DNA from: a virus
IMG/VR virus record: IMGVR_UViG_3300000318_000002
Span: 1-64,000 of that record
Direction: 5' to 3' (one strand)
Length of the DNA: 64,000 nucleotides
The position numbers and the translations under genes were made by a program. Shown here piece after piece: positions 1 through 64,000 of the stretch (within the stretch, counting starts at the first letter, position 1; each line of letters begins with the position of its first letter). The notes below the pieces were generated by a model that did not search any database, was not told the DNA's origin, and was given only the letters and a program-made list of their open reading frames with translations.

Positions 1-204
1 GGGACGTTATCGGTATCAATATACAAAAATGGATCGTCGTATATGTCTATTGCACGGGATACGGCAGCGGCAGGGAATGCATATGTTGGGGCGGTAGGGA
101 CGTTAAATCTACCGGTAACGACAGGAGAGGTATATACAATATGGGCGCAATCTACATTGGGCGCGATGAGTATAACCGGTAACATAACATACCAGCGCAC
201 ATAA
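1..204 (+). CDS. 3' end of tail fibre/baseplate-like protein (partial; beta-rich C-terminal domain)
   Basis: Frame 1 open from window start, GTLSVSIYKNG...LPVTTGEVYTIWAQST...ITYQRT*; located directly upstream of the lysis genes. Confidence 0.5.
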   Translation, partial: GTLSVSIYKNGSSYMSIARDTAAAGNAYVGAVGTLNLPVTTGEVYTIWAQSTLGAMSITGNITYQRT

Positions 205-368
205 TTAGTTAGTAGGAAAGAAAAAAATGAGAATAACAAACGAACAAATATACGAAAAAATATCCAAAATTGAGCAAACTCAGGCGATGCTCGTTGAGAG
301 GTTAGAGTGTGTATTTTTATACCGGTTGTCCTTGGCACAGTAATTTTAGTTATAGGAGGTTTATAAAA

Positions 369-944
369 ATGAGTGCATTACCAATTATTTACAACAGTCA
401 GCGAAACAATTTTGATTTTGCTGGTCAGTTTAGAGGTTCATGCCAATGTTTTTCCACATCGGTATGGATGGCAATGTCATATTTTAATTCCGCTATTATT
501 GCCGATGATGATATCGGACTATCACGGTATGTCGATGATGTATCCGACGTGGTAGGTTCTGCGGGTATCGCGGAAGAAATAAAAAAAGAGGTCTCTGGAA
601 TTGTCGGAAATTCCGCTTATTTCTGGCAAGTACAGCAAGCTGGAATGAAAAAATGGATGGACGGAACCACTGGAGAAGCAATTTGGGAAAAAAATGCAAC
701 TTATGATCGAATTTCTGAATTATGTGAAGAAACTCCGATTGTTCTTGGGACATCAAAACTTGCAGGATTACCCGGCGGGCATATTATTCTTGCAATAGGA
801 AATGCAGGAAATGGATTATTTTTCCATGATCCATATGGCGATGCAGTATCGTGGTATAAAAATCCAAACGGCGGAGAAGTTATTTATCCACGTGAATTTA
901 TCGAACCCGCGATTAGCGGAAATATTTTATATTGGAAGGTGTAA
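369..944 (+). CDS. C39-like cysteine peptidase, putative endolysin
   Basis: YNSQRNN...QCFSTS..MAMSY, GGHIILAIG and HDPYG motifs; AGGAGG RBS before ATG 369; adjacent to a holin-like gene. Confidence 0.7.
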   Translation: MSALPIIYNSQRNNFDFAGQFRGSCQCFSTSVWMAMSYFNSAIIADDDIGLSRYVDDVSDVVGSAGIAEEIKKEVSGIVGNSAYFWQVQQAGMKKWMDGTTGEAIWEKNATYDRISELCEETPIVLGTSKLAGLPGGHIILAIGNAGNGLFFHDPYGDAVSWYKNPNGGEVIYPREFIEPAISGNILYWKV

Positions 945-947
945 AAG

Positions 948-1346
948 ATGGTTTTTATTAAAAAATGTAAAAAAATAGTAAATATTTTTTTTAAATTTAT
1001 TTTTTCAGTAATTGCAACAATAATAGAATATATTGCAACTATTCATTCGGGAAGTTCTTTGGCAAGTTGGACAAGGATTGCGGGGAGTGGAATTATTATA
1101 ACTGGTATTGTTGCGACATTTTGGTCAATAAAACTTGGTTTTCTACAAGGTCAGCCTCTTTCAAATGTTATTTGCTCTGCCTTCGGTGCTCTTGCAGTAA
1201 TCATTGGTGCAGGGAAAATAGCTGAAGGAATAAGTGGAACAAGTGTTCAAAGTAAAAGTTTTTCGTTTTTAGATACAGCGAAAGGATTTTTTGGTAAATT
1301 AAAAAATATTACTCCTCCGGACGATTCTAACCCCGAAGGTAAATAG
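948..1346 (+). CDS. putative holin
   Basis: 2-3 hydrophobic helices and a charged C-terminus; directly follows the peptidase. Confidence 0.55.
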   Translation: MVFIKKCKKIVNIFFKFIFSVIATIIEYIATIHSGSSLASWTRIAGSGIIITGIVATFWSIKLGFLQGQPLSNVICSAFGALAVIIGAGKIAEGISGTSVQSKSFSFLDTAKGFFGKLKNITPPDDSNPEGK

Positions 1347-1362
1347 TTTATAAAAGCCCTTA

Positions 1363-1716
1363 CTATTCAGTCGGGGCTTTTATTTCAGATTCAATCAAAA
1401 TATCAATATCCCGTAACTTTTTAGCATAATCCATTTCAAGATTATAGCGCAATCCCTTTAGCGCAAGTATTTTTGACGAATATTGACTTATTGGCTTTTG
1501 TGAATTTGGTTTATCCGGATTCCACATTGAATGAGAAATATTTGAAGAACATGATTTTTTAATTTCAAAATTACCATCATATCTGCCAAAAGAATATCCT
1601 TTTATTATCTTCCCAAAGTCTTTAGGCGGTAATAAATCAGGTTCAACAGGTTCGGTAAAGTGGAATGCAAGTCTTATTTTCAAATCTTCTATAATTTTTT
1701 GTTCTGCTTTGGTCAT
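1363..1716 (-). CDS. hypothetical phage protein
   Basis: 117-aa ORF with RBS; ATGA overlap with upstream gene. Confidence 0.6.
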   Translation of the reverse strand: MTKAEQKIIEDLKIRLAFHFTEPVEPDLLPPKDFGKIIKGYSFGRYDGNFEIKKSCSSNISHSMWNPDKPNSQKPISQYSSKILALKGLRYNLEMDYAKKLRDIDILIESEIKAPTE

Positions 1717-1853
1717 TTTAATTTATCCTTTATTTTCCTCAAACTTATTTCTTTACGTTCTGAAAATTCTTCTTTTTTACCTTTGTTCGCTTCAGAAATT
1801 GGACGATAATATCCAACAATTCTTGTATAACACTCTGTAGGCATTTTTTTCAT
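1713..1853 (-). CDS. stand-alone NrdD (class III ribonucleotide reductase) C-terminal glycyl-radical domain mini-protein, 46 aa
   Basis: Manual translation MKKMPTECYTRIVGYYRPISEANKGKKEEFSERKEISLRKIKDKLK contains the R(I/V)xGY and NxGKxxE...R signature; ATGA overlaps with both neighbours; absent from the ORF track. Confidence 0.8.
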   Translation of the reverse strand: MKKMPTECYTRIVGYYRPISEANKGKKEEFSERKEISLRKIKDKLK

Positions 1854-2044
1854 TTATAGATTACTTCCTTATTAGCCTTATGTTTAATGTCTGCCTCAAG
1901 TTTGTCAACACGTTCTTGAAGTTTTAGTATTTCCAAAATAAGTTCAATAATTACTACATCTTTTTCTTTATAATTTGAACAATAATCATTAAATATCCTA
2001 GAAAGTTTTTCTTTTTGTTCTGTTGTTTCAGCTACTCCAAACAT
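1850..2044 (-). CDS. hypothetical protein
   Basis: 64-aa ORF with GGAGG RBS. Confidence 0.6.
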   Translation of the reverse strand: MFGVAETTEQKEKLSRIFNDYCSNYKEKDVVIIELILEILKLQERVDKLEADIKHKANKEVIYK

Positions 2045-2109
2045 ATAAAACCTCCCTTTTATTAATTTATCACTTAACCCCTATTTTGAGAACACTTATT
2101 CTAACAAAG

Positions 2110-2181
2110 TACCCGTACAAGCCTTATACTCTGCTTAGGATCGCTCCTGTAAGGCTTAATTTTTTGGCTTCCCATCGGGTA
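2110..2181. repeat. intergenic hairpin element, copy 1 (copy 2 at 18928-19000)
   Basis: CGTACAAGCCTTATACTCTGCTTAGGATCGCTCCTGTAAGGCTT; inner stem AAGCCTTA/TAAGGCTT, outer stem TACCCG/CGGGTA. Confidence 0.7.
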
Positions 2182-2376
2182 TTAACTGTTTTTTAACAAG
2201 GCTTTAGTGCTTTCCTGGTAAAGACTTATCCCAAAAACTTCCCTCCAATAGACCAATTTTATTTTTCCTTTACCGGCACAACAAATCATCCAACGCCATT
2301 CAGTAGAATTTCTGAATTGGGCTGGTAAATCTTTTTCATCTTTAGGAAATGCCCATTTAGGATAATCATGTTTCAT
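2182..2376 (-). CDS. hypothetical protein
   Basis: 64-aa ORF with AAGGA RBS. Confidence 0.5.
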   Translation of the reverse strand: MKHDYPKWAFPKDEKDLPAQFRNSTEWRWMICCAGKGKIKLVYWREVFGISLYQESTKALLKNS

Positions 2377-2405
2377 TTTAGTAAATCATCCTTTTAAAGT
2401 GTTTT

Positions 2406-2765
2406 TTAATAACCATAGATATTCCCAAAATATTCAAAAAAATCAAGATTAATGTCCTCAAAAAATAATTCATCGAGTTCATCTTCTATATTTAAAAGAA
2501 TAAATCCTGAATATTCCTCTACCCATTCGACAACATAAATAAAAGAATTATTTATATTCTTAATAATATCTTTATTATAAAGCTCTTTCCTGTTTTTGTC
2601 CTTTTTCCCAATGAATTGACCAATTGAATCAGAAGCGCAATAATATCTTGTTTCTCTATTTTCTACGATATTATAACAACGCCGTGCGCCTTCTACCGTT
2701 TCAAAAAAATGCCCATATCGCCAGCACTTATTTTCTTCGTCATATCCTCTGAATTTTATTTCCAT
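2406..2765 (-). CDS. YopX family protein
   Basis: MEIKFRG...IGQFIGKKDKNRKELYNKDII...GNIY pattern. Confidence 0.85.
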   Translation of the reverse strand: MEIKFRGYDEENKCWRYGHFFETVEGARRCYNIVENRETRYYCASDSIGQFIGKKDKNRKELYNKDIIKNINNSFIYVVEWVEEYSGFILLNIEDELDELFFEDINLDFFEYFGNIYGY

Positions 2766-2767
2766 TT

Positions 2768-3109
2768 TTATTTTATTAACTCCTTATTTTCGTGGATGTT
2801 GCCGATTCTATGCCATTCCGAGCTATGCTCACTATTATCAAATTCTCTTGTTATGGTTCTGATATCCTCGACTACGAAAGTCCGCAATAGATTCCCGTGT
2901 GATATGTCAGCTATAATATCCCCCTCATAAATCTCAACGCCGTTTTGATCTTTTAATCCGGTAAATTGTTCTTTATAATCATGTTCAATATAAGGTATAT
3001 TTATATTAAAATTACCTTCGGGATAAGCATACACCCATTTCCCATCTAAAAATAATTCATACCCAACAATTTTATCATCTTTTATAAGTCTAAATTTAAG
3101 TTCTCTCAT
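2768..3109 (-). CDS. YopX family protein
   Basis: MRELKFR...QFTGLKDQNGVEIYEGDII...IGNIHENKEL. Confidence 0.9.
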   Translation of the reverse strand: MRELKFRLIKDDKIVGYELFLDGKWVYAYPEGNFNINIPYIEHDYKEQFTGLKDQNGVEIYEGDIIADISHGNLLRTFVVEDIRTITREFDNSEHSSEWHRIGNIHENKELIK

Positions 3110-3154
3110 TTTTGTCTCTCCACTTATAGTATTATATTCATGAATATTGCTTTT

Positions 3155-3415
3155 TTATATCTCTTCCCAAGAAATTATATGACAAGATAAATGTTTAAAC
3201 AATACATCCCGTTGTTTATGGCTAAAACTATTTTTACTTATAATACTTTTAACCATATCTGTAAAATCATCAGATTTATATTCAGAATCATTTAAACATT
3301 CTTCAACTATTATTTTCAATTCTTTATCAGAAAATTTCCCATATAATTCATATATTTGATTTTCCGTTTCAAACATATTTATATAACAATCTTCTATATC
3401 AAAATTAGATTCCAT
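3155..3415 (-). CDS. hypothetical protein
   Basis: 86-aa ORF with GAGGA RBS. Confidence 0.55.
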   Translation of the reverse strand: MESNFDIEDCYINMFETENQIYELYGKFSDKELKIIVEECLNDSEYKSDDFTDMVKSIISKNSFSHKQRDVLFKHLSCHIISWEEI

Positions 3416-3471
3416 GTTTTATCCTCTTTTAGCTTTGTGCATTATTATAAAACGATAAAAATTACCGCTTT

Positions 3472-3497
3472 ATAATAGCGCACAAGTGCGCTATTAT
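3472..3497. terminator. intrinsic terminator-like hairpin
   Basis: ATAATAGCGCAC-AA-GTGCGCTATTAT immediately after the stop of the DUF669 gene. Confidence 0.6.
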
Positions 3498-3501
3498 TTT
3501 T

Positions 3502-3984
3502 TTACTTTATCCAGGGCATTTTCCCTGTTGCCGGTGTCTGACCGTTCGGCACTCCTTCCGATGCCGTAGTTGTCGGAGCAGACGAAGGTGAACCGTTAAT
3601 ATTAAGGTGTTCCTTAATATTGTTCATTTTACCTTTATTCCCGTCAACAACCGTAACGTCAATTTTCAGCGGGATACCATGAAGTTGTGCGGTATCCTGA
3701 ATAGTCGCAACTCCAAGAACCTGTTTAATTTTGTTGAACTTTTTCTGTGCAATAATTCTTGTCTGCTGTTTTTCATGTTCAAGACAAAGCCACTCTGTAA
3801 CTTTCATACCTGAAAAACGATCATCAAGAATTTCATATGTCAAAGACATTACTTTGCCTTTGCCATCTTTAGTAAGTTTGTAATCGGATTCAACAATTCT
3901 TGCAGGATAAACTCCTGCGGGAATAACGGAGAATCCTTCGTCCGCTTCATTTGTTTCTGCTGTAAAATTACCCATCTGTGCCAT
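3502..3984 (-). CDS. DUF669 family single-stranded DNA-binding protein
   Basis: FSVIPAGVYPARIVESDYK...TK.GKG..L..EI; low-complexity tail ending in PW; next to Sak4. Confidence 0.85.
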   Translation of the reverse strand: MAQMGNFTAETNEADEGFSVIPAGVYPARIVESDYKLTKDGKGKVMSLTYEILDDRFSGMKVTEWLCLEHEKQQTRIIAQKKFNKIKQVLGVATIQDTAQLHGIPLKIDVTVVDGNKGKMNNIKEHLNINGSPSSAPTTTASEGVPNGQTPATGKMPWIK

Positions 3985-3989
3985 ATTTT

Positions 3990-4802
3990 TTATTCTCCTT
4001 TTTTAATTTTCTTTTCGTTCGTTTGTACTTTTTCTTCGTATGGACCGGTAAGCAACCATTCCATAATATCAGCGCAATATTCTTCCTGAACGACAACATC
4101 TGTAAGACCAAAACAATTGCATGATATCATAGCCGGAGATTTCCCTTCAACATACAATTTCCGTCCGTCTCCTGCAATTGGCTTTCCTGTTTTGTCTTTT
4201 TCGCCTTTAGAAACAAATATCTCCTTGTCGTAAAAAGCGATAATATCAGCCCATCCCTCAAGAATCGGAACTGCATATTTGTCAATCTTCATTGCCCATT
4301 TATCATACTGATCATGATCGGGCGGATTAACTTTCATTGGCATTGCATGAGCAACGAGAATAATGTCAATACCGTAGTTGATGCGAAGATCATCAAGTTC
4401 GGCGAGAAATTTCCGCCATTTAATAACCGCATGAATAGATAATCCTTTGTTGAAATTGGTATCTTTAATTTTATCTTCAACTAAAGAATTCCAGCCATGC
4501 TCTCTACTTACCTTGTCATGCAATAAAGGTTCAAACTCATCAAGGGTATCAATGATAAACCTTTTTTGTTTATACGTCCCGTTTTTAAATAAACCAATAA
4601 CTGTTTCAACATCTTCATAGCATGTAACAAGCGGTAGTTTTGCACCATGAAGATGCGCAACGCGATTTTCTGTCGGAAGCAGAAGAGAATTTTTTGCAGA
4701 AATTGCAAGTGTACTTTTCCCGAGTTTCGGCGGTCCGTACAATACAATTTTTCTTGCCTGTCTCTCCGGTCCCTGAGTAATTGCCATAGGATCAAAACCC
4801 AT
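3990..4802 (-). CDS. Sak4-like/AAA_24 ssDNA-annealing ATPase
   Basis: Walker A YGPPKLGKST, IIDTLD, ILVAH, WADIIAF; GGAGG RBS supports start 4802. Confidence 0.85.
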   Translation of the reverse strand: MGFDPMAITQGPERQARKIVLYGPPKLGKSTLAISAKNSLLLPTENRVAHLHGAKLPLVTCYEDVETVIGLFKNGTYKQKRFIIDTLDEFEPLLHDKVSREHGWNSLVEDKIKDTNFNKGLSIHAVIKWRKFLAELDDLRINYGIDIILVAHAMPMKVNPPDHDQYDKWAMKIDKYAVPILEGWADIIAFYDKEIFVSKGEKDKTGKPIAGDGRKLYVEGKSPAMISCNCFGLTDVVVQEEYCADIMEWLLTGPYEEKVQTNEKKIKKGE

Positions 4803-4815
4803 TTTGTAAACCTCC

Positions 4816-4980
4816 TTACTTTTTAATGGTTTTTTCTTTCTTAAACTCAGCAAAGCCAAGTTTTAAAAGTCGGCGATAGCCTTCATTGTAATTTTTGATT
4901 CGACGATTTAGAAATTCATTTTCAATTTCGTCCTTATCATCAATCATTAATGAGATGCGCTTTCGCTCTGTTTCAGCCAT
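4816..4980 (-). CDS. small putative DNA-binding (RHH-like) protein
   Basis: MAETERKRISLMID... with GGAGG RBS; first gene of the leftward operon. Confidence 0.45.
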   Translation of the reverse strand: MAETERKRISLMIDDKDEIENEFLNRRIKNYNEGYRRLLKLGFAEFKKEKTIKK

Positions 4981-5155
4981 AAGCCAACCTCCGTTATTCA
5001 AGACTAAAAACAATACGACTTTTTAATTATTATTTGTCAAGGGAAATAAAATATTTTTTTAGTAAAATGTTTTTTTCTTATTAAGCTTGACATAAAAGAA
5101 TATATATTTTCTATTTGGTCGTGTCAAAATAAAATTCGTTAAAGGATGTTTAAAA

Positions 5156-5563
5156 ATGAAAACAGAAAAAGAATTAACCCTTGAAGAAAAAAAAGAAGCT
5201 CTACTTAAAGACTGGTTGAAATTTAAAAAGGCAGAAACTACCGCAAAAGACGAGCGTTATAAGGTGGAAACCGAAATAGAAAATATGTTTGGAGCATTTG
5301 ACGGCGGTTCAAAATCTTTTAAAGAAGATAAATTTAAAGTTACTATTAGTAAAACAACTAAAATCGAACTTGATCAAGAAGCATATAAAAAAATTCGATC
5401 AGATATTCCAGCCGATCTTCGACCTGAAAAAGTAAAATTTGAGCTAGATAAAGAAGGATATGAGTATCTGAAAGGGAACCAACCTGAAATATATAAAGAT
5501 GTTTCTAATTGTGTGACAATAACTCCTAAAAAATCAACGATAAAAGTTGAAAAGGTAAAATAA
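5156..5563 (+). CDS. conserved phage replication-module protein
   Basis: Coiled coil WLKFKKAE..AKDER..VE and C-terminal ITPKKSTIKV, a type usually found beside Sak4/Cas4-like genes. Confidence 0.6.
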   Translation: MKTEKELTLEEKKEALLKDWLKFKKAETTAKDERYKVETEIENMFGAFDGGSKSFKEDKFKVTISKTTKIELDQEAYKKIRSDIPADLRPEKVKFELDKEGYEYLKGNQPEIYKDVSNCVTITPKKSTIKVEKVK

Positions 5564-6756
5564 TGGCTGCGATAAATATCTCTGAAAGGAATTTAACTCT
5601 TGCAAAAATTGATGAAGCGATTATAAGGGAAAAAACAAAAGAAGCACCCCGCAATTATCTTGGGATGAGCGAAATAGGTCATGAATGCTGGCGGTATCTA
5701 TTTTATTCCTTCCGTGGTTGCGCTAAACGGAATATTGATCTTTCTATTGAAAAAGATCCAGACGTTATTGCAAAAGAAGCTCTTGGGATTAGACGAACAG
5801 GCGGCGGTCATATTCAAGAAGATATTATGGCAGAACGGTTGCGACTTCTGCCATATATCACACTATACACAAAAGATCCGAATAATGAAAAAGAACAAAT
5901 AGGATTCCAACTTCTATTGAATCATTTTTCAGGTCACTTGGACGGAATGATAAAGGGTATTATCGAAGCCCCGGCAACATGGCATGTTTGGGAAAATAAA
6001 GCTTGCGGAGATAAGAAATTTACAGAGCTTGAAAACGCAATAATGAAATATGGAGAAAAGGAAGCTCTATATAACTGGAATATTGTCTACTACGCACAAG
6101 CGCAGACCTATATGTTATGTTCTCAGACAGAAAGACATTATTTAACTGTTGTCGATTCTGGCGGGATAAAATGGACTTCGGTTCGTACCGAATTTAACCG
6201 CAAATATGCAGAAAGTTTAATTGAGAAAGCCAAAACTATCATTTTTGATAACTGGAATATTCCACCAAAAATGAATCAAAACAGAGAATTTTTTCAATGT
6301 AAATGGTGCCATTTCCAAGGAATATGTCATGATGGTAATTTGCCAGATGTCAATTGTCGTTCTTGCCGTTATCGTGAGCCTGTACAAAATGGAGAAAACA
6401 AATGTTTACTTCATAAAAAAATAATTGAAAAAGAATTATTAAACTCATCTTGCCCGGATCATATTTATAATCCGGCAATAGTACCAGCAAAAATGATAGA
6501 ACATCAAGATGATGGTTGCATTTATAAAACAGAAAACGGTTTTATCTTTGCGAATACAACATTGACCGGAATGCCCGATGTAAAAGGGAAACTTGATGGT
6601 ATATATACATCATTGGCACTCCGTAACGATATAAAAAATGTTAATTCTCTGAATAAAGAATCGGCACAAATAGTAAAAACTTTTGATGGAGCGATTGAAA
6701 CTGATGGAATGAAGGCATGGGAAAAACAAAAAGACGCGAAGCAATTTGAACTTTAA
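5563..6756 (+). CDS. Cas4-like PD-(D/E)XK exonuclease
   Basis: YLGMSEIGHECWR, GHLDG, WENK, YYAQAQTYM, CKWCHFQGIC Fe-S cysteines and a further CRSC cluster. Confidence 0.85.
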   Translation: MAAINISERNLTLAKIDEAIIREKTKEAPRNYLGMSEIGHECWRYLFYSFRGCAKRNIDLSIEKDPDVIAKEALGIRRTGGGHIQEDIMAERLRLLPYITLYTKDPNNEKEQIGFQLLLNHFSGHLDGMIKGIIEAPATWHVWENKACGDKKFTELENAIMKYGEKEALYNWNIVYYAQAQTYMLCSQTERHYLTVVDSGGIKWTSVRTEFNRKYAESLIEKAKTIIFDNWNIPPKMNQNREFFQCKWCHFQGICHDGNLPDVNCRSCRYREPVQNGENKCLLHKKIIEKELLNSSCPDHIYNPAIVPAKMIEHQDDGCIYKTENGFIFANTTLTGMPDVKGKLDGIYTSLALRNDIKNVNSLNKESAQIVKTFDGAIETDGMKAWEKQKDAKQFEL

Positions 6757-6774
6757 ACAAATAAGGATAAACCA

Positions 6775-8058
6775 ATGACTCAAGATAAAGCATATGAAAT
6801 TATTATGTCCGGGCAAAATATATTCTTAACAGGAGAAGCGGGAACGGGTAAAACGTGGCTTTTAAATAAAGTTATAAAAGATCTTAGAGAACAAAAAAAG
6901 ATTGTTGCGGTAACTGCAAGTACCGGGATTGCGTCTACTCATATTGGCGGATCAACAATACATTCTTGGGCAGGAATCGGTATTAAAGAAAAACTTGATA
7001 TTTCCGATCTTTATAAAATTAAAAATTTTCCTAAAGCATATAATCGTATTAGATACACGGATGTTCTTATTATTGATGAGATATCAATGATACATGGATA
7101 CCGGCTTGATCTTGTCGATGAGGTTTTACGCTTTATCAAAGATTCTGGATATATCTTCGGCGGTGTTCAAATTATATTGGTCGGTGATTTCTTTCAGCTC
7201 CCACCCGTATCAAAAAGAAGTAATGAATCAAATTATACTTTTAATTCAGAATCATGGAAAGCAGCGAACTTAAAAGTATGTTATCTTGATAAAAATTATC
7301 GCCAAAGTGAGGACGCTGAATTTAAAGAAATACTTAATGCTCTTCGTAATAGTAAGGTTACGAATGATATGAAAAAAAGGCTTACAAATTTACGAGAAAA
7401 TAAAACACATATGGAAGAAGCAATAAACCTATATTGCACAAATGATGATGTATCATATGAAAACTACGCTAAACTGAGTATAATAAACAGTACCGCTCAT
7501 GATTTTATTTACGAAACAAAAGGCGAACCGAAATATGTAGAAAAATTAACAAAAGATTGGATGGGAGAATCCAAGCTTACTTTGAAAAAAGGCGCAAAAG
7601 TTATGACAATTACAAATCATCCAGATCAATTATATGTCAATGGTTCTATGGGTAAAATAGTTGGTTTTGCAGATACAGATGAACAAGAACCTATTATTGA
7701 ATTTTACAAAACAAAACGAAAAATGACCATGAAAAAACATGAATGGAAACTTGAAGACGATAACGAAAACGGATTTCATCAAATTCTTGCGTCAATTTAT
7801 CAATATCCAATAAAGCTTGCTTATGCTATCTCGGTTCATAAATCACAGGGATGTACATTCGACTATATCAATCTCGATCTTACAAAAGCATTTAATTACA
7901 ACATGGGATATGTTGCATTATCTCGCTGTACTTCCCTCGACGGAATTTATTTGAGTGATTATAATTATGCGTCACTTCAGACTGATCCTGTAGTAATTTC
8001 AAAAGATAAAGAATTTAGAAGCCAAAGCTTGGAGAACGAAAAAGATGTTAAAGCTTAG
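6775..8058 (+). CDS. PIF1-family SF1B DNA helicase
   Basis: TGEAGTGKT, IDEISM, GDFFQLPPV, YAISVHKSQG, YVALSR. Confidence 0.93.
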   Translation: MTQDKAYEIIMSGQNIFLTGEAGTGKTWLLNKVIKDLREQKKIVAVTASTGIASTHIGGSTIHSWAGIGIKEKLDISDLYKIKNFPKAYNRIRYTDVLIIDEISMIHGYRLDLVDEVLRFIKDSGYIFGGVQIILVGDFFQLPPVSKRSNESNYTFNSESWKAANLKVCYLDKNYRQSEDAEFKEILNALRNSKVTNDMKKRLTNLRENKTHMEEAINLYCTNDDVSYENYAKLSIINSTAHDFIYETKGEPKYVEKLTKDWMGESKLTLKKGAKVMTITNHPDQLYVNGSMGKIVGFADTDEQEPIIEFYKTKRKMTMKKHEWKLEDDNENGFHQILASIYQYPIKLAYAISVHKSQGCTFDYINLDLTKAFNYNMGYVALSRCTSLDGIYLSDYNYASLQTDPVVISKDKEFRSQSLENEKDVKA

Positions 8059-9661
8059 ATATTATCAGCAGGACGCAATAGATAATTGTTTTAAATACAT
8101 TTGTAAAGCTGAGAACTATGGAAATAACCCTTTAATTGTTCTTCCAACCGGAAGTGGGAAATCGCTTGTTATTGCTAAAATTGCAGAAATGGTTTTATCT
8201 GACAAAAACACCCGCGTTTTAAATTTAGCACACCAGAAAAATTTAATAAATCAAAATTTTGAAGAATATGTCGGTGTTATGGAAGGTCAATTGATTGATG
8301 CTGGTGTTTATTCTGCCGGACTTAATCGCCGAGATACACAAAATAGAATGATCTTTGCGTCTATTCAATCGGTTCATAATAAAGCTTGGCAACTTGGGTG
8401 GTTTGATATTATTCTTGTTGATGAGTGCCATATGATAAATAGCAAAGATGAGGGAACTTTCAGAAGTTTCCTTAATGAAATGAAAAAAATAAATCCTAAA
8501 TGCGTTATTATTGGTCTCAGCGCAACACCGTTCAGAATGAAAGGAGGAATACTTTGTGATGAAGAAAATGAAGAACGATTATTTCATTCTATTTGTCATG
8601 AGACACCGATGCCTGAACTTATGAGCGCAAATCACCCAAAGAATATAGATCATATACAATATTTATGTCCTCTTGTTTCCCCTGGTATTGTTAATTATGC
8701 TGATATCTCAAAAGTTCATACAATGGCAGGTGAATTTAATTTAAAAGAAATGGAAGAAGCTTTCAATCAAGATGCACTTGTAGACCGTGCGGTTCAAGAG
8801 ATTTTAACAAAAGCCATAAATAGAAAAAAGATTTTAGTTTTTTCAGCAGGAATCAAACATGCGCAAACGATATATGATGCTTTTAAACGATATGGTGTTG
8901 ATGCTGGGTTAGTTCATTCTAAAAATGTGGACAGCGACCTTGAACTTGAAAAATTCAAGACAACCGATCTTCGAGTTATGATAAATTGTGATGTACTAAC
9001 AACCGGATACAACCAAAAAAATATTGATTGTATCGCAATGCTCCGATCAACAAAATCAATAGGACTATATGTTCAGATTGCAGGTCGCGGGATAAGAATG
9101 TCTCCTGATAAAAACGATTGCTTGTATCTGGACTTTGGGACGAATATTGAAAGAATGGGACCTATTGATAAAATTGAAATATTTAAAAAGAAAAAAGGCA
9201 GATTTGTTGTAGGCGGTGCGCCGGTTAAAAGATGTCCGAAATGTAATTACATGGTAGCGGTATCTGCTAATATTTGTCCTGATTGCGGATATGAATTTCC
9301 TGAAACTCCTAAACATGAAGATAAGGCTAGTGATGCTGACATATTAAGCACATGGAAAAAACCAGAGACAATAGATGTCCAAAAAATTGTTTATTCAGCG
9401 CATTGGAAAGAAAATGTAATATTTCCTTCTCTTAGAGTTGATTATTATACAGATATCGCAAGTTTTGAATCCGAATGGGTATGTATTGAGCATACAGGGT
9501 TTGCGAAGAATAGAGCGATACAATGGATAAAAAATAGAACAGAAACACCGTTTAAAACGGTACAAGAATTACTTGACAATGAAGATGTTTTAAGAAAGCC
9601 AAAACAAATTATTATAGATAAGAATCAAAAATTTCATAAAATAATTGGATATTTATTTTAA
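8045..9661 (+). CDS. SF2 DExH helicase with C-terminal zinc ribbon (RadD/YejH-like)
   Basis: LPTGSGKS, DECH, GLSATP, QIAGRGIR, CPKC...CPDCG. Confidence 0.92.
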   Translation: MLKLRYYQQDAIDNCFKYICKAENYGNNPLIVLPTGSGKSLVIAKIAEMVLSDKNTRVLNLAHQKNLINQNFEEYVGVMEGQLIDAGVYSAGLNRRDTQNRMIFASIQSVHNKAWQLGWFDIILVDECHMINSKDEGTFRSFLNEMKKINPKCVIIGLSATPFRMKGGILCDEENEERLFHSICHETPMPELMSANHPKNIDHIQYLCPLVSPGIVNYADISKVHTMAGEFNLKEMEEAFNQDALVDRAVQEILTKAINRKKILVFSAGIKHAQTIYDAFKRYGVDAGLVHSKNVDSDLELEKFKTTDLRVMINCDVLTTGYNQKNIDCIAMLRSTKSIGLYVQIAGRGIRMSPDKNDCLYLDFGTNIERMGPIDKIEIFKKKKGRFVVGGAPVKRCPKCNYMVAVSANICPDCGYEFPETPKHEDKASDADILSTWKKPETIDVQKIVYSAHWKENVIFPSLRVDYYTDIASFESEWVCIEHTGFAKNRAIQWIKNRTETPFKTVQELLDNEDVLRKPKQIIIDKNQKFHKIIGYLF

Positions 9662-9702
9662 TAAAACTTGACAAGACAAATTGCTTAAACAAAATAGGGT
9701 GT

Positions 9703-9996
9703 ATGAAAAACATTAAACGAAAAAACGGTATTGTTAAATATCAATCAACAACATTAAAACTTTCTGATAGAGTATTATTGGATTTAGACAAATATGAGAA
9801 CCAATCATATTTTATTGAACTACAAATGCTCCAGAATGAAAAATTATGGATAAATAAAACCTTTATTCGTCACAAAAGACGATCTTTCCCAATAAAAAGA
9901 ACATTCACGTTTACAAATGAATTTAAAACAAAATTAAAAAAAACAGGGAACATGAGTTCTGCCGTTGATACCGTATTAAATACAATTCTCAAATAA
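9703..9996 (+). CDS. hypothetical protein, possibly DNA-binding
   Basis: 97-aa basic ORF downstream of a TTGACA hexamer. Confidence 0.5.
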   Translation: MKNIKRKNGIVKYQSTTLKLSDRVLLDLDKYENQSYFIELQMLQNEKLWINKTFIRHKRRSFPIKRTFTFTNEFKTKLKKTGNMSSAVDTVLNTILK

Positions 9997-10024
9997 TTTC
10001 AAAATTTGGAAAAGAGAACCCCCA

Positions 10025-12295
10025 ATGCACGAATATGTTGAAAAATATGCGAATCAAGGTTTTAAAATATTTCCATGTAACATGGATAAAACACCCGCGA
10101 CAAGTAATGGCTTTTATGCGGCAGTAAATGATTATAATATCCTTTCCCGTCAATTTTATAAACCTGAAATATTGATAGGATTCCCAACGGGGAATACTAA
10201 TGGGATTGTAGTTATTGATTTTGATATAAATAAAGAAATTATCGGAACACGAAAAAAAGATTTAAATGGAAAACCGATTATTGGTTCTGGAGAAATCGAT
10301 CAAAGATCCGTTGACGATTTAATTGAAGAATTAAAAAATATTTCACCGGATAAACAATTTGATATAAATACATTTACTGTAGAGACACCAAGCGGAGGAC
10401 GACATTTATATTTTAAAACTGAAAATACAAAACTCAATTCCTCATCACGATCTTTTTTAAAATCGTTGCCTGTTGATATCCGAGCAAATGGCGGATACGT
10501 GGTTGCTCCAGACGGAAAAAAATATATTATTTATGATGATGTCGATAATCTTGAAATTGAAAATATAAAGAATCGTTGTTTGCTTCTTCCGGAATGGATA
10601 GAAAATTATGCAAAGCCTAATGAACATAGCGCAGTTACACAAGATGCTTGCGGTTCTGAATTATTACCGGCAACAGAGATAAGAGAATTACGTTCCGCAT
10701 TATGTTACATTGATGCAGATGAGCGGGACACATGGATTCAAGTAGGTCTTGCGCTCAAAAGCACAATGACCGGCGATCAGGCAAAGGGGATATGGACTGA
10801 ATGGAGTATGAAGTCCGACAAATTTGATTCTGCGATGAATGAAAAAACATGGAAGGGGTTAAAACCTCATGATATTTCTATCGCGTCCATTTTCCATCTC
10901 GCTAAACAAAAGGGATGGACAACAACCTATACAGATGCAGATAATATTCAAGCAACAGCTGAAAGACCTATTATTGTTAAATCTGGAGACGCACCGACAA
11001 TAATAAAATCTGCAAAGTTTCTTTCAAAACCATTATTCCCGAAATCATTATTGCGTCCTCCTGGGTTTTTGGGCGAATTAACTGATTATATGAATATCAA
11101 CGCAATCAAAGATCAGCCTATTTTGCATGTCGGCGCGGCATTTGCGCTTGCCGGAGCATTGATGGGTAGAAAATATGAAACAGATACAGAAATACGAACA
11201 AATCTTTATATAATCGGACTTGGTGAATCAGGATGCGGTAAAGAAACTGCAAGATCATGTATAAAAAAAATACTTAACTCATCCGCTAAACGAGGTGTTC
11301 CGGAAATGGGAAGAGTAGAAGAGATTGCTTCAGATACTGCTATTTACAATTCATTAAATGAAAATTTAAGTCAGATTTTTTTGATAGATGAGATTGGGAG
11401 ACTATTGCAAATGACGCGAAGTGCTTCAAAATCCCCGCATTTATTTGGTATTCCAAGTGTACTTTTAAAATTATATGCTTCCAGTAATTCCATGATGGCG
11501 GCTAAAAGCTATGCTGATACAAAAAAGAATTATGTGTTAAATAATCCTCATTTGTGTATTTATGGATCAGCAACGCAAGATCAATTTTATAGTTCGTTGA
11601 CTGTTGATAATATTTCAGATGGTCTTATTTCTCGAATGCTCATTTTTGAATCTGAAGAAAGAGATCCTATGGAAAAGTTTGGATTAAAGAAAACAAGACC
11701 TTCAATAGATTTAATAAAAAAAGTAGATCATTTATATGGTAAACCTACAAACCAATATCCAGAAGGTAACGCTGATGGAATAGAAACGGTGAGACCTCTG
11801 ATCGTTGATTATACTGAAGATGCTGAGAATCTTGCCAGAAAATATAGCATAGAGATGCACGGAAGAAGAGCAAAACTTGGTGATGATGACAAAGCGAGCG
11901 CAGTTTTTAACCGCGCAGCTCTTACTGTTAGGAAACTTGCTCTTATTTGTGCAATCGCAGATGATGTTTATAATGATCAACCAATAATAAAAGCCGATCA
12001 TGTGGATTATGCGATACAATTAACAAATTATCTTATGGATAACATGTATTATGCCGTTGAAAAAAATCTTGCGGAATCGGAATACGAACAGAGCCTGAAA
12101 AGAATTTATAATCTTATAGCACAAACAGGAACAATGTCAATGTCTCAAATTACGCGGAGAAGTCAGAACCTTACAAGTAAAACAAGAAATGATATTTTAC
12201 ACGCGCTTGTAGAATCAGAAAAAGTTCAGGAAGTATTTGAAGTAAGTGCAACAAAAAGCAAAAAAGTATATCGTATTTTTCAGGAGGATAAATGA
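10025..12295 (+). CDS. bifunctional primase-polymerase (Prim-Pol) with PriCT-2 and DUF3987-like ATPase domain
   Basis: VVIDFD, TPSGGRHLYF, DIRANGGYVVAP; WIQVGLALK..W.EWS (PriCT-2); GESGCGKE Walker A and LIDEIG. Confidence 0.9.
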   Translation: MHEYVEKYANQGFKIFPCNMDKTPATSNGFYAAVNDYNILSRQFYKPEILIGFPTGNTNGIVVIDFDINKEIIGTRKKDLNGKPIIGSGEIDQRSVDDLIEELKNISPDKQFDINTFTVETPSGGRHLYFKTENTKLNSSSRSFLKSLPVDIRANGGYVVAPDGKKYIIYDDVDNLEIENIKNRCLLLPEWIENYAKPNEHSAVTQDACGSELLPATEIRELRSALCYIDADERDTWIQVGLALKSTMTGDQAKGIWTEWSMKSDKFDSAMNEKTWKGLKPHDISIASIFHLAKQKGWTTTYTDADNIQATAERPIIVKSGDAPTIIKSAKFLSKPLFPKSLLRPPGFLGELTDYMNINAIKDQPILHVGAAFALAGALMGRKYETDTEIRTNLYIIGLGESGCGKETARSCIKKILNSSAKRGVPEMGRVEEIASDTAIYNSLNENLSQIFLIDEIGRLLQMTRSASKSPHLFGIPSVLLKLYASSNSMMAAKSYADTKKNYVLNNPHLCIYGSATQDQFYSSLTVDNISDGLISRMLIFESEERDPMEKFGLKKTRPSIDLIKKVDHLYGKPTNQYPEGNADGIETVRPLIVDYTEDAENLARKYSIEMHGRRAKLGDDDKASAVFNRAALTVRKLALICAIADDVYNDQPIIKADHVDYAIQLTNYLMDNMYYAVEKNLAESEYEQSLKRIYNLIAQTGTMSMSQITRRSQNLTSKTRNDILHALVESEKVQEVFEVSATKSKKVYRIFQEDK

Positions 12296-13098
12296 AAAAC
12301 AAAAAAATAGAAAATAAAGAAATACATAAAAATTATAAGAAAAAATTATCTTGTGAACTTTTTAGAGATCATTATCAAAATTTTAAAAAATATAATATTC
12401 CAAAAGCGCAATTAGTAATTGCCGATATTCCATATAATGTTGGAATAAATGCGTTTGCGTCTAATCCATCATGGTATACCGATGGTGATAACAAAAAAGG
12501 CGAAAGTGAATTAGCTGGAAAGCAATTTTTTGATACTGATAAAGATTTTAATGTTAATGAATTTTTTCATTTTTGTTCTAAGTTAATTATTGATGAACCA
12601 AAAGAAAAAGGCAAGGCTGGATGTATGATCATTTTTTGTGAATTTGAACAACAATTTTCTTTAATTGAAATTGCTAAAAAATATGGATTTATGAATTATA
12701 TTAATCTTGTATTTAGAAAAAATTTTTCAGCACAAGTATTAAAGGCAAACATGAAAATAGTGGGGAACTGTGAATATGGTATGATTTTTTATAGAGATAA
12801 ACTCCCAAAATTTAACAATAATGGTAAAATGATTTTTAATTGTATGGAATGGTTAAAAGACACGAAATCGGAAAAAATTCATCCAACACAGAAGCCGATA
12901 AGTGTATTAAGCAACTTAATTTCAATATTTACCGATGAGGGCGATGTTGTAATAGATCCTGTAGCTGGTAGTGGTAGCACTTTACTCGCTGCTAATGATC
13001 TAAAAAGAAATACATATGGTTTTGAAATTAAAAAGAAATTTTTTAATGATGCAAAAAAACATATCGAAAAATTTAAAGAACAAGGAGTATTATTTTGA
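12292..13098 (+). CDS. DNA N6-adenine/N4-cytosine methyltransferase (beta class)
   Basis: DIPY catalytic motif, HPTQKP, DPVAGSGST SAM-binding motif. Confidence 0.92.
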   Translation: MKNKKIENKEIHKNYKKKLSCELFRDHYQNFKKYNIPKAQLVIADIPYNVGINAFASNPSWYTDGDNKKGESELAGKQFFDTDKDFNVNEFFHFCSKLIIDEPKEKGKAGCMIIFCEFEQQFSLIEIAKKYGFMNYINLVFRKNFSAQVLKANMKIVGNCEYGMIFYRDKLPKFNNNGKMIFNCMEWLKDTKSEKIHPTQKPISVLSNLISIFTDEGDVVIDPVAGSGSTLLAANDLKRNTYGFEIKKKFFNDAKKHIEKFKEQGVLF

Positions 13099-13667
13099 AA
13101 CAAATATGGATTGATACTGAAACAACAGGAACAGATCCTAAAAAAGATTCTATTATCGAACTCGCCGCCGTTTTTATTGATGGAGAGATAAAAGATACAT
13201 TCCACCAGTATTGTATCCCTAGTAATAAACCTGAAGACTTTGACGAAGTTTCTAAAAGAAGTCATGGGCTTACATGGGAATTTTTAGAAGAACGTGGTAT
13301 TGCTGAATTTGAGTTGTACTCAACATTCTTAAATTCTTTTTTGCTAAAATATATTGATAAATTTGATAAAAAAGACAAAGCTATTTTTTGCGGTTATAAT
13401 TCAAATTTTGATTCTGATTTTATCAGAGAATTGTTTTCAACTTGTGGGAATAATTTTTATGGGAGCTTTTTTGTATCAATGCCATATGATGTCCGGACAA
13501 AAGTTGCGGAATGTCTTATGTATGATAAAATTCCAATGCTTGTCAATTATAAACTTGAAACGGTTTGTGATTATTTTGATATAGATTTTAAAGCTCATTC
13601 GGCAATTGAAGATATTAATGCCACAATAAAAGTTGATAAAAAAATAAAAAAATTGTTGACAGAATAG
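13095..13667 (+). CDS. DEDDh 3'-5' exonuclease (DnaQ-like)
   Basis: IDTETTG, GYNSNFD, AHSAIED. Confidence 0.92.
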   Translation: MKQIWIDTETTGTDPKKDSIIELAAVFIDGEIKDTFHQYCIPSNKPEDFDEVSKRSHGLTWEFLEERGIAEFELYSTFLNSFLLKYIDKFDKKDKAIFCGYNSNFDSDFIRELFSTCGNNFYGSFFVSMPYDVRTKVAECLMYDKIPMLVNYKLETVCDYFDIDFKAHSAIEDINATIKVDKKIKKLLTE

Positions 13668-13705
13668 ATGGATAAATAAATTGTCTTGTTAAAAGAGAGG
13701 ATAGT

Positions 13706-15511
13706 ATGAGAACAGAATTGATAAGATATGCGAATGGATTTAATGCGAAAGAAGACGTTTTGATATGGATAGAACGACGGGTATCTGATGATGTAGATAT
13801 GTCGGAAGCGGAGCATGTTATTGATTATTTGTGTTCGGACAAAAGACCGGCACGGTTGTCAAGGGCTACATATGAGCAGATGAAGAGCAATGCGGATAAA
13901 TGGAACAAGACGTTACAGAAAAAAGGGAATAAGATATCTGAAACAGAACTTGATACAAAGACTGTTTTAGATTTTGGGGATGGGTTTAAGTTTGTGAAGT
14001 TGGTTTCAAAATCTGCATATGAACGTGAAGGATTTTTGATGAGTCATTGCGTAGCGTCTTATTTTGGTAGAGACGTTGAGATATTTTCTCTTCGGGATAA
14101 AGAGAATAGTCCGCATTGTACTATTGAGAAAGACGTGCAGATTAAGGGTAAAGGGAATGGGGATATTCATCCGAATTATATTGATTACGTGGTCAGATTT
14201 TTGGAATTTACCGGTATGAATGTTCGTGATTCGGAGATGGAGCATTTGGGATATCGGAGAGAAATGTTCCCAAAATATTGTTTGAATAAATTGTACAGAG
14301 AGAAATATATAAGGGATAATGAAGAAAGTAAATATAGTGATGAGATAATAATATTTGATAATTTTGAAGAACTTAAAAAATACAAGGGAAACAAAATAAA
14401 AGGGTATTCAGGTTCTCTTTATCTCAGAAATACAGCAATAACATCATTGCCAGACAATATGAGTGTTGGGGGTTATCTTGATCTCAGAAATACAGCAATA
14501 ACATCATTGCCAGACAATATGAGTTTTGGGGGTGATCTTTATCTCAGTAATACAGCAATAACATCATTGCCAGACAATATGAGTGTTGGGGGTTCTCTTG
14601 ATCTCAGAAATACAGCAATAACGTCATTGCCAGACAATATGAGTGTTGGGGGTTATCTTGATCTCAGCGGAACATCGATAACAACATTGCCAGACAATAT
14701 GAGTGTTGGGGGTTATCTTGATCTCAGCGGAACATCGATAACAACATTGCCAGACAATATGAGTTTTGGGGGTGATCTTTATCTCAGAAATACAGCAATA
14801 ACGTCATTGCCAGACAATTTGAGTGTTGGGGGTTCTCTTGATCTCAGCGGAACATCGATAACAACATTGCCAGACAATATGAGTGTTGGGGGTTCTCTTG
14901 ATCTCAGAAATACAGCAATAACGTCATTGCCAGACAATTTGAGTGTTGGGGGTTATCTTGATCTCAGCGGAACATCAATAACGTCATTGCCAGACAATAT
15001 GAGTGTTGGGGGTGATCTTGATCTCAGAAATACAGCAATAACATCATTGCCAGACAATATGAGGGTTGGGGGTTCTCTTTATCTCAGAAATACAGCAATA
15101 AAGTCATTGCCAGACAATATGAGTTTTGGGGGTGATCTTTATCTCAGAAATACAGCAATAACGTCATTGCCAGACAATTTGAGTGTTGGGGGTTATCTTG
15201 ATCTCAGCGGAACATCAATAACGTCATTGCCAGACAATTTGAGTGTTGGGGGTTATCTTGATCTCAGAAATACAGCAATAAAGTCATTGCCAGACAATAT
15301 GAGTGTTGGGGGTTATCTTTATCTCAGAAATACAGCAATAAAGTCATTGCCAGACAATATGAGTGTTGGGGGTTCTCTTGATCTCAGAAATACAGCAATA
15401 ACATCATTGCCAGACAATATGAGTGTTGGGGGTGATCTTTATCTCAGCAGAACACAGAGAACTAAAGACCAAACAAAAAATATAAAAGTAAACGGCAATA
15501 TCTATTTCTAA
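13706..15511 (+). CDS. PcfJ-like N-terminal domain fused to leucine-rich repeat array
   Basis: REGFLMSHCVASY...IFSLRD...PHCTIE..QIKGKGN followed by 17+ 20-aa repeats GGxLxLxxTxITSLPDNMSV. Confidence 0.75.
   Translation: MRTELIRYANGFNAKEDVLIWIERRVSDDVDMSEAEHVIDYLCSDKRPARLSRATYEQMKSNADKWNKTLQKKGNKISETELDTKTVLDFGDGFKFVKLVSKSAYEREGFLMSHCVASYFGRDVEIFSLRDKENSPHCTIEKDVQIKGKGNGDIHPNYIDYVVRFLEFTGMNVRDSEMEHLGYRREMFPKYCLNKLYREKYIRDNEESKYSDEIIIFDNFEELKKYKGNKIKGYSGSLYLRNTAITSLPDNMSVGGYLDLRNTAITSLPDNMSFGGDLYLSNTAITSLPDNMSVGGSLDLRNTAITSLPDNMSVGGYLDLSGTSITTLPDNMSVGGYLDLSGTSITTLPDNMSFGGDLYLRNTAITSLPDNLSVGGSLDLSGTSITTLPDNMSVGGSLDLRNTAITSLPDNLSVGGYLDLSGTSITSLPDNMSVGGDLDLRNTAITSLPDNMRVGGSLYLRNTAIKSLPDNMSFGGDLYLRNTAITSLPDNLSVGGYLDLSGTSITSLPDNLSVGGYLDLRNTAIKSLPDNMSVGGYLYLRNTAIKSLPDNMSVGGSLDLRNTAITSLPDNMSVGGDLYLSRTQRTKDQTKNIKVNGNIYF
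14411..15448 (+). repeat. 60-bp tandem repeat, 17 full units plus a partial unit
   Basis: Column-aligned 60-nt periodicity visible directly in the sequence. Confidence 0.97.
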
Positions 15512-15526
15512 TTTAAAGGTGGGCAT

Positions 15527-16027
15527 ATGTTTTCTTTATTTAAAAAAACAGATGAAACAATACGATTACAATCATATAATTCAGGATTTAAAGAATGTGA
15601 ACATATAATGCGTATAGAAATGAATAATTTCCGGAAAGAATTTAATGATGAAAAATTAAAACTTAGATCTGAACACGAAAAAGCACTAAAAGAAGAACGG
15701 AAGCGCGTCGAAAATAATCTTGGTAATAAAATTGCAGAACAATTTTCAGAAATCTCCGATCTTAAATTCCAACTTTCAAAATCGCGTAAAGGATGGCATA
15801 TTTTTCAAGACTTTATTCCTCAGGTCATGGATATTGCGCATAAAGTAAAATCTCAAGCGATGAGCGATTTAAGTAAAGCTTCTGAAAAATTAAGCAGCAC
15901 AGATGCTGTACTTTACAATATTGAACATATTGGATCGCGTATCGAAAAAATGAAACCAAAAGTTGATAAACTTATAGGGTTTGATGAAGATGAAATAATA
16001 AAAAATAATAAGGAAGGTGTGAAATGA
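15527..16027 (+). CDS. coiled-coil hypothetical protein
   Basis: 166-aa ORF in operon. Confidence 0.6.
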   Translation: MFSLFKKTDETIRLQSYNSGFKECEHIMRIEMNNFRKEFNDEKLKLRSEHEKALKEERKRVENNLGNKIAEQFSEISDLKFQLSKSRKGWHIFQDFIPQVMDIAHKVKSQAMSDLSKASEKLSSTDAVLYNIEHIGSRIEKMKPKVDKLIGFDEDEIIKNNKEGVK

Positions 16028-16374
16028 ACGAAGATAGAAAAACAACGCCATTACTGGGAAAAGAAGTATCTGAAATGTTTAAAATTCCCGAACCATATTC
16101 TGATAAAGAACTAAATTGTTTTGAAACAAAAGCGTATCCTTTTAAATCAAAACCAATGCCTATTTCCCCTGACTATATAAAAATAAGAAAAATCCATCTT
16201 GTTTTTATCGGTATTGGTTTTTTAATAATTTTAGGGATTCTTATCAATATAGCAATCTCCTTGCATGAAATAAGATCCGAGCAATCACATATTAGATCAG
16301 ATATCTCGGATATCCACAGCGTCACCGAAGATATTGGCAGAACAATTCAAATAACGGAAGGAACTATAAAATGA
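16024..16374 (+). CDS. membrane protein, single TM helix
   Basis: Hydrophobic stretch LVFIGIGFLIILGILINIAISL; ATGA overlaps. Confidence 0.6.
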   Translation: MNEDRKTTPLLGKEVSEMFKIPEPYSDKELNCFETKAYPFKSKPMPISPDYIKIRKIHLVFIGIGFLIILGILINIAISLHEIRSEQSHIRSDISDIHSVTEDIGRTIQITEGTIK

Positions 16375-16946
16375 AAACAAATATTATGATTGATATTGAG
16401 ACTTTAAGTGTAAATTCAAATGCTCTTATCTTATCTATTGGAGCTTGTGAATTTTCAAAAACAATTGGCATTGGCGATACTTTTTACAAAACTATTAACA
16501 TGGAATCATCTTTACGCCATGGTTTTAAAATTGATGGTAAAACAATTGAATGGTGGTTAAAACAAACAAATGAAGCAAAAAAAGATTTATTTGATAGTAA
16601 CAGTTTTACAATAAAACAAGTGTTAATTTATTTTTCTGATTGGTTAAATTGCTATAATGATGTAAAAAATATTAATATTTGGGGTAATGGATCTGATTTT
16701 GATAATGCAATTTTAAAAAACGCATATGAGCGTATGGATATATCTATTCCGTGGGATTATAGAAATAACCGATGCTTTAGAACATTAAAATCTCTATTTC
16801 CTAACATTGAAAAACCTAAAACAAACAATCATCACAATGCTTTAGGTGATGCTATGTGGCAGGCAAAATATGCTATTAATGTGTGGGAAGAATACGAAAT
16901 GAAAGTCGCTTCAGGGGAAATGACGTTCCCTTCATTTTTTGAATAA
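16371..16946 (+). CDS. 3'-5' exonuclease (Rv2179c/DUF5051-like)
   Basis: IMIDIETL, TIEWWLKQ, WGNGSDFD, HNALGDA. Confidence 0.9.
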   Translation: MKTNIMIDIETLSVNSNALILSIGACEFSKTIGIGDTFYKTINMESSLRHGFKIDGKTIEWWLKQTNEAKKDLFDSNSFTIKQVLIYFSDWLNCYNDVKNINIWGNGSDFDNAILKNAYERMDISIPWDYRNNRCFRTLKSLFPNIEKPKTNNHHNALGDAMWQAKYAINVWEEYEMKVASGEMTFPSFFE

Positions 16947-16957
16947 GGAACTATAAA

Positions 16958-17290
16958 ATGAATATTGAATCAAAAAAAATACAAGATAATGCTTTTTACG
17001 AAGTTAGAGTTGAACGATCCCGTCAAGAAGAACTATGGAAAGAACAGAATCATAGTCCGGAATACTGGCTATCTATACTAGGTAAAGAGTTTGGAGAAGT
17101 TTGTAAAGCAGTTTGTGAAAAAAATTATGGCATCGGTACAAAAGGGAATTACAGAGAAGAGCTTACTCATGTTGCGGCGATTGCTATTCAAATGATTGAA
17201 TGTTTTGACCGGAAGCAAATCGCCATAGAAAAATGTATAAATAATATGGCTTTTGAAAATGATAAAAAAAAATATAATGAGGCTAAATAA
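16958..17290 (+). CDS. MazG-like nucleotide pyrophosphohydrolase
   Basis: ERSRQ..LW, WLSILGKEFGEV..A, REELTHVAAIAI. Confidence 0.8.
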   Translation: MNIESKKIQDNAFYEVRVERSRQEELWKEQNHSPEYWLSILGKEFGEVCKAVCEKNYGIGTKGNYREELTHVAAIAIQMIECFDRKQIAIEKCINNMAFENDKKKYNEAK

Positions 17291-17688
17291 TGGGGCATTG
17301 TAATCAATGTGGGAAATGTTGTGAAGCTATTATGTTGCCTCATTCTCCTGAACAAATAAAAGAGATAGTCAAATCACATAAAGAAAATAATTATATCAGT
17401 GATCCTTCATGGGAATTTGCACTGAATCATTGGCATGTAATGTCTAAAGAACAAGCTTTTAAATTAAATCCTTATTTGGCTTTACAAAAAGAAAGAGTAA
17501 ATAAACCAAACGTATATTTTTACGCTTGTGATAAATTTGGCAAAAAATCTCGTCTTTGTCTTTGCCATGATATCCGACCGCCTGTTTGTATTAATTATCC
17601 GTGGTATAATGGAGGAGTAGAATATCGTGAATCTTTTTATTCAGAAACATGTGGATTTAAAGAAGATCAAATTTTAAGGAAGGAATAA
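17290..17688 (+). CDS. YkgJ family CxxCxxCC cysteine-cluster protein
   Basis: CNQCGKCC...C...C..H..RP.VC..YP. Confidence 0.85.
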   Translation: MGHCNQCGKCCEAIMLPHSPEQIKEIVKSHKENNYISDPSWEFALNHWHVMSKEQAFKLNPYLALQKERVNKPNVYFYACDKFGKKSRLCLCHDIRPPVCINYPWYNGGVEYRESFYSETCGFKEDQILRKE

Positions 17689-17691
17689 GTA

Positions 17692-17958
17692 ATGAAAAGT
17701 AAAATAAAAAAAGGAGGAAAAATTAATTGGGAAGAATTTAGAATAAAACTTTCTAATCTATTGCAGGATTACGAGCTAAAGGATTGCATATTTGCCGGAG
17801 AAAATAATGAGGGTAAAATGATAGGGGTGTTCTCTGCGGAAAACGCCGAAGGCGTATATACTCAAAAAGGAATTGTCAATAGTTCTTTTAACGCGGCAAG
17901 GTTATATCAATCATCACGCGAAAGAATAATGAGCACAATAGATCAAGTAAAGGTGTAA
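17692..17958 (+). CDS. hypothetical protein
   Basis: ORF in operon. Confidence 0.55.
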   Translation: MKSKIKKGGKINWEEFRIKLSNLLQDYELKDCIFAGENNEGKMIGVFSAENAEGVYTQKGIVNSSFNAARLYQSSRERIMSTIDQVKV

Positions 17959-17960
17959 TA

Positions 17961-18230
17961 ATGGAGCGCATAATGAAAAAGCAATATTTTGATGATATAA
18001 AAGATGTTGAAGAATTTGTAAAAAGCATAACATGTGTTAACGATGTACGAGAAGAAATGGTAAAGGGAATAATAGCGCATGGCTACATAAAAAAAAGTCC
18101 AGTTGACGAAGCAGAAGAAATGTATAACCGGCTTGGATCAATGTCGTCAAGAGAAGCAGTTGATGATGTCGTTCGCAAACAGCACGAAGCAATTCAGTAT
18201 CTAAAAAAACAATTAGGAGAAATAAAATGA
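17961..18230 (+). CDS. hypothetical protein
   Basis: ORF in operon. Confidence 0.55.
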   Translation: MERIMKKQYFDDIKDVEEFVKSITCVNDVREEMVKGIIAHGYIKKSPVDEAEEMYNRLGSMSSREAVDDVVRKQHEAIQYLKKQLGEIK

Positions 18231-18826
18231 CAACAAAAATAGAAACTGGGAATATTATTGCAGTATCATGGTCAAATGAGATTTAAACAATTGAATTTAA
18301 TAATGGTTCGGTAACTGAATATTCTAATGTTCCCGAAGGTCTTTATGCGGGGATTACTACGGCTCAAAGTGCTGATGCTTATCTGCGTAAGTATATATAT
18401 TGCAAATATGAAAGCAAAATTATTAAGAGAACTACAGTTGGAAATAGATTAAAAGTTCTTGAATATCATAAAGATTCAACGGTTGGTCTTTGGGCAACAG
18501 ATAGACCTTATATGATACCTGACGATATAAAAGATAAATATTTCTTTATGATTACAGACCCTGAAAATGAAGATAAAAAAGATGTTTTAAATGAGGAGCA
18601 GACGGTTATTAAAGAGAAATACACCGATGAAGAATTATTTATAAAATTATATACTCAGCTTGGTTTTAATATAATCGAAGAAGAAGACTTTAAGACGGTT
18701 AGTACTCTATCTTTTGAATATATAAAAGAAGGGGAAGAAGAGTATACAATTGTTGCTAAATTTCAATTTGGTAAATTTATTGCTCAAAAATTTTATTTGA
18801 AAAGAAGAGTATACAATTGTTTCTAA
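18227..18826 (+). pseudogene. KTSC-domain gene with an in-frame TAA at codon 20
   Basis: MTTKIETGNIIAVSWSNEI*TIEFNNGSVTEYSNVPEGLYAGITTAQSA...; AGGAG RBS and ATGA overlap; stop at 18284-18286; frame continues into the annotated 18512-18826 ORF. Confidence 0.7.
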
Positions 18827-18867
18827 ATTTCAATTTGGTAAATTTATTGCTCAAAAATTTTATTTGA
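18735..18867 (+). repeat. 66-bp tandem duplication (18735-18800, 18802-18867), one mismatch
   Basis: AAGAAGAGTATACAATTGTT(G/T)CTAAATTTCAATTTGGTAAATTTATTGCTCAAAAATTTTATTTGA twice. Confidence 0.92.
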
Positions 18868-18927
18868 GAAGATAATTAACTCAAAAGCTACTTAATCATC
18901 ATTTTGTGATGTATGTTTATTAAAGAG

Positions 18928-19000
18928 TATGCGTACAAGCCCCATACTCTGCTTAGAAACGCTCCTATGGGGCTTGTTTTTTATGGTTTCGATACGGATA
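18928..19000. repeat. intergenic hairpin element, copy 2
   Basis: CGTACAAGCCCCATACTCTGCTTAGAAACGCTCCTATGGGGCTTG; stem AAGCCCCATA/TATGGGGCTT followed by a T run. Confidence 0.7.
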
Positions 19001-19047
19001 TTTTGTTTTTTGGCGTATGCCATACAATCAATTCAGGAAGGTGTTTT

Positions 19048-19284
19048 ATGAAAAAAGAAGAAAAAAAAGGGTATCTTTGTTTAAAATGCAGAATTGCAAA
19101 ACCAAATCAATACTATAAACGATTAATCCATCATAATAAGCTTTATTGTTTTTTATTTAAAAAACCACGATATGAAACAGAAATATATTGTATTATTTGC
19201 GGTAAAATAAAAACAAACATGCCTGATACTCCGCCTGGATTAAGCGAATATATCCCCTTTTTTGTTTCAAATAAAAATAAATAA
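19048..19284 (+). CDS. small Cys-rich hypothetical protein
   Basis: AGGAAGG RBS supports start 19048; CLKC...CIICG. Confidence 0.5.
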   Translation: MKKEEKKGYLCLKCRIAKPNQYYKRLIHHNKLYCFLFKKPRYETEIYCIICGKIKTNMPDTPPGLSEYIPFFVSNKNK

Positions 19285-19316
19285 AAAATATAAAGTAAAT
19301 TTAAGGAAGGTGTTTT

Positions 19317-19694
19317 ATGTATCTTGACGAATATTTAATCGCAATAAGACCAGATGGAGAATTTTTTAGAGTAAGACCATCTGATTCCCCGATAATCCCC
19401 TCGGAATGGGCTTTAGTTAAACATGATAGTCTTGGACGGAATGAGTATTATGATTATCGTAACCGATTGAAGCCCGAATATTGGGGAAACAGGATTTTTA
19501 ATATAAAGAAAGAATATGGCAAGAAGACGATATATTTAAAAAGAGTTTTGAAAAGGCGTTGTTCATTCGAACATTATTTCCAACCCACAAAAAACCGTAT
19601 ATATGAATGTTACAAAAAACACTCGTGCATATTTTGTACTTTTCGTATTGCAACAGAGGAAGAAATCGCAAAATATAAGGAAGGTAAAAAATGA
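19317..19694 (+). CDS. hypothetical protein
   Basis: RBS; C-terminal FRIATEEEI motif common in phage proteins. Confidence 0.55.
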   Translation: MYLDEYLIAIRPDGEFFRVRPSDSPIIPSEWALVKHDSLGRNEYYDYRNRLKPEYWGNRIFNIKKEYGKKTIYLKRVLKRRCSFEHYFQPTKNRIYECYKKHSCIFCTFRIATEEEIAKYKEGKK

Positions 19695-19727
19695 AAATTT
19701 ACATTACATAGCGATTATCCTACAGCA

Positions 19728-20045
19728 ATGTTCATGAATTTAAAATCAGTATTAAGGAGTTCTAAAATGTTCGGTAAAAAAAAGGCAATTGATGAATTTA
19801 AAGAAATTGAAAAAATTGAAGAAATCCGATATGCCGGAGAGATTGAACGATTACAACCATATGCTTTTTGGTTTAGCGATTCAATAAATAAAGAATTATT
19901 ATCTATAGCCGAAAAAGGGAAATCTTTACCTACAATTTTAAAAGTAAAATATCCATTCGGAGATAGTAAGGGCAATATTGGAATGTACCGTGAATTACAA
20001 GTTATTGTAGATCCCAATATGCAAGAACTTATAAAATTAGAGTAA
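19728..20045 (+). CDS. hypothetical protein (start uncertain)
   Basis: Last ORF before the terminator. Confidence 0.45.
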   Translation: MFMNLKSVLRSSKMFGKKKAIDEFKEIEKIEEIRYAGEIERLQPYAFWFSDSINKELLSIAEKGKSLPTILKVKYPFGDSKGNIGMYRELQVIVDPNMQELIKLE

Positions 20046-20074
20046 AAAGAAACCGGCTAAATGCCGGTTTCTTT
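20046..20074. terminator. bidirectional intrinsic terminator
   Basis: AAAGAAACCGGC-TAAAT-GCCGGTTTCTTT between convergent genes. Confidence 0.85.
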
Positions 20075-20097
20075 ATTTTAACTATTCATATTTACGA

Positions 20098-21225
20098 TTA
20101 TTCGCTACCCGCCTTAAAGTTATAAATAGGTTTAATCATTTCAACAATATCAACGGTTTCTTTAATATTTTCAAGAATGATTTTTTTATCTTTATACGCT
20201 CCAGGAGCCTCATCAAGAGTTTCAACCGTTGCCGTCGTTGTATAAATTCCAGCTTCAGACATCTGTTTTTTAAATTCATCAATAGATAGTTGTTGTCTTG
20301 CCTGTACTCTACTAAGAATTCTTCCCGCTCCATGAGGTGCTGAATAATTATACTTTGCGGAACCCTTCCCGATGCAAACGGCTATTCCATCTCGCATATT
20401 AAAAGGGATTATTACCTTTTGACCCTCATGCGCCGGAGTAGCACCCTTACGGATAATCATATCTTCCCCAATAAAATTGTGAATAGATTCAATTTCTCCT
20501 TCTGGGTCAGTACCGATGAAAGATATTATCCTTCTCATAATTTCCGCCCTATTCAATGACGCAAATCTTTGCGCTACAAACAAGTCCTCCAGATAGTTTT
20601 TGCAATCAGCACTTTCCGACAACATAAACTCAAGATCTTTGTATTGATTTTTAATAAAATATTTCTTAAGATTTTCTTTTGCCTTCTGTTGATAATAATT
20701 TGCTATCCTAAGCCCAAAATTTCTACTCCCAGAGTGAATTGTAACCCATAATTTATTTTTAGAATCATATCCTGCTTCAATAAAATGGTTTCCTCCTCCG
20801 AGAGAACCAATCGCTTTTAATGCCTTTTCAGAATCAATTTTTATTTTCTTACAAACATTTTTAATATCTACTTCTTGATCGATATTACCTTTTTGGGAAT
20901 CTTTATTTATATTAAATCCAGAAGGTATGTTCTCTTTAATAAACAAATCGAACTTTTCGACGTCGATCAATGATTCATTAAATCGCGCCGAAAGCATCCC
21001 ACACCCGATATCAACTCCAATGATATTTGGAATAACATATCCATTTATTTTCATGGTAAAACCGATCACCGCCCCTTTACCGGAATGGCAGTCAGGCATA
21101 ATTGCTATATAGGTTTTCCCGAATGCGGGATGATTTAAAAAACCTTGTATTTGATCTTTTGTTGTCAAATCTATTTCATCAATCATAATATTCGCAGTGT
21201 TATATTTACCTTCCATTTGGATCAT
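20098..21225 (-). CDS. rtcB: RtcB family RNA ligase
   Basis: MPDCHSG, GVDIGCG, GGGNHFIE, HSGSR, HNF, RKGA, PHGAGR, DEAPGAYK. Confidence 0.95.
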   Translation of the reverse strand: MIQMEGKYNTANIMIDEIDLTTKDQIQGFLNHPAFGKTYIAIMPDCHSGKGAVIGFTMKINGYVIPNIIGVDIGCGMLSARFNESLIDVEKFDLFIKENIPSGFNINKDSQKGNIDQEVDIKNVCKKIKIDSEKALKAIGSLGGGNHFIEAGYDSKNKLWVTIHSGSRNFGLRIANYYQQKAKENLKKYFIKNQYKDLEFMLSESADCKNYLEDLFVAQRFASLNRAEIMRRIISFIGTDPEGEIESIHNFIGEDMIIRKGATPAHEGQKVIIPFNMRDGIAVCIGKGSAKYNYSAPHGAGRILSRVQARQQLSIDEFKKQMSEAGIYTTTATVETLDEAPGAYKDKKIILENIKETVDIVEMIKPIYNFKAGSE

Positions 21226-21400
21226 GTTGTCTCCCCTTTTTTCCCTTTGATATTTCAACAATTTTATATTTATCTGCTTTATTTTCAATTTCCAACAAAT
21301 GATAAATATAATTTGCTGTTATAAGATCCACCGATTCGCCGCGCAAAGAAAAATATTGTGCAAAGTCCCCGATATCGTTAATTACATTATAAAGTGTCAT
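21206..21400 (-). CDS. hypothetical protein
   Basis: 64-aa ORF with GAGG RBS. Confidence 0.45.
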   Translation of the reverse strand: MTLYNVINDIGDFAQYFSLRGESVDLITANYIYHLLEIENKADKYKIVEISKGKKGRQHDPNGR

Positions 21401-21429
21401 AAGTACACCTCACGTAAATTAAATCGCTA

Positions 21430-21594
21430 TCACCAAACCGTATACACCAAAACTCCTATTATAACCAATAAAGTAAAAATCAGTTTAGCCGAAAAAAGAC
21501 TATCTTCTTCTTTTAATTTTGATCCGCACAAAGGGCATTTTGTATAATTATTATCTTCTACCCAATAATTACATGATGTACAATGATAAATCAT
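21430..21594 (-). CDS. small zinc-ribbon membrane protein (54 aa)
   Basis: Manual translation MIYHCTSC...KCPLCG...LIFTLLVIIGVLVYTVW. Confidence 0.55.
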   Translation of the reverse strand: MIYHCTSCNYWVEDNNYTKCPLCGSKLKEEDSLFSAKLIFTLLVIIGVLVYTVW

Positions 21595-21613
21595 ACAAAT
21601 ACCTTTAACGTTG

Positions 21614-21772
21614 TCATTTTATACCTCTATTTTTATTCTTTGATGCCGCAGGTCTACCACCTTTTTTCCCGTTAATCCTAGAAGCAATAGCCTTTCGTTC
21701 ACTTTTTATTTTCCCAAGTTCTGAAAAAAAGACAGATAACTCTATTTCTTTATTGCAATGTGGACAATGCAT
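21614..21772 (-). CDS. small basic protein with CPHC and NGKKGGRP (AT-hook-like) motifs
   Basis: Manual translation MHCPHCNKEI...KSERKAIASRINGKKGGRP; GGAGG RBS and consensus promoter upstream. Confidence 0.65.
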   Translation of the reverse strand: MHCPHCNKEIELSVFFSELGKIKSERKAIASRINGKKGGRPAASKNKNRGIK

Positions 21773-21797
21773 ACTGTTATTACCTCCCAATAATAAC

Positions 21798-21826
21798 AGT
21801 ATAGCCTACCGGATAGGTTTTGTCAA
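21798..21826 (-). promoter_or_regulatory. sigma70-type promoter TTGACA-N17-TATACT
   Basis: Near-consensus; shares TTGACAAAACCTAT and TATACTGTTATTATTG with the promoter at 37564. Confidence 0.8.
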
Positions 21827-21877
21827 CATAAAAAAATAAAAAATTATATTTTTTGATATCGATATTAATTGCTTTTA

Positions 21878-22156
21878 TTACAATAAATTATTATTATCTT
21901 TAATAATAGAAAGTAGCCCAATAGTTATTCCTTGGACTTGCTTTTCGGATAAATTCAAATTTAATTTATCTGAAATAAAATGTAGCTGTTCATGTAAAAT
22001 TGTTTCATATTTAACTTGTTCGGGTAATTCGTTAAAAATTAAAATTTTGCATTGATCAGAAAAACACTTCCCGACAGAATCACCACCAATTAAATCTTTC
22101 TCAAATATAATATTAACATCAAAAGAAAGAATTTTTTTAATGGATACTCTTTTCAT
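21878..22156 (-). CDS. small HExxH zincin-like protein
   Basis: ETILHEQLH...E..V. Confidence 0.65.
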   Translation of the reverse strand: MKRVSIKKILSFDVNIIFEKDLIGGDSVGKCFSDQCKILIFNELPEQVKYETILHEQLHFISDKLNLNLSEKQVQGITIGLLSIIKDNNNLL

Positions 22157-22377
22157 CTTTTATTAATTTTTTTATAATGTCTTCTTATTGTACTTTCATC
22201 AACTCCGCACACGTCAGCTATATCGCAAAACGTTAATCTGGGATAATGGTTTTTAAGTGCATATTCAATTTTTGCATTAAATTCAATTTTTTTATAATTT
22301 ATATTACTTTTAGATTCTAATTGTTTAATAAAATCAGTATCAATATTTACTTCTGTTACCGATGTTTTTGTTTCCAT
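22153..22377 (-). CDS. helix-turn-helix protein
   Basis: TFCDIADVCGVDESTIRRH. Confidence 0.7.
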   Translation of the reverse strand: METKTSVTEVNIDTDFIKQLESKSNINYKKIEFNAKIEYALKNHYPRLTFCDIADVCGVDESTIRRHYKKINKR

Positions 22378-23138
22378 TAAATCCTCTCGTAAGATTGTTT
22401 TAAATTAACTTTATAAATATGTTTCGTAAAATCTAAGACCTTCCCATTATCTACAACCATTTCACAAAATCCTACATTATAAAATCCTCCGGACATCCTT
22501 CTTGGATAACGATCATAATCCGCATTCCCTATTTTTAACGCCGGTAATGTCATCACTGTTGTATCTACATCGGATACCGATCTATATTCATGGACGTGCC
22601 CTCGAATAATATAATCCGCTTTTTCAACACCCTCAGGTTCAGACATTAATTTGTTCCAAATAAGTTGTTTCCGCAACATAATGTCGCCGCCAACGGGAGT
22701 AGATGTTTTCCCAATAGTATGTTGCATATTGAATTTAACGCCATCGACATCTATCTTTCTCATCCATGAAATCCCAAAATCTCCCATTTTTTCTGCAATT
22801 GTTTTTTCAAAATCGATATTTCCGGTGCTAACATGATATGGAGTCCCATAACAAAAAATATGTTTTTTAGCATTTGCGCTTTTTAATACCTTTATACAAT
22901 TTTCTTGTTGTTCGGAAATATCCGGCAATCTTAGAAACCCAGAATCTTTTGTATCTGGTCCTTCAATACAATCTCCCAAATGCAACATTACATCATATTC
23001 TGATTTTTTTGTGGTCATCCACCAATTCCAAAATGGAGTCATAATCTCATCAATTTTTTTTTCATTCGGATAATCAGGATGGGTCATCCCCATTAAATGT
23101 CCGGAATGATTATCCGAAAGTAAAATAATTTTAGTCAT
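22377..23138 (-). CDS. calcineurin-like metallophosphoesterase
   Basis: SDNHSG, LGDCIEG, GTPYH, RGHVH. Confidence 0.85.
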   Translation of the reverse strand: MTKIILLSDNHSGHLMGMTHPDYPNEKKIDEIMTPFWNWWMTTKKSEYDVMLHLGDCIEGPDTKDSGFLRLPDISEQQENCIKVLKSANAKKHIFCYGTPYHVSTGNIDFEKTIAEKMGDFGISWMRKIDVDGVKFNMQHTIGKTSTPVGGDIMLRKQLIWNKLMSEPEGVEKADYIIRGHVHEYRSVSDVDTTVMTLPALKIGNADYDRYPRRMSGGFYNVGFCEMVVDNGKVLDFTKHIYKVNLKQSYERI

Positions 23139-23168
23139 AAATATCCTTTAAATTCAAAAATTCTGATT

Positions 23169-23642
23169 TTAAACATTTATTGTTTCATGCTGAATATATT
23201 TCAATGACTGAAAATCATGATGGTCAATCATTAACCGCTCAAAAATATTCTTCCACTTTTCACCACGAATGCGCATGTTAAATATACGTTTATACCATGG
23301 GCAATTAATATAAACAATCTTTATATTAAACCTCTTTTGGATAATATCGTTTTCAAGTAAATATAAAATGCCAGGAGGATCTATTATATAAAAATCAGCA
23401 TCAAATAAATCATTTGAAGAAACCCAATATTCGTTTTTCCCGCGTTTTGTGTACGCAACAAAATCCTTCCTATAGTCTTCACATACTATTTTATGAAAGT
23501 GTTTGTGTACTCCATTAATTTCGCCATCTCTTTTCGGACGTGTAGTATGGGAAATTACCATTTTACAACCAAAGATGTTTGTTAAATAATCTTTTCCAGA
23601 TCCTGATTTCCCACAAACCAAAGTAAGATTTTTTTTAATCAT
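23169..23642 (-). CDS. gmk: guanylate kinase-like nucleoside monophosphate kinase
   Basis: GKSGSGKD, SHTTRPKRDGEING..F, IIDPPG. Confidence 0.8.
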   Translation of the reverse strand: MIKKNLTLVCGKSGSGKDYLTNIFGCKMVISHTTRPKRDGEINGVHKHFHKIVCEDYRKDFVAYTKRGKNEYWVSSNDLFDADFYIIDPPGILYLLENDIIQKRFNIKIVYINCPWYKRIFNMRIRGEKWKNIFERLMIDHHDFQSLKYIQHETINV

Positions 23643-23651
23643 TTTCTTTCC

Positions 23652-24137
23652 TTACATCATCATTAAAAATTGTGCTTTTCGCATACAATTACGCGCATAT
23701 ATTCTTGATATTTTGGGATAAATTTTTCTATTGTGCCCAGAATTGTATTTGCAAAAACCTTCAAAGTAATCATTCTTTGCTGGTGTTTTTGATAGGCAAT
23801 ATTTTAAATATTTTGTTCCCGCAAGAATATTTTCATATTTAACCCACGGTGCAGCTTTATATCCTGCGGCGGTCGATGGCATCAATTGGCATATCCCCAA
23901 AGCCCCGGCAGACGAAACGGCTGAATTTGAAAAATTACTTTCAGAATGAATCTTTGAAAATTCGTATAGTTCATCAATTCCTGTTTGATAACAGGCTTGT
24001 TTTATCTGACAAAAAGTAGTCTGATCAAGTGCCGGATACAATTTGTGCATAGTTGAATAATCAACAACAATTCCTGAAGAAAAATTAAGAGAAACAATAC
24101 CTAAAAAAAATAATATTATTGTAAATATAAATTTCAT
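23652..24137 (-). CDS. SLT-domain lytic transglycosylase with N-terminal TM/signal segment
   Basis: ESNF..AVSSAGALGICQLMPSTA, ENILAGTKYL, YNSG. Confidence 0.9.
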   Translation of the reverse strand: MKFIFTIILFFLGIVSLNFSSGIVVDYSTMHKLYPALDQTTFCQIKQACYQTGIDELYEFSKIHSESNFSNSAVSSAGALGICQLMPSTAAGYKAAPWVKYENILAGTKYLKYCLSKTPAKNDYFEGFCKYNSGHNRKIYPKISRIYARNCMRKAQFLMMM

Positions 24138-25315
24138 TTTTTGACCTCTTTTAAAATTATAGAAAAAATATGAGAAATTACGTCAACAGTCCATGAATTC
24201 CCAACAGAGTGATATCGTCTTGAATTTGAAACGCAATCGGTATAATTATCTTTTAACGTTTGCAATCTTTCACATTCTACAGGAGTAAGTTTTCGCCAAG
24301 TTATTTTTTCTTCTGAGATTTTAGGCTCTTGATTCCCGCCGCAAATTGCAGTCAAACAGGGGCTTTTACCCTCCACCGAATAAACTCTTTTTATATTATC
24401 ATTACCTTTTATATCGGCAACTCCTATCTGTACGCATAAACTATCTTTTGTTAAACAATTAGATTTACCTGTTTCATTGACTTCAAGGCATTGTTCTGTA
24501 TCAATACCTGAAGTTCGATCAGATGGATGTTCGGGATTCCGACCGCGGAATGCTCCGCCGGTAATAATTAACTGTCTTTTCCCTTGTTCTAAATAACTTT
24601 TTTCATTACCGCCTTTAGCATAATTGGCATCAAGACAATAGGATTTTGTTCTATCGGTTACCCCTGTTTCTATAATATCTTGTAAAAATATCTTTTTATC
24701 TTTTGGTTGAGTAACTTCAGAGTCAAAAACAATAATATTATTTTCACTTTCAAATAAAGACTGAAAATAATTTCTTTTATTATCTTTATCAATTGATATT
24801 TGATAATTTTTACAATCAGTAATTTTTTTACAAATTATATAAATACGTTCTCTGTTTTGTGCTGAAACCAATGCCGAATTTATTATAATCCAGTCTACGG
24901 CATATCCTAAATAATTGAATTTTTTTAAAATAAACTTAAATGTATTACCATTATCAATTGATAAAAGTCCTTTTACATTTTCAAAAAATAAATCTTTTGG
25001 CTGATATTTTTCAATAACACTAAACATCGCATCAAGGATATCCCCGCCTCTTTTGTCTCCCAACCCTTTTCTTTTACCGGCATTAGAGTATGGCTGGCAA
25101 GGGAAGCCTCCAATAATTATATCAGGATGCTCAATATCCCATGTTTGGGAATAAAGTATTGATCCAAGCTGAATAGTATTCGGGTAATTTTTTTGTGTTA
25201 TTTTTATTGCGTAAGGATCTATTTCTGAAGCATAATACTTTTCAATAGGTATACCGGACCTTTCAAAAGCAACTTGACCTGCCGAAATACCATCAAAAAG
25301 AGATAATACCTTCAT
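24134..25315 (-). CDS. DNA (cytosine-5) methyltransferase
   Basis: VLSLFDG, GGFPCQ, FENV, QNRERIY, ECERLQ, GNS. Confidence 0.95.
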   Translation of the reverse strand: MKVLSLFDGISAGQVAFERSGIPIEKYYASEIDPYAIKITQKNYPNTIQLGSILYSQTWDIEHPDIIIGGFPCQPYSNAGKRKGLGDKRGGDILDAMFSVIEKYQPKDLFFENVKGLLSIDNGNTFKFILKKFNYLGYAVDWIIINSALVSAQNRERIYIICKKITDCKNYQISIDKDNKRNYFQSLFESENNIIVFDSEVTQPKDKKIFLQDIIETGVTDRTKSYCLDANYAKGGNEKSYLEQGKRQLIITGGAFRGRNPEHPSDRTSGIDTEQCLEVNETGKSNCLTKDSLCVQIGVADIKGNDNIKRVYSVEGKSPCLTAICGGNQEPKISEEKITWRKLTPVECERLQTLKDNYTDCVSNSRRYHSVGNSWTVDVISHIFSIILKEVKK

Positions 25316-25512
25316 TTTTTTTCATACTCAGAAAAAGCTTTTAAAATTTCATTAACCGTTAAATTTTGCATTTTTGATGGATGAAGTTTACACCAAAGCA
25401 TAAAACGCCCCGCCGATTCAAGAGTAAAAAAAGCTTTTTCATTCATCAAAATAGCATGTATCCGCTTTTCAAGCGTCTCTTCGGATATCCATATAGGAAG
25501 TGGTTTTATCAT
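25312..25512 (-). CDS. hypothetical protein (start uncertain)
   Basis: ATGA overlap with the methyltransferase start; GGGAG before ATG 25512. Confidence 0.45.
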   Translation of the reverse strand: MIKPLPIWISEETLEKRIHAILMNEKAFFTLESAGRFMLWCKLHPSKMQNLTVNEILKAFSEYEKK

Positions 25513-25699
25513 GTTCCGTACTCCCATTGTGTTTTTTATAGTCGTTAACATAAAATCCTGCTCCATTAAATTTAATACTAGGTTTTGAAAAAAGCCTTCT
25601 CATTTTCCCTTTACAAAGTGGACAAGTTTGATTTTTAACATTTACAGGATCCTCATGCTCGTATCCACATCCGTCACATTTAAAATCTGCCATATTCAT
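25469..25699 (-). CDS. FmdB family zinc-ribbon protein
   Basis: FKCDGCG...CPLC..MRRLFS.P.IKFNGAGFYVNDY. Confidence 0.85.
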   Translation of the reverse strand: MNMADFKCDGCGYEHEDPVNVKNQTCPLCKGKMRRLFSKPSIKFNGAGFYVNDYKKHNGSTEHDKTTSYMDIRRDA

Positions 25700-25700
25700 T

Positions 25701-25910
25701 TTATGATACCTGTTTAACGCATGGATAAGAGCCAATTTTTATAGGGGAATCGATTTTCCCAATATTCCGAGCAAGAGTATAACTTGATCCAGAACAATCA
25801 ACAAAATTATCCCCGTCTTTATAAAGACCAACTTTTTTACCGTCAGTATTCCATCTCTTTTTTATTCCATCCCACGAAACTATTAAGTAAATACCCTTAT
25901 AAATCGCCAT
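25701..25910 (-). CDS. hypothetical protein
   Basis: 69-aa ORF with RBS. Confidence 0.5.
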   Translation of the reverse strand: MAIYKGIYLIVSWDGIKKRWNTDGKKVGLYKDGDNFVDCSGSSYTLARNIGKIDSPIKIGSYPCVKQVS

Positions 25911-26054
25911 GAGGAAACCCTCTTTATGTTTGAAATTATAACAACCATAAATAACCTGTTTGAAATGTCAAATATATTTTTGACATTTTTCGCAAAAAAT
26001 AATAATCAGTTGACTTTAATATAAACCTTATATTTTATTTTTATGTGAGGTTTT

Positions 26055-26933
26055 ATGCAAAAAAATGATTTAATTGTTCAAAATAATGCTTTCCCCGATC
26101 TTTCTTTAATAGCAGAAAAATTACCCAAACTTTCTGAAGAAAGTAGAAAAACATATTCCTACGCAATGAATTCATTTAAACATTATTGCGAAAAAAATTC
26201 CGTTCCGATAGGGATAGACTCTCTTGTTGAATGGATTCAATCCATGGAAAACGGCAATACTCAAAAATGTTATCTTGCGGCAATAAAAAAAGTCATGCGT
26301 CAGCTTTTTAAATTTGATCCGCGTCTTCAAAATATTCTTTCAAGTCTTGAAGAAATTCATCCTGAAAAGAAAGATATGACGATTACCAGATCCAAATATC
26401 TAACAAAAGAAGAAATTTATCAACTTATTCACAAATCGCCTAAAAATCTATCGGCAATTATTGAAGTTATGTTTTGGACTGGATTCCGTGTTTCTTCAAT
26501 TTTGAACATTGAACTCGAAAAATGTACTTTTGTAGAGTCCGGATACTATGAAATCCGCGTCAAAGGTAAACGCAACAAAGAAAATACCGGGTTTATTGAC
26601 AAAAAACTTTACGACAAGTGTAAAAAACTTTTCAATGGCAAAAAATTTTTATTTGAACATAAAGAAAAAAAGTTCACAAGGGAATATATAAGCCGATCAA
26701 TAACGACTTTAGGTCGAAAAATACTCGATAAGAAAATTTCAGCGCATACTACCCGAAGATCCTTTGCTTGCTACCTGCTTTATGAGCGCGGCATTACTCT
26801 TGATAAAGTTCAAAAAGCAATGAATCATTCCAGTATAAATACCACTGCCATTTATTTATCCGGAAAAGCTACTCCGGAAGAAATAGGGATACCTGGACTA
26901 AAAAAAACAAGAAAAAATAAACCCGCCTGTTAA
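26055..26933 (+). CDS. tyrosine recombinase/integrase (Xer-like)
   Basis: TGFR, KGKRNK, AHTTRRSFA, MNHSS..TT.IY catalytic residues. Confidence 0.92.
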   Translation: MQKNDLIVQNNAFPDLSLIAEKLPKLSEESRKTYSYAMNSFKHYCEKNSVPIGIDSLVEWIQSMENGNTQKCYLAAIKKVMRQLFKFDPRLQNILSSLEEIHPEKKDMTITRSKYLTKEEIYQLIHKSPKNLSAIIEVMFWTGFRVSSILNIELEKCTFVESGYYEIRVKGKRNKENTGFIDKKLYDKCKKLFNGKKFLFEHKEKKFTREYISRSITTLGRKILDKKISAHTTRRSFACYLLYERGITLDKVQKAMNHSSINTTAIYLSGKATPEEIGIPGLKKTRKNKPAC

Positions 26934-26947
26934 AGCGGGTTTATTTT
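26914..26947. terminator. bidirectional intrinsic terminator
   Basis: AAAATAAACCCGC-N8-GCGGGTTTATTTT. Confidence 0.8.
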
Positions 26948-27191
26948 AGAAAACCTTCTCAGCGATAATCTGACGTCAATTGTTTTTTATATATTCTTTC
27001 AAGTGCAGCAAACCCCTGTTTTTTTATCGCGCGTTTTATCGCTTCTGTTTTTGGGACATCTTTAATCTGCTCATTCAAAAACATAAGCATATCAAACTTT
27101 ATACCATCGTAATTATCTTTTGTTATTCGCATAAATTTTAGCCCTTAAAAAAAGCGGGACTTTTATACCCCGCCTGACTTTGTTAGTCAGC

Positions 27192-27374
27192 CTATATCAT
27201 GCTATAATTTTTCATCGACCAGTCGTGACAAAACTGTTTAACGTCTTTGTCATCTGTAAAATTATAGCCATTGTAAAGAGGATTGATCTTGCGATCATGT
27301 CTTACGCCGTCAATGTAAAGATACCCGGCAGATGTTATTTTAACGCTCTTACCATTGATAATTGATGTTCTCAT
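27192..27374 (-). CDS. hypothetical protein
   Basis: 60-aa ORF with AGGAG RBS downstream of the promoter at 27444-27490. Confidence 0.55.
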   Translation of the reverse strand: MRTSIINGKSVKITSAGYLYIDGVRHDRKINPLYNGYNFTDDKDVKQFCHDWSMKNYSMI

Positions 27375-27443
27375 GTTGTTTCTCCTACCCGTCTGAGTGG
27401 GTTAGCCTCGTAATTTGTTTTGGTCTCTCTCAACCATATAAAT

Positions 27444-27490
27444 AATCTACTGCACGGGACTATTTTTGTCAACAATTTTTTTGACAAAAA
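27444..27490 (-). promoter_or_regulatory. promoter (TTGACA-N17-TAGATT) overlapped by TGTCAA-N8-TTGACA palindrome
   Basis: 27464-27490 is the exact reverse complement of 37546-37572. Confidence 0.65.
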
Positions 27491-27670
27491 TCTACTTTTT
27501 TATCTTTTTTTCGTAATTTTTATATCCTCAAACGTGCACCAACACAAAAAGATCAATCCCTCAATTTCACACAATCCGATATTATCATCTTTTACAGCAT
27601 ATATTTTGTATTTTTTGCCATTTGAGTATCCATATCCAATTGATTTCATAGACTACCTATTAAAATCCCC

Positions 27671-27988
27671 TCATTGTTCACTGATAAATTCCTCCAACTT
27701 CTTTAATACTTTTTTATCATAAATTTTTTTACTACGCACGGTCTTCGCCTCGCGCCATTTGGAATAAATAGAATTTTCTCCACAACTTTCAAGAGGACAT
27801 TTATTATATCTTCTTCTGAAATACCTAGGATAAGACGTTCTTTCAAAAAATAATTCGCAAAGAGGGCATTCATTTATAAATTTATTAACATTAACTGAAG
27901 TGCTCGACTTATACCTTGACCCCGATGCTGAAAGTTCCTTCTAAATCTGAATAGAAATTTTTAATGCTTTTATAAGTTTTTTATCCAC
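27671..27988 (-). pseudogene. Cys-rich phage gene with an in-frame TAG at codon 16
   Basis: GTG start with AGGAG RBS; MDKKLIKALKISIQI*KELSASG...ECPLCE...KCPLESC; TAG at 27941-27943. Confidence 0.6.
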
Positions 27989-28092
27989 TTTATTTCTCCT
28001 TTTATTTTTTTCCACAAACTGCCCTCTAAAATGCCCTCAGTCTGCTTAAAACGGCTTTATTTGGCTTCCAAAACCGCAAAACAACCCCTTAT

Positions 28093-28815
28093 CTACCCTA
28101 TAGCCTTTTGACCGTTTGTAGAAAGGAAAAGACGTGTATATTCATCCGAATACAGAAAATAAACAATTTCACCATTAAAATTCTTTTTATCAATGCTTTC
28201 CTTTTCCAAAAGACGGGCGATTGTCTCTTTTATCTGCTTTTCATCCAGATTAAAACAAATATCCATGATGCTATTATAATCCATGTATCGGTGTCCGACC
28301 CCTTCATCATATATCGCATTCAGGATTATATTTTCAAACCGGACCTTTTCTTCTTTTTCCGCGTAGAAGTCTTTTTCTTCAGACGGGCAATATTTATATT
28401 CAAGCTGTGCAGTAATTGCTCTTACTTTTGTTTTTGTGCAATGCTCTTCCATGAGATCCAATTCTTTTTGGTAATCAATTTTTTCAGCATGAGAAACAAC
28501 CGGCTTTTTAAGTGCCTGAAGACATTCATGTGAGAACCAATGCTTAAATGGTTTTGCTTTTTCTTTACGGCTGGAAAAGATTAAAGCAGTTAATCCAAAT
28601 TCATTTACAATTATTATAGGTTGCAATCCACCAGCCGTTTGTATCCGAATAGTCTTCTTATCTTCTTCATCAAGACGTTCAACAGCACGTGAAACATCTT
28701 TTATTTCTAAAGCTTCACAAATATCGGAAGCTACAAACCAATTAATATTTTCTTCATCCGTTATTTCTTGGATCTTTTTTGATCCAAAATTAAAAATTTG
28801 CAATTCATTATTCAT
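28093..28815 (-). CDS. BRO-N domain antirepressor-like protein
   Basis: LQIFNFG...WFVASDICEAL...VNEFGL.ALIFSSRKEKAKPFKHW. Confidence 0.88.
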   Translation of the reverse strand: MNNELQIFNFGSKKIQEITDEENINWFVASDICEALEIKDVSRAVERLDEEDKKTIRIQTAGGLQPIIIVNEFGLTALIFSSRKEKAKPFKHWFSHECLQALKKPVVSHAEKIDYQKELDLMEEHCTKTKVRAITAQLEYKYCPSEEKDFYAEKEEKVRFENIILNAIYDEGVGHRYMDYNSIMDICFNLDEKQIKETIARLLEKESIDKKNFNGEIVYFLYSDEYTRLFLSTNGQKAIG

Positions 28816-28973
28816 TTGTTTTCCTCTTTTTGTTGAGATTTTTCAAATTCTGCAATTTCTTTTTTACAAGCTCTTGCAATTATTCTACTTCTTGACCGAT
28901 CTTCAATCATCGCCATTTTCTCCAGCGAGGCAACTACCTCATCTTCAAAATAAACAGTAATCATTTTTGCCAT
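28812..28973 (-). CDS. CopG/ribbon-helix-helix DNA-binding protein (53 aa)
   Basis: Manual translation MAKMITVYFEDEVVASLEKMAMIEDRSRSRIIARAC; AGGAG RBS; ATGA overlap with BRO gene. Confidence 0.75.
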   Translation of the reverse strand: MAKMITVYFEDEVVASLEKMAMIEDRSRSRIIARACKKEIAEFEKSQQKEENK

Positions 28974-29051
28974 TTTATTTCTCCTTTACAGTTAAAGAAA
29001 TATATAGACGTTTTTTATGTCAAGTTATTTTATTTTTTTATATGTTTTAGT

Positions 29052-29102
29052 ATTATATCCTCATAGGGTACGATTTCAAATCGTACCCTATGAGGATATA
29101 AT
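29052..29102. repeat. perfect 25-bp inverted repeat with 1-nt centre (51-bp palindrome)
   Basis: ATTATATCCTCATAGGGTACGATTT-C-AAATCGTACCCTATGAGGATATAAT. Confidence 0.95.
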
Positions 29103-29256
29103 GGTTTGCAATAGTGTTTAAAATAATAAATTTTTAAGTAAATAGTAACTAAAAATCAATATTTTATCAGGATTTTACTCTCTTCCGGCATTAAAACAGT
29201 TCCCTATCAAATACCAATACATAGTTTCTTCTATATAAGCAAATTACAAAAACCGA

Positions 29257-29772
29257 ATCTTTCAATCTTTCAAAGATCTTTCAAGGGGGTAAATTTGAAA
29301 GATTCGACCAAAAGAATCAACAAAACAGCCTAAAATTTAGTAAACAGTAAGTAAAAAAACGCCTATACACCGCAGTACACTATAGAAGAAAAAAAAGCAA
29401 AATTTACTGGTTTCTAATTTATCACGCCGAATCTTTCAATCTTTCAACCTAGGGAATAAAAATATAAGAAAATAATAAAAAATGATATAAAATAGATAAA
29501 TAGTAAAAGAAAACAAAAAATTGATAAATAGTAAAAAGTTTTGGGGAAGGGCTTGAAAGATTGAAAGATTTATTGTTAAATATTAGTAACAAGTAAATTA
29601 TATATTATATATATACATATTATAGATATATGTATATATATCTATACCTTTTTTTCAAATTAAAATAGTCATTTTATTATTTTTGTCTATTTTCGCATTT
29701 ACTAGTTTCTAAAATCTTGTATTAAATCTTTCAAGAGTATGCCTTGAAAGATTTATGAAAGATTTGAAAGAT
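29257..29772. other. putative replication origin (iterons plus AT-rich core)
   Basis: 12 copies of ATCTTTCA/TGAAAGAT in a mirror arrangement around very AT-rich DNA in a ~1 kb non-coding gap between divergent operons. Confidence 0.7.
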
Positions 29773-29909
29773 TTATTCCCTATTTTCACCTTTATTCACT
29801 TTTTATCTTAATTTATATTTTTTCTCTTGACACATATGTTCCTACTTATCAAATAAATTATGCGTGAGTTGTTTTATCCTCTCCTTACGCTCTTGATACC
29901 CTCTACTTG

Positions 29910-29945
29910 GCAGTGCTGAGTTTTATGTTTTTTACTCAGCACTGC
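29910..29945. other. 12-bp stem-loop in leader region
   Basis: GCAGTGCTGAGT-N12-ACTCAGCACTGC. Confidence 0.6.
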
Positions 29946-29982
29946 TTCCTTAAAAAAACAATATTTATAAGAAGGTCTTTTT

Positions 29983-30504
29983 ATGATCGATGCCTTAAAA
30001 GAATTTATTGAAAGTCCAATAGAACATTCTATCGAAAAAGAAAATTTTTACATCATGATCGGTAAACGTGGATTTGTTGTTTCCGTTGAAAAAAAAGAAA
30101 TAAATAATTCTCAAACCGTAAATTCAGAATGTTCTGATCTTATTATAAATTATTTTTTCAAGTTTGCTGAAAAAAATCAATTAAGAGAATCTAAAAAACC
30201 TTCAGATATAAAATATATTTGCTGCGATAATGTCATTGTATCAATTCAATTTTCATTCCAACGCATAAATTGGATAGTTCTTCCAAAAGTAAAATTATCT
30301 CTTGGAACAAAGGCTCTTGAGTTTATTTCGTCCGGCGGTACTGATGGAAAATCATTATCCGATATTACTGTTTATCTTCATAATAATAAACCAGAAATTA
30401 GAGCAGATATCTTAAAAAACCTTATAAATACAGGACAAATTGAACAAAAAACAGTTTTAGGGAAATCTAATCATCCTTGTACTTATTATTATGCAATCAA
30501 ATAA
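29983..30504 (+). CDS. hypothetical protein with C-terminal winged-helix-like segment
   Basis: C-terminus resembles the C-terminus of the primase. Confidence 0.55.
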   Translation: MIDALKEFIESPIEHSIEKENFYIMIGKRGFVVSVEKKEINNSQTVNSECSDLIINYFFKFAEKNQLRESKKPSDIKYICCDNVIVSIQFSFQRINWIVLPKVKLSLGTKALEFISSGGTDGKSLSDITVYLHNNKPEIRADILKNLINTGQIEQKTVLGKSNHPCTYYYAIK

Positions 30505-30928
30505 TATTCTCAATATCCTAATTCCAGGTTCACTATATGACAGTGGTTCACCTGAAGGCAAACAGCGTGCTCGCCAAGGCAAAGGACATTTCTATAATCC
30601 TCAAAAAGATATGATGGATAAAATGCGTATTTATGTAAAAGCGCAGCTTCCGGAAAATTTTATGATGATTAAAAAAAATGTTCCTGTAATTGTTAATAAT
30701 AATTTTTTTATGGCAATACCAAAAATTCGTCAAAAGGGTGACTGGAAAGAATTTTATAAAAACGAAGATATCCCTCATCTTGAAAAATCCGATAGGGATA
30801 ATTTGGACAAAACCTTGCTGGATATTTGTAGTAAAATTATTTTTGCAGATGACAAGCAAATTTACGATGGCAGGATACAAAAATATTATTCCTTAAACCC
30901 TCGTGCTGAAATAGAAATTATTTATTAA
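30491..30928 (+). CDS. rusA: RusA-family Holliday junction resolvase
   Basis: GKQRAR...FYNP, KSDRDNLDK..LD, DDKQI, K.YS..PRAEI.I. Confidence 0.85.
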   Translation: MQSNNILNILIPGSLYDSGSPEGKQRARQGKGHFYNPQKDMMDKMRIYVKAQLPENFMMIKKNVPVIVNNNFFMAIPKIRQKGDWKEFYKNEDIPHLEKSDRDNLDKTLLDICSKIIFADDKQIYDGRIQKYYSLNPRAEIEIIY

Positions 30929-30940
30929 AAGGAGAAGGAT

Positions 30941-31630
30941 ATGAATGATTTAATCAAAATTGAAGAAAAAGACGGTAAACAAACAGTTAATGCCAGAGAA
31001 TTACATGAATTTTTGGGAAATCAAAGACAATTTGCTAATTGGATTCAGGAAAGAATTGAAAAATATGATTTTATAGACGGTCAAGACTTTTTAACAATCC
31101 AGTTAAAAAGTAATGGAGGACGACCTTCTATTGATTATTATATTTCTCTTGATATGGCAAAAGAACTTTCAATGGTAGAAAACAACGAAAAAGGAAAAGA
31201 AGCACGAAAATATTTTATTGAAATAGAAAAAAGATATAAAAATATTATCCCCTTATATTTTGATAAAATATCTTCCCTCGAATTAAAAATTGATAAAATG
31301 GCTACTTTTATCGAAAAATACAATACTGAAGTTTTTCTTCCAAAACAAGAAGAAACTAAGCTGAAAAAAAATTGTAAACAAGTCATGAAAATGCTTCAAC
31401 GAGTTCGTAATTATGGAACACTTTATATGAATGAAGATGTTTTCTTTGGCTATCTCCCAGACTTTATGACAAGAGAAGAATTTAAAGAAGCTTCTAAACA
31501 ACTTGAAGACGAAGGCGAAATCGAAATTACTGTAATATCAAATTCTGATATATCACCTCAATATCGTGTAGGTACTTGGTCGCTATTTAAACTCAGCATA
31601 AATCCATATGCCGGAAATGATTACAAATAA
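30941..31630 (+). CDS. AntA/AntB antirepressor
   Basis: VNARELHEFL...FANWIQERIEKYDF...LDMAKELSMVE...ARKYFI. Confidence 0.92.
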   Translation: MNDLIKIEEKDGKQTVNARELHEFLGNQRQFANWIQERIEKYDFIDGQDFLTIQLKSNGGRPSIDYYISLDMAKELSMVENNEKGKEARKYFIEIEKRYKNIIPLYFDKISSLELKIDKMATFIEKYNTEVFLPKQEETKLKKNCKQVMKMLQRVRNYGTLYMNEDVFFGYLPDFMTREEFKEASKQLEDEGEIEITVISNSDISPQYRVGTWSLFKLSINPYAGNDYK

Positions 31631-31643
31631 GGAGCTACTATAA

Positions 31644-31901
31644 ATGTCAAACCGTACAACCAAAGGCAAAAAAGATGTTTTAATCCAAGAACTTTCCGTC
31701 CGTCACAAACTCAAAGACGGAATAATTATGAGACTCATGAATATTCTTGTTGCAAATAAAATAAAAATAGATCCTGAATTGTCAAATGTTATCGGAGCTT
31801 TATATTATGATAAAAATATTGCGAAAAAGATTTATAAGGAAATATCCATAAATGATACAGAAGCAAAAAGGGAAGCAGACAAAAACTCTTCCGCAGGATA
31901 A
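31644..31901 (+). CDS. hypothetical protein
   Basis: AGGAG RBS. Confidence 0.5.
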   Translation: MSNRTTKGKKDVLIQELSVRHKLKDGIIMRLMNILVANKIKIDPELSNVIGALYYDKNIAKKIYKEISINDTEAKREADKNSSAG

Positions 31902-32481
31902 TCCGGATTATAAACCCGGTGATGCATTCAAACAATTGTCTGAAAAACAAAAGGCTTTTGTTGCTGAATACTTTGCACAATTTCAAAATGGGGCTAAAAC
32001 ATATCTTAAATTGTATCCAAAATCAACAACAGACTCAGCGAAGGCAGGGGCAAGTGAACTCTTAGCTTTGCCTTACGTTCGGCAGGCGGTTTTGGATGAA
32101 TGCAGGAAGCGTATAAAAGCTTTTACGGGTGAAGAATCAATTAATGAGACCTTTGCTCAAATTAAAGCAATATCCTCGTCTGATATATCAGACGTTATAA
32201 ATATGGAAGACGGGACGTTTGTAGTTAAGTCGTTGAAAGATATCCCCGTTGAGGCACGAAAGGCTATTAAAAATATAAAGAGGAAATATAAAGAGACAAA
32301 AGATGGAATTGAAGAGTATATAGAGGTTACCCTTCACGACAAAATGAAAGCTATAGAGTTCCAAGCTAATATACAAAAGTTGTTGAATAATAAAGTGACT
32401 ATAGAGCCGATAGAGATAATAATAAAACCGGCGATAAGACCGGAAAAAAAAGAAGGAGAAGAAAAAGATGAAAAAAATTAG
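31852..32481 (+). CDS. terS: terminase small subunit
   Basis: LSEKQKAFVAEY..NG...Y..AKAGASELL..P.V; EVTLHDKMKAIE. Confidence 0.85.
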   Translation: MIQKQKGKQTKTLPQDNPDYKPGDAFKQLSEKQKAFVAEYFAQFQNGAKTYLKLYPKSTTDSAKAGASELLALPYVRQAVLDECRKRIKAFTGEESINETFAQIKAISSSDISDVINMEDGTFVVKSLKDIPVEARKAIKNIKRKYKETKDGIEEYIEVTLHDKMKAIEFQANIQKLLNNKVTIEPIEIIIKPAIRPEKKEGEEKDEKN

Positions 32482-32639
32482 ATTTTGGGGGACACTACCT
32501 TTTACTATTGCTTTATTATTTTTTTGGGGGATTATTACTCTGCCATTTTTGCTATTGGGTAAAATAGGATGGTGGGGAATTGGAGAAAATATTTGTTTTT
32601 TCAGTTTTGATCTTGTTGATAAAATAAGAGGAGAATAAA

Positions 32640-32807
32640 ATGTTTAACATTACAAACGAAGAGTTGAAAGAAGCCGCTATCCCGATGATTAAGCTTATCA
32701 ATGAAAAATGTCATCCGAATGTAACTGTGATAATAACTCCTACAAGTGTTGAATTGTTTGAAAGTCAAATATGTGATCCGACTATAACCGAGTTTATAAA
32801 AGATTGA
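32640..32807 (+). CDS. small phage protein (55 aa)
   Basis: Manual translation ...EAAIPMIKLINEKCHPNVTVIITPTSVELFES; GAGGAG RBS. Confidence 0.6.
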   Translation: MFNITNEELKEAAIPMIKLINEKCHPNVTVIITPTSVELFESQICDPTITEFIKD

Positions 32808-32957
32808 TTTTTTTACAAAAAAATTGTTGACAATAGATTATCTGTAATAATTATTGTCAACATGATCTTAAACGGATGTTTGTTCGATATCAAATAACCC
32901 AATTTAAAATTGCGCTCCGCCGTTTAAGATCAAATAAAACATTTAAGGATAACTAAA

Positions 32958-33332
32958 ATGTCAGATTATTACAGTCAACTTCGTAATGAATATAGTGGTC
33001 CATTATCGTCTCGGTCAAAAATGTTCCGAGAGGATAACTATCGTGAATCTGAATATGAAAAATCTGTAAAAAAAGAACCTGAAAATAAAAAATCTGTAAA
33101 AAAAAATAAATGGATACCTAAAAATGGCGAGACCTGCGTTTTTTTTGATGATTTTAATTTAAAAAATAGAATTGTTTCTCAATTAAATAATCATTGTGAT
33201 CCTAAAATAACAAATAGATATCAAGCAGTAAATGGGGTGGGATATGAACATATAGCAAAATTAACACCAGAAAATTCTAAATATTTAACTCTTGGATTTG
33301 AAGAATTTTTAAAACATTCAGAGGTTAAATAA
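32958..33332 (+). CDS. hypothetical protein
   Basis: AAGGA RBS; WIPKNGE.C.F.DD motif. Confidence 0.55.
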   Translation: MSDYYSQLRNEYSGPLSSRSKMFREDNYRESEYEKSVKKEPENKKSVKKNKWIPKNGETCVFFDDFNLKNRIVSQLNNHCDPKITNRYQAVNGVGYEHIAKLTPENSKYLTLGFEEFLKHSEVK

Positions 33333-33333
33333 A

Positions 33334-34137
33334 ATGAAAATATTATATTTTGGTAATTGGATTAATGTCGAATTGAATGATCCTAAAATATCAGAGATTG
33401 GGATTACCATAGAACAGGACGCATATATAGGACAGGACGCACGTATAGAACAGGGCGCATATATAGAACAGGGCGCATATATAGGACAGGGCGCATATAT
33501 AGGACAGGACGCATATATAGAACAGGGCGCACGTATCGGACAGGACGCACATATAGAACAGGGCGCACGTATCGGACAGGACGCACATATAGAACAGGGC
33601 GCATATATCGGACAGGGCGCACGTATAGAACGGGACGCACGTATAGGACAGGACGCATATATAGGACAGGGCGCACGTATCGGACAGGGCGCATATATCG
33701 GACAAGACGCATATATAGGACAGGGCGCACGTATCGGACAGGGCGCACGTATAGAACAGGGCGCACGTATCGAACGGGACGCATATATAGGACAGGGCGC
33801 ACGTATAGAACGGGACGCATATATAGAACGGGGCGCATGTATAGAACGGGACGCATATATCGGACAGGACGCATATATAGGACAGGGCGCACGTATCGAA
33901 CGGGACGCATATATAGAACGGGGCGCATGTATCGAAACAATTATTATCTCATCACATAACAAATATACAATAATTTTGTGTAATGGTAAAATTGCTATTG
34001 GATGTAAATTGTTTACATATGATGAATGGATAGAAAACGGGGAATCCATCGCAAAAGAAAATGGATGTGATAGCGATATTGAATATTATCGTGATAAAAT
34101 AAATAAACTTAAAAATTTTATGGATGAATCTAAATGA
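33334..34137 (+). CDS. hexapeptide-repeat (left-handed beta-helix) protein
   Basis: 29 repeats I(E/G)(Q/R)(D/G)A(Y/R/H/C); C-terminal IAIGC....EW motif. Confidence 0.85.
   Translation: MKILYFGNWINVELNDPKISEIGITIEQDAYIGQDARIEQGAYIEQGAYIGQGAYIGQDAYIEQGARIGQDAHIEQGARIGQDAHIEQGAYIGQGARIERDARIGQDAYIGQGARIGQGAYIGQDAYIGQGARIGQGARIEQGARIERDAYIGQGARIERDAYIERGACIERDAYIGQDAYIGQGARIERDAYIERGACIETIIISSHNKYTIILCNGKIAIGCKLFTYDEWIENGESIAKENGCDSDIEYYRDKINKLKNFMDESK
33409..33930 (+). repeat. 18-bp tandem repeat, 29 units
   Basis: AT(A/C) G(A/G)A C(A/G)G G(A/G)C GCA (T/C)(A/G)T. Confidence 0.95.
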
Positions 34138-34376
34138 AAATTTATAAAATTAAACGATTCCCTAAAGAATATGAAACTGAATTTTTTGGAATAACCAAAG
34201 TTCAATGGAGAATTTTACAAGAGAGAGAACATTTTGGTGAAATCGGATCAATAAATAAGGCATTATATTTATCTCCATCCGGATTTTGGATTCCTTTCGG
34301 ATACTATTCTGAAACAACAAATGAAACAATTATAAATAAAATTATAAATTTATTTATAGAAAGAGTCATAAAATGA
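34134..34376 (+). CDS. hypothetical protein
   Basis: Coupled ORF in operon. Confidence 0.5.
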   Translation: MKIYKIKRFPKEYETEFFGITKVQWRILQEREHFGEIGSINKALYLSPSGFWIPFGYYSETTNETIINKIINLFIERVIK

Positions 34377-34978
34377 AAATAGAGCTTTTATCAATAACTT
34401 CAAATGCTCAAAAACTAATCGAAGAAGCTGGTCGCACTTGCTATAAATCAAAATCTGGAGATAACACTGATTCTAATTTTATTCGCGGTGCTATTCAACG
34501 CGGTCATGAGTCCATAATAGAACATGCTTCAGCTACGTTTCGGATATCTGAAGTATCTCGTGCGCTTTCTCATCAACTTGTTCGGCATAGATTGGCAAGT
34601 TTCAGCCAAATGTCGCAAAGATATACTAACGGCGAAAATTTTACATATGAAGTCCCTAATGCTATAAAAAATGTTCCTCATTTGTATGAAGAATTTATTC
34701 GTTTTATGAATGAAACTAAAAATATGTATTCGTATTTTACTCATCAAGGGATTAAACCGGAAGACGCACGGTCGATACTACCAAATGCTTGCCATACTGA
34801 AATTGTTATGACTGCCAATTTTAGGGAATGGAGGACAATATTCAAACTCCGTTGTGATTCTCACGCTCAATTAGATATTCGTATAATGGCAAAATCAATT
34901 CTTGAAATATTATATTCAAATGCTCCGGATGTTTTTTTTGATTTATATGAAAAATTTATAGGAGTGGAGGAGAAATAA
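34373..34978 (+). CDS. thyX: FAD-dependent thymidylate synthase
   Basis: GHESIIEH, HQLVRHRLASFSQMSQRY (RHRx7SxR), EDAR.ILP, LRCDSHAQ. Confidence 0.95.
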   Translation: MKIELLSITSNAQKLIEEAGRTCYKSKSGDNTDSNFIRGAIQRGHESIIEHASATFRISEVSRALSHQLVRHRLASFSQMSQRYTNGENFTYEVPNAIKNVPHLYEEFIRFMNETKNMYSYFTHQGIKPEDARSILPNACHTEIVMTANFREWRTIFKLRCDSHAQLDIRIMAKSILEILYSNAPDVFFDLYEKFIGVEEK

Positions 34979-34979
34979 A

Positions 34980-35183
34980 ATGAAAACCTATTTCCCCGAT
35001 GACCCTATAAAGCAGGAAATGCTAAATTTAATTCTAAAACATTTAAAAATTAAATTAGATAATGGTATTGGGTTATGTCAATATCCGGATTGTTCTGAAT
35101 GCCCGAATTATCCTACGTGCAATACGTATGAAATATGCGATTTAATTAAACGTGCAACAGGCGGGAACCCCAGTGAAATTTAA
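34980..35183 (+). CDS. small Cys-rich protein
   Basis: CQYPDCSECP...C; GGAGG RBS. Confidence 0.5.
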   Translation: MKTYFPDDPIKQEMLNLILKHLKIKLDNGIGLCQYPDCSECPNYPTCNTYEICDLIKRATGGNPSEI

Positions 35184-35370
35184 AATAAAAGGATTAATTC
35201 CCGATTATATTATTCTTGCCTATAAAGAAAAAAATGAAATTACAGTTGAATTGGCAATAGAAACTTTTAAGAATGGTAAAATAGTATTCCACGTAGAGGG
35301 TTGTTATAAAGATTATAAATTTGATTATATTACTGAAGCTGTTGAATGTTATAATAATTGGGAAAATTGA

Positions 35371-35583
35371 ATGTCTTGTAAGCGTTGTGCAAAGCCTGTT
35401 CGAGGTTTAACCGGTCGTGCCGGATATTGCGATACTTGTAAGCCTATTATGACAAGAATAAGCCAATTGATTATTCTTGCGGATAAAGGGTTATTACAAA
35501 AGCGAGAAAGATCAAATCAAGGAATATTAAAAAAATGTTCTCATAATTGTTTTAATTGTGAGTTATCTGACTGTATTCAATAA
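35371..35583 (+). CDS. small Cys-rich protein
   Basis: CKRC...CDTC...CSHNCFNC...DC. Confidence 0.5.
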   Translation: MSCKRCAKPVRGLTGRAGYCDTCKPIMTRISQLIILADKGLLQKRERSNQGILKKCSHNCFNCELSDCIQ

Positions 35584-36050
35584 ATCAAAAAACCGCCACT
35601 AATTGAAGCTGAAATTGATTTAGATCCATATGTCCCCTGAACCCCAATAGTAAATCTATCATTAAAAAATTTGCTGAACGTAAGTCCATAAACTTGCGTT
35701 ATTTTTTTATTAATCAGCGTGAATCCATAAGCCCCTTGTATTAAATATCTAGGCATTGTAGATGAAGCCTTTATCCGGTCCTGAACATGTGTGCTTTTCC
35801 ATCCATCACTGGCGGTTATATCATAAATATCTTCTCCTATTAAATATCTATTGATATCAATTGGAGAATTAAAAGCTTTTAGATAGTCGTCGGTTGTTTC
35901 CGGATATTTAATTATTGTATGAGTTACCGGAATAATGTCTTTTTGTATCTCAATTTTTGTTTTTATTGCCGGCTTTAACCATATAGTAAGTCCTGATCCT
36001 GTAATAAGCCCCAAAAATACTGAGATTAAAATAATTTTTAAAGTTTTCAT
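35577..36050 (-). CDS. membrane-anchored protein with C-terminal amphipathic beta strands
   Basis: N-terminal TM/signal segment; C-terminal strands ending in an aromatic residue (GGFLIY). Confidence 0.55.
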   Translation of the reverse strand: MKTLKIILISVFLGLITGSGLTIWLKPAIKTKIEIQKDIIPVTHTIIKYPETTDDYLKAFNSPIDINRYLIGEDIYDITASDGWKSTHVQDRIKASSTMPRYLIQGAYGFTLINKKITQVYGLTFSKFFNDRFTIGVQGTYGSKSISASISGGFLIY

Positions 36051-36114
36051 AAACAAAAAAATAATTGACATCCGCTTTGTGTCAACCACTTATTTCTTTT
36101 CGAAAGGGAAATAA

Positions 36115-37545
36115 ATGGCTCAAACGGTTATTGATTTTACTGACTTTTATAAACTGATAAATCCTGCCTTTTGGGACTTCTTTGATAATAAATATCGTAT
36201 AAGAATTTCTCTTGGCGGCGGCGGATCGGGAAAATCGTATGAGTGTTTTCAAGAAATTGTTTACAAAATGGTTAATGAACCAGGGCATAATTTTTTAATA
36301 TGTCGTAAGGTCGCAAACACTTCAAAAACTTCTACTTATGCACTCATGAAGCAAGTTATTACAGATCTAGGATTATGGACCGTCTTCAAAGAAAATAAAT
36401 CTGATCTTAGCTTTACTTGTATCCATAATAATAACATGGCGGTGTTCAAAGGACTTGATGATATTGAAAAACTTAAATCTATAACATTCCCGTCAGGAAT
36501 TTTAACCGATATCGTTGTTGAAGAAGCAACGGAAATAACCCAAAAAGATTTTGATCAATTAAATATTCGTTTACGTGGTACAAAAAAACCGACAAACGTT
36601 CCTTTCCAGATTACAATGCTACTCAACCCTATCCATGATAAACACTGGATAAAGCGTGAATTTTTTGATTTAAAATCTTATCAGACAGACCAATTTGATA
36701 AAGACGGTAAATTGATCCGGAAAGGGATAAGTGTTTATTTATTACATACGACATATCAAGACAATTTATTTATAGATGAGGAGTACAAGCAAACTCTTGA
36801 AAACTATAAAGTTATTGATGAACAGATGTACCGGGTTTATTGTTTGGGAGAATGGGGTTGCTTTGGGAATGTTATTTTTAATAACTGGACCGCGTTGCCC
36901 TGTCCTTATGGCGTTGACGATTTTGATATGGTATTCTACGGTCAAGATTACGGGTATAATCATCCAAGCGTAATTTCTTGTACTGGATTAAAAGATGGTA
37001 ATTTGTATTCTTTTGATGAGCTATGCGTATTTGAGAAAACAAATAAAGAATTTATCGCGGCAAACGAAGAGTATCAGGTATATCCAAAGAACAAACAGGC
37101 AAGAGGCGATTCCGCAGAACCGGCACGTATAAAAGAATGGCAGCAATATGGATATGCGGTTATAGGAGCCGCAAAAGGGCAAGGCTCCGTACGTCGTGGT
37201 ATAGATTTTATAAAGTCTTTCAAGTGGTTCATTGATCCCAACAAATGCCCTCGCTTATTGCAAGAGGTCCAGACATTCCACTGGAAAACTAACAAGGCTG
37301 GTGAAGTTGTGACGCCTGAAGAACCGATAGAACTCGATGATGATGCCATAAAAGCTACTTTTTATGGGCTTGAGCCGATCAGCAAAATGCGCGGGAAACC
37401 TGGTGTTTTATCCGGAACAAAAGATGATAATAAGAAAGAAGCCATTCAGATACGTCGTGAAATGCGACATAAGGAGCGAGAAGTGAAAACCGCTCTTGTT
37501 CGTAGGCGTAGAGAAGAAAGAGAAAAAAACAGAGAAAAAAGTTAA
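36115..37545 (+). CDS. terL: terminase large subunit (PBSX-like)
   Basis: GGGGSGKS, KGLDDIEKLKS, VEEATE, NP....WIK..FFD, GQDYGYNHP, DSAEP. Confidence 0.95.
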   Translation: MAQTVIDFTDFYKLINPAFWDFFDNKYRIRISLGGGGSGKSYECFQEIVYKMVNEPGHNFLICRKVANTSKTSTYALMKQVITDLGLWTVFKENKSDLSFTCIHNNNMAVFKGLDDIEKLKSITFPSGILTDIVVEEATEITQKDFDQLNIRLRGTKKPTNVPFQITMLLNPIHDKHWIKREFFDLKSYQTDQFDKDGKLIRKGISVYLLHTTYQDNLFIDEEYKQTLENYKVIDEQMYRVYCLGEWGCFGNVIFNNWTALPCPYGVDDFDMVFYGQDYGYNHPSVISCTGLKDGNLYSFDELCVFEKTNKEFIAANEEYQVYPKNKQARGDSAEPARIKEWQQYGYAVIGAAKGQGSVRRGIDFIKSFKWFIDPNKCPRLLQEVQTFHWKTNKAGEVVTPEEPIELDDDAIKATFYGLEPISKMRGKPGVLSGTKDDNKKEAIQIRREMRHKEREVKTALVRRRREEREKNREKS

Positions 37546-37592
37546 TTTTTGTCAAAAAAATTGTTGACAAAACCTATTAAATGGGTTATACT
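37546..37592 (+). promoter_or_regulatory. sigma70-type promoter TTGACA-N17-TATACT overlapped by TGTCAA-N8-TTGACA palindrome
   Basis: -35 at 37564-37569, -10 at 37587-37592. Confidence 0.8.
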
Positions 37593-37804
37593 GTTATTAT
37601 TGAATGAGATGAAAATCAAAAGAGAGGTTCCGTTATGAAAAAAGTATTTTTTAACCATGCCTATTGGATGATTGATGAAAATTTAACGGTATTGGTCGAA
37701 TGTATGGCTAAAGGTAGGACCGTTACCCTGAACCATCTGACTCTCGAAGATCGGAAAACTGTTTTGAAGCAAATTTTTTAATTATTAAATAAAAGGGGGA
37801 TACT

Positions 37805-38017
37805 ATGAAAATATCAGATAAAGTTATTGCGACTGAATCGGGAACATTTGGCGGTATAACAGGTGAAGTTATTTCTGTATATCCGGCTGGAACCCATGGA
37901 ACCGAACCTGTTCTTCAGGTGTTGTTTAGAATCCAAAAGCATTTTTATAAAGCTCAATTCCCAAAAACTAAATTACGTTACGAGCATGAAGCTATCGATA
38001 ATTTTATAATGTTTTAG
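37805..38017 (+). CDS. hypothetical protein
   Basis: AGGGGG RBS. Confidence 0.55.
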   Translation: MKISDKVIATESGTFGGITGEVISVYPAGTHGTEPVLQVLFRIQKHFYKAQFPKTKLRYEHEAIDNFIMF

Positions 38018-38110
38018 GTTAAAAAAAGTCAATTATTGTCAAAAAAGTTGTTGACAGAATAGAATAAATGAATCATGGTATTTTTAGATCAAAACAAAAG
38101 AGAGGAAATT

Positions 38111-38317
38111 ATGAAAGCGATTAGAACTTTTAGCATTTTAAAAAATGATTCGGATTCCGAAAGAATAAAAATTGACCTTGTAAAAAATGAAGATGGCATG
38201 TATCAGTGGGTGTATGAAGACGATGACCTTCCGTTATTTGCCTCTATCTCTAAAGCTACTGAGTGGGCAAAGATATCGTATAAGGGCACGGCATGGGCGA
38301 TGAAAAGTAACTGGTAA
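38111..38317 (+). CDS. hypothetical protein
   Basis: GAGG RBS supports start 38111 (MKAIRTF). Confidence 0.5.
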   Translation: MKAIRTFSILKNDSDSERIKIDLVKNEDGMYQWVYEDDDLPLFASISKATEWAKISYKGTAWAMKSNW

Positions 38318-39000
38318 TAACAACCCGACCGGCGGCGGAGTATCCGCCGGAAATAATAAACGGAAAACTGCTGTAAAAATGACGAAAGTCTGCGGTTTTT
38401 AAACGACAATTATTGCGTCCTTAAATTCAAAAAAACGGGTGATTGCCGGATGACGTAAATATTTAAATGGAGGCTCTTATGTATCTGTTTAATGTTACAA
38501 ACAAATTCGGGGATTATGCAGAGGCTGGCGGGATAAAAGCTAATCAGGTTGATCAGATGACCGCCGAGTACTTTTATCGTCACATGCTCAAATACCGTGC
38601 GCAGGAGCACTGGCAGATTGTGAGCATAGAGCAAAATAAAAACAAGGAGCAAATAAAATGTCAAACATCAAAGTGGTGTTAACGCCGAAACAAAAAAAAA
38701 TGTTGGAACAGATTATAAATGAGGGTTGCGACGGCATAACGTGCGAGCTCTGCCCGCTTGAAAACATGTACGGAGGCAGCAATGACATAATCGCCGAGAC
38801 GCTTCTCGAGGCATCAAAATGAAAATATTACCGAATGAAGAAACAGAAAAGCCGTTCAAGCCGTTTTCAATATTGATCGAATCGGCAGATGAGGCGTGGG
38901 CGATTGAGAATTTGATGTATTCAGATGAGTCCCCTTTTTCAGAATACGATTATAGCAATTTTCATGCCGCTCGGATACTCGCAGAAAAAGGATAATAAAA

Positions 39001-39195
39001 ATGAAAATAAAAATTACTAATGAATATGCATGGGACAATGTGGTAACTCATAGGGATATCGCTGTAAGGATAAAAAAAATGTTATCTGACGACCCGGTAT
39101 TTACGTTTGCCGTATATAGGGACGAAACAGATTTTTTTGACCGCACCACCGAGTTAACGGTTAGGGCAAAAATAAAGGAGAATAAAAATGTTTAA
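39001..39195 (+). CDS. hypothetical protein
   Basis: RBS; in small-ORF cluster. Confidence 0.5.
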   Translation: MKIKITNEYAWDNVVTHRDIAVRIKKMLSDDPVFTFAVYRDETDFFDRTTELTVRAKIKENKNV

Positions 39196-39373
39196 ATTTA
39201 TCGATGTTAATGGCAATGTAAAGTTTTCCGAAAAAACTACATTGCCAAAATTACAGGAATTTGTTGGCGGCACGGTTACTCATATCGGCAATTACTATTA
39301 TAATCCGGCGGAGATGACGCCGAATAAGCTAAAACCGTCGCTGTGCGGTAATATTGTGGAGGTGGTGAAATGA
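39188..39373 (+). CDS. hypothetical protein (DUF3846-like motif)
   Basis: TLPKLQEFVGG...N...LCGNIV. Confidence 0.5.
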   Translation: MFKFIDVNGNVKFSEKTTLPKLQEFVGGTVTHIGNYYYNPAEMTPNKLKPSLCGNIVEVVK

Positions 39374-39588
39374 AAGTATATTTTGAAGATGATTCGCCTT
39401 GCGGGATACTCATAAGCGAGGATGAGAAATGAAAAGCCAAGAAGAGCTAGGAGAAGAAATTTGTGAATATTGTCCTATTGAGCCGTCCGATCGTGGTGTA
39501 CATTGTTATGGCGGATCGGTTAGTATGTGCGAGGGATCGAAATGTGACGATGCCTATGAAAATTATATTGAATCACAAGAGGATAAAA

Positions 39589-40101
39589 ATGAAACGTGAA
39601 ATAACTACAAAAACAGAACAACGGAATATTGATATTATGAGTGATTATACGGCAAGTATCAGTGTTTATGAAATTGCTAAAAAATATAATCTTGAGGTTT
39701 CCACTGTTCGGAATATTATTTGCATTCATGATAAGTCGAAAGAAGAAAAAATAAATAAATATCAAAAAGTAATTGATATGTTTGATCGAGGGTTTTCGAG
39801 AAAGGAAATTTCCATTAAATTACATATCGGTTATAATAAAGTTCGGGATATTGTAGATAATGGTATTCCGGAAATTGAAATTGAAGAGCAAGAAGAAGTT
39901 ATTTCTCAAAAAAAGATAAAATCAATTCCAGGATTATTGATCCAGCCAACGGAACGAGGGGAAATAGATCAGCGACGTTTTCTAAAAGCCAAAATACCGG
40001 CAGAAGAACGTGTCAAAATACATGTTTTGTCTGAAGATCCGAGATGTTTCCGGAATGGGGGTATTCTTTTATCTGCCGTTTTTTTGAATAAAATTAGATA
40101 A
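39589..40101 (+). CDS. helix-turn-helix protein
   Basis: SVYEIAKKYNLEVSTVRNI and SRKEISIKLHIGYNKVR; GAGGA RBS supports start 39589. Confidence 0.65.
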   Translation: MKREITTKTEQRNIDIMSDYTASISVYEIAKKYNLEVSTVRNIICIHDKSKEEKINKYQKVIDMFDRGFSRKEISIKLHIGYNKVRDIVDNGIPEIEIEEQEEVISQKKIKSIPGLLIQPTERGEIDQRRFLKAKIPAEERVKIHVLSEDPRCFRNGGILLSAVFLNKIR

Positions 40102-40341
40102 TAATGAAACAGTTGAAAATAAATTGTTGACAAATAGCCAACAATTTATTTTATTGTTAATATATTTCAAAAGGAGAAAACGACACACTATGTCAAAACT
40201 CACCTACCGCCTGGATCAGCTTCTTTCAAAGAAAGAAAAGCTTAAGGCAGAAAGCGAATCTGTTACATCTGAGATCAAAACCGTAAAACTGGGTATCGCT
40301 GAAGAAAAGAAAGTTGCAAAAGCAAAGTAATTTAGAATCAG

Positions 40342-40373
40342 AAAAAAGGGTGTCTTGACTGGCACTCTTTTTT
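40342..40373 (+). terminator. intrinsic terminator
   Basis: AAAAAAGGGTGTC-TTGACT-GGCACTCTTTTTT. Confidence 0.7.
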
Positions 40374-40397
40374 CTTCTTATCATTGAGAGGTTTAAA

Positions 40398-40667
40398 ATG
40401 TTGAATAAAGCTTTAAAATTACTTCGGGTTTATCATGATATGAAGGCGGTGGACCTTGCGGACAAGCTAGGGATGCCCGATAGCTCATTTGTATCATTGA
40501 TGGAAAAGGGACGAAGAAAGGTTACAATGGAAATGCTACAAAAATATGCAAATGTTTTTGATATGAAGCCTCAAGAAATTTTAACTTTTGCTGAAAAAAT
40601 TGAGCACAAAAAAGGTCTTGAAGTCGCGATCATCAAAAGTATTAAAAAAACCATAGCGGAGTATTAA
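40398..40667 (+). CDS. XRE-family HTH transcriptional regulator
   Basis: ALKLLR.....DLADKLG...FVSLMEKGRR......YANVF. Confidence 0.88.
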   Translation: MLNKALKLLRVYHDMKAVDLADKLGMPDSSFVSLMEKGRRKVTMEMLQKYANVFDMKPQEILTFAEKIEHKKGLEVAIIKSIKKTIAEY

Positions 40668-40670
40668 ACA

Positions 40671-41021
40671 ATGGCGGGATTTACGTCTATTGGTAATCGT
40701 CGGATTTACCATGATGAAACATATTTTGTTTCTTATGCTGGTGGGAAGAGAGATCTTGCGGCAAAAGATCAAAAAGAGTACAGTAATATTATTAAACTTC
40801 CTTTTGAACTCCAGCGAAAAGAATTAAAGAAGCTTGGTTTTGAAAAAAATCCTAATGTAATTCCCATTAAAGGAATACGTTTGATTGAAATTTTCAAGAC
40901 CAGTAATTTTATTCCGCTCTTTGATCATTTCTTTGATCAATCACATCTTTTAACGGTAACAGATGAAATTGTTTATGAAAGTATTCGTCAGAAAAACTAT
41001 GAAATTGCACTTGGTAAATAA
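40671..41021 (+). CDS. hypothetical protein
   Basis: ORF in operon. Confidence 0.5.
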   Translation: MAGFTSIGNRRIYHDETYFVSYAGGKRDLAAKDQKEYSNIIKLPFELQRKELKKLGFEKNPNVIPIKGIRLIEIFKTSNFIPLFDHFFDQSHLLTVTDEIVYESIRQKNYEIALGK

Positions 41022-41024
41022 AAT

Positions 41025-41354
41025 ATGAAACAGCCTATCAGTATAATCCAAAAAATATATGATTCTGAAATAAATATCCGTATCTCATGGTCCTGGGACG
41101 CTGGTTTTTATTGGTTTATCATAAATCCAAATAGAGCAAGTCGTCAGAACGCCGATATGCTATTGCCGGAAAATCCTCTTAATGAAGATATTTCCAATAT
41201 TATTGAAGTTGATTGGTTAAAAAAGGGATCGAAAGAAACATTTTCAGAAATGGTTGTAGACCTTGCTGAAAATATTGTGTTGCTATATCCTGATTCAAAT
41301 TTTAGTGGATGGTATAAAGAGCAAAATGAAAAAAAAATCAATCCAGATATTTAA
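41025..41354 (+). CDS. hypothetical protein
   Basis: Q.IYDSEIN..ISW.WDAG motif; in operon. Confidence 0.6.
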   Translation: MKQPISIIQKIYDSEINIRISWSWDAGFYWFIINPNRASRQNADMLLPENPLNEDISNIIEVDWLKKGSKETFSEMVVDLAENIVLLYPDSNFSGWYKEQNEKKINPDI

Positions 41355-41542
41355 ACAGCAAGAAAATTTTGTTCCGGATAATGCCTCTATCGCAAGTGAA
41401 CAAACATTCCAATCTATTTTAAATGAATTTTCAATGATTTTTGCTTCAAATAAAAAAAAATATGGTGATATCGCTAATACTGAAAACACAAAACATATAA
41501 TAAACAATTCAAAACTTTTAACCGTAAGGAAGGTAGATTAAA

Positions 41543-41980
41543 ATGGAAATTTTAAAACATATTTTTTCAGATGCTATATTCTGTTTTGTTTTGTTTTTGA
41601 TTAAATTTTATGTTCCTGATTTTGTTGGAGGATTCGGGGTGTTTACCGGGATTCTGTTTTCTTTAAATATTTTGTATTTGCTTTTTTGTATAAGTAATGC
41701 TCAAGAAGGATACTTTGACAAGCGTTTTCATAAAGAAAATATAAAATTTGCAAATAGAACTATTTCTTTGTGGGTATATGATATTGCTACGGACATATTA
41801 TATATCATTATTTTTATTGTTTATTTCCATTATGTTTTTGCTCCAATAGTATTGATGTTTTCCCTAATGGCTAAATTTTATGGCAAGCCAATATTTAACA
41901 CGTATAAAATATGGTATGATGCGGTTTATTCAAAGCTTCTGGAGTTTGAGAAAACAAAACTTACAAAAGGACTAAAATAA
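41543..41980 (+). CDS. multi-pass membrane protein
   Basis: About four hydrophobic segments. Confidence 0.65.
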   Translation: MEILKHIFSDAIFCFVLFLIKFYVPDFVGGFGVFTGILFSLNILYLLFCISNAQEGYFDKRFHKENIKFANRTISLWVYDIATDILYIIIFIVYFHYVFAPIVLMFSLMAKFYGKPIFNTYKIWYDAVYSKLLEFEKTKLTKGLK

Positions 41981-42171
41981 TGCAAAATGTAGAAATGACG
42001 AGTGACGGTAAGAAATTAACTATTGTCGTTGATCTTACAAAAGAATATGGGGAAAGTGCTTCTAAAAAATCGATTATAATTGCGTCAACCGGCGGGGGTA
42101 TCGCAATACCCGAATCAAATGATATTAAGATCGGATTGAATATTTATAAAAAGGTAAAGAGGAAAAAGTAA
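41980..42171 (+). CDS. small conserved beta-rich protein
   Basis: MQNV....GKKLTIVVDLTKEYGESASKKSIIIASTGG...IGLNIY. Confidence 0.7.
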   Translation: MQNVEMTSDGKKLTIVVDLTKEYGESASKKSIIIASTGGGIAIPESNDIKIGLNIYKKVKRKK

Positions 42172-42890
42172 TGGAAATTTTTCAATTAGGACAAGGGTGG
42201 ATAGAAGTAGACCCTACAGATCAAAAAGTTAAAGATCAAAAGATAATATTTGAATGTTTGGATAGTTTGCAACCGACATTTATTGATAATTCAGTACGGG
42301 TATTGTTTAATTGCACGATTGAACACTCTTGTTTTTTCGATGAAGATGTAACCATTAATTCGAATTGTAAAATTTCGCATGATGTGAAAATAGGTAAAAA
42401 ATCACATATAGGAAATGGTGTTCTTATTGGTCCGAATACTATTATTTCTCAATCTGTAATTATTTCAGATAATGTTTTTATTGGAGAAGATGTTATTATT
42501 GGTGATAATGTTATTATTGGTAAAGGATCGCGAATAAGATCCGGATCAATTATTGGTAATTTTTCATTTATACATGAAAAAACTTTACTTAATAAAAATA
42601 TTGTTTTATCGCCTTTTTGTATTATTCCCGAAAATACCGAGATTAAAGAATCTTTGCAAATAAGCTCTATTATGATCAATGACAATTCTCATGAATTGAT
42701 TTATTGTAATGGCGAATTTTTTATTAATAGAATTCATATAATTGATGATGAATTAAATTGTTATCTTGATTATATGGAAAATATCCCAATTTTAAGGGAC
42801 AAAGATCAAATAGATCAAAACAAAATTGATGTTCAAAACACAATTATATGGGCAAAAAAGCAAATTAAAAAAATTAAGGAGATTATATGA
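42171..42890 (+). CDS. hexapeptide-repeat (left-handed beta-helix) protein, degenerate repeats
   Basis: IGKKSH IGNGVL IGPNTI ISQSVI ISDNVF IGEDVI IGDNVI IGKGSR. Confidence 0.8.
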   Translation: MEIFQLGQGWIEVDPTDQKVKDQKIIFECLDSLQPTFIDNSVRVLFNCTIEHSCFFDEDVTINSNCKISHDVKIGKKSHIGNGVLIGPNTIISQSVIISDNVFIGEDVIIGDNVIIGKGSRIRSGSIIGNFSFIHEKTLLNKNIVLSPFCIIPENTEIKESLQISSIMINDNSHELIYCNGEFFINRIHIIDDELNCYLDYMENIPILRDKDQIDQNKIDVQNTIIWAKKQIKKIKEII

Positions 42891-43228
42891 AATTTGAAAA
42901 GGCACTAGAATTGGTTAATGTACAATTAAAAAAATCATATCCGTTCTTTAAAGGTGTTGATGAACAAGATGGAAAAGCAATGATTATGATTTGGAATATG
43001 TTTGCACTTGTAAAAAAAAATAAGCTTGACGATTTAGTTTTAATAGCTAAGAACGGAACAGATATAATTTCTATCCCAATTCCCGATGAATTGGAAGACG
43101 AAAAAACGTTCAATGAGGCTGATGAACAAATAAATGAGTCATCCAAACCGAAGAAAGCAACAAAGAAAGATGCAAAAGGCGCAAAGCCCGATGTCATCTC
43201 CGCAACCTCAACAGAACCAAATAGCTGA
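42887..43228 (+). CDS. hypothetical protein
   Basis: AGGAG RBS; ATGA overlap. Confidence 0.5.
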   Translation: MKFEKALELVNVQLKKSYPFFKGVDEQDGKAMIMIWNMFALVKKNKLDDLVLIAKNGTDIISIPIPDELEDEKTFNEADEQINESSKPKKATKKDAKGAKPDVISATSTEPNS

Positions 43229-44843
43229 TACCTACAATAGAGCTTATAAAGAAGGAAGAGCCGCTGTCAAAGAACTTGAAAAGCGGCTCTCTCTTTCTGT
43301 TCCTTCCGGCGTAAAATACGATCAACTCAATAATATCTCTTATAACAATGTTGTTTATCAACGTGATAAAATCCCAGATAGAATCCTTAAAATGGTTGAG
43401 CGTCGGAATCCGGTTGTTGCCGCTGGAATAACGCTCCGGATACAGCAAGCTCTTGAATATTCTAACATTTCCCATGATAAAGATGTTCCCGGTTGGGAAT
43501 TTGTCCCGCGTGATGAGAAACAACAAATGACGCCCAAAATGGAAAAGCAGAAACTTTTCCTTGAATACCTTCTAGAAAAAGGTCATTCTTCTGATTATAC
43601 GTCATTTGATGGTGTTGATGAACCTTCTTATTTCCGTGAAAGAATTACTCAATATGTTCGTGATCGAATAACTATTGATAAAGTATGCTGGGAGATTGAA
43701 CGCGATCTCAAGGGACGTGCTATAGCACTATGGACTCTCGACGGTGCTACAGTGTTCCCTGTACTTCCTGGCGGGTTTTGGGGTTCGTGTTCGATGATTA
43801 CCGCTGGGATGGGAGGGGGTTATACAGAACTTGCCGAAAAGATCCGTCAAGCCCGTCTGACAAATGTTCCTCCAGTCGAAAAAATAGCATTTGTTCAAGA
43901 ACTTCTTTATGGCATGAGTGGCGGCGGGATTGCTGCGGCTTTCACAAATAAAGACATGATTTATGATATTTCAAATGACCTTAATGATGTTCGTTATTAT
44001 AAACAAGGGTTTTCAGTTATTGAAAAAGCGAATATTGCCATAACTGCTTTTATCAATTCCCTTTCCTATAATTCAAACGGTCTTTCCCGTGGTGCTATTC
44101 CAAAAGTAGCAATTTCTATGGGCAAGGAAAGCGGTTACACCGAAGAACAACTTGAAGATCTTCAAGACGAATGGATGGCAAATTTTGAAGGTGTAGATTC
44201 TCAATGGAATATTCCGCTTCTTAATGGGGATGCAAAAGTTCTTAATCTTTTGCCGTCAAATCGTGATATGGAATATCAATCGTACCTTGAATTTACAGGT
44301 GCATTAACTTTTGCCTGTATGGGTATAGATCCTACTGAATGCGGGTTACGATTTAATCAAGCAACTCAGATTATGTCAGAGAACAGCGATGGGAAACAAA
44401 AGTTTTCTAAGAATCGCGGTCTTGCCGAAATGCTGACCTCTTTTGCGTATACGACAAATAGATTCCTTGAACTCAGTGGATATGATTTTGCAAAAGACTG
44501 GAATTTCCGTTTTAACGGATTATCTTTTGAGGATAAAGGTTTTGAGGCTGATCTTAGAGAAAAGGCAATAAGAACAGATACTACAATTAATGAAAGTCGC
44601 ATAAAACGCGGTGACAAACCGATCAAATATGGTGATATTATTGCGAACCCTCAATTTATTCAATATATAATGAATAAAGAACAACAAGAACAGCAAGGTC
44701 AAGATCAAAGTGATAATCAAAATGATTTTGGTAGTGATGATACCGAAGATGATGATCTTGATTCAACCGTTGATGATGCAATGAATGAAGCTTTAGGAAG
44801 TGATTCATCTCAAAAAATGGAAAAAGCGTTTAGATTAATATAA
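43134..44843 (+). CDS. portal protein
   Basis: I..RIQQ, VRD..TID...EIER, ALW.LDGAT, G.S.IE, G.IPK, W.IP, DME, IDP.E.G, NE.R...G.KP. Confidence 0.9.
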   Translation: MSHPNRRKQQRKMQKAQSPMSSPQPQQNQIADTYNRAYKEGRAAVKELEKRLSLSVPSGVKYDQLNNISYNNVVYQRDKIPDRILKMVERRNPVVAAGITLRIQQALEYSNISHDKDVPGWEFVPRDEKQQMTPKMEKQKLFLEYLLEKGHSSDYTSFDGVDEPSYFRERITQYVRDRITIDKVCWEIERDLKGRAIALWTLDGATVFPVLPGGFWGSCSMITAGMGGGYTELAEKIRQARLTNVPPVEKIAFVQELLYGMSGGGIAAAFTNKDMIYDISNDLNDVRYYKQGFSVIEKANIAITAFINSLSYNSNGLSRGAIPKVAISMGKESGYTEEQLEDLQDEWMANFEGVDSQWNIPLLNGDAKVLNLLPSNRDMEYQSYLEFTGALTFACMGIDPTECGLRFNQATQIMSENSDGKQKFSKNRGLAEMLTSFAYTTNRFLELSGYDFAKDWNFRFNGLSFEDKGFEADLREKAIRTDTTINESRIKRGDKPIKYGDIIANPQFIQYIMNKEQQEQQGQDQSDNQNDFGSDDTEDDDLDSTVDDAMNEALGSDSSQKMEKAFRLI

Positions 44844-44858
44844 CAGGAGTTTTTTAAA

Positions 44859-45956
44859 ATGTCAGTGAATAAAAAAAGTTTAATGTATTGCCAAATCTCT
44901 CATAAAAGTACGACATATGAAGTATATGTTGGAGTTACTGATACTGACGAACTTAATGATATACTTCAGGATTGGGCAATCAGCAATACCACTATTGCGG
45001 AAGCCCTTGATTTACCTGCGGATCTTGTAATATGCCAAGCAATTACTGATTATCTTACAACCAATGATTCCGATGGTTATGTTTATATAAAAAGTGCCGT
45101 TTCTGCTTATATGGATAAAGTAAAGAATGCAGGGCTTACCGGAACTTTCCCAACACTTCCAACCGCCCTTGTTGCAGAGAAATATGTCCTTCCAGCGACA
45201 ACTGCATTTGTTTTCTCTGCCGCTTCTTTTGCTGGAGTGTTTGGAGAATATACAATCCCTACAGCGTCTTTTGAGCTTGCGACTGGAGTTAACATAATCG
45301 GTATTGATTATAATGCGGGAACTCCTCAATATCAGATTTATTCCGATATCTCTTCAGTTAATTATTCCAGCATAATCCCTGTTTGTAAAGTTCTGTATTT
45401 TAATAGCAATATTTATTCTATTCCTCTCGGTGTTTCCGGAGACGGACTTGCTGAAAAAATTATTGCCGATCAACGGAAACAACATCAGTATGTTTTGATA
45501 GATGAATTTACACTTACTCATGATTCAAACCTTTATACTCAAATAGGGGCATTGTCCGTAACTCACGGGCTTGATACTATTGCTCCGCTTGCGTTTGATT
45601 CGTCTTTATCAAATAATGATCTTTATCTTTATTACAAAAATTCAAGTTCCGAATGGCAGACAAGTAAGGTTACCCAACTTAATAATCTTCAGTATCAAGG
45701 TGCGGGTCTTGTTGCTCTTGCCGATGGCGAATATGTGGCAAATTATCTTTATCGTTTGGTTGATGGAACGAATAAACTTGCTTTTACAGTGCTTTCTGGT
45801 AAATTTACATCTCTTCAGGATGCAATTAACAGCGCGCCAGTTTCTATCCCTGATACGATAAAAAATTCATCAGTAATTGTCGGACGTATTATATTTGCAA
45901 AAGGATCAACAACGGGAACTGTACAAAAAGTGCAGAAAATCGTTTTTGGTATATAA
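44859..45956 (+). CDS. putative virion structural protein
   Basis: 365 aa, beta/Ser-Thr rich, directly after the portal. Confidence 0.5.
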   Translation: MSVNKKSLMYCQISHKSTTYEVYVGVTDTDELNDILQDWAISNTTIAEALDLPADLVICQAITDYLTTNDSDGYVYIKSAVSAYMDKVKNAGLTGTFPTLPTALVAEKYVLPATTAFVFSAASFAGVFGEYTIPTASFELATGVNIIGIDYNAGTPQYQIYSDISSVNYSSIIPVCKVLYFNSNIYSIPLGVSGDGLAEKIIADQRKQHQYVLIDEFTLTHDSNLYTQIGALSVTHGLDTIAPLAFDSSLSNNDLYLYYKNSSSEWQTSKVTQLNNLQYQGAGLVALADGEYVANYLYRLVDGTNKLAFTVLSGKFTSLQDAINSAPVSIPDTIKNSSVIVGRIIFAKGSTTGTVQKVQKIVFGI

Positions 45957-45981
45957 TTTCAAACAAAAGGAATAAAATTTT

Positions 45982-46320
45982 ATGAAAAAGAATCTTGGGA
46001 TATTTGACCACTTCGATTTTTTGAAACAGCAATATCCTTGTGTACTGGATGGATGTTTCGCTTTTGTGAAAGATTCGGGGACAGTTTATCTTCATATCAA
46101 TAATGCATGGAAGAATACAAATCTACCCATTACGCATTACGAGTTTTTGGTTAAAGCAGATGATCTTACACCTGATCCTATTATTGATGAAAAGCCTAAA
46201 TTCGAAACGGTTGTTGAAGAAAGTTCAGAAGCAACGAACAAATTAGTTGAAGAAGAAGCAATAGAAACGGAAACATCGGAAGAGCCTGAACTCGAAATCA
46301 AATTAACCGAGAAGGAATAA
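45982..46320 (+). CDS. hypothetical protein with acidic tail
   Basis: N-terminus resembles that of the 46546 ORF. Confidence 0.55.
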   Translation: MKKNLGIFDHFDFLKQQYPCVLDGCFAFVKDSGTVYLHINNAWKNTNLPITHYEFLVKADDLTPDPIIDEKPKFETVVEESSEATNKLVEEEAIETETSEEPELEIKLTEKE

Positions 46321-46325
46321 TTTAA

Positions 46326-46532
46326 ATGACACCGCAAAGAAGAAAAACAGATCATATTAGAAATGTATGGGATTTTTTGCGGTGGCTCATCGGCGGTAAG
46401 AATTTATTTAAAGTTACCTTCTATCTTGCTATCGTATTTTTTATTGCTTTTTCAAGTTTTTCTTTTTCAGTAGGAAATAGTCAATTTAAAAAAGACTCCA
46501 TCACTACAATAATTTTGAATTTAATTAAATAG
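46326..46532 (+). CDS. small membrane protein (holin-like)
   Basis: N-terminal RRKTD motif and one TM helix. Confidence 0.45.
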   Translation: MTPQRRKTDHIRNVWDFLRWLIGGKNLFKVTFYLAIVFFIAFSSFSFSVGNSQFKKDSITTIILNLIK

Positions 46533-46545
46533 GAGTTTTATAACA

Positions 46546-47733
46546 ATGGCAAAGAACATAGGAACTTTTGATATCCCTGAACTTTTAAAACCTTCAGATC
46601 AAGGTGATTATGCTATCATAAAAAGCACAAGTTCAATGTGGAAATATACAAAGGAAGGTTGGCTCGACACGGGAACACCTTCCGTAGTTTCAGAAGGAGA
46701 AACATTCCCTTCTACAACCATTTATGTTGATGGGAATAGAACTGACGAATATACTCCAGATGGAACATATGAAAAACCTTTTTTAAAATTTAGTGATGCT
46801 CTAGTCGTTGCACATTCTGCGGTAGCAATCAATCTAGCTCCTGGAGCTTATGTTGAAACGGGAACAGTATCTTTACCCGCATATCCGATTACAATTTATG
46901 GGAATAAATCAACATTAACCTCTTCTGGAACCATTACAGTAAACGAAGTATTGACTGTTTACGATTTAAATACTGTTGGGGCGGTTGTTTATGCTTATAC
47001 CGGAGCAGCCAGATCGATGAGAATTGGCGGATCAATCAATGGAGCGGTTACAATCCAAGGAGGATTTATACATTTTGATTCATTAAATTATACGGGAACA
47101 ATGACAATTACGGGTGGGACTCCATATTTCAGGGGGATGACTGGCGGGGGTTCGATTGTTGTGAACGGTTCTTCTGCGGTAGTAATTTTAAATGATTGTA
47201 ATCTTAACAAGGCAAATGTTTCATCCGCCAATATAACTGTTACTTCGGGACAAGTCTTTGGCAAGGGGAGCATTTGTATAAATAAAGGAGATACTTCAAA
47301 TATTGTATTTAACAATACTAATACAATTACCACTCCACATTATTTAACTCAAATAACTTGTAATTATGGCGTATCATGCAATTCTGCTTATACCATTGTT
47401 GCTCCAGATAATATTATTCCTGTTCTGACTGGTTCTGCTATTGTTGGACCTCCGGCGATTCCTACTTTTGGAGTTGGCGGAGGAACTGCACAAGTACAGA
47501 CAGCGACTATTCCGCTTCTTGTTTCAACTTATTATCCAGGAATGAGATTTTCATATGTGGTTTCTGTTTCTAATACGGGCGCGACTCCGACATTGAATGT
47601 TAATACTCTTGGTGCAAAAACAGTAATCAAGGGAACTGGTGCGGCAGTAGCGGCAGGTAGTTTAGCTATTGGAATGGTTGCAGAAATTATTTATGATGGT
47701 ACATATTTACGTATTCTTAATCCTGCTGCATAA
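46546..47733 (+). CDS. putative head fibre/decoration protein with beta-helix-like region
   Basis: IYVDGNR.....DGT.EKPF; G/T/V-rich; C-terminal NTGATPTLNVNTLGAK...YDGT fibre-type domain. Confidence 0.6.
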   Translation: MAKNIGTFDIPELLKPSDQGDYAIIKSTSSMWKYTKEGWLDTGTPSVVSEGETFPSTTIYVDGNRTDEYTPDGTYEKPFLKFSDALVVAHSAVAINLAPGAYVETGTVSLPAYPITIYGNKSTLTSSGTITVNEVLTVYDLNTVGAVVYAYTGAARSMRIGGSINGAVTIQGGFIHFDSLNYTGTMTITGGTPYFRGMTGGGSIVVNGSSAVVILNDCNLNKANVSSANITVTSGQVFGKGSICINKGDTSNIVFNNTNTITTPHYLTQITCNYGVSCNSAYTIVAPDNIIPVLTGSAIVGPPAIPTFGVGGGTAQVQTATIPLLVSTYYPGMRFSYVVSVSNTGATPTLNVNTLGAKTVIKGTGAAVAAGSLAIGMVAEIIYDGTYLRILNPAA

Positions 47734-47742
47734 TATGGCAAT

Positions 47743-49155
47743 ATGAAAAAAACCGTTAAACAGGTTGAGCAAAAAGAATATCAAGAAGTTAAATACATAC
47801 GTGAGCTGACCGAATATTGGTCGGCTTACGTTTCTTCGGTTATCAATGAAATATTTGTTGGTATAGGAACAACTCTTGGTATTTCTGAAAACGAAGCATA
47901 TAAACTAATAAAAAATGATCCGTCAAAACTTGAGAAAGCTGGATTCTTTAAAAGCATATTTGAAAAGTTTAAAAATATTTTTAAGTATCGTGTTAAAAAA
48001 TTCAGACCAAAGGTAAAACTATTTAATAAAGATGGATCAGTTATTGATGAAAAAAGATGGCAAAAAGTTCAGGACGATATCCATGATTTTTGGGTAAAAC
48101 AAACTCAAAAAAATTCAGAGGATATGACTCTAAAAGGTTTTATTCTTGGCAAGAAAACAAGTAAATATAGAGAAGAAAAGAAGAAGAACTTTGAGAATAA
48201 ATCTTTTGAACAGATAGATGAAGAAGAATATAAGAATAAAATGCCGTCGCGGATTGAAGAAATATATGCAGATTTAAAACCGTCTGAACGCCGGACTATG
48301 AATAAAGCCTTGTCACGTGTAGCAATGCACGTAGCAGACGTTGAAAATAAAGTAAAAAGCTCAATACGAAAGAATGTAGTGCAAGGTCTTAATGCCGGTA
48401 AAAGCCCAACGCAAATAGCGTCTGACCTTTACTGGAATGTTCAGGGAGGATCTAAACAATCAGCAGACGTATTGAGACGCGATTGGAATAGGATTGCTGA
48501 AACAGAGGTTCAAAGCATTTATGAAGCCGGTATTCTTGCGCCTCATGAAGAAGAGGCAAGGGAATCAATAGAAAATCCAGAAAAAGCACAATATTTTGTT
48601 TATACAGGCGGAACTTGTAAGTGGTGTAAATCCCAACAAGGGACTATTGTCAGGTTACTTCCGGAAGACGTTATAAGAGATAAAAATAATGACAGTCTTT
48701 CGTCAATGGGTATTGATGATTATTTTACAGATATCGCTGTTTGGATTGGTAAAAATAATGTCGGACGGTATTCGTATAAAGATCCTTACTGGCAAATCTG
48801 TACACCTGCTCATCCGCACGGGGTAGCTACGTTACATCCTATAGATTTTGAAAAAGAATTTTACAATGAAAATACGGGACGAGTAGAAGCCAAATTGACG
48901 CAGTATTCAGGAATACCAAAGAAAAAAGATTTTGAGTTTACACCGGAAGAAATAGAAAATAGAAAGCCTCATTTTGTCGGCAATAACAGAGTGATGTTTA
49001 ATGATAATTTGTATGAAAGAGTATCTCCTGATGAATATAAATCATCTTTAAAACGCTGGAATGATAACCCTAATCTTCCGATTCCCGTATCGGCAGGGAC
49101 TACAAGTGATAGACAAATTTTTGAAGCTGCGGAGAAAAATAGAAATGATTCTTGA
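47743..49155 (+). CDS. MuF/SPP1 gp7-like head morphogenesis protein
   Basis: RDWNRIAETE, CKWC, PAHPHG; position in head module. Confidence 0.75.
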   Translation: MKKTVKQVEQKEYQEVKYIRELTEYWSAYVSSVINEIFVGIGTTLGISENEAYKLIKNDPSKLEKAGFFKSIFEKFKNIFKYRVKKFRPKVKLFNKDGSVIDEKRWQKVQDDIHDFWVKQTQKNSEDMTLKGFILGKKTSKYREEKKKNFENKSFEQIDEEEYKNKMPSRIEEIYADLKPSERRTMNKALSRVAMHVADVENKVKSSIRKNVVQGLNAGKSPTQIASDLYWNVQGGSKQSADVLRRDWNRIAETEVQSIYEAGILAPHEEEARESIENPEKAQYFVYTGGTCKWCKSQQGTIVRLLPEDVIRDKNNDSLSSMGIDDYFTDIAVWIGKNNVGRYSYKDPYWQICTPAHPHGVATLHPIDFEKEFYNENTGRVEAKLTQYSGIPKKKDFEFTPEEIENRKPHFVGNNRVMFNDNLYERVSPDEYKSSLKRWNDNPNLPIPVSAGTTSDRQIFEAAEKNRNDS

Positions 49156-49996
49156 TCTTGATGCAGATACGATTATTGATTCTATTTCGCAATCTTTGGG
49201 CAATTCAGATATTGACATTTCTTCTGCTGAAGTTGAAAAAATAGTTAATCATATCGACAATTGTTTACCTGGATTGATAGGTCTTATTGTTTCAGAAGGT
49301 AAAGAATGCTGGATACAAAAAGCAATTGCGGCTGGCGGTTGGGGTAAAAAATATGCAGAAGCAATAAGAGGAGAATCTAAAGGTTTAGATGGTACATTGT
49401 TTCTTGATGAAGAAATTAAAGATAAAGGCAGTAATAAAACTAATTTTATGTTTGCTATGATGATGGAAAAAGGAGTTTCGTCATGGTCAATAAAAGACGC
49501 ACTTTTAAAAAGTGAAAAAGCAAAAGATGGTTTTGATGGTAATGGAAAAGCTATCCGATATATTGTAATCCCTTTACCCGTTTCTACACCGAGAAAAGAA
49601 GGTCAAGGAACAATGTCTAGCGAATTTGGTGGTCGTGAAATGACCAAAGAAATGTACAAAATAGTAAAATCAGGTGAACGTCTCGGTTCCGGATCAGTAG
49701 ACGTAACAACAGTATCCGGAACAAAACAAGTTAATATCTCTGGACTTACAAAATTTAAAACAGCTCAATTGCATAGTGGATATGGGATTTTTCGTTGTGT
49801 CACTTCCAATTCAAAAGGATGGCAATATCCGGATGTTTCACCAAAACCAATTTTTAAATCAGTATGCGATTATATGGATAGACGGATTCAAGAGATAATG
49901 ATAGAGTTTTGTTCACAGATCGTTAAGGAATATACAGGGAAAGAAGATTACGCCTATAGCAGAAATAGGAATTCTTTTATTTTTTACCTTCCTTAA
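49146..49996 (+). CDS. putative neck/head-completion protein
   Basis: Follows MuF-like gene; MEKG..SWSIK..LL.S.KAK, FRCVTSNS.GW.YP. Confidence 0.5.
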
Positions 49997-50207
49997 AAAT
50001 ATTCTTAAATCTGTTTATGTCTATAAGAGAAAAAATATCATCACTATTATTAAAATCATCTTCAAAGTCTTCCCAACTCGACCATACTGTTTGTTCGTTA
50101 AACGATATTATCGTTCCGCTTACAGTATCATACCATGCAAACTCGAAAATTCTATCTTCATTGTCTGCACCCCATATGTCATCTGTTAAATTTAAAAATC
50201 TTATCAT
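49977..50207 (-). CDS. hypothetical protein
   Basis: AAGGA RBS; FAWYDTV motif. Confidence 0.55.
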   Translation of the reverse strand: MIRFLNLTDDIWGADNEDRIFEFAWYDTVSGTIISFNEQTVWSSWEDFEDDFNNSDDIFSLIDINRFKNIFKEGKK

Positions 50208-50234
50208 TTTAATGTCCTTTTAAAAAAATTATAT

Positions 50235-50480
50235 TCAATTAACATTTAACATGTAAACAATAATACCAAAAAATATTGTTGTGACAACCATACAAATCAG
50301 TGGGAGAATTATCATCCATTGAGATTTTATAAAATCAATAATATCGTAAACCCACCACCGAATATCTCGGACATAACATGAATGTGTTCCTGCGTTTCTC
50401 GTCCTGATGCCCCAACATTTACCACATTCTTTGAAAAAAGGATGAAAATATATTTTCCCACATACAGAACATTTAAGCAT
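50235..50480 (-). CDS. small zinc-finger membrane protein
   Basis: CSVC...CGKC plus C-terminal TM; AGGAG RBS. Confidence 0.55.
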   Translation of the reverse strand: MLKCSVCGKIYFHPFFKECGKCWGIRTRNAGTHSCYVRDIRWWVYDIIDFIKSQWMIILPLICMVVTTIFFGIIVYMLNVN

Positions 50481-50501
50481 AATTTACTCCTTTATTTAAT
50501 A

Positions 50502-51320
50502 TTACCATCTATCAAAAATCTTTATCCGGATATTCTCTCCGATTCGAGAAGGATCTCCACCATATAGATTGATTTTTGCACGAATTTCTTCGTTTAAAAA
50601 CTTATAATGAGTATTCGTCTTGTACGCTTTTATCTGAAAATAATCATTATGCCCAATACTCGATTTTTCTTTTTTCATTTTATTTATGATTGTTATATCG
50701 GGAACCTTTTTCCCGTCAAGAATATAACAAACTTTTTCAAGATCGTCTGTAATTGTTGGGCGATCATCATATCCAAAAATTCTACGATGATCCATTGCCC
50801 CCAAAATAAAAACCTTATCAACACCGTTGTTGTTTCTTTTTTTCTTTGGGCTATTCCATCCACCGGTATGATATGTTTGTTCTGTTAATTCCGTAAATAC
50901 TGTTTTGACTAATGTTCTAACATTATCATAAATAAGAGCCTTTAACCCTTCAACCCAAGATTCTACATTCTCAATTGTAAATGGCGGAAAAACATATTGG
51001 TTGATATCATTGCATAGTTTTTTGTATTCGGTGCAAAGCATATATTTCTGCAACCCAAATTGTCGAAGAATATACCACCATATAGTGCGGTCGATGTGTT
51101 TTTCTTCTCGTTGCTCCATATGCGGAAACCCATTTTTAAGATCAATAGGAGAATATCCATCAATTGATTTATAGATATCAGAGATTTCTTTGTCTTTATT
51201 CTGTATCTCATTTAAGCGTTCAAGCATATTTACTTTAAGCAAAAAAAGATCTTTTATCGTTTTGCGTTTCTCCGGTAAATTCTCTTCAGGATCTTCTATT
51301 GAATTATTAAATTGGTTCAT
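50502..51320 (-). CDS. DUF4942-like protein
   Basis: IDRTIW, PPFTIENV, DLEKV..ILDG, NDYFQIK.YK...H.KF. Confidence 0.7.
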   Translation of the reverse strand: MNQFNNSIEDPEENLPEKRKTIKDLFLLKVNMLERLNEIQNKDKEISDIYKSIDGYSPIDLKNGFPHMEQREEKHIDRTIWWYILRQFGLQKYMLCTEYKKLCNDINQYVFPPFTIENVESWVEGLKALIYDNVRTLVKTVFTELTEQTYHTGGWNSPKKKRNNNGVDKVFILGAMDHRRIFGYDDRPTITDDLEKVCYILDGKKVPDITIINKMKKEKSSIGHNDYFQIKAYKTNTHYKFLNEEIRAKINLYGGDPSRIGENIRIKIFDRW

Positions 51321-51330
51321 TATGATATTG

Positions 51331-51618
51331 TTATCCTTTGTCTTTAAGGTTGCTTAATACTTTTATAATCTCGTTTTGCAACAGCACTCTTCTCATGGAT
51401 AATATAATGTCATCTGATAATTGATATTTATTCATAACTGACCATAAAATATCAATTTCAAAACATAGTTTTTGAACATCTTTTTTGTTCGATTGAGAAT
51501 ATTTTTCAATTTTATTTTCAAGCCATTCAACATATTCTCTTGTATAACCGCCTTCTGGAAGATCGGCTGAATATGTTTCTTTTTTTGTTTCTTCAAAGTA
51601 TTTTTGTGATAAATCCAT
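51331..51618 (-). CDS. hypothetical protein
   Basis: AGGGG RBS supports start at MDLSQKY; YT.EYVEWLE motif. Confidence 0.5.
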   Translation of the reverse strand: MDLSQKYFEETKKETYSADLPEGGYTREYVEWLENKIEKYSQSNKKDVQKLCFEIDILWSVMNKYQLSDDIILSMRRVLLQNEIIKVLSNLKDKG

Positions 51619-51628
51619 GATTATCCCC

Positions 51629-51847
51629 TTATTTCGATTTTTGTTCAAAATTAATGCATCCGAAATCTTCACTTACCATAAAATAAGCATCATATCCTTC
51701 GTAATCAGTATATGTTGCACCGCTTGAAGGGGGATTTCTATCTTCAGAATATATGATTTTATCCGAAGCACATTCCCCAATAATTTTACCTAAATCTTTA
51801 GTTTTATCATAATCTTGATGAAAAAACTCGCAATCTTGGCAATACAT
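51629..51847 (-). CDS. small Cys-rich protein
   Basis: CQDC.F...G.C...DFGCINFE. Confidence 0.65.
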   Translation of the reverse strand: MYCQDCEFFHQDYDKTKDLGKIIGECASDKIIYSEDRNPPSSGATYTDYEGYDAYFMVSEDFGCINFEQKSK

Positions 51848-51872
51848 AATATTATCCTTTTTTATTAAAATG

Positions 51873-51945
51873 CAGACCTGGCTGGACTTGAACCAGCGAG
51901 TGACGGCTTCAAAAGCCGTTGCCTTACCGACTTGGCGACAGGTCT
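51873..51945 (-). tRNA. tRNA-Gln (anticodon TTG)
   Basis: AGACCTG/CAGGTCT acceptor stem, D-arm GCCAAGTCGGTAAGGC, anticodon arm ACGGC-TTTTGAA-GCCGT, T-arm GCTGG-TTCAAGT-CCAGC; CCA not encoded. Confidence 0.92.
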
Positions 51946-52031
51946 ATTTTTTTGTATCTTCATACCACTGAGAATTATAATGATCATTGTCCATACGATA
52001 AGCGATAAGATCAAGCAAAAGATTGATTTTT

Positions 52032-52337
52032 TTAATGAGTTGCATGGGGAATCTCCTTATAAATTTTATTAAGTTCTTTGACAATTTGATTGTATCCATG
52101 ATTTTTAATCCTAAATACAAAATCACTCATCTCTTCCCCTATATTAATACATTCTTTGTCGCGCGGATTTATACTGGAATATAAATCTTTTGAATATAAT
52201 ATTTGTGGATCACGGATATCGAAATCCAATAAAAACCGGATATTATTCAATAATATATTAAAATCAGCACTTTGCTTACAATCATTTGCATCAATATATT
52301 TCATTTCCATCCATTTCATAATATTATATTTCTCCAA
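52032..52337 (-). CDS. hypothetical protein
   Basis: ORF abutting the upstream gene. Confidence 0.45.
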   Translation of the reverse strand: MEKYNIMKWMEMKYIDANDCKQSADFNILLNNIRFLLDFDIRDPQILYSKDLYSSINPRDKECINIGEEMSDFVFRIKNHGYNQIVKELNKIYKEIPHATH

Positions 52338-52802
52338 TTACCATTTAAAGTTTACTGATTTTAATTCTGGTAAATTCCTTACTTCTTTAGGAATAAACAA
52401 TCCGTCCAAAAACCAAAAATATATTTTAGAATCCATAGCAATGATAGCCTTTTTTCTTGATTCAATATAATTTGATTCTATTTCGGTAAGTGCCAAAATA
52501 GCTTCCGATAAAATTTTTGATTGAGATAAGTTTTCAATTGATCCGGAAATCATTGTCCCTTGTTCCTTTTGTGGATAATAAGATTTTTGGATATCAATAA
52601 TCCTTATACGTTGGTTTTGAATAGAATCATATTTTGCACTTAATCCCGAATAATCCCTTACTCCAGAACAAATTGTTATAAATAACAGTATACCAGTAAG
52701 TAAAGAAATTATGAACCAAGAAGCCGCATAATCTTCTTCTGATGATAAAATTGATTTAACAAACATAACAACAAACGCTATAAATAAAATTACATAAAAC
52801 AT
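52338..52802 (-). CDS. membrane protein
   Basis: Two N-terminal TM helices; AAGGA RBS. Confidence 0.6.
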   Translation of the reverse strand: MFYVILFIAFVVMFVKSILSSEEDYAASWFIISLLTGILLFITICSGVRDYSGLSAKYDSIQNQRIRIIDIQKSYYPQKEQGTMISGSIENLSQSKILSEAILALTEIESNYIESRKKAIIAMDSKIYFWFLDGLFIPKEVRNLPELKSVNFKW

Positions 52803-52814
52803 AAATATCCTTCA

Positions 52815-53159
52815 TTATTTTATAAACATAAAATATATAGATCCGGCAATAAAAATAAAAAGCAATGACCAAAATGCTCTTTTATAAAAAGTATAAAAAG
52901 AATTTTTATCTATTTCTTGACTAAGTAGTTCCCGTGTGCTGTTATGTATTATTTGAAGATCTCTTATTTCTCTATTACATACTTCAACCGCTTCTGCGAT
53001 TATGGCATCTTCGGAAGAAAAAGCTTTAATTTCGTAAAAAAAGCTATAGTCCTTTCTTATTACTAAACTATAGGTATGTTCCTTTTTGTCAGCTTCTGCC
53101 GCTTTCTTTAAAAGTTCTTCATGATCTTCATACGATAAAATAACCTGTTTGTTGTCCAT
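52815..53159 (-). CDS. hypothetical protein with C-terminal TM helix
   Basis: AGGAG RBS supports start MDNKQ at 53159. Confidence 0.6.
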   Translation of the reverse strand: MDNKQVILSYEDHEELLKKAAEADKKEHTYSLVIRKDYSFFYEIKAFSSEDAIIAEAVEVCNREIRDLQIIHNSTRELLSQEIDKNSFYTFYKRAFWSLLFIFIAGSIYFMFIK

Positions 53160-53383
53160 TTTAAATTCTCCTTTTATTTTAGTAAAACTTCCGCCGGACT
53201 CTTTGCCGACTGTCATTGGTTCCACATTGTTACCAAAAACCGCCTTTTCCTTTCTCAGGTAGTCATACTCCGATATGATCGCCGCACGTTATGGAGTAAT
53301 TACGTATCGTCAGCGTCCCGGTCTCGTTATTTACTGCACCAATTACCGAGCGTTTATCTGGATGTGCCTTCCAGAGAGCCATT

Positions 53384-53502
53384 TGAACGGGGCAGGATTC
53401 GAACCTGCATGGCATGTTTATGGGAGACCTCTTTTACACATACCTTACTGCTGTTAGTACCGCCCACAGACTATTAGCGTCTACCAATTCCGCCACCCGT
53501 TC
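53384..53502 (-). ncRNA. tRNA-Leu-like RNA with non-canonical enlarged central region
   Basis: GAACGGG/CCCGTTC acceptor plus A discriminator, TGGCGGAATTGGTAGACGC D-arm, GCAGG-TTCGAAT-CCTGC T-arm; no canonical anticodon arm in the ~68 nt between them. Confidence 0.7.
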
Positions 53503-53644
53503 TGATATACCCATATAACTCTATTTAACATATTTTTTGTCAACATTTTTTTTGCTAAAACCAATTTTTTTTACATTTTTAATTAAATCTTGACATATAC
53601 GCTCCCTTTTGCATTGATTTATCAACCATATAAGGAAGGTTTTC

Positions 53645-56600
53645 ATGAACAAGTCTCAAATAAAAGCACTTATCAGGAAAAATATTAAGATAGATAATCT
53701 TGAAAAATCAAAAGAAATGTTAAAAAATCAATATAATATATCCTTTGGGAGATATGAACCAGAAGAAATCAGGCAATCTCTTATAAAGGGACTACCGGTT
53801 CTCGTACAGGATCATTTTATTATAGGAATGGACGAAGCAAAACAAAACACTTTTGAGGATACCGACGGAAAAGTTTTTAGTATAGATGTCCCTGTAAAAG
53901 CAATTATTGTAAATGATGAAATAGATCAGGACGATATTGATGCCTCAACAGATAATTTTGCAATCATCGGACGCAATGAATGGAAAACGCCGATTAATGA
54001 ATTTGATAATATTATTGCACCGCTTAGAAATGGGAAACCTTTTCTTCCGAAAACTCCTGTTATTTTTAATTTTCTTAATCTTACAGATGAAATAAAAAAA
54101 ACAGATATTGTTTCTAAAACTGTTGGAGCGCAAATTTATCTTTATGATAAAGACGGATACATCGATAATGCTTTTCACGAGATAGGTCATATCTTTTGGA
54201 GAACCCGATTGACCTATGACGAGCAAGAATTATTCCAGGAAATCTTTGATAGTGGAAAACTTTCGAGTGCCATTTATGAATACGAATGGGAAAAGAAATC
54301 AGCAGAAGAAATTTTCTGTACAGTTTATAAATGGTATTTAAAATCAATTCTGATAAATACATCTTTCCGTAAAATTCTTTCTTTTGAAGAACCAGACGGA
54401 TATGATCTTATGGTTTCAATTGTTCAGCGTATTGGAGAAGACAATATCAGGTCGGATGTTTGGGAAAGTGTAGAAGACAAGGTTAGAGAATACCTAAATC
54501 CTCGATATGATACAACGACAAATAGTTTTATCCGTAAACGTGGTGATTTTGATGCTATCAAAGATGTCGAAATACCTTCAGAACTTTTGGAAGATATTTC
54601 TTCAGTTCAAGATGGAATAAAATATGTTAATCTATTTAAAGGTAAAAATCCTGTTCCCGTAAAAGAATATTCTATTGATTTTGTAAGGGCAACCGAAGAT
54701 TTTACTAAAAAACTTGAGAAGTCGCGTCCGATTATCCCCGCTGGGAAAGAAGTTTTGTACATGGATATGGACGGAGTTATCGCAGATATAGGAACAGGAT
54801 ATAAAGAGTTGTCCGGACGTAATATCTTTAAAGATGATACTTTTACTGTTCGACAGACGATAGGTTTGATCCCTCATTTTTGGCGTAAATTGCCCGTCCT
54901 TCCCAAAGGGAAAGAGCTTTACGATATGCTCAAAGATTATTACGCTATTATATTTCTGACAACTCCGATGGATTCTATAGATTCTTGTAAGATGGATAAA
55001 ATAGCATGGGCGAAGCAGTATTTCCCTGAAGTTAAAACAATTCTATTCAGTGATAAAAAAGAAGAATACGCAGCGTCAAATAAAAGCGTATTGATAGATG
55101 ACTATGGTAAAAACGTAAAAGCATTTAATGATGCCGGAGGAAGTGCTATAAATTTCAAAGAAAAAAATACCGAAATAGTATCGCAGATAAAAGAAATATT
55201 TAATCCTAAAGATGAAATTGCTGAAATAAAAGAGCAATTAAAATCTATGCAAGTTGATCCTTCCCCGTTCGAAGCACAAAAGAAAACGGGAAATTATAAA
55301 AAGGGTAAAATATTATTCAAAGGGCTTTCTCTTATAATCGAAAATCCGAAAGGATCTATCCGTTTTGGTCGCGGATCTGACGGTAAGCGTTGGATGAATA
55401 TTATGAAGGCACACTACGGATATATTGATACAAAGCCAGGAGAAGAAGGTGCTGATGGCGATAAAATAGATTTCTTTCTTGGTGAAAATTTATCAACAAA
55501 TAAAGTGTTTGCCATAAATCAGGTGTGTCCGGAAACGGGGATGTTTGACGAAATCAAGTTGGTTATGGGTTGTAATACCGCCGAAGAAGCAGAAAAGCTA
55601 TATCGATCATGTTATTCTAAAAACTGGACCGGATTTGGTTCAATAGTCCAGACGAATACAAAGGGCATACGAGAATACATCCAAAACGGGTATAGATATG
55701 AACCTTTTGGGGATAATTTTATAGAGCAAGAACCGCTACAAAAAGCAACATTTTTAGAAATGCTAAAAGCCAGAATTACAAAATATGTAAGACGTGAACC
55801 AGACGGTAAAGGCGGATGGAAGTATTTTTATAAAAACAATATAAAGAATAATACAATCCAAAATCAGGAAGAACATAAAGATAGAAAAATATCTCAAACC
55901 GAAACTCCTGAATTTAAAAAGTGGTTTGGGGATTCAAAAGTTGTAGATAAAAATGGTAAACCCTTAATCGTTTATCACGGAACAACGGCTTCAAATATTA
56001 AAGAATTTAAACCTGAGAGATTACACGGACGAAATGGAATTTATTTTACAGATAAACAGGAAGAAGCCCAATTATATGGGTCAAATATAATAAAAGTCTA
56101 TGTAAAAATGGAAAATCCCAAAATTTTTGATGCTGAAGGTAAATCTTTCAATGATATTTTTGACAAAATTGAGCCACTATTAAGATTCTTAGGCAAGTTT
56201 GAGAATGATGGTATAATTATAAAAAATGTATATGATTCCCCTTCCGGGAAGAAGGAGGGGCGAAAATCTACAACATTTATTGTAGATGATGCTTCACAAA
56301 TAAAATCAGCAACAAATAATAATGGTAATTTTGATCCGAATGAATCTGATATGACAAAAGCACACGATTCTTTTGATATTTCAGATAAAGAAATTGTACA
56401 ATCCTTGGATCAAATAAAAAAAGAAATAACCGTCAACCATGATTTTGATATTCCTTATTTATGCGGATACAGCAAAGACGCTAAAACAATTTACATCGAT
56501 AGACATCTTCCAAAGATGAAAACACGTGGACATTTTGATTCTGATGATGCTCTGATAATGCACGAAGCTACTGAAAAGGCAATGGAGAAAACATATCATC

Positions 56601-56821
56601 TGGAATATGCCAAAGCTCACCAGATCGCATTACGTGCCGAAAAAGCATATGTAGAATCTCAAGGTATTTCATGGAAAGGTTATAATTCCTTTATGCAAAA
56701 GTACATTAAGAAAGCTGGAGATGAGAGACTTACGGAAACTCCTAAAAATCTGGATTTGCAACCATATCGTAATTGTCATGATTATTCCGAGTTGACAAAA
56801 ATTTCAAAGGTGCAAAAGTAA
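53645..56821 (+). CDS. large polyvalent protein 1: zincin, NT5C/HAD nucleotidase, pyrophosphatase-like, ADP-ribosyltransferase-like and second HExxE domains
   Basis: HEIGH; YMDMDGV...LIDD; IENPKGS.R...HYGYI...ADGD.IDFFLG...FDE.K; TPEFKKWFGDSKVVD.NGKPLIVYHGT...GIYFT...QIKSAT.NNG.FD; MHEATE. Confidence 0.85.
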   Translation: MNKSQIKALIRKNIKIDNLEKSKEMLKNQYNISFGRYEPEEIRQSLIKGLPVLVQDHFIIGMDEAKQNTFEDTDGKVFSIDVPVKAIIVNDEIDQDDIDASTDNFAIIGRNEWKTPINEFDNIIAPLRNGKPFLPKTPVIFNFLNLTDEIKKTDIVSKTVGAQIYLYDKDGYIDNAFHEIGHIFWRTRLTYDEQELFQEIFDSGKLSSAIYEYEWEKKSAEEIFCTVYKWYLKSILINTSFRKILSFEEPDGYDLMVSIVQRIGEDNIRSDVWESVEDKVREYLNPRYDTTTNSFIRKRGDFDAIKDVEIPSELLEDISSVQDGIKYVNLFKGKNPVPVKEYSIDFVRATEDFTKKLEKSRPIIPAGKEVLYMDMDGVIADIGTGYKELSGRNIFKDDTFTVRQTIGLIPHFWRKLPVLPKGKELYDMLKDYYAIIFLTTPMDSIDSCKMDKIAWAKQYFPEVKTILFSDKKEEYAASNKSVLIDDYGKNVKAFNDAGGSAINFKEKNTEIVSQIKEIFNPKDEIAEIKEQLKSMQVDPSPFEAQKKTGNYKKGKILFKGLSLIIENPKGSIRFGRGSDGKRWMNIMKAHYGYIDTKPGEEGADGDKIDFFLGENLSTNKVFAINQVCPETGMFDEIKLVMGCNTAEEAEKLYRSCYSKNWTGFGSIVQTNTKGIREYIQNGYRYEPFGDNFIEQEPLQKATFLEMLKARITKYVRREPDGKGGWKYFYKNNIKNNTIQNQEEHKDRKISQTETPEFKKWFGDSKVVDKNGKPLIVYHGTTASNIKEFKPERLHGRNGIYFTDKQEEAQLYGSNIIKVYVKMENPKIFDAEGKSFNDIFDKIEPLLRFLGKFENDGIIIKNVYDSPSGKKEGRKSTTFIVDDASQIKSATNNNGNFDPNESDMTKAHDSFDISDKEIVQSLDQIKKEITVNHDFDIPYLCGYSKDAKTIYIDRHLPKMKTRGHFDSDDALIMHEATEKAMEKTYHLEYAKAHQIALRAEKAYVESQGISWKGYNSFMQKYIKKAGDERLTETPKNLDLQPYRNCHDYSELTKISKVQK

Positions 56822-56845
56822 ATTTGTAAAAGGACGTAGTATCAC

Positions 56846-59800
56846 ATGAAAAACCCTCTCTTTTCCTCTTTCTCTCCTCAACAATTAAGATTTGCTATAG
56901 AGTATGAAATGCGATTCCGAGATGATCCTAAAATCGCGTCAGATATCGCAATCGGGCGTTTAACGGAAAACCCAAAATATTATGATCAGTTTGCAAAGAT
57001 GGAGAAAGCTCGTATTACAAAATATGTAAGACGTGAACCCGACGGTAAAGGCGGGTGGAAATATTTTTATAAAAATAATGTAAAAAAAGAATCAAAGGAA
57101 ATAGTTGAAGGTACTTCTGAATGGGCGGAAAGAATGTTTATTAATAAAGAAATACCAGAGGGATGGTACGTTCATGGAAGAAGTAGAGGACATAATGAGG
57201 ATTTGACTACAGGAGCAGTGACCCAATGTACTAAAAGATGGGATGTTGCAGAACATTATGGTCGGTCAGGTTCGATGTTCCTTATTCATCCAGATAAAAA
57301 TGCAAAAGTATTAGATCTTTCATCATCAAATACTAAAGATATGGATATGGTTGTAAATCTTTTTACTAATCAATATGTAAAAGATATAATGCCAGATGAA
57401 ATACAGGAATTATTTATTCCTTTAGATATGAAAAATGAATTAACTATAGAAGAAAAAAAAGAACATATTGAAAAAGTAGTAAGAAAAGAATTTTCTCCTA
57501 AAGATATCGTGAATTCGGCTGAAGCTTATGACAGTTTAGAGTTAATGGATTATTTTGATAGATTAAATATAGCAGATTTTGTAATAACTCCTGATGGTGC
57601 GGTGATAACTGGAGATTTGGATAAAATAAAAAAAGTAAAAATCCCGAATCATCAGCTGTTAGAGAAAGCCAATCAATTATCTATCGGAACGAAAATAGAA
57701 TCAGAACATAAAGAGACAGTTGATTTTATCCGTTCTTATGTTAAAAAAAATGGGAAGATGCCTCTTGATAAGGAAATATATAAACATATTTCGATGAATC
57801 ATACTGAAAAAGAAATGAAAGATTATTATACTCGATTGATTCAAATGGAGAAACAAGCCAAAAAAGATAAAAAGCGTCCTCAGATTGAAATAGATGTTAT
57901 AAAATTTCTTATAGATAATCCAAACCCTCCTGATTCAAAAATACATGCTTTTGCAGAGAGCAAAAGTCTTGATCCTTCAAAACTTGAAACAGTAGTCTAT
58001 CGGATAGCAACCGAAAGAGCAAAGATGAGTACAGATATGTTTAAAGCCCGTATCGTCAAATATATCCGAAAAGAACGAATGAAAGACGGTAAGTTCAAAT
58101 ATTATTACGCAGACGGTACGCACTCGACAACCGAAAAAGAAAAACCCTTTAATGTCGTAGAAGCTTTTAAAAATTTCTTTGGTCTATCTGATGAGAAGAT
58201 TGCAAAAGAAAAGATTAAAAAAGACTATTACGAACATAAAATTTCAGCAAAATATAATTTATCTTTACTCGGTTGGGCAGATCATCTTTCAGAATATTTT
58301 ATTCATAAAGATAAATGGGACAGTAAGTTTTCAAATAAAACTCCCGAAACAAAAGCGGATGATGCCAAAAAGGATACAAATGCCGAAAAGAAGGCTTCTA
58401 CACCTTCTGAAAAGCCTAAGTTTAATACCAACGCAATGAAAGAAATTTATGATCTTTATAATAAAAAGGCTGAAGAACCTATAAAAGAAACCGCCAAAGA
58501 GTCAGAGGCTATTGTCGAGCCTGTTAAAGAAACATCGGAACAAAAAGCAAAAGATATTCAAATATCAACTGCGATAAATACTGTAACTCCTGAAAACAGA
58601 AATGAAAAAGAAAATGAAATCCTTAATATCCCTGAACTAACAGAACCAGAAAAAGAAAATATAATAGAGCCAACGGTTGAATTTGTTCCTGATTATGAAG
58701 TAGTCTCTATCCCTGGATTAATAGTTGAAGGTAAAAATAACAGTCAACATTTATTAAAAAGTTATTTAAAAGTAAAGCCGAAAGATATTTTACTACAAAA
58801 TGAAAAAACTATTCTTACCAAAGAAAAACCATCATATATTCCTGAAGTTGATGAAAAATTTCTTAAAGGAGCAGGATTTGTTATTCCAACATACAAACTT
58901 GAAACTGACAAATATTTAATTCAGACTAATGCAAAACGGAAAGTATGGACAGAAGATAAAAAATGGCATATCGCAGGTGAAGATACTTATATTATAGTGA
59001 ATAGAGATGTTCTTGCAGCAACTTATGATTATTTTATCAAGAAAGCCAAGATGTTAAAGAAAGAAGAAACAAAAAAAAGACAAGAAAAATATCCTGATTA
59101 TAAAGTTACAGCAGAAAGAATTACAGTTTTAACCGATAAGAAAATGTCGTATGATCAACAACGAGTATTTTCTTATTTCATTCGGAATGTAACGGGTTTT
59201 TCTGGCGGTGGTTCAAAGTTCATGTGGGAAAAATATAAAGAAATAAGAGAAGATATTGCTCAAAAAACATCGGATATGGAAATACAGCTTGAAGATTATT
59301 ATAATGCTCATGCGAAAGGAAGAGAAACTTCATATGGAGATAAAGGAACAAATGATTCTCTTCTAAGCACTTTGGGAGTAAAAGTAAAAAGACAAAATGG
59401 CGCGGAGATTACATCAAAAGAAATAACCGAAATAAAAGATGCTGTTGATGACGTATTCTCTGTTTTTGGGAATAGATCTTCTATGGCTAAAAATTTTGGG
59501 TTGAAAATATCTCATGCTGGGGATAAGAATATGCACGCTCGGAACGCAGCAGGGATATTTATACCCTCTCTTAAGGTAATCGGCGTAACAACTCAATATG
59601 GAAATGGAACGACTGGATTTGTTCTTGCTCATGAATGGTCTCATTTTATGGATTTTTATGTTGGTGAAAAAAATGACAGACATTATATTTCCGATAATCC
59701 GAACCATGTTGCAGGCGAAATAGCAGATACGTTTAGAAAAAACATGAAAAAACAACAAAAATCTGCATACTATAATCGTACTTGTGAATGTTTCGCAAGA

Positions 59801-60049
59801 GCATTGGAGCAATATTGGGCTATTAAAACAAACAGTACAGATATACTTCAAAGATGGGATAGTTTAGGGACACATCCCGAAGAAAATATTTTTAAAGAAA
59901 AGGTAATGCCACTCATTGATAGATTTTTATCTGAAAATGACCAATTACTCAAAGCTTTTTTCAACGATAATTTCAATAAAAATAAAAATATCTTGATTAA
60001 ATCTTTTGATCGTGTAAAAGGTGTATTTGTTTACAGGAGAATGAAATAA
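56846..60049 (+). CDS. large polyvalent protein 2: DUF5661-like repeats, possible ART-like domain, C-terminal LPD1/zincin-like domain
   Basis: A..IA...L.ENPKYY; GTKIESEH...YYTRL; YVHGR; LAHEWSHFMD...YY....ECFARA.EQY. Confidence 0.75.
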   Translation: MKNPLFSSFSPQQLRFAIEYEMRFRDDPKIASDIAIGRLTENPKYYDQFAKMEKARITKYVRREPDGKGGWKYFYKNNVKKESKEIVEGTSEWAERMFINKEIPEGWYVHGRSRGHNEDLTTGAVTQCTKRWDVAEHYGRSGSMFLIHPDKNAKVLDLSSSNTKDMDMVVNLFTNQYVKDIMPDEIQELFIPLDMKNELTIEEKKEHIEKVVRKEFSPKDIVNSAEAYDSLELMDYFDRLNIADFVITPDGAVITGDLDKIKKVKIPNHQLLEKANQLSIGTKIESEHKETVDFIRSYVKKNGKMPLDKEIYKHISMNHTEKEMKDYYTRLIQMEKQAKKDKKRPQIEIDVIKFLIDNPNPPDSKIHAFAESKSLDPSKLETVVYRIATERAKMSTDMFKARIVKYIRKERMKDGKFKYYYADGTHSTTEKEKPFNVVEAFKNFFGLSDEKIAKEKIKKDYYEHKISAKYNLSLLGWADHLSEYFIHKDKWDSKFSNKTPETKADDAKKDTNAEKKASTPSEKPKFNTNAMKEIYDLYNKKAEEPIKETAKESEAIVEPVKETSEQKAKDIQISTAINTVTPENRNEKENEILNIPELTEPEKENIIEPTVEFVPDYEVVSIPGLIVEGKNNSQHLLKSYLKVKPKDILLQNEKTILTKEKPSYIPEVDEKFLKGAGFVIPTYKLETDKYLIQTNAKRKVWTEDKKWHIAGEDTYIIVNRDVLAATYDYFIKKAKMLKKEETKKRQEKYPDYKVTAERITVLTDKKMSYDQQRVFSYFIRNVTGFSGGGSKFMWEKYKEIREDIAQKTSDMEIQLEDYYNAHAKGRETSYGDKGTNDSLLSTLGVKVKRQNGAEITSKEITEIKDAVDDVFSVFGNRSSMAKNFGLKISHAGDKNMHARNAAGIFIPSLKVIGVTTQYGNGTTGFVLAHEWSHFMDFYVGEKNDRHYISDNPNHVAGEIADTFRKNMKKQQKSAYYNRTCECFARALEQYWAIKTNSTDILQRWDSLGTHPEENIFKEKVMPLIDRFLSENDQLLKAFFNDNFNKNKNILIKSFDRVKGVFVYRRMK

Positions 60050-63000
60050 ATGAAAAAATCCCTACTGAAAATTAAAGATAAATTTTTCATTAATATGGAA
60101 AAAGCTATTCCCGAATCAACATATGAACATTCTGATAAACTTGGAGAAGGGGCTAAAAAAAGAAAAAAACTACATTTAAATAAAGATAAATTTGACGCAG
60201 TTATGCATGAATTTAAACGTGGGACATTACGTTCTGGGTCAGGTGAACATGTAAAAGATCATAATCAAGCGGTTGCGATAGCAATGCATGAAAGTGGAAT
60301 GGCGAAAGCAGAATCTCCCGAAGTCCAGGCGAAGATTAAGAAAGTTATGGACGAATTTAAAGCTGGAAAACTAAAATCAAGTAGCGGACAAATAGTAACT
60401 GATCGGAATCAGGCTTTGGCTATCGCATATTCATATTTTAAGAAGGCAGATAACTCGATGACAAAAGCAAATGAATGTTCTTTTCTTGATGATGTCTATG
60501 CGGCAAAAGAAAATACCCTTATACCTTCAGATATAGATGTTTATCAACTCGCTATGGGAATACAAGTAGAGTTCGGGGAACATACAAATGATATCCAGAT
60601 TGCAATGCAAATAGCAATGGATCATCTTGAGGAAAATCCGGTATATTATACTAAATTGCAAGAATCAGGGCTTGTAGATGAAGTGTTGTTACATACCTAT
60701 GAAATATCAAATATTCTCCGTGGAGCATTACCATTTAATGCAGGGTTAGAGCCTATGGAGAAGGCAAGGATTACGAAATATGTAAGACGAGTTCCGAAGC
60801 CATCGGGAAAAGGTTATATTTATTTCTATAATAAAGCCGAATACGAACATTATAAAAAAACAGGAGAACTTCCAACAAAGCAAAAGTCTATTTTCTCTAA
60901 AATTATATCATTCTTTGGTCTTGGATCTGATAAAGAAGCCAAAGAAAAAATTGATAAAATGTATGAAAGCCATAAGACAGTTTTGACAGGTGTTGGGAAA
61001 GATGCTTTCACCGATCATGTCATAGAATATATAACAAACAAAGAAAAATGGGACAAAAAACTTTCAGCACCAAAAGCAGAGCGCAAAGAGTCAAAAGAAG
61101 GTGCTAAAAAAGAACCTACAGAAAAGAAAAAAGTAGTTAAGAAAGAAGGAAAGAAATTTAATATTTCTGTAATGCGTGTTGTTGCGGGGATAGTTAATGA
61201 GAAGGAAAATAAAAAACAAAATGCAGGATCAAAAGATAAAGACAACTTTGAGACTATGCCGAAAGATGAAAAGAAATGGTATGAAAATATATTAGAAAAA
61301 ATAGAAAATATTACCAATGAAGATGATAAAAGTGGATTAAAGGAATGGATATCTGATTGGACTAATACTAAAGGATCTGTTCGTAAATCGTTGGCAAAAG
61401 ATATTGAAGATAAATTGTCTAATATTCAAGGCAAAGAAGAAAAAAATAAATTAAAAGAAAATTTGTCTAACTCACGATTGAAAAAATTTGAAGATTCAGG
61501 GAAAGAAGCTTTTGAAACCACCAAGAAAGATTGGGTAGAGATGCAACGAGAAGAGCGGCGAATTATGGGGCAAAATGAAGGTAATGGGAATCCGAATGCT
61601 CCTTATTCTGATTACGAAAACTATCATAATGATTCTGTAAGACGTGCTATTGAAGAAGGTAAAACGGTTTCTCCTGAAGTGTTGAAGGATTATCCTGAAT
61701 TAAAAAAAGACAATAGCATAATCAAAGAAATTGATAAAGTCAAAGATGAGATAAAAAAACAAATAAATACAGAAGAAGATATCGAAGATGAAGAAACTAA
61801 ACTTCAAAAAGAATCAGATGAACATTTGAAACAAAAACCCGAAAAGGTAGAAAGACCTTCCGTTCTTGATAAGGGCGGAGATAATTTCTGGAATGGAAAA
61901 ATTTATGGTAATGAAAAATATGGTTTCAATATATATTTAAACAATGAAAAGGAAGTTATTCCTAAAAGTGTAGCCCAAAAATTAGAGCAATATGTTGAAT
62001 ATCGTCAAAAATTAAAGTCATGGAAAGAAAAACAAGAAACTATTGATAATAAACAACTTAAATTTAAAAATAAAAATGAACAACTACAACAAATAATTGA
62101 TAAGCCGATAGAACATATTAAGAAAATAGCTGAAGATAACTTTTTAACACAAGTTGATGGGATGTTTGTTAGTACTGATTATACGGGTGCAAAAACAATT
62201 ATTGTTGATGATGTAAAAGAACAAAAACTTATAGATCGTATGAAAGAATGGACTCCTAAAGATTTTAAAGAAATGTTAAAGGAGAGAATAGGAACAATTA
62301 CAAAAGAAAGCAGTAAAAAAGAAAATGAAGTTAATACTGTATTAAATAAAACTATAAATGATAGTATTGATAACGAGTTTGTAGAACATCTTAAAAATAT
62401 TGTTAAAAATCGTTTAATCGAATTGAAAGCAGAATCGCTCAAACAAAATAAAGATAAAGAGGAACAAGATAAAAAGAATAAACTTATACAAGAAAAAATT
62501 AATGAAGCTGAAAAGAAATATATCCCAGAAGGCTATTGGAATGGTAAAGTTTATGGACGTCATGGTAACTACAATATTTATGTAGATAATAAAAAAAGAG
62601 CTATAAACGATAATGTTGCTTTGGAGCTTATGGGGGGCGAAAAAAAATCAATGTCAAAAGCCGAAGAACTTGAAGATATGTTAAAAGCCAAAAAAGCAAT
62701 CACCGGGGAAGTACATACCTATAAAAACGGCAAGAAATATCGTAAAGAAGGCGATAAATGGGTACTCGTAACAAGTGGTAAGAACAAAGTCAAAGGGAAA
62801 CCGGAAGAGAAAAATAAAAAGAAAAAATCTAAAACTGGAGGAAAAAATAAAATATCTAAAGAAGATCGGAGTTTAATAAAAAATACTCTGAAACGAGTAG
62901 CTTCGGTAATTGCAGAAGCTCTTGCTGGTAAAAATCCCAATGCTCAAGCCGCACAGGGGATCGAACATACAGGAGAAGATTTAAAATCAAGTAGTCATAA

Positions 63001-63055
63001 AGGCTTAACAGAAAAACAAGTTGACAAAAATAATAATAATAACAATAAAAAATAG
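60050..63055 (+). CDS. large polyvalent protein 3: two DUF6496-like domains, DUF5661-like domain and charged helical regions
   Basis: VMHEFKRGTLRSGSG...QAVAIA and KVMDEFKAGKLKSSSG...QALAIA; MGIQVEFGEHT...IAMDHLEENPVYYTKL. Confidence 0.75.
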   Translation: MKKSLLKIKDKFFINMEKAIPESTYEHSDKLGEGAKKRKKLHLNKDKFDAVMHEFKRGTLRSGSGEHVKDHNQAVAIAMHESGMAKAESPEVQAKIKKVMDEFKAGKLKSSSGQIVTDRNQALAIAYSYFKKADNSMTKANECSFLDDVYAAKENTLIPSDIDVYQLAMGIQVEFGEHTNDIQIAMQIAMDHLEENPVYYTKLQESGLVDEVLLHTYEISNILRGALPFNAGLEPMEKARITKYVRRVPKPSGKGYIYFYNKAEYEHYKKTGELPTKQKSIFSKIISFFGLGSDKEAKEKIDKMYESHKTVLTGVGKDAFTDHVIEYITNKEKWDKKLSAPKAERKESKEGAKKEPTEKKKVVKKEGKKFNISVMRVVAGIVNEKENKKQNAGSKDKDNFETMPKDEKKWYENILEKIENITNEDDKSGLKEWISDWTNTKGSVRKSLAKDIEDKLSNIQGKEEKNKLKENLSNSRLKKFEDSGKEAFETTKKDWVEMQREERRIMGQNEGNGNPNAPYSDYENYHNDSVRRAIEEGKTVSPEVLKDYPELKKDNSIIKEIDKVKDEIKKQINTEEDIEDEETKLQKESDEHLKQKPEKVERPSVLDKGGDNFWNGKIYGNEKYGFNIYLNNEKEVIPKSVAQKLEQYVEYRQKLKSWKEKQETIDNKQLKFKNKNEQLQQIIDKPIEHIKKIAEDNFLTQVDGMFVSTDYTGAKTIIVDDVKEQKLIDRMKEWTPKDFKEMLKERIGTITKESSKKENEVNTVLNKTINDSIDNEFVEHLKNIVKNRLIELKAESLKQNKDKEEQDKKNKLIQEKINEAEKKYIPEGYWNGKVYGRHGNYNIYVDNKKRAINDNVALELMGGEKKSMSKAEELEDMLKAKKAITGEVHTYKNGKKYRKEGDKWVLVTSGKNKVKGKPEEKNKKKKSKTGGKNKISKEDRSLIKNTLKRVASVIAEALAGKNPNAQAAQGIEHTGEDLKSSSHKGLTEKQVDKNNNNNNKK

Positions 63056-63082
63056 GACAAGGATAAAAAGGAATAATCCAAA

Positions 63083-63265
63083 ATGCACATTGTAATTGAT
63101 AATCCGGTAATGTCAAAGTGTTCTTGTGGAAGCGTATATAAGGTTTCCAACCCTGATGAAGAAGTTATAAAAAATGTCAGGGCGGTATACGTTGATAAAA
63201 AGGCAAATTTGAGAAAAATACTTTGCCGTAAGTGTAAAACTTGGATAGAAGAAAAAATTTCTTGA
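63083..63265 (+). CDS. small zinc-ribbon protein
   Basis: KCSCG...LCRKCK; AAGGA RBS; directly upstream of the protease. Confidence 0.6.
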   Translation: MHIVIDNPVMSKCSCGSVYKVSNPDEEVIKNVRAVYVDKKANLRKILCRKCKTWIEEKIS

Positions 63266-63346
63266 CATTCTTCTAAATGAGTTTTTATTGAAACTGCTAT
63301 TGAAAGTCCGTTAAAGGAATAAGCATGAATACTAACGAAGGTATAA

Positions 63347-64000
63347 ATGTTATTCCGCGTAAACGGGTTTTACATCTCGAATCTACAGAAAGCAAAAGAC
63401 GATAAACTCGTTACTGTTGATATAATCGCAAATCATCTTACCGAAGACCAAGATAATGAAGTCGTTCTCAAAGAAGCCTTTGACGATGATACGGTCAAAG
63501 AATTTCTCGATATCGGCGTTATCGAATTTTGGCATGAATCAAAAAACGAACTTCTTACCAAAAAAGAAAAAAATGATAATCTTATAGGTCGCCCCGTAGC
63601 TTTTCGTTGGGAAAATGGGCTTCCGGTTGTTACTGCGACACTTTCAAAAACTCATCCTATCGTACAGTCAATGATGCCTCATCTTGAATCGCAAAATCCT
63701 GTATACGCCGCTTCAATAGGCGGTTCTAAAGTCGTACTCGAAGCAAAAGATAATTCGGGTGAAATACATAAAATAATCCCCAAAATACGTTGGGATCATC
63801 TTGCTATAGCTCCTCAAAATATGGTCGTGAACCGTGAACCTGGAATAAATGTCAAGATGCTTGAAAAAGCAAAATCTATATATAATTTTAGCAATTTTAC
63901 TACTCTTGCAAAAGCTCTTGAAGCCCCCGGTTCGGTAGACGCTCTTTATTCAACTCCCGGCGGTGCTATTACCAAACAATCTCTTGAAAAAAGTATTTCC
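63347..64000 (+). CDS. prohead (capsid maturation) protease, partial (runs off window)
   Basis: Manual translation MLFRVNGFYISNLQKAKDD...EDQDNEVV...GVIEFWH...IGRP...AASIGG...DHLAIA...VVN; His/Ser motifs of HK97-type maturation proteases. Confidence 0.8.
   Translation, partial: MLFRVNGFYISNLQKAKDDKLVTVDIIANHLTEDQDNEVVLKEAFDDDTVKEFLDIGVIEFWHESKNELLTKKEKNDNLIGRPVAFRWENGLPVVTATLSKTHPIVQSMMPHLESQNPVYAASIGGSKVVLEAKDNSGEIHKIIPKIRWDHLAIAPQNMVVNREPGINVKMLEKAKSIYNFSNFTTLAKALEAPGSVDALYSTPGGAITKQSLEKSIS

Follow-up and report, generated by a model that had tools for sequence, protein, structure and literature searches.

The prohead protease of an uncultured phage from soil or wetland probably segments a set of head-loaded effector polyproteins at a short recurrent motif, [ML]-x-K/A, in which the slash marks the predicted scissile bond. 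The window analyzed here is a 64,000-nucleotide stretch of the phage's 84.8-kb genome. Within it three large ORFs (P0001, P0002 and P0003) lie back to back, with the portal and MuF-like genes on one side and the protease, scaffold and capsid protein (MCP) genes on the other (Table 1). The original prediction had placed three genes of ~1000 amino acids before the protease; their coordinates are confirmed, with a 60-aa ORF intervening that has a counterpart of 60-73 aa at the equivalent place, in the gap between P0003 and the protease, in most relatives. After the large proteins the late genes follow the order protease, 262-aa acidic scaffold-like protein and MCP, as they do in Listeria phage A511. 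No match to the region was obtained by megablast among 50,697 phage records. The members of the clade are all uncultured and originate from soil and wetland metagenomes; the sequencing runs listed include no RNA holder.

Table 1. Head-module genes and candidate cleavage sites, in positions of the window (a slash marks the predicted bond)
Feature	Position	Strand	Basis or remark
Portal protein, 569 aa	43134..44843	+	Pfam Phage_portal E 1.6e-13; phrog_12
Portal N-terminal MQK/A	43170-43181	+	not conserved in relatives
Portal C-terminal site MEK/AFRLI	44817-44828	+	[ML]xK/A[IV]xLI-like end in 10/10 relatives
MuF-like minor head protein, 470 aa	47743..49155	+	phrog_2468 head morphogenesis, E 5e-5
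MuF-like site LEK/A	47929-47940	+	conserved in relatives L028, L030, L033
Polyvalent protein P0001, 1058 aa	53645..56821	+	Pfam, AF2, fold matches
P0001 LEK/S, residues 357-360	54713..54724	+	between HEIGH domain and NT5C
P0001 LQK/A and MLK/A, bonds 700/701 and 708/709	55736..55771	+	after InPase, before KY-tag/ART
P0001 MTK/A, bond 905/906	56351..56362	+	after ART domain
Polyvalent protein P0002, 1067 aa	56846..60049	+	Pfam, motif scan
P0002 K/A bonds after 54, 274, 400, 1036	56999-57010, 57659-57670, 58037-58048, 59945-59956	+	
Polyvalent protein P0003, 1001 aa	60050..63055	+	Pfam, motif scan
P0003 K/A bonds after 18, 86, 139	60095-60106, 60299-60310, 60458-60469	+	
P0003 K/A bonds after 238, 870, 879	60755-60766, 62651-62662, 62678-62689	+	
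Small CxxC...CxxC ORF, 60 aa	63083..63265	+	ORF call; between P0003 and protease
Prohead serine protease, 290 aa	63347..64000 in window, gene to 64219	+	fold, context
Protease site LQK/A	63383-63394	+	
Protease site LEK/A	63860-63871	+	
Protease site LAK/A	63905-63916	+	

The distribution of the motif departs strongly from expectation. Eight head-module proteins (portal, MuF-like, the three large proteins, protease, scaffold-like and MCP) contain 29 copies of [ML]-x-K-A against an expected 2.9, whereas the remaining 118 ORFs of the genome contain 8 against 8.6; this composition-corrected comparison of head and other ORFs had been proposed as a check on the original prediction, and it bears out the observed excess of the motif. 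Under composition-preserving shuffles, M.KA was found 10 times in the three large proteins (0.5 expected), 7 times in the other head proteins (0.3) and once outside the head proteins (1.9), with z values reaching 13. Enrichment is confined to M (11.7x) and L (7.9x) at P3, to K (9x) at P1 and to A (9x) at P1', which is a pattern of protease-like specificity.

The motif as originally drawn was wider, (L/M/F)-x(0-1)-K-(A/S). Every listed instance is present in the sequence, but only [ML]-x-K/A stands far above chance. In this genome [ML].KS (5 observed, 3.1 expected), F.KA (1 and 1.3) and the zero-spacing forms (3 and 3.9; 6 and 4.2) are at chance level and the counts of [IV].KA and [ML].RA are at expectation, and all of these variants were dropped. 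Ser is nonetheless probably tolerated at P1', because two K/S sites of P0001 (residues 19-22 and 357-360) correspond to K/A in relatives. The three large proteins consist of 13.9% Lys, a composition that would favor reading the motif as an accident of Lys-rich proteins; this reading is refuted, and keeps next to no probability, in the face of the shuffling result for M.KA, the failure of the variants KS, [IV].KA and [ML].RA to exceed expectation, and the recurrence of the pattern in 11 relatives.

In those eleven relatives, whose proteases are 46-60% identical to that of the phage, the division between head and non-head proteins is repeated: the motif occurs 89 times in the large upstream proteins (13.8 expected), 113 times in the protease, scaffold and MCP (8.8 expected) and 4 times in the downstream tail genes (8.0 expected), these counts not being phylogenetically independent. 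When genomes are compared, 14.9% of homology-block ends lie no more than 5 aa from a site, whereas 4.2% would do so at random, and internal sites are conserved to the same degree as terminal ones. Distant homologues of the domains of the large proteins lack the enrichment, and therefore the folds do not depend on the motif. Within the clade the motif is conserved and specific, and it is limited to proteins of the head module. As a separate lead, not evidence, the cultured Bacteroides phage DAC19 has a weak enrichment of the looser pattern [ILVM]xK[GSA].

The identity of the protease, at first a guess, is now supported by a modelled fold and by gene context. Since the protein had no match in Pfam (E <= 0.01) or in a sequence search of the PDB, its fold had to be predicted; membership of the curated S77, S78, U9 and U35 families was not found, and the only PHROG match was a family of unknown function. 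With the AF2 model, in which residues 11-160 form a confident core and residues 161-218 are disordered, Foldseek retrieved T4 gp21 (5jbl, E 3e-5, probability 1.00). VIA aligned 146 of 164 residues with T4 gp21 (Z 12.3, rmsd 3.3) and gave Z 5-7 with herpesvirus proteases. The 290-aa product is thus supported as a prohead protease of the T4 gp21/assemblin fold. Among 46 homologues the candidate catalytic residues H63 and S123 are invariant, and so are the site residues L13/K15, K174/A175 and L187/K189/A190; the three sites are invariant despite a disordered linker position. The predicted mature core comprises residues 16-174.

The other head proteins carry the same motif. The MCP belongs with phrog_752 (E 1.3e-59), its tblastn matches comprise 508 phage records, mostly Herelleviridae, and it is 24% identical to A511 Cps by BLASTP (E 4e-18). 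By the BLASTP offset, its bond K26/A27 (LLK/A) is aligned on Lys23/Ser24 (ALK/S) of Cps, where the mat_peptide annotation of NC_009811 begins the mature protein at residue 24. The comparison with the Lys-Ser cut of A511 made in the original prediction is upheld by this alignment, which supports the MCP site as a positional homologue of the known capsid maturation cut. The scaffold-like protein carries eight sites. A cut at LEK/A in the MuF-like protein would take off ~65 N-terminal residues; a second site in that protein, MNK/A, is not conserved in relatives.

The three large proteins are polyvalent proteins of the type described by Iyer et al., a class that the original prediction had not named, because each polypeptide joins unrelated effector-type domains and is encoded among the late genes of a portal-terminase phage. 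P0001 consists of a leader, a HEIGH domain (22-359), NT5C plus InPase (360-700), a KY-tag plus ART-PolyVal (709-905) and a C-terminal domain (906-1058). Pfam recovered InPase (PF18823, 2.5e-42), ART-PolyVal (PF18760, 2.7e-21) and NT5C (3.7e-6). Foldseek with the whole model returned NT5C/HAD (deoxyribonucleotidase fold) matches only, with none for the HEIGH N-terminal domain, whose HExxH motif is at residue 178. An indication that such proteins are packaged in the virion comes from cultured phages, in which relatives with an InPase domain have annotations as virion or minor head proteins.

When the sites are mapped against domain borders, as had also been proposed, they lie at the edges of Pfam domains, in the low-confidence stretches of the P0001 model and at the ends of homologues encoded as separate genes. 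Residues 357-362 are the only stretch below pLDDT 50 within residues 1-691; in relatives a K/A stands 8-12 residues ahead of the DMDGV start of NT5C, and stand-alone homologues stop at 355 or begin at 362/365. The next low-pLDDT stretch, 692-719, contains both bonds 700/701 and 708/709, and 15 homologous proteins have their projected ends at 688-700. After the ART domain the junction FDPNExD M[TF]K/A is conserved with different domains downstream in relatives, homologues end at 907/908, and the C-terminal domain recurs, 94% identical, in another protein from 902 onward; the ART and C-terminal domains and bond 905/906 lie outside the well-modelled part of the protein, the alignment being shallow and the AF2 model poor beyond residue ~720. 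Bond 21/22 is placed by AF2 within a helix modelled with confidence, and it possibly escapes cutting.

P0002 runs from DUF5661 and a KY-tag through an unassigned 220-aa module to a weak second DUF5661 and a further KY-tag, and closes with a C-terminal HEWSH/LPD1-like module (HEWSH at residue 929), homologues of which are fused to RadC, RelA/SpoT, NUDIX, ParB, methyltransferase and GNAT domains. P0003 consists of an 18-aa leader, two DUF6496 units, DUF5661, a KY-tag, a long Lys/Glu-rich region and a basic C-terminal module. A site precedes the DUF6496 unit both when the unit is N-terminal, as in P0003, and when it is internal, as in L007_5751 (residue 221). Pfam searches with single predicted fragments gave matches that all fell below the cut-off: LPD1 (3.5e-4), Peptidase_M91 (0.01) and a third DUF5661. 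Of the effectors originally envisaged, the nucleotidase, pyrophosphatase and ART are therefore recovered as NT5C, InPase and ART-PolyVal, whereas the peptidases come down to HExxH motifs and the sub-cut-off matches to LPD1 and Peptidase_M91.

From these observations a processing scheme can be proposed. The polyvalent chains would be loaded into the prohead, where the gp21/assemblin-fold serine protease would cut them after the Lys of [Leu/Met]-x-Lys/Ala. At the same motif the protease would trim the N-terminus of the MCP, chop the scaffold into peptides of 15-43 residues, remove the last five residues of the portal and the first ~65 of the MuF-like protein, and free its own core from its flanks by self-cutting. 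About a dozen separate folded modules would result inside the head (the HEIGH domain, NT5C+InPase, ART, DUF6496 units, DUF5661 units, the LPD1/HExxH module and the basic C-terminal module), and these would exit with the DNA at infection. Internal cutting, presence in the virion, ejection, and action on the host or its defences are properties that we infer for the large proteins from what is known of their families, and some internal sites may be inaccessible to the protease.

Three other readings accept that the motif is real and differ on what it does. It could be a genuine prohead-protease site of which only terminal copies are used (those of N-terminal leaders and C-terminal tails, of capsid, scaffold and portal, and of the protease itself), the internal ones being protected so that the large proteins stay essentially full-length in the head. 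Such a restriction agrees with the mapped cuts of ejected proteins in T4 and SPN3US, which all remove N-terminal propeptides (PMC10052503), and with the modelled helix around bond 21/22 of P0001. Yet the internal sites are conserved like the terminal ones and lie in disordered linkers, they coincide with natural gene boundaries and with breakpoints of module shuffling, and unless cutting is selected for, it is difficult to account for their 10-fold excess at internal junctions; we consider this reading unlikely.

Alternatively, the motif might serve head assembly as a signal for docking or targeting, by binding to the protease, the scaffold or the shell, or it might be a linker element that has spread by module duplication; in either case it would not be scissile at all. 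Four sites do belong to a repeated 25-aa module, two copies of which are ~90% identical in DNA, and the N-terminal leaders resemble a shared hairpin signal. The flanks of most of the 29 sites are nevertheless unrelated, the homologous position in A511 is a mapped cleavage, and eight sites in a 262-aa scaffold suit degradation better than docking, all of which makes a non-scissile role improbable. It is very improbable that the large proteins instead rely for their processing on zincin-like HExxH domains that they carry themselves, with the prohead protease confined to capsid and scaffold. This is the published model for polyvalent proteins (PMC5512222), and P0001 (HEIGH) and P0002 (HEWSH, with weak LPD1/M91 matches) have the motif it calls for. 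P0003, however, has six sites and no HExxH, and therefore processing by an in-cis metallopeptidase cannot explain its sites; the identical motif, with the same P3, P1 and P1' preferences, is found in capsid, scaffold, portal and protease without a metallopeptidase, and in the capsid it occupies the position homologous to the cut that matures A511 Cps. Segmentation by the prohead protease is the reading that we prefer.

A broader idea, in which we have less than full conviction and which may well prove wrong, is that the head protease acts on injected effectors generally, as a "polyprotein processor": new domains would be fused behind [ML]-x-K/A, a hairpin-like leader common to cargo and protease would load the chain, and one enzyme would free the modules. 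If so, motifs read from the capsid and scaffold of any phage could predict the mature effector set of polyvalent proteins generally. Polyvalent proteins occur widely among phages and conjugative elements, and their conversion to working units, by an in-cis metallopeptidase, has so far been guessed; the present locus offers a testable alternative with one motif, one protease and a predicted fragment map. Once the motif had been derived from the self-sites of the protease and from capsid and scaffold, a scan of the cargo would allow the mature injected effectors of uncultured phages to be predicted from sequence. Head-protease biology would be extended from the removal of propeptides to the separation of folded enzyme domains.

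The T4 protease gp21 cuts proteins that are co-injected with the DNA, among them an ADP-ribosyltransferase; Alt and the internal proteins are processed. Like T4 gp21, phiKZ gp175 and SPN3US gp245, the enzyme described here has the assemblin fold of a head protease, a short consensus, leaders that end in a site, and a target range, predicted in the present case, of capsid, scaffold, itself and ejected proteins (PMC10052503, PMC9026906). The T4, phiKZ and SPN3US enzymes cut after Glu (L/I-x-E or A/S/G-x-E), whereas the cut predicted here is after Lys. Their known cuts are propeptide removals, whereas in the present phage a single polypeptide has sites between several folded enzyme domains; cutting at such interdomain positions would be a departure, because the head protease of SPN3US and T4 takes off N-terminal propeptides and does not separate folded domains (PMC10052503).

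The nearest parallel for the head genes is A511 (Herelleviridae; Cps, protease, gp85), with its homologous capsid, its order of protease, scaffold-like protein and capsid, and Lys at the aligned cut. The layout of sites in the protease is the same in both phages, the N-terminal site included, and in both the protease linker repeats the N-arm of the capsid protein. A511 differs in having Ser at P1' and no polyvalent cargo genes ahead of the protease, and the sequences of the two proteases can barely be aligned (E 0.07). Viral polyproteins processed by a viral protease such as picornavirus 3C are similar in functional analogy only: one translation product with a short border motif is cut by one dedicated viral protease, but the products are replication and structural proteins, and the site of cutting is the cytoplasm instead of a prohead.

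For the cargo, the comparison is with the polyvalent proteins of phages and conjugative elements, for which Iyer, Burroughs, Anand, de Souza and Aravind (2017) predicted packaging and delivery together with the DNA, their effectors being released by a proposed in-cis metallopeptidase with no cleavage motif defined; rare members carry a C-terminal assemblin-like peptidase (PMC5512222). The present proteins likewise string together unrelated domains (ART-PolyVal, InPase, a putative LPD1, MPTase-like HExxH) and are encoded among head genes near MuF and portal. Unlike that model, the locus implicates a prohead serine protease that has its own gene next to the cargo, together with a defined [ML]-x-K/A at nearly every junction. 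On the best reading, what is new here is a variant that combines polyvalent proteins with processing of ejected proteins of the T4/phiKZ type.

The window takes in bases 1-64000 of an 84,813-bp IMG/VR virus record, which is about 99% complete by CheckV; soil and wetland metagenome runs contain near-identical sequence, and no DNA-level match to a cultured phage was found. Its three large cargo genes lie ahead of a 290-aa gene which the original prediction had taken for a prohead protease (see table). The protein encoded by this gene has neither a Pfam match nor a PDB sequence match. An AlphaFold2 model built from 46 homologues has a confident beta-rich core (residues 11-160), a disordered stretch (161-218) and a helical C-terminal domain, and its only significant Foldseek matches were three chains of T4 gp21 (5jbl, E 3e-5). 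VIA-align superposed it on gp21 with Z 12.3 and rmsd 3.3 Å over 146/164 residues, the herpesvirus assemblins coming next at Z 5-7. The fold match supports the prediction, and on this model the gene adjoining the cargo genes appears to be a prohead protease. His63 and Ser123 are invariant in the homologue alignment, as are the sites L13/K15, K174/A175 and L187/K189/A190, the last two of which lie in the disordered linker. Cuts predicted at 15|16 and 174|175 (the bar marks the presumed scissile bond) would leave a core of 159 residues, which coincides with the folded domain; this resembles the self-trimming of T4 gp21.

Coordinates of the head-module and cargo features (window positions unless marked genome)
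Feature	Coordinates	Strand	Remarks
Portal	43134-44843		Pfam Phage_portal; upstream of cargo genes
Portal terminal site	44817-44843		ends MEK|AFRLI
MuF-like protein	47743-49155		upstream of cargo genes
P0001 (cargo)	53645-56821	+	1058 aa
25-aa module, P0001 (706)	55760-55849		
P0002 (cargo)	56846-60049	+	1067 aa
25-aa module, P0002 (52)	56999-57088		
25-aa module, P0002 (398)	58037-58120		
P0003 (cargo)	60050-63055	+	1001 aa
Leader, P0003	60050-60106		leader also in relatives L008, L013, L016, L020, L023, L024
25-aa module, P0003 (236)	60755-60835		
CxxC ORF	63083-63265		60 aa; two CxxC pairs; between P0003 and protease
Protease	63347-64219		290 aa; 219 bases extend past window
Leader, protease	63347-63394		
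Protease linker 181-215	63905-64000		capsid-like
Scaffold-like protein, acidic	genome 64179-64967		262 aa; downstream, outside window
Major capsid protein	genome 64967-66472		501 aa; phrog_752 (E 1.3e-59) and SU10_MCP; downstream, outside window
Capsid 18-52	genome 65018-65122		counterpart of protease linker

The cargo protein P0001 has an N-terminal domain bearing the motif HEIGH, followed by NT5C (E 3.7e-6; PHROG 5'-3' deoxyribonucleotidase, E 1.6e-23), InPase (PF18823, E 2.5e-42) and ART-PolyVal (PF18760, E 2.7e-21) domains. P0002 combines DUF5661 with a C-terminal module of some 480 aa (phrog_22901, E 5e-82; a weak LPD1 match; a HEWSH motif), and P0003 has two DUF6496 units and a DUF5661. 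Iyer et al. (2017, PMC5512222) defined the InPase, ART-PolyVal and LPD1 families from “polyvalent proteins”, which phages and conjugative elements encode. In its homologues the P0002 C-terminal module is joined to RadC, RelA/SpoT, NUDIX, ParB, methyltransferase and GNAT domains, and such fusion is the hallmark of this class. P0001-P0003 are thus polyvalent proteins, a class that is already known. P0001 also resembles a fusion of units that are encoded elsewhere as separate genes (homologues P0221-P0225, P0238, P0248 and P0239). Its residues 1-690 have counterparts in proteins of about 690 aa, 367-690 in one of 325 aa and 1-347 in one of 347 aa, and a 235-aa protein on another contig contains a stretch with 94% identity to the C-terminal domain (902-1058).

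A motif of the form (L/M/F)-x(0-1)-K-(A/S) had been proposed to recur in these proteins, and all of the listed instances are present in the sequence. In its [ML]-x-K-A form the motif is in excess in the head module, and not in the other ORFs, after correction for composition, both by shuffling of each protein and by analytic expectation. With shuffling, M.KA was observed 10 times in the three large proteins (expected 0.5), 7 times in the portal, MuF-like, protease, scaffold and capsid proteins together (0.3) and once in the other 118 ORFs (1.9); by analytic expectation, the eight head proteins contain [ML].KA 29 times where 2.9 are expected, and the remaining ORFs 8 times where 8.6 are expected. 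Only the [ML]-x-K-A part of the pattern stood, the remainder being at chance level: there was no excess of [ML].KS (5 observed, 3.1 expected), of F.KA (1 and 1.3) or of the zero-spacing forms (3 and 3.9; 6 and 4.2). When this genome was pooled with 11 relatives, enrichment was limited to Met (11.7x) and Leu (7.9x) at P3, Lys (9x) at P1 and Ala (9x) at P1', with all else near 1x. This is a protease-like specificity, and the motif is therefore [ML]-x-K|A. At both K|S instances of P0001 (residues 19-22 and 357-360) the relatives have K|A, and Ser is probably tolerated at P1'.

The relatives comprise 11 IMG/VR loci with 10-kb flanks, found by protein-guided scans and having 46-60% protease identity. 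Their [ML].KA counts are phylogenetically non-independent, although the flanks diverged while the motif stayed. The 21 large proteins (≥600 aa) encoded upstream of the protease contain 89 (expected 13.8); protease, scaffold and capsid together contain 113 (8.8), and 115 proteins encoded downstream, most of them tail proteins, contain 4 (8.0). The capsid protein has exactly one site (residues 24-26), the scaffold 6-8 and the protease 2-5. In 10/10 relatives the portal ends in [ML]xK|A plus 5-7 residues, mostly [IV]xLI, behind a variable acidic tract, and a site near residue 60 of the MuF-like protein is retained. Among homologues of the C-terminal module of P0002 the enrichment fades with growing distance, and the motif is therefore a property of the phage clade and not of the domains. 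Most relatives also have, at the place of the CxxC ORF, an ORF of similar size.

That the motif lies at domain borders, as originally predicted, is a point on which five lines of evidence agree: HMM edges, the AF2 model, the relatives, homology-block ends and separate genes. In P0001 the Pfam and PHROG edges place LEK|S (357-360) ahead of NT5C (370-518), LQK|A and MLK|A (698-709) after InPase (543-680) and before ART (768-896), and MTK|A (903-906) after ART. In the well-modelled residues 1-691 of the P0001 AF2 model the sole stretch below pLDDT 50 is 357-362, which contains LEK|S; the next, 692-719, contains both K|A sites. NT5C and InPase are folded together as one unit in the model, and no [ML]xKA separates them. 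Because it lies within a confident helix, the 21|22 site is a doubtful cut. The model is poor beyond about residue 720. Structural support extends to only 2/5 P0001 junctions. Among relatives, a site stands 8-12 residues ahead of the NT5C DMDGV start in five differing upstream contexts, the ART end reads FDPNExD M[TF]K|A before differing domains, and a site precedes both N-terminal and internal copies of the DUF6496 unit. Where a block of homology between the polyvalent proteins of two genomes breaks off, its end is ≤5 residues from a site in 14.9% of cases, versus 4.2% for random positions; 0/500 randomisations attained the 14.9%. Among 1.84 billion representatives, separate-gene homologues end at P0001 residues 688-700 (15 proteins), 355 and 907/908, and others start at 362/365; some N-terminal “starts” at other positions are probably contig-end fragments.

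A 25-aa module, K|ARITKYVRR...G..Y.Y, directly follows four of the sites. The P0001 copy and the first P0002 copy share about 90% DNA identity; the remaining copies are more diverged, many of their codons having changed. In the relatives many sites are followed by this module or by one of another type, K|AKK.P[IV]GT...GxW..V. One homologue is a WGR-domain protein in the JGI annotation. The cargo proteins and the protease also have in common an N-terminal leader of about 15 residues (an alternating hydrophobic strand, a [DN][GN] turn and a strand x[YF][IV]x) which ends in [ML]xK|A and, by analogy with the T4 CTS, may be a capsid-targeting leader.

The capsid protein matches 508 phage records, mostly Herelleviridae capsid proteins of Staphylococcus, Bacillus and Listeria phages. 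The cut of the Listeria phage A511 capsid protein at a Lys-Ser bond, on which the prediction had drawn, is annotated in the A511 record, where the cps mat_peptide starts at residue 24 (EDALK|SFTTGYG), and capsid K26|A27 aligns with this K23|S24 in both the BLASTP (E 4e-18) and HMMER matches. The two phages share the gene order protease, scaffold-like, capsid, and each protease has a site close to its N-terminus (GSLEK|SHKGDDK for A511, SNLQK|AKDDK here). In both, the protease linker copies the mature capsid N-terminus: FMK|SWTTGHGTTPDTQ (protease) and ALK|SFTTGYGITPDTQ (Cps) in A511, LAK|ALEAPGSVDALYSTPGGAIT (linker) and LLK|ALAAPGSVDDLYGTPGGAIT (capsid) in the present phage, with 69% identity over 35 residues. 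Given this cut position and common layout, a Lys|small-residue specificity is ancestral to the head module. The likeness of linker and capsid begins at a common L-x-K|A-L site, and the copy might serve as a substrate decoy or as an arm that docks on the lattice. The cultured Bacteroides phage DAC19 (MT074139.1, 97884-139290) has a 30%-identical capsid protein with LQK|A near its N-terminus; its looser [ILVM]xK|[GSA] motif is weakly enriched, mainly in the genes that probably encode its portal, protease and scaffold. DAC19 could possibly serve as an experimental model for this protease lineage.

The support is computational throughout and the clade has no cultured member; cleavage, location in the virion and ejection are predictions. 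From the gene position, the protein family and the annotations of relatives we infer that the cargo is packaged in the head; Cellulophaga phiST and the PB1-like Pseudomonas phages are among the cultured phages in which InPase-bearing relatives carry the annotation virion protein or minor head protein. The protease would reduce the scaffold to nine peptides, each 15-43 residues long, as expected of a scaffold that is removed from the head, and would divide the cargo into folded modules at K|A bonds and the two P0001 K|S sites. Predicted fragments are 1-21, 22-359, 360-700, 701-708, 709-905 and 906-1058 for P0001; 1-54, 55-274, 275-400, 401-1036 and 1037-1067 for P0002; and 1-18, 19-86, 87-139, 140-238, 239-870, 871-879 and 880-1001 for P0003. 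Injection and host-directed roles may be supposed on the model of T4 Alt and internal proteins, and on the basis of Iyer et al. These authors proposed that domains are released by an in-cis zincin-like metallopeptidase, remarking in passing that a few polyvalent proteins carry an assemblin-like peptidase at the C-terminus (PMC5512222). The HExxH-type motifs of P0001 and P0002 are of the kind that such in-cis release would call for, but P0003 has six sites and no HExxH, and therefore the pattern cannot be explained by an in-cis metallopeptidase.

Some head proteases are already known to process co-injected proteins at a consensus: T4 gp21 recognizes L/I-x-E, and phiKZ gp175 and SPN3US gp245 recognize A/S/G-x-E. 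The cuts mapped in SPN3US all remove propeptides, which are N-terminal in every substrate except the protease itself (PMC10052503), and polyvalent proteins have been described without a defined cleavage motif (PMC5512222). What is new is the systematic placement of Lys|Ala sites at the inter-domain junctions of polyvalent proteins, with the implication that the prohead protease, rather than an in-cis metallopeptidase, is the processing enzyme. New, too, is the specificity itself, which, as read from sequence alone, is for Lys|Ala, in contrast to the Glu-containing consensus of T4 gp21 and of the phiKZ and SPN3US enzymes.
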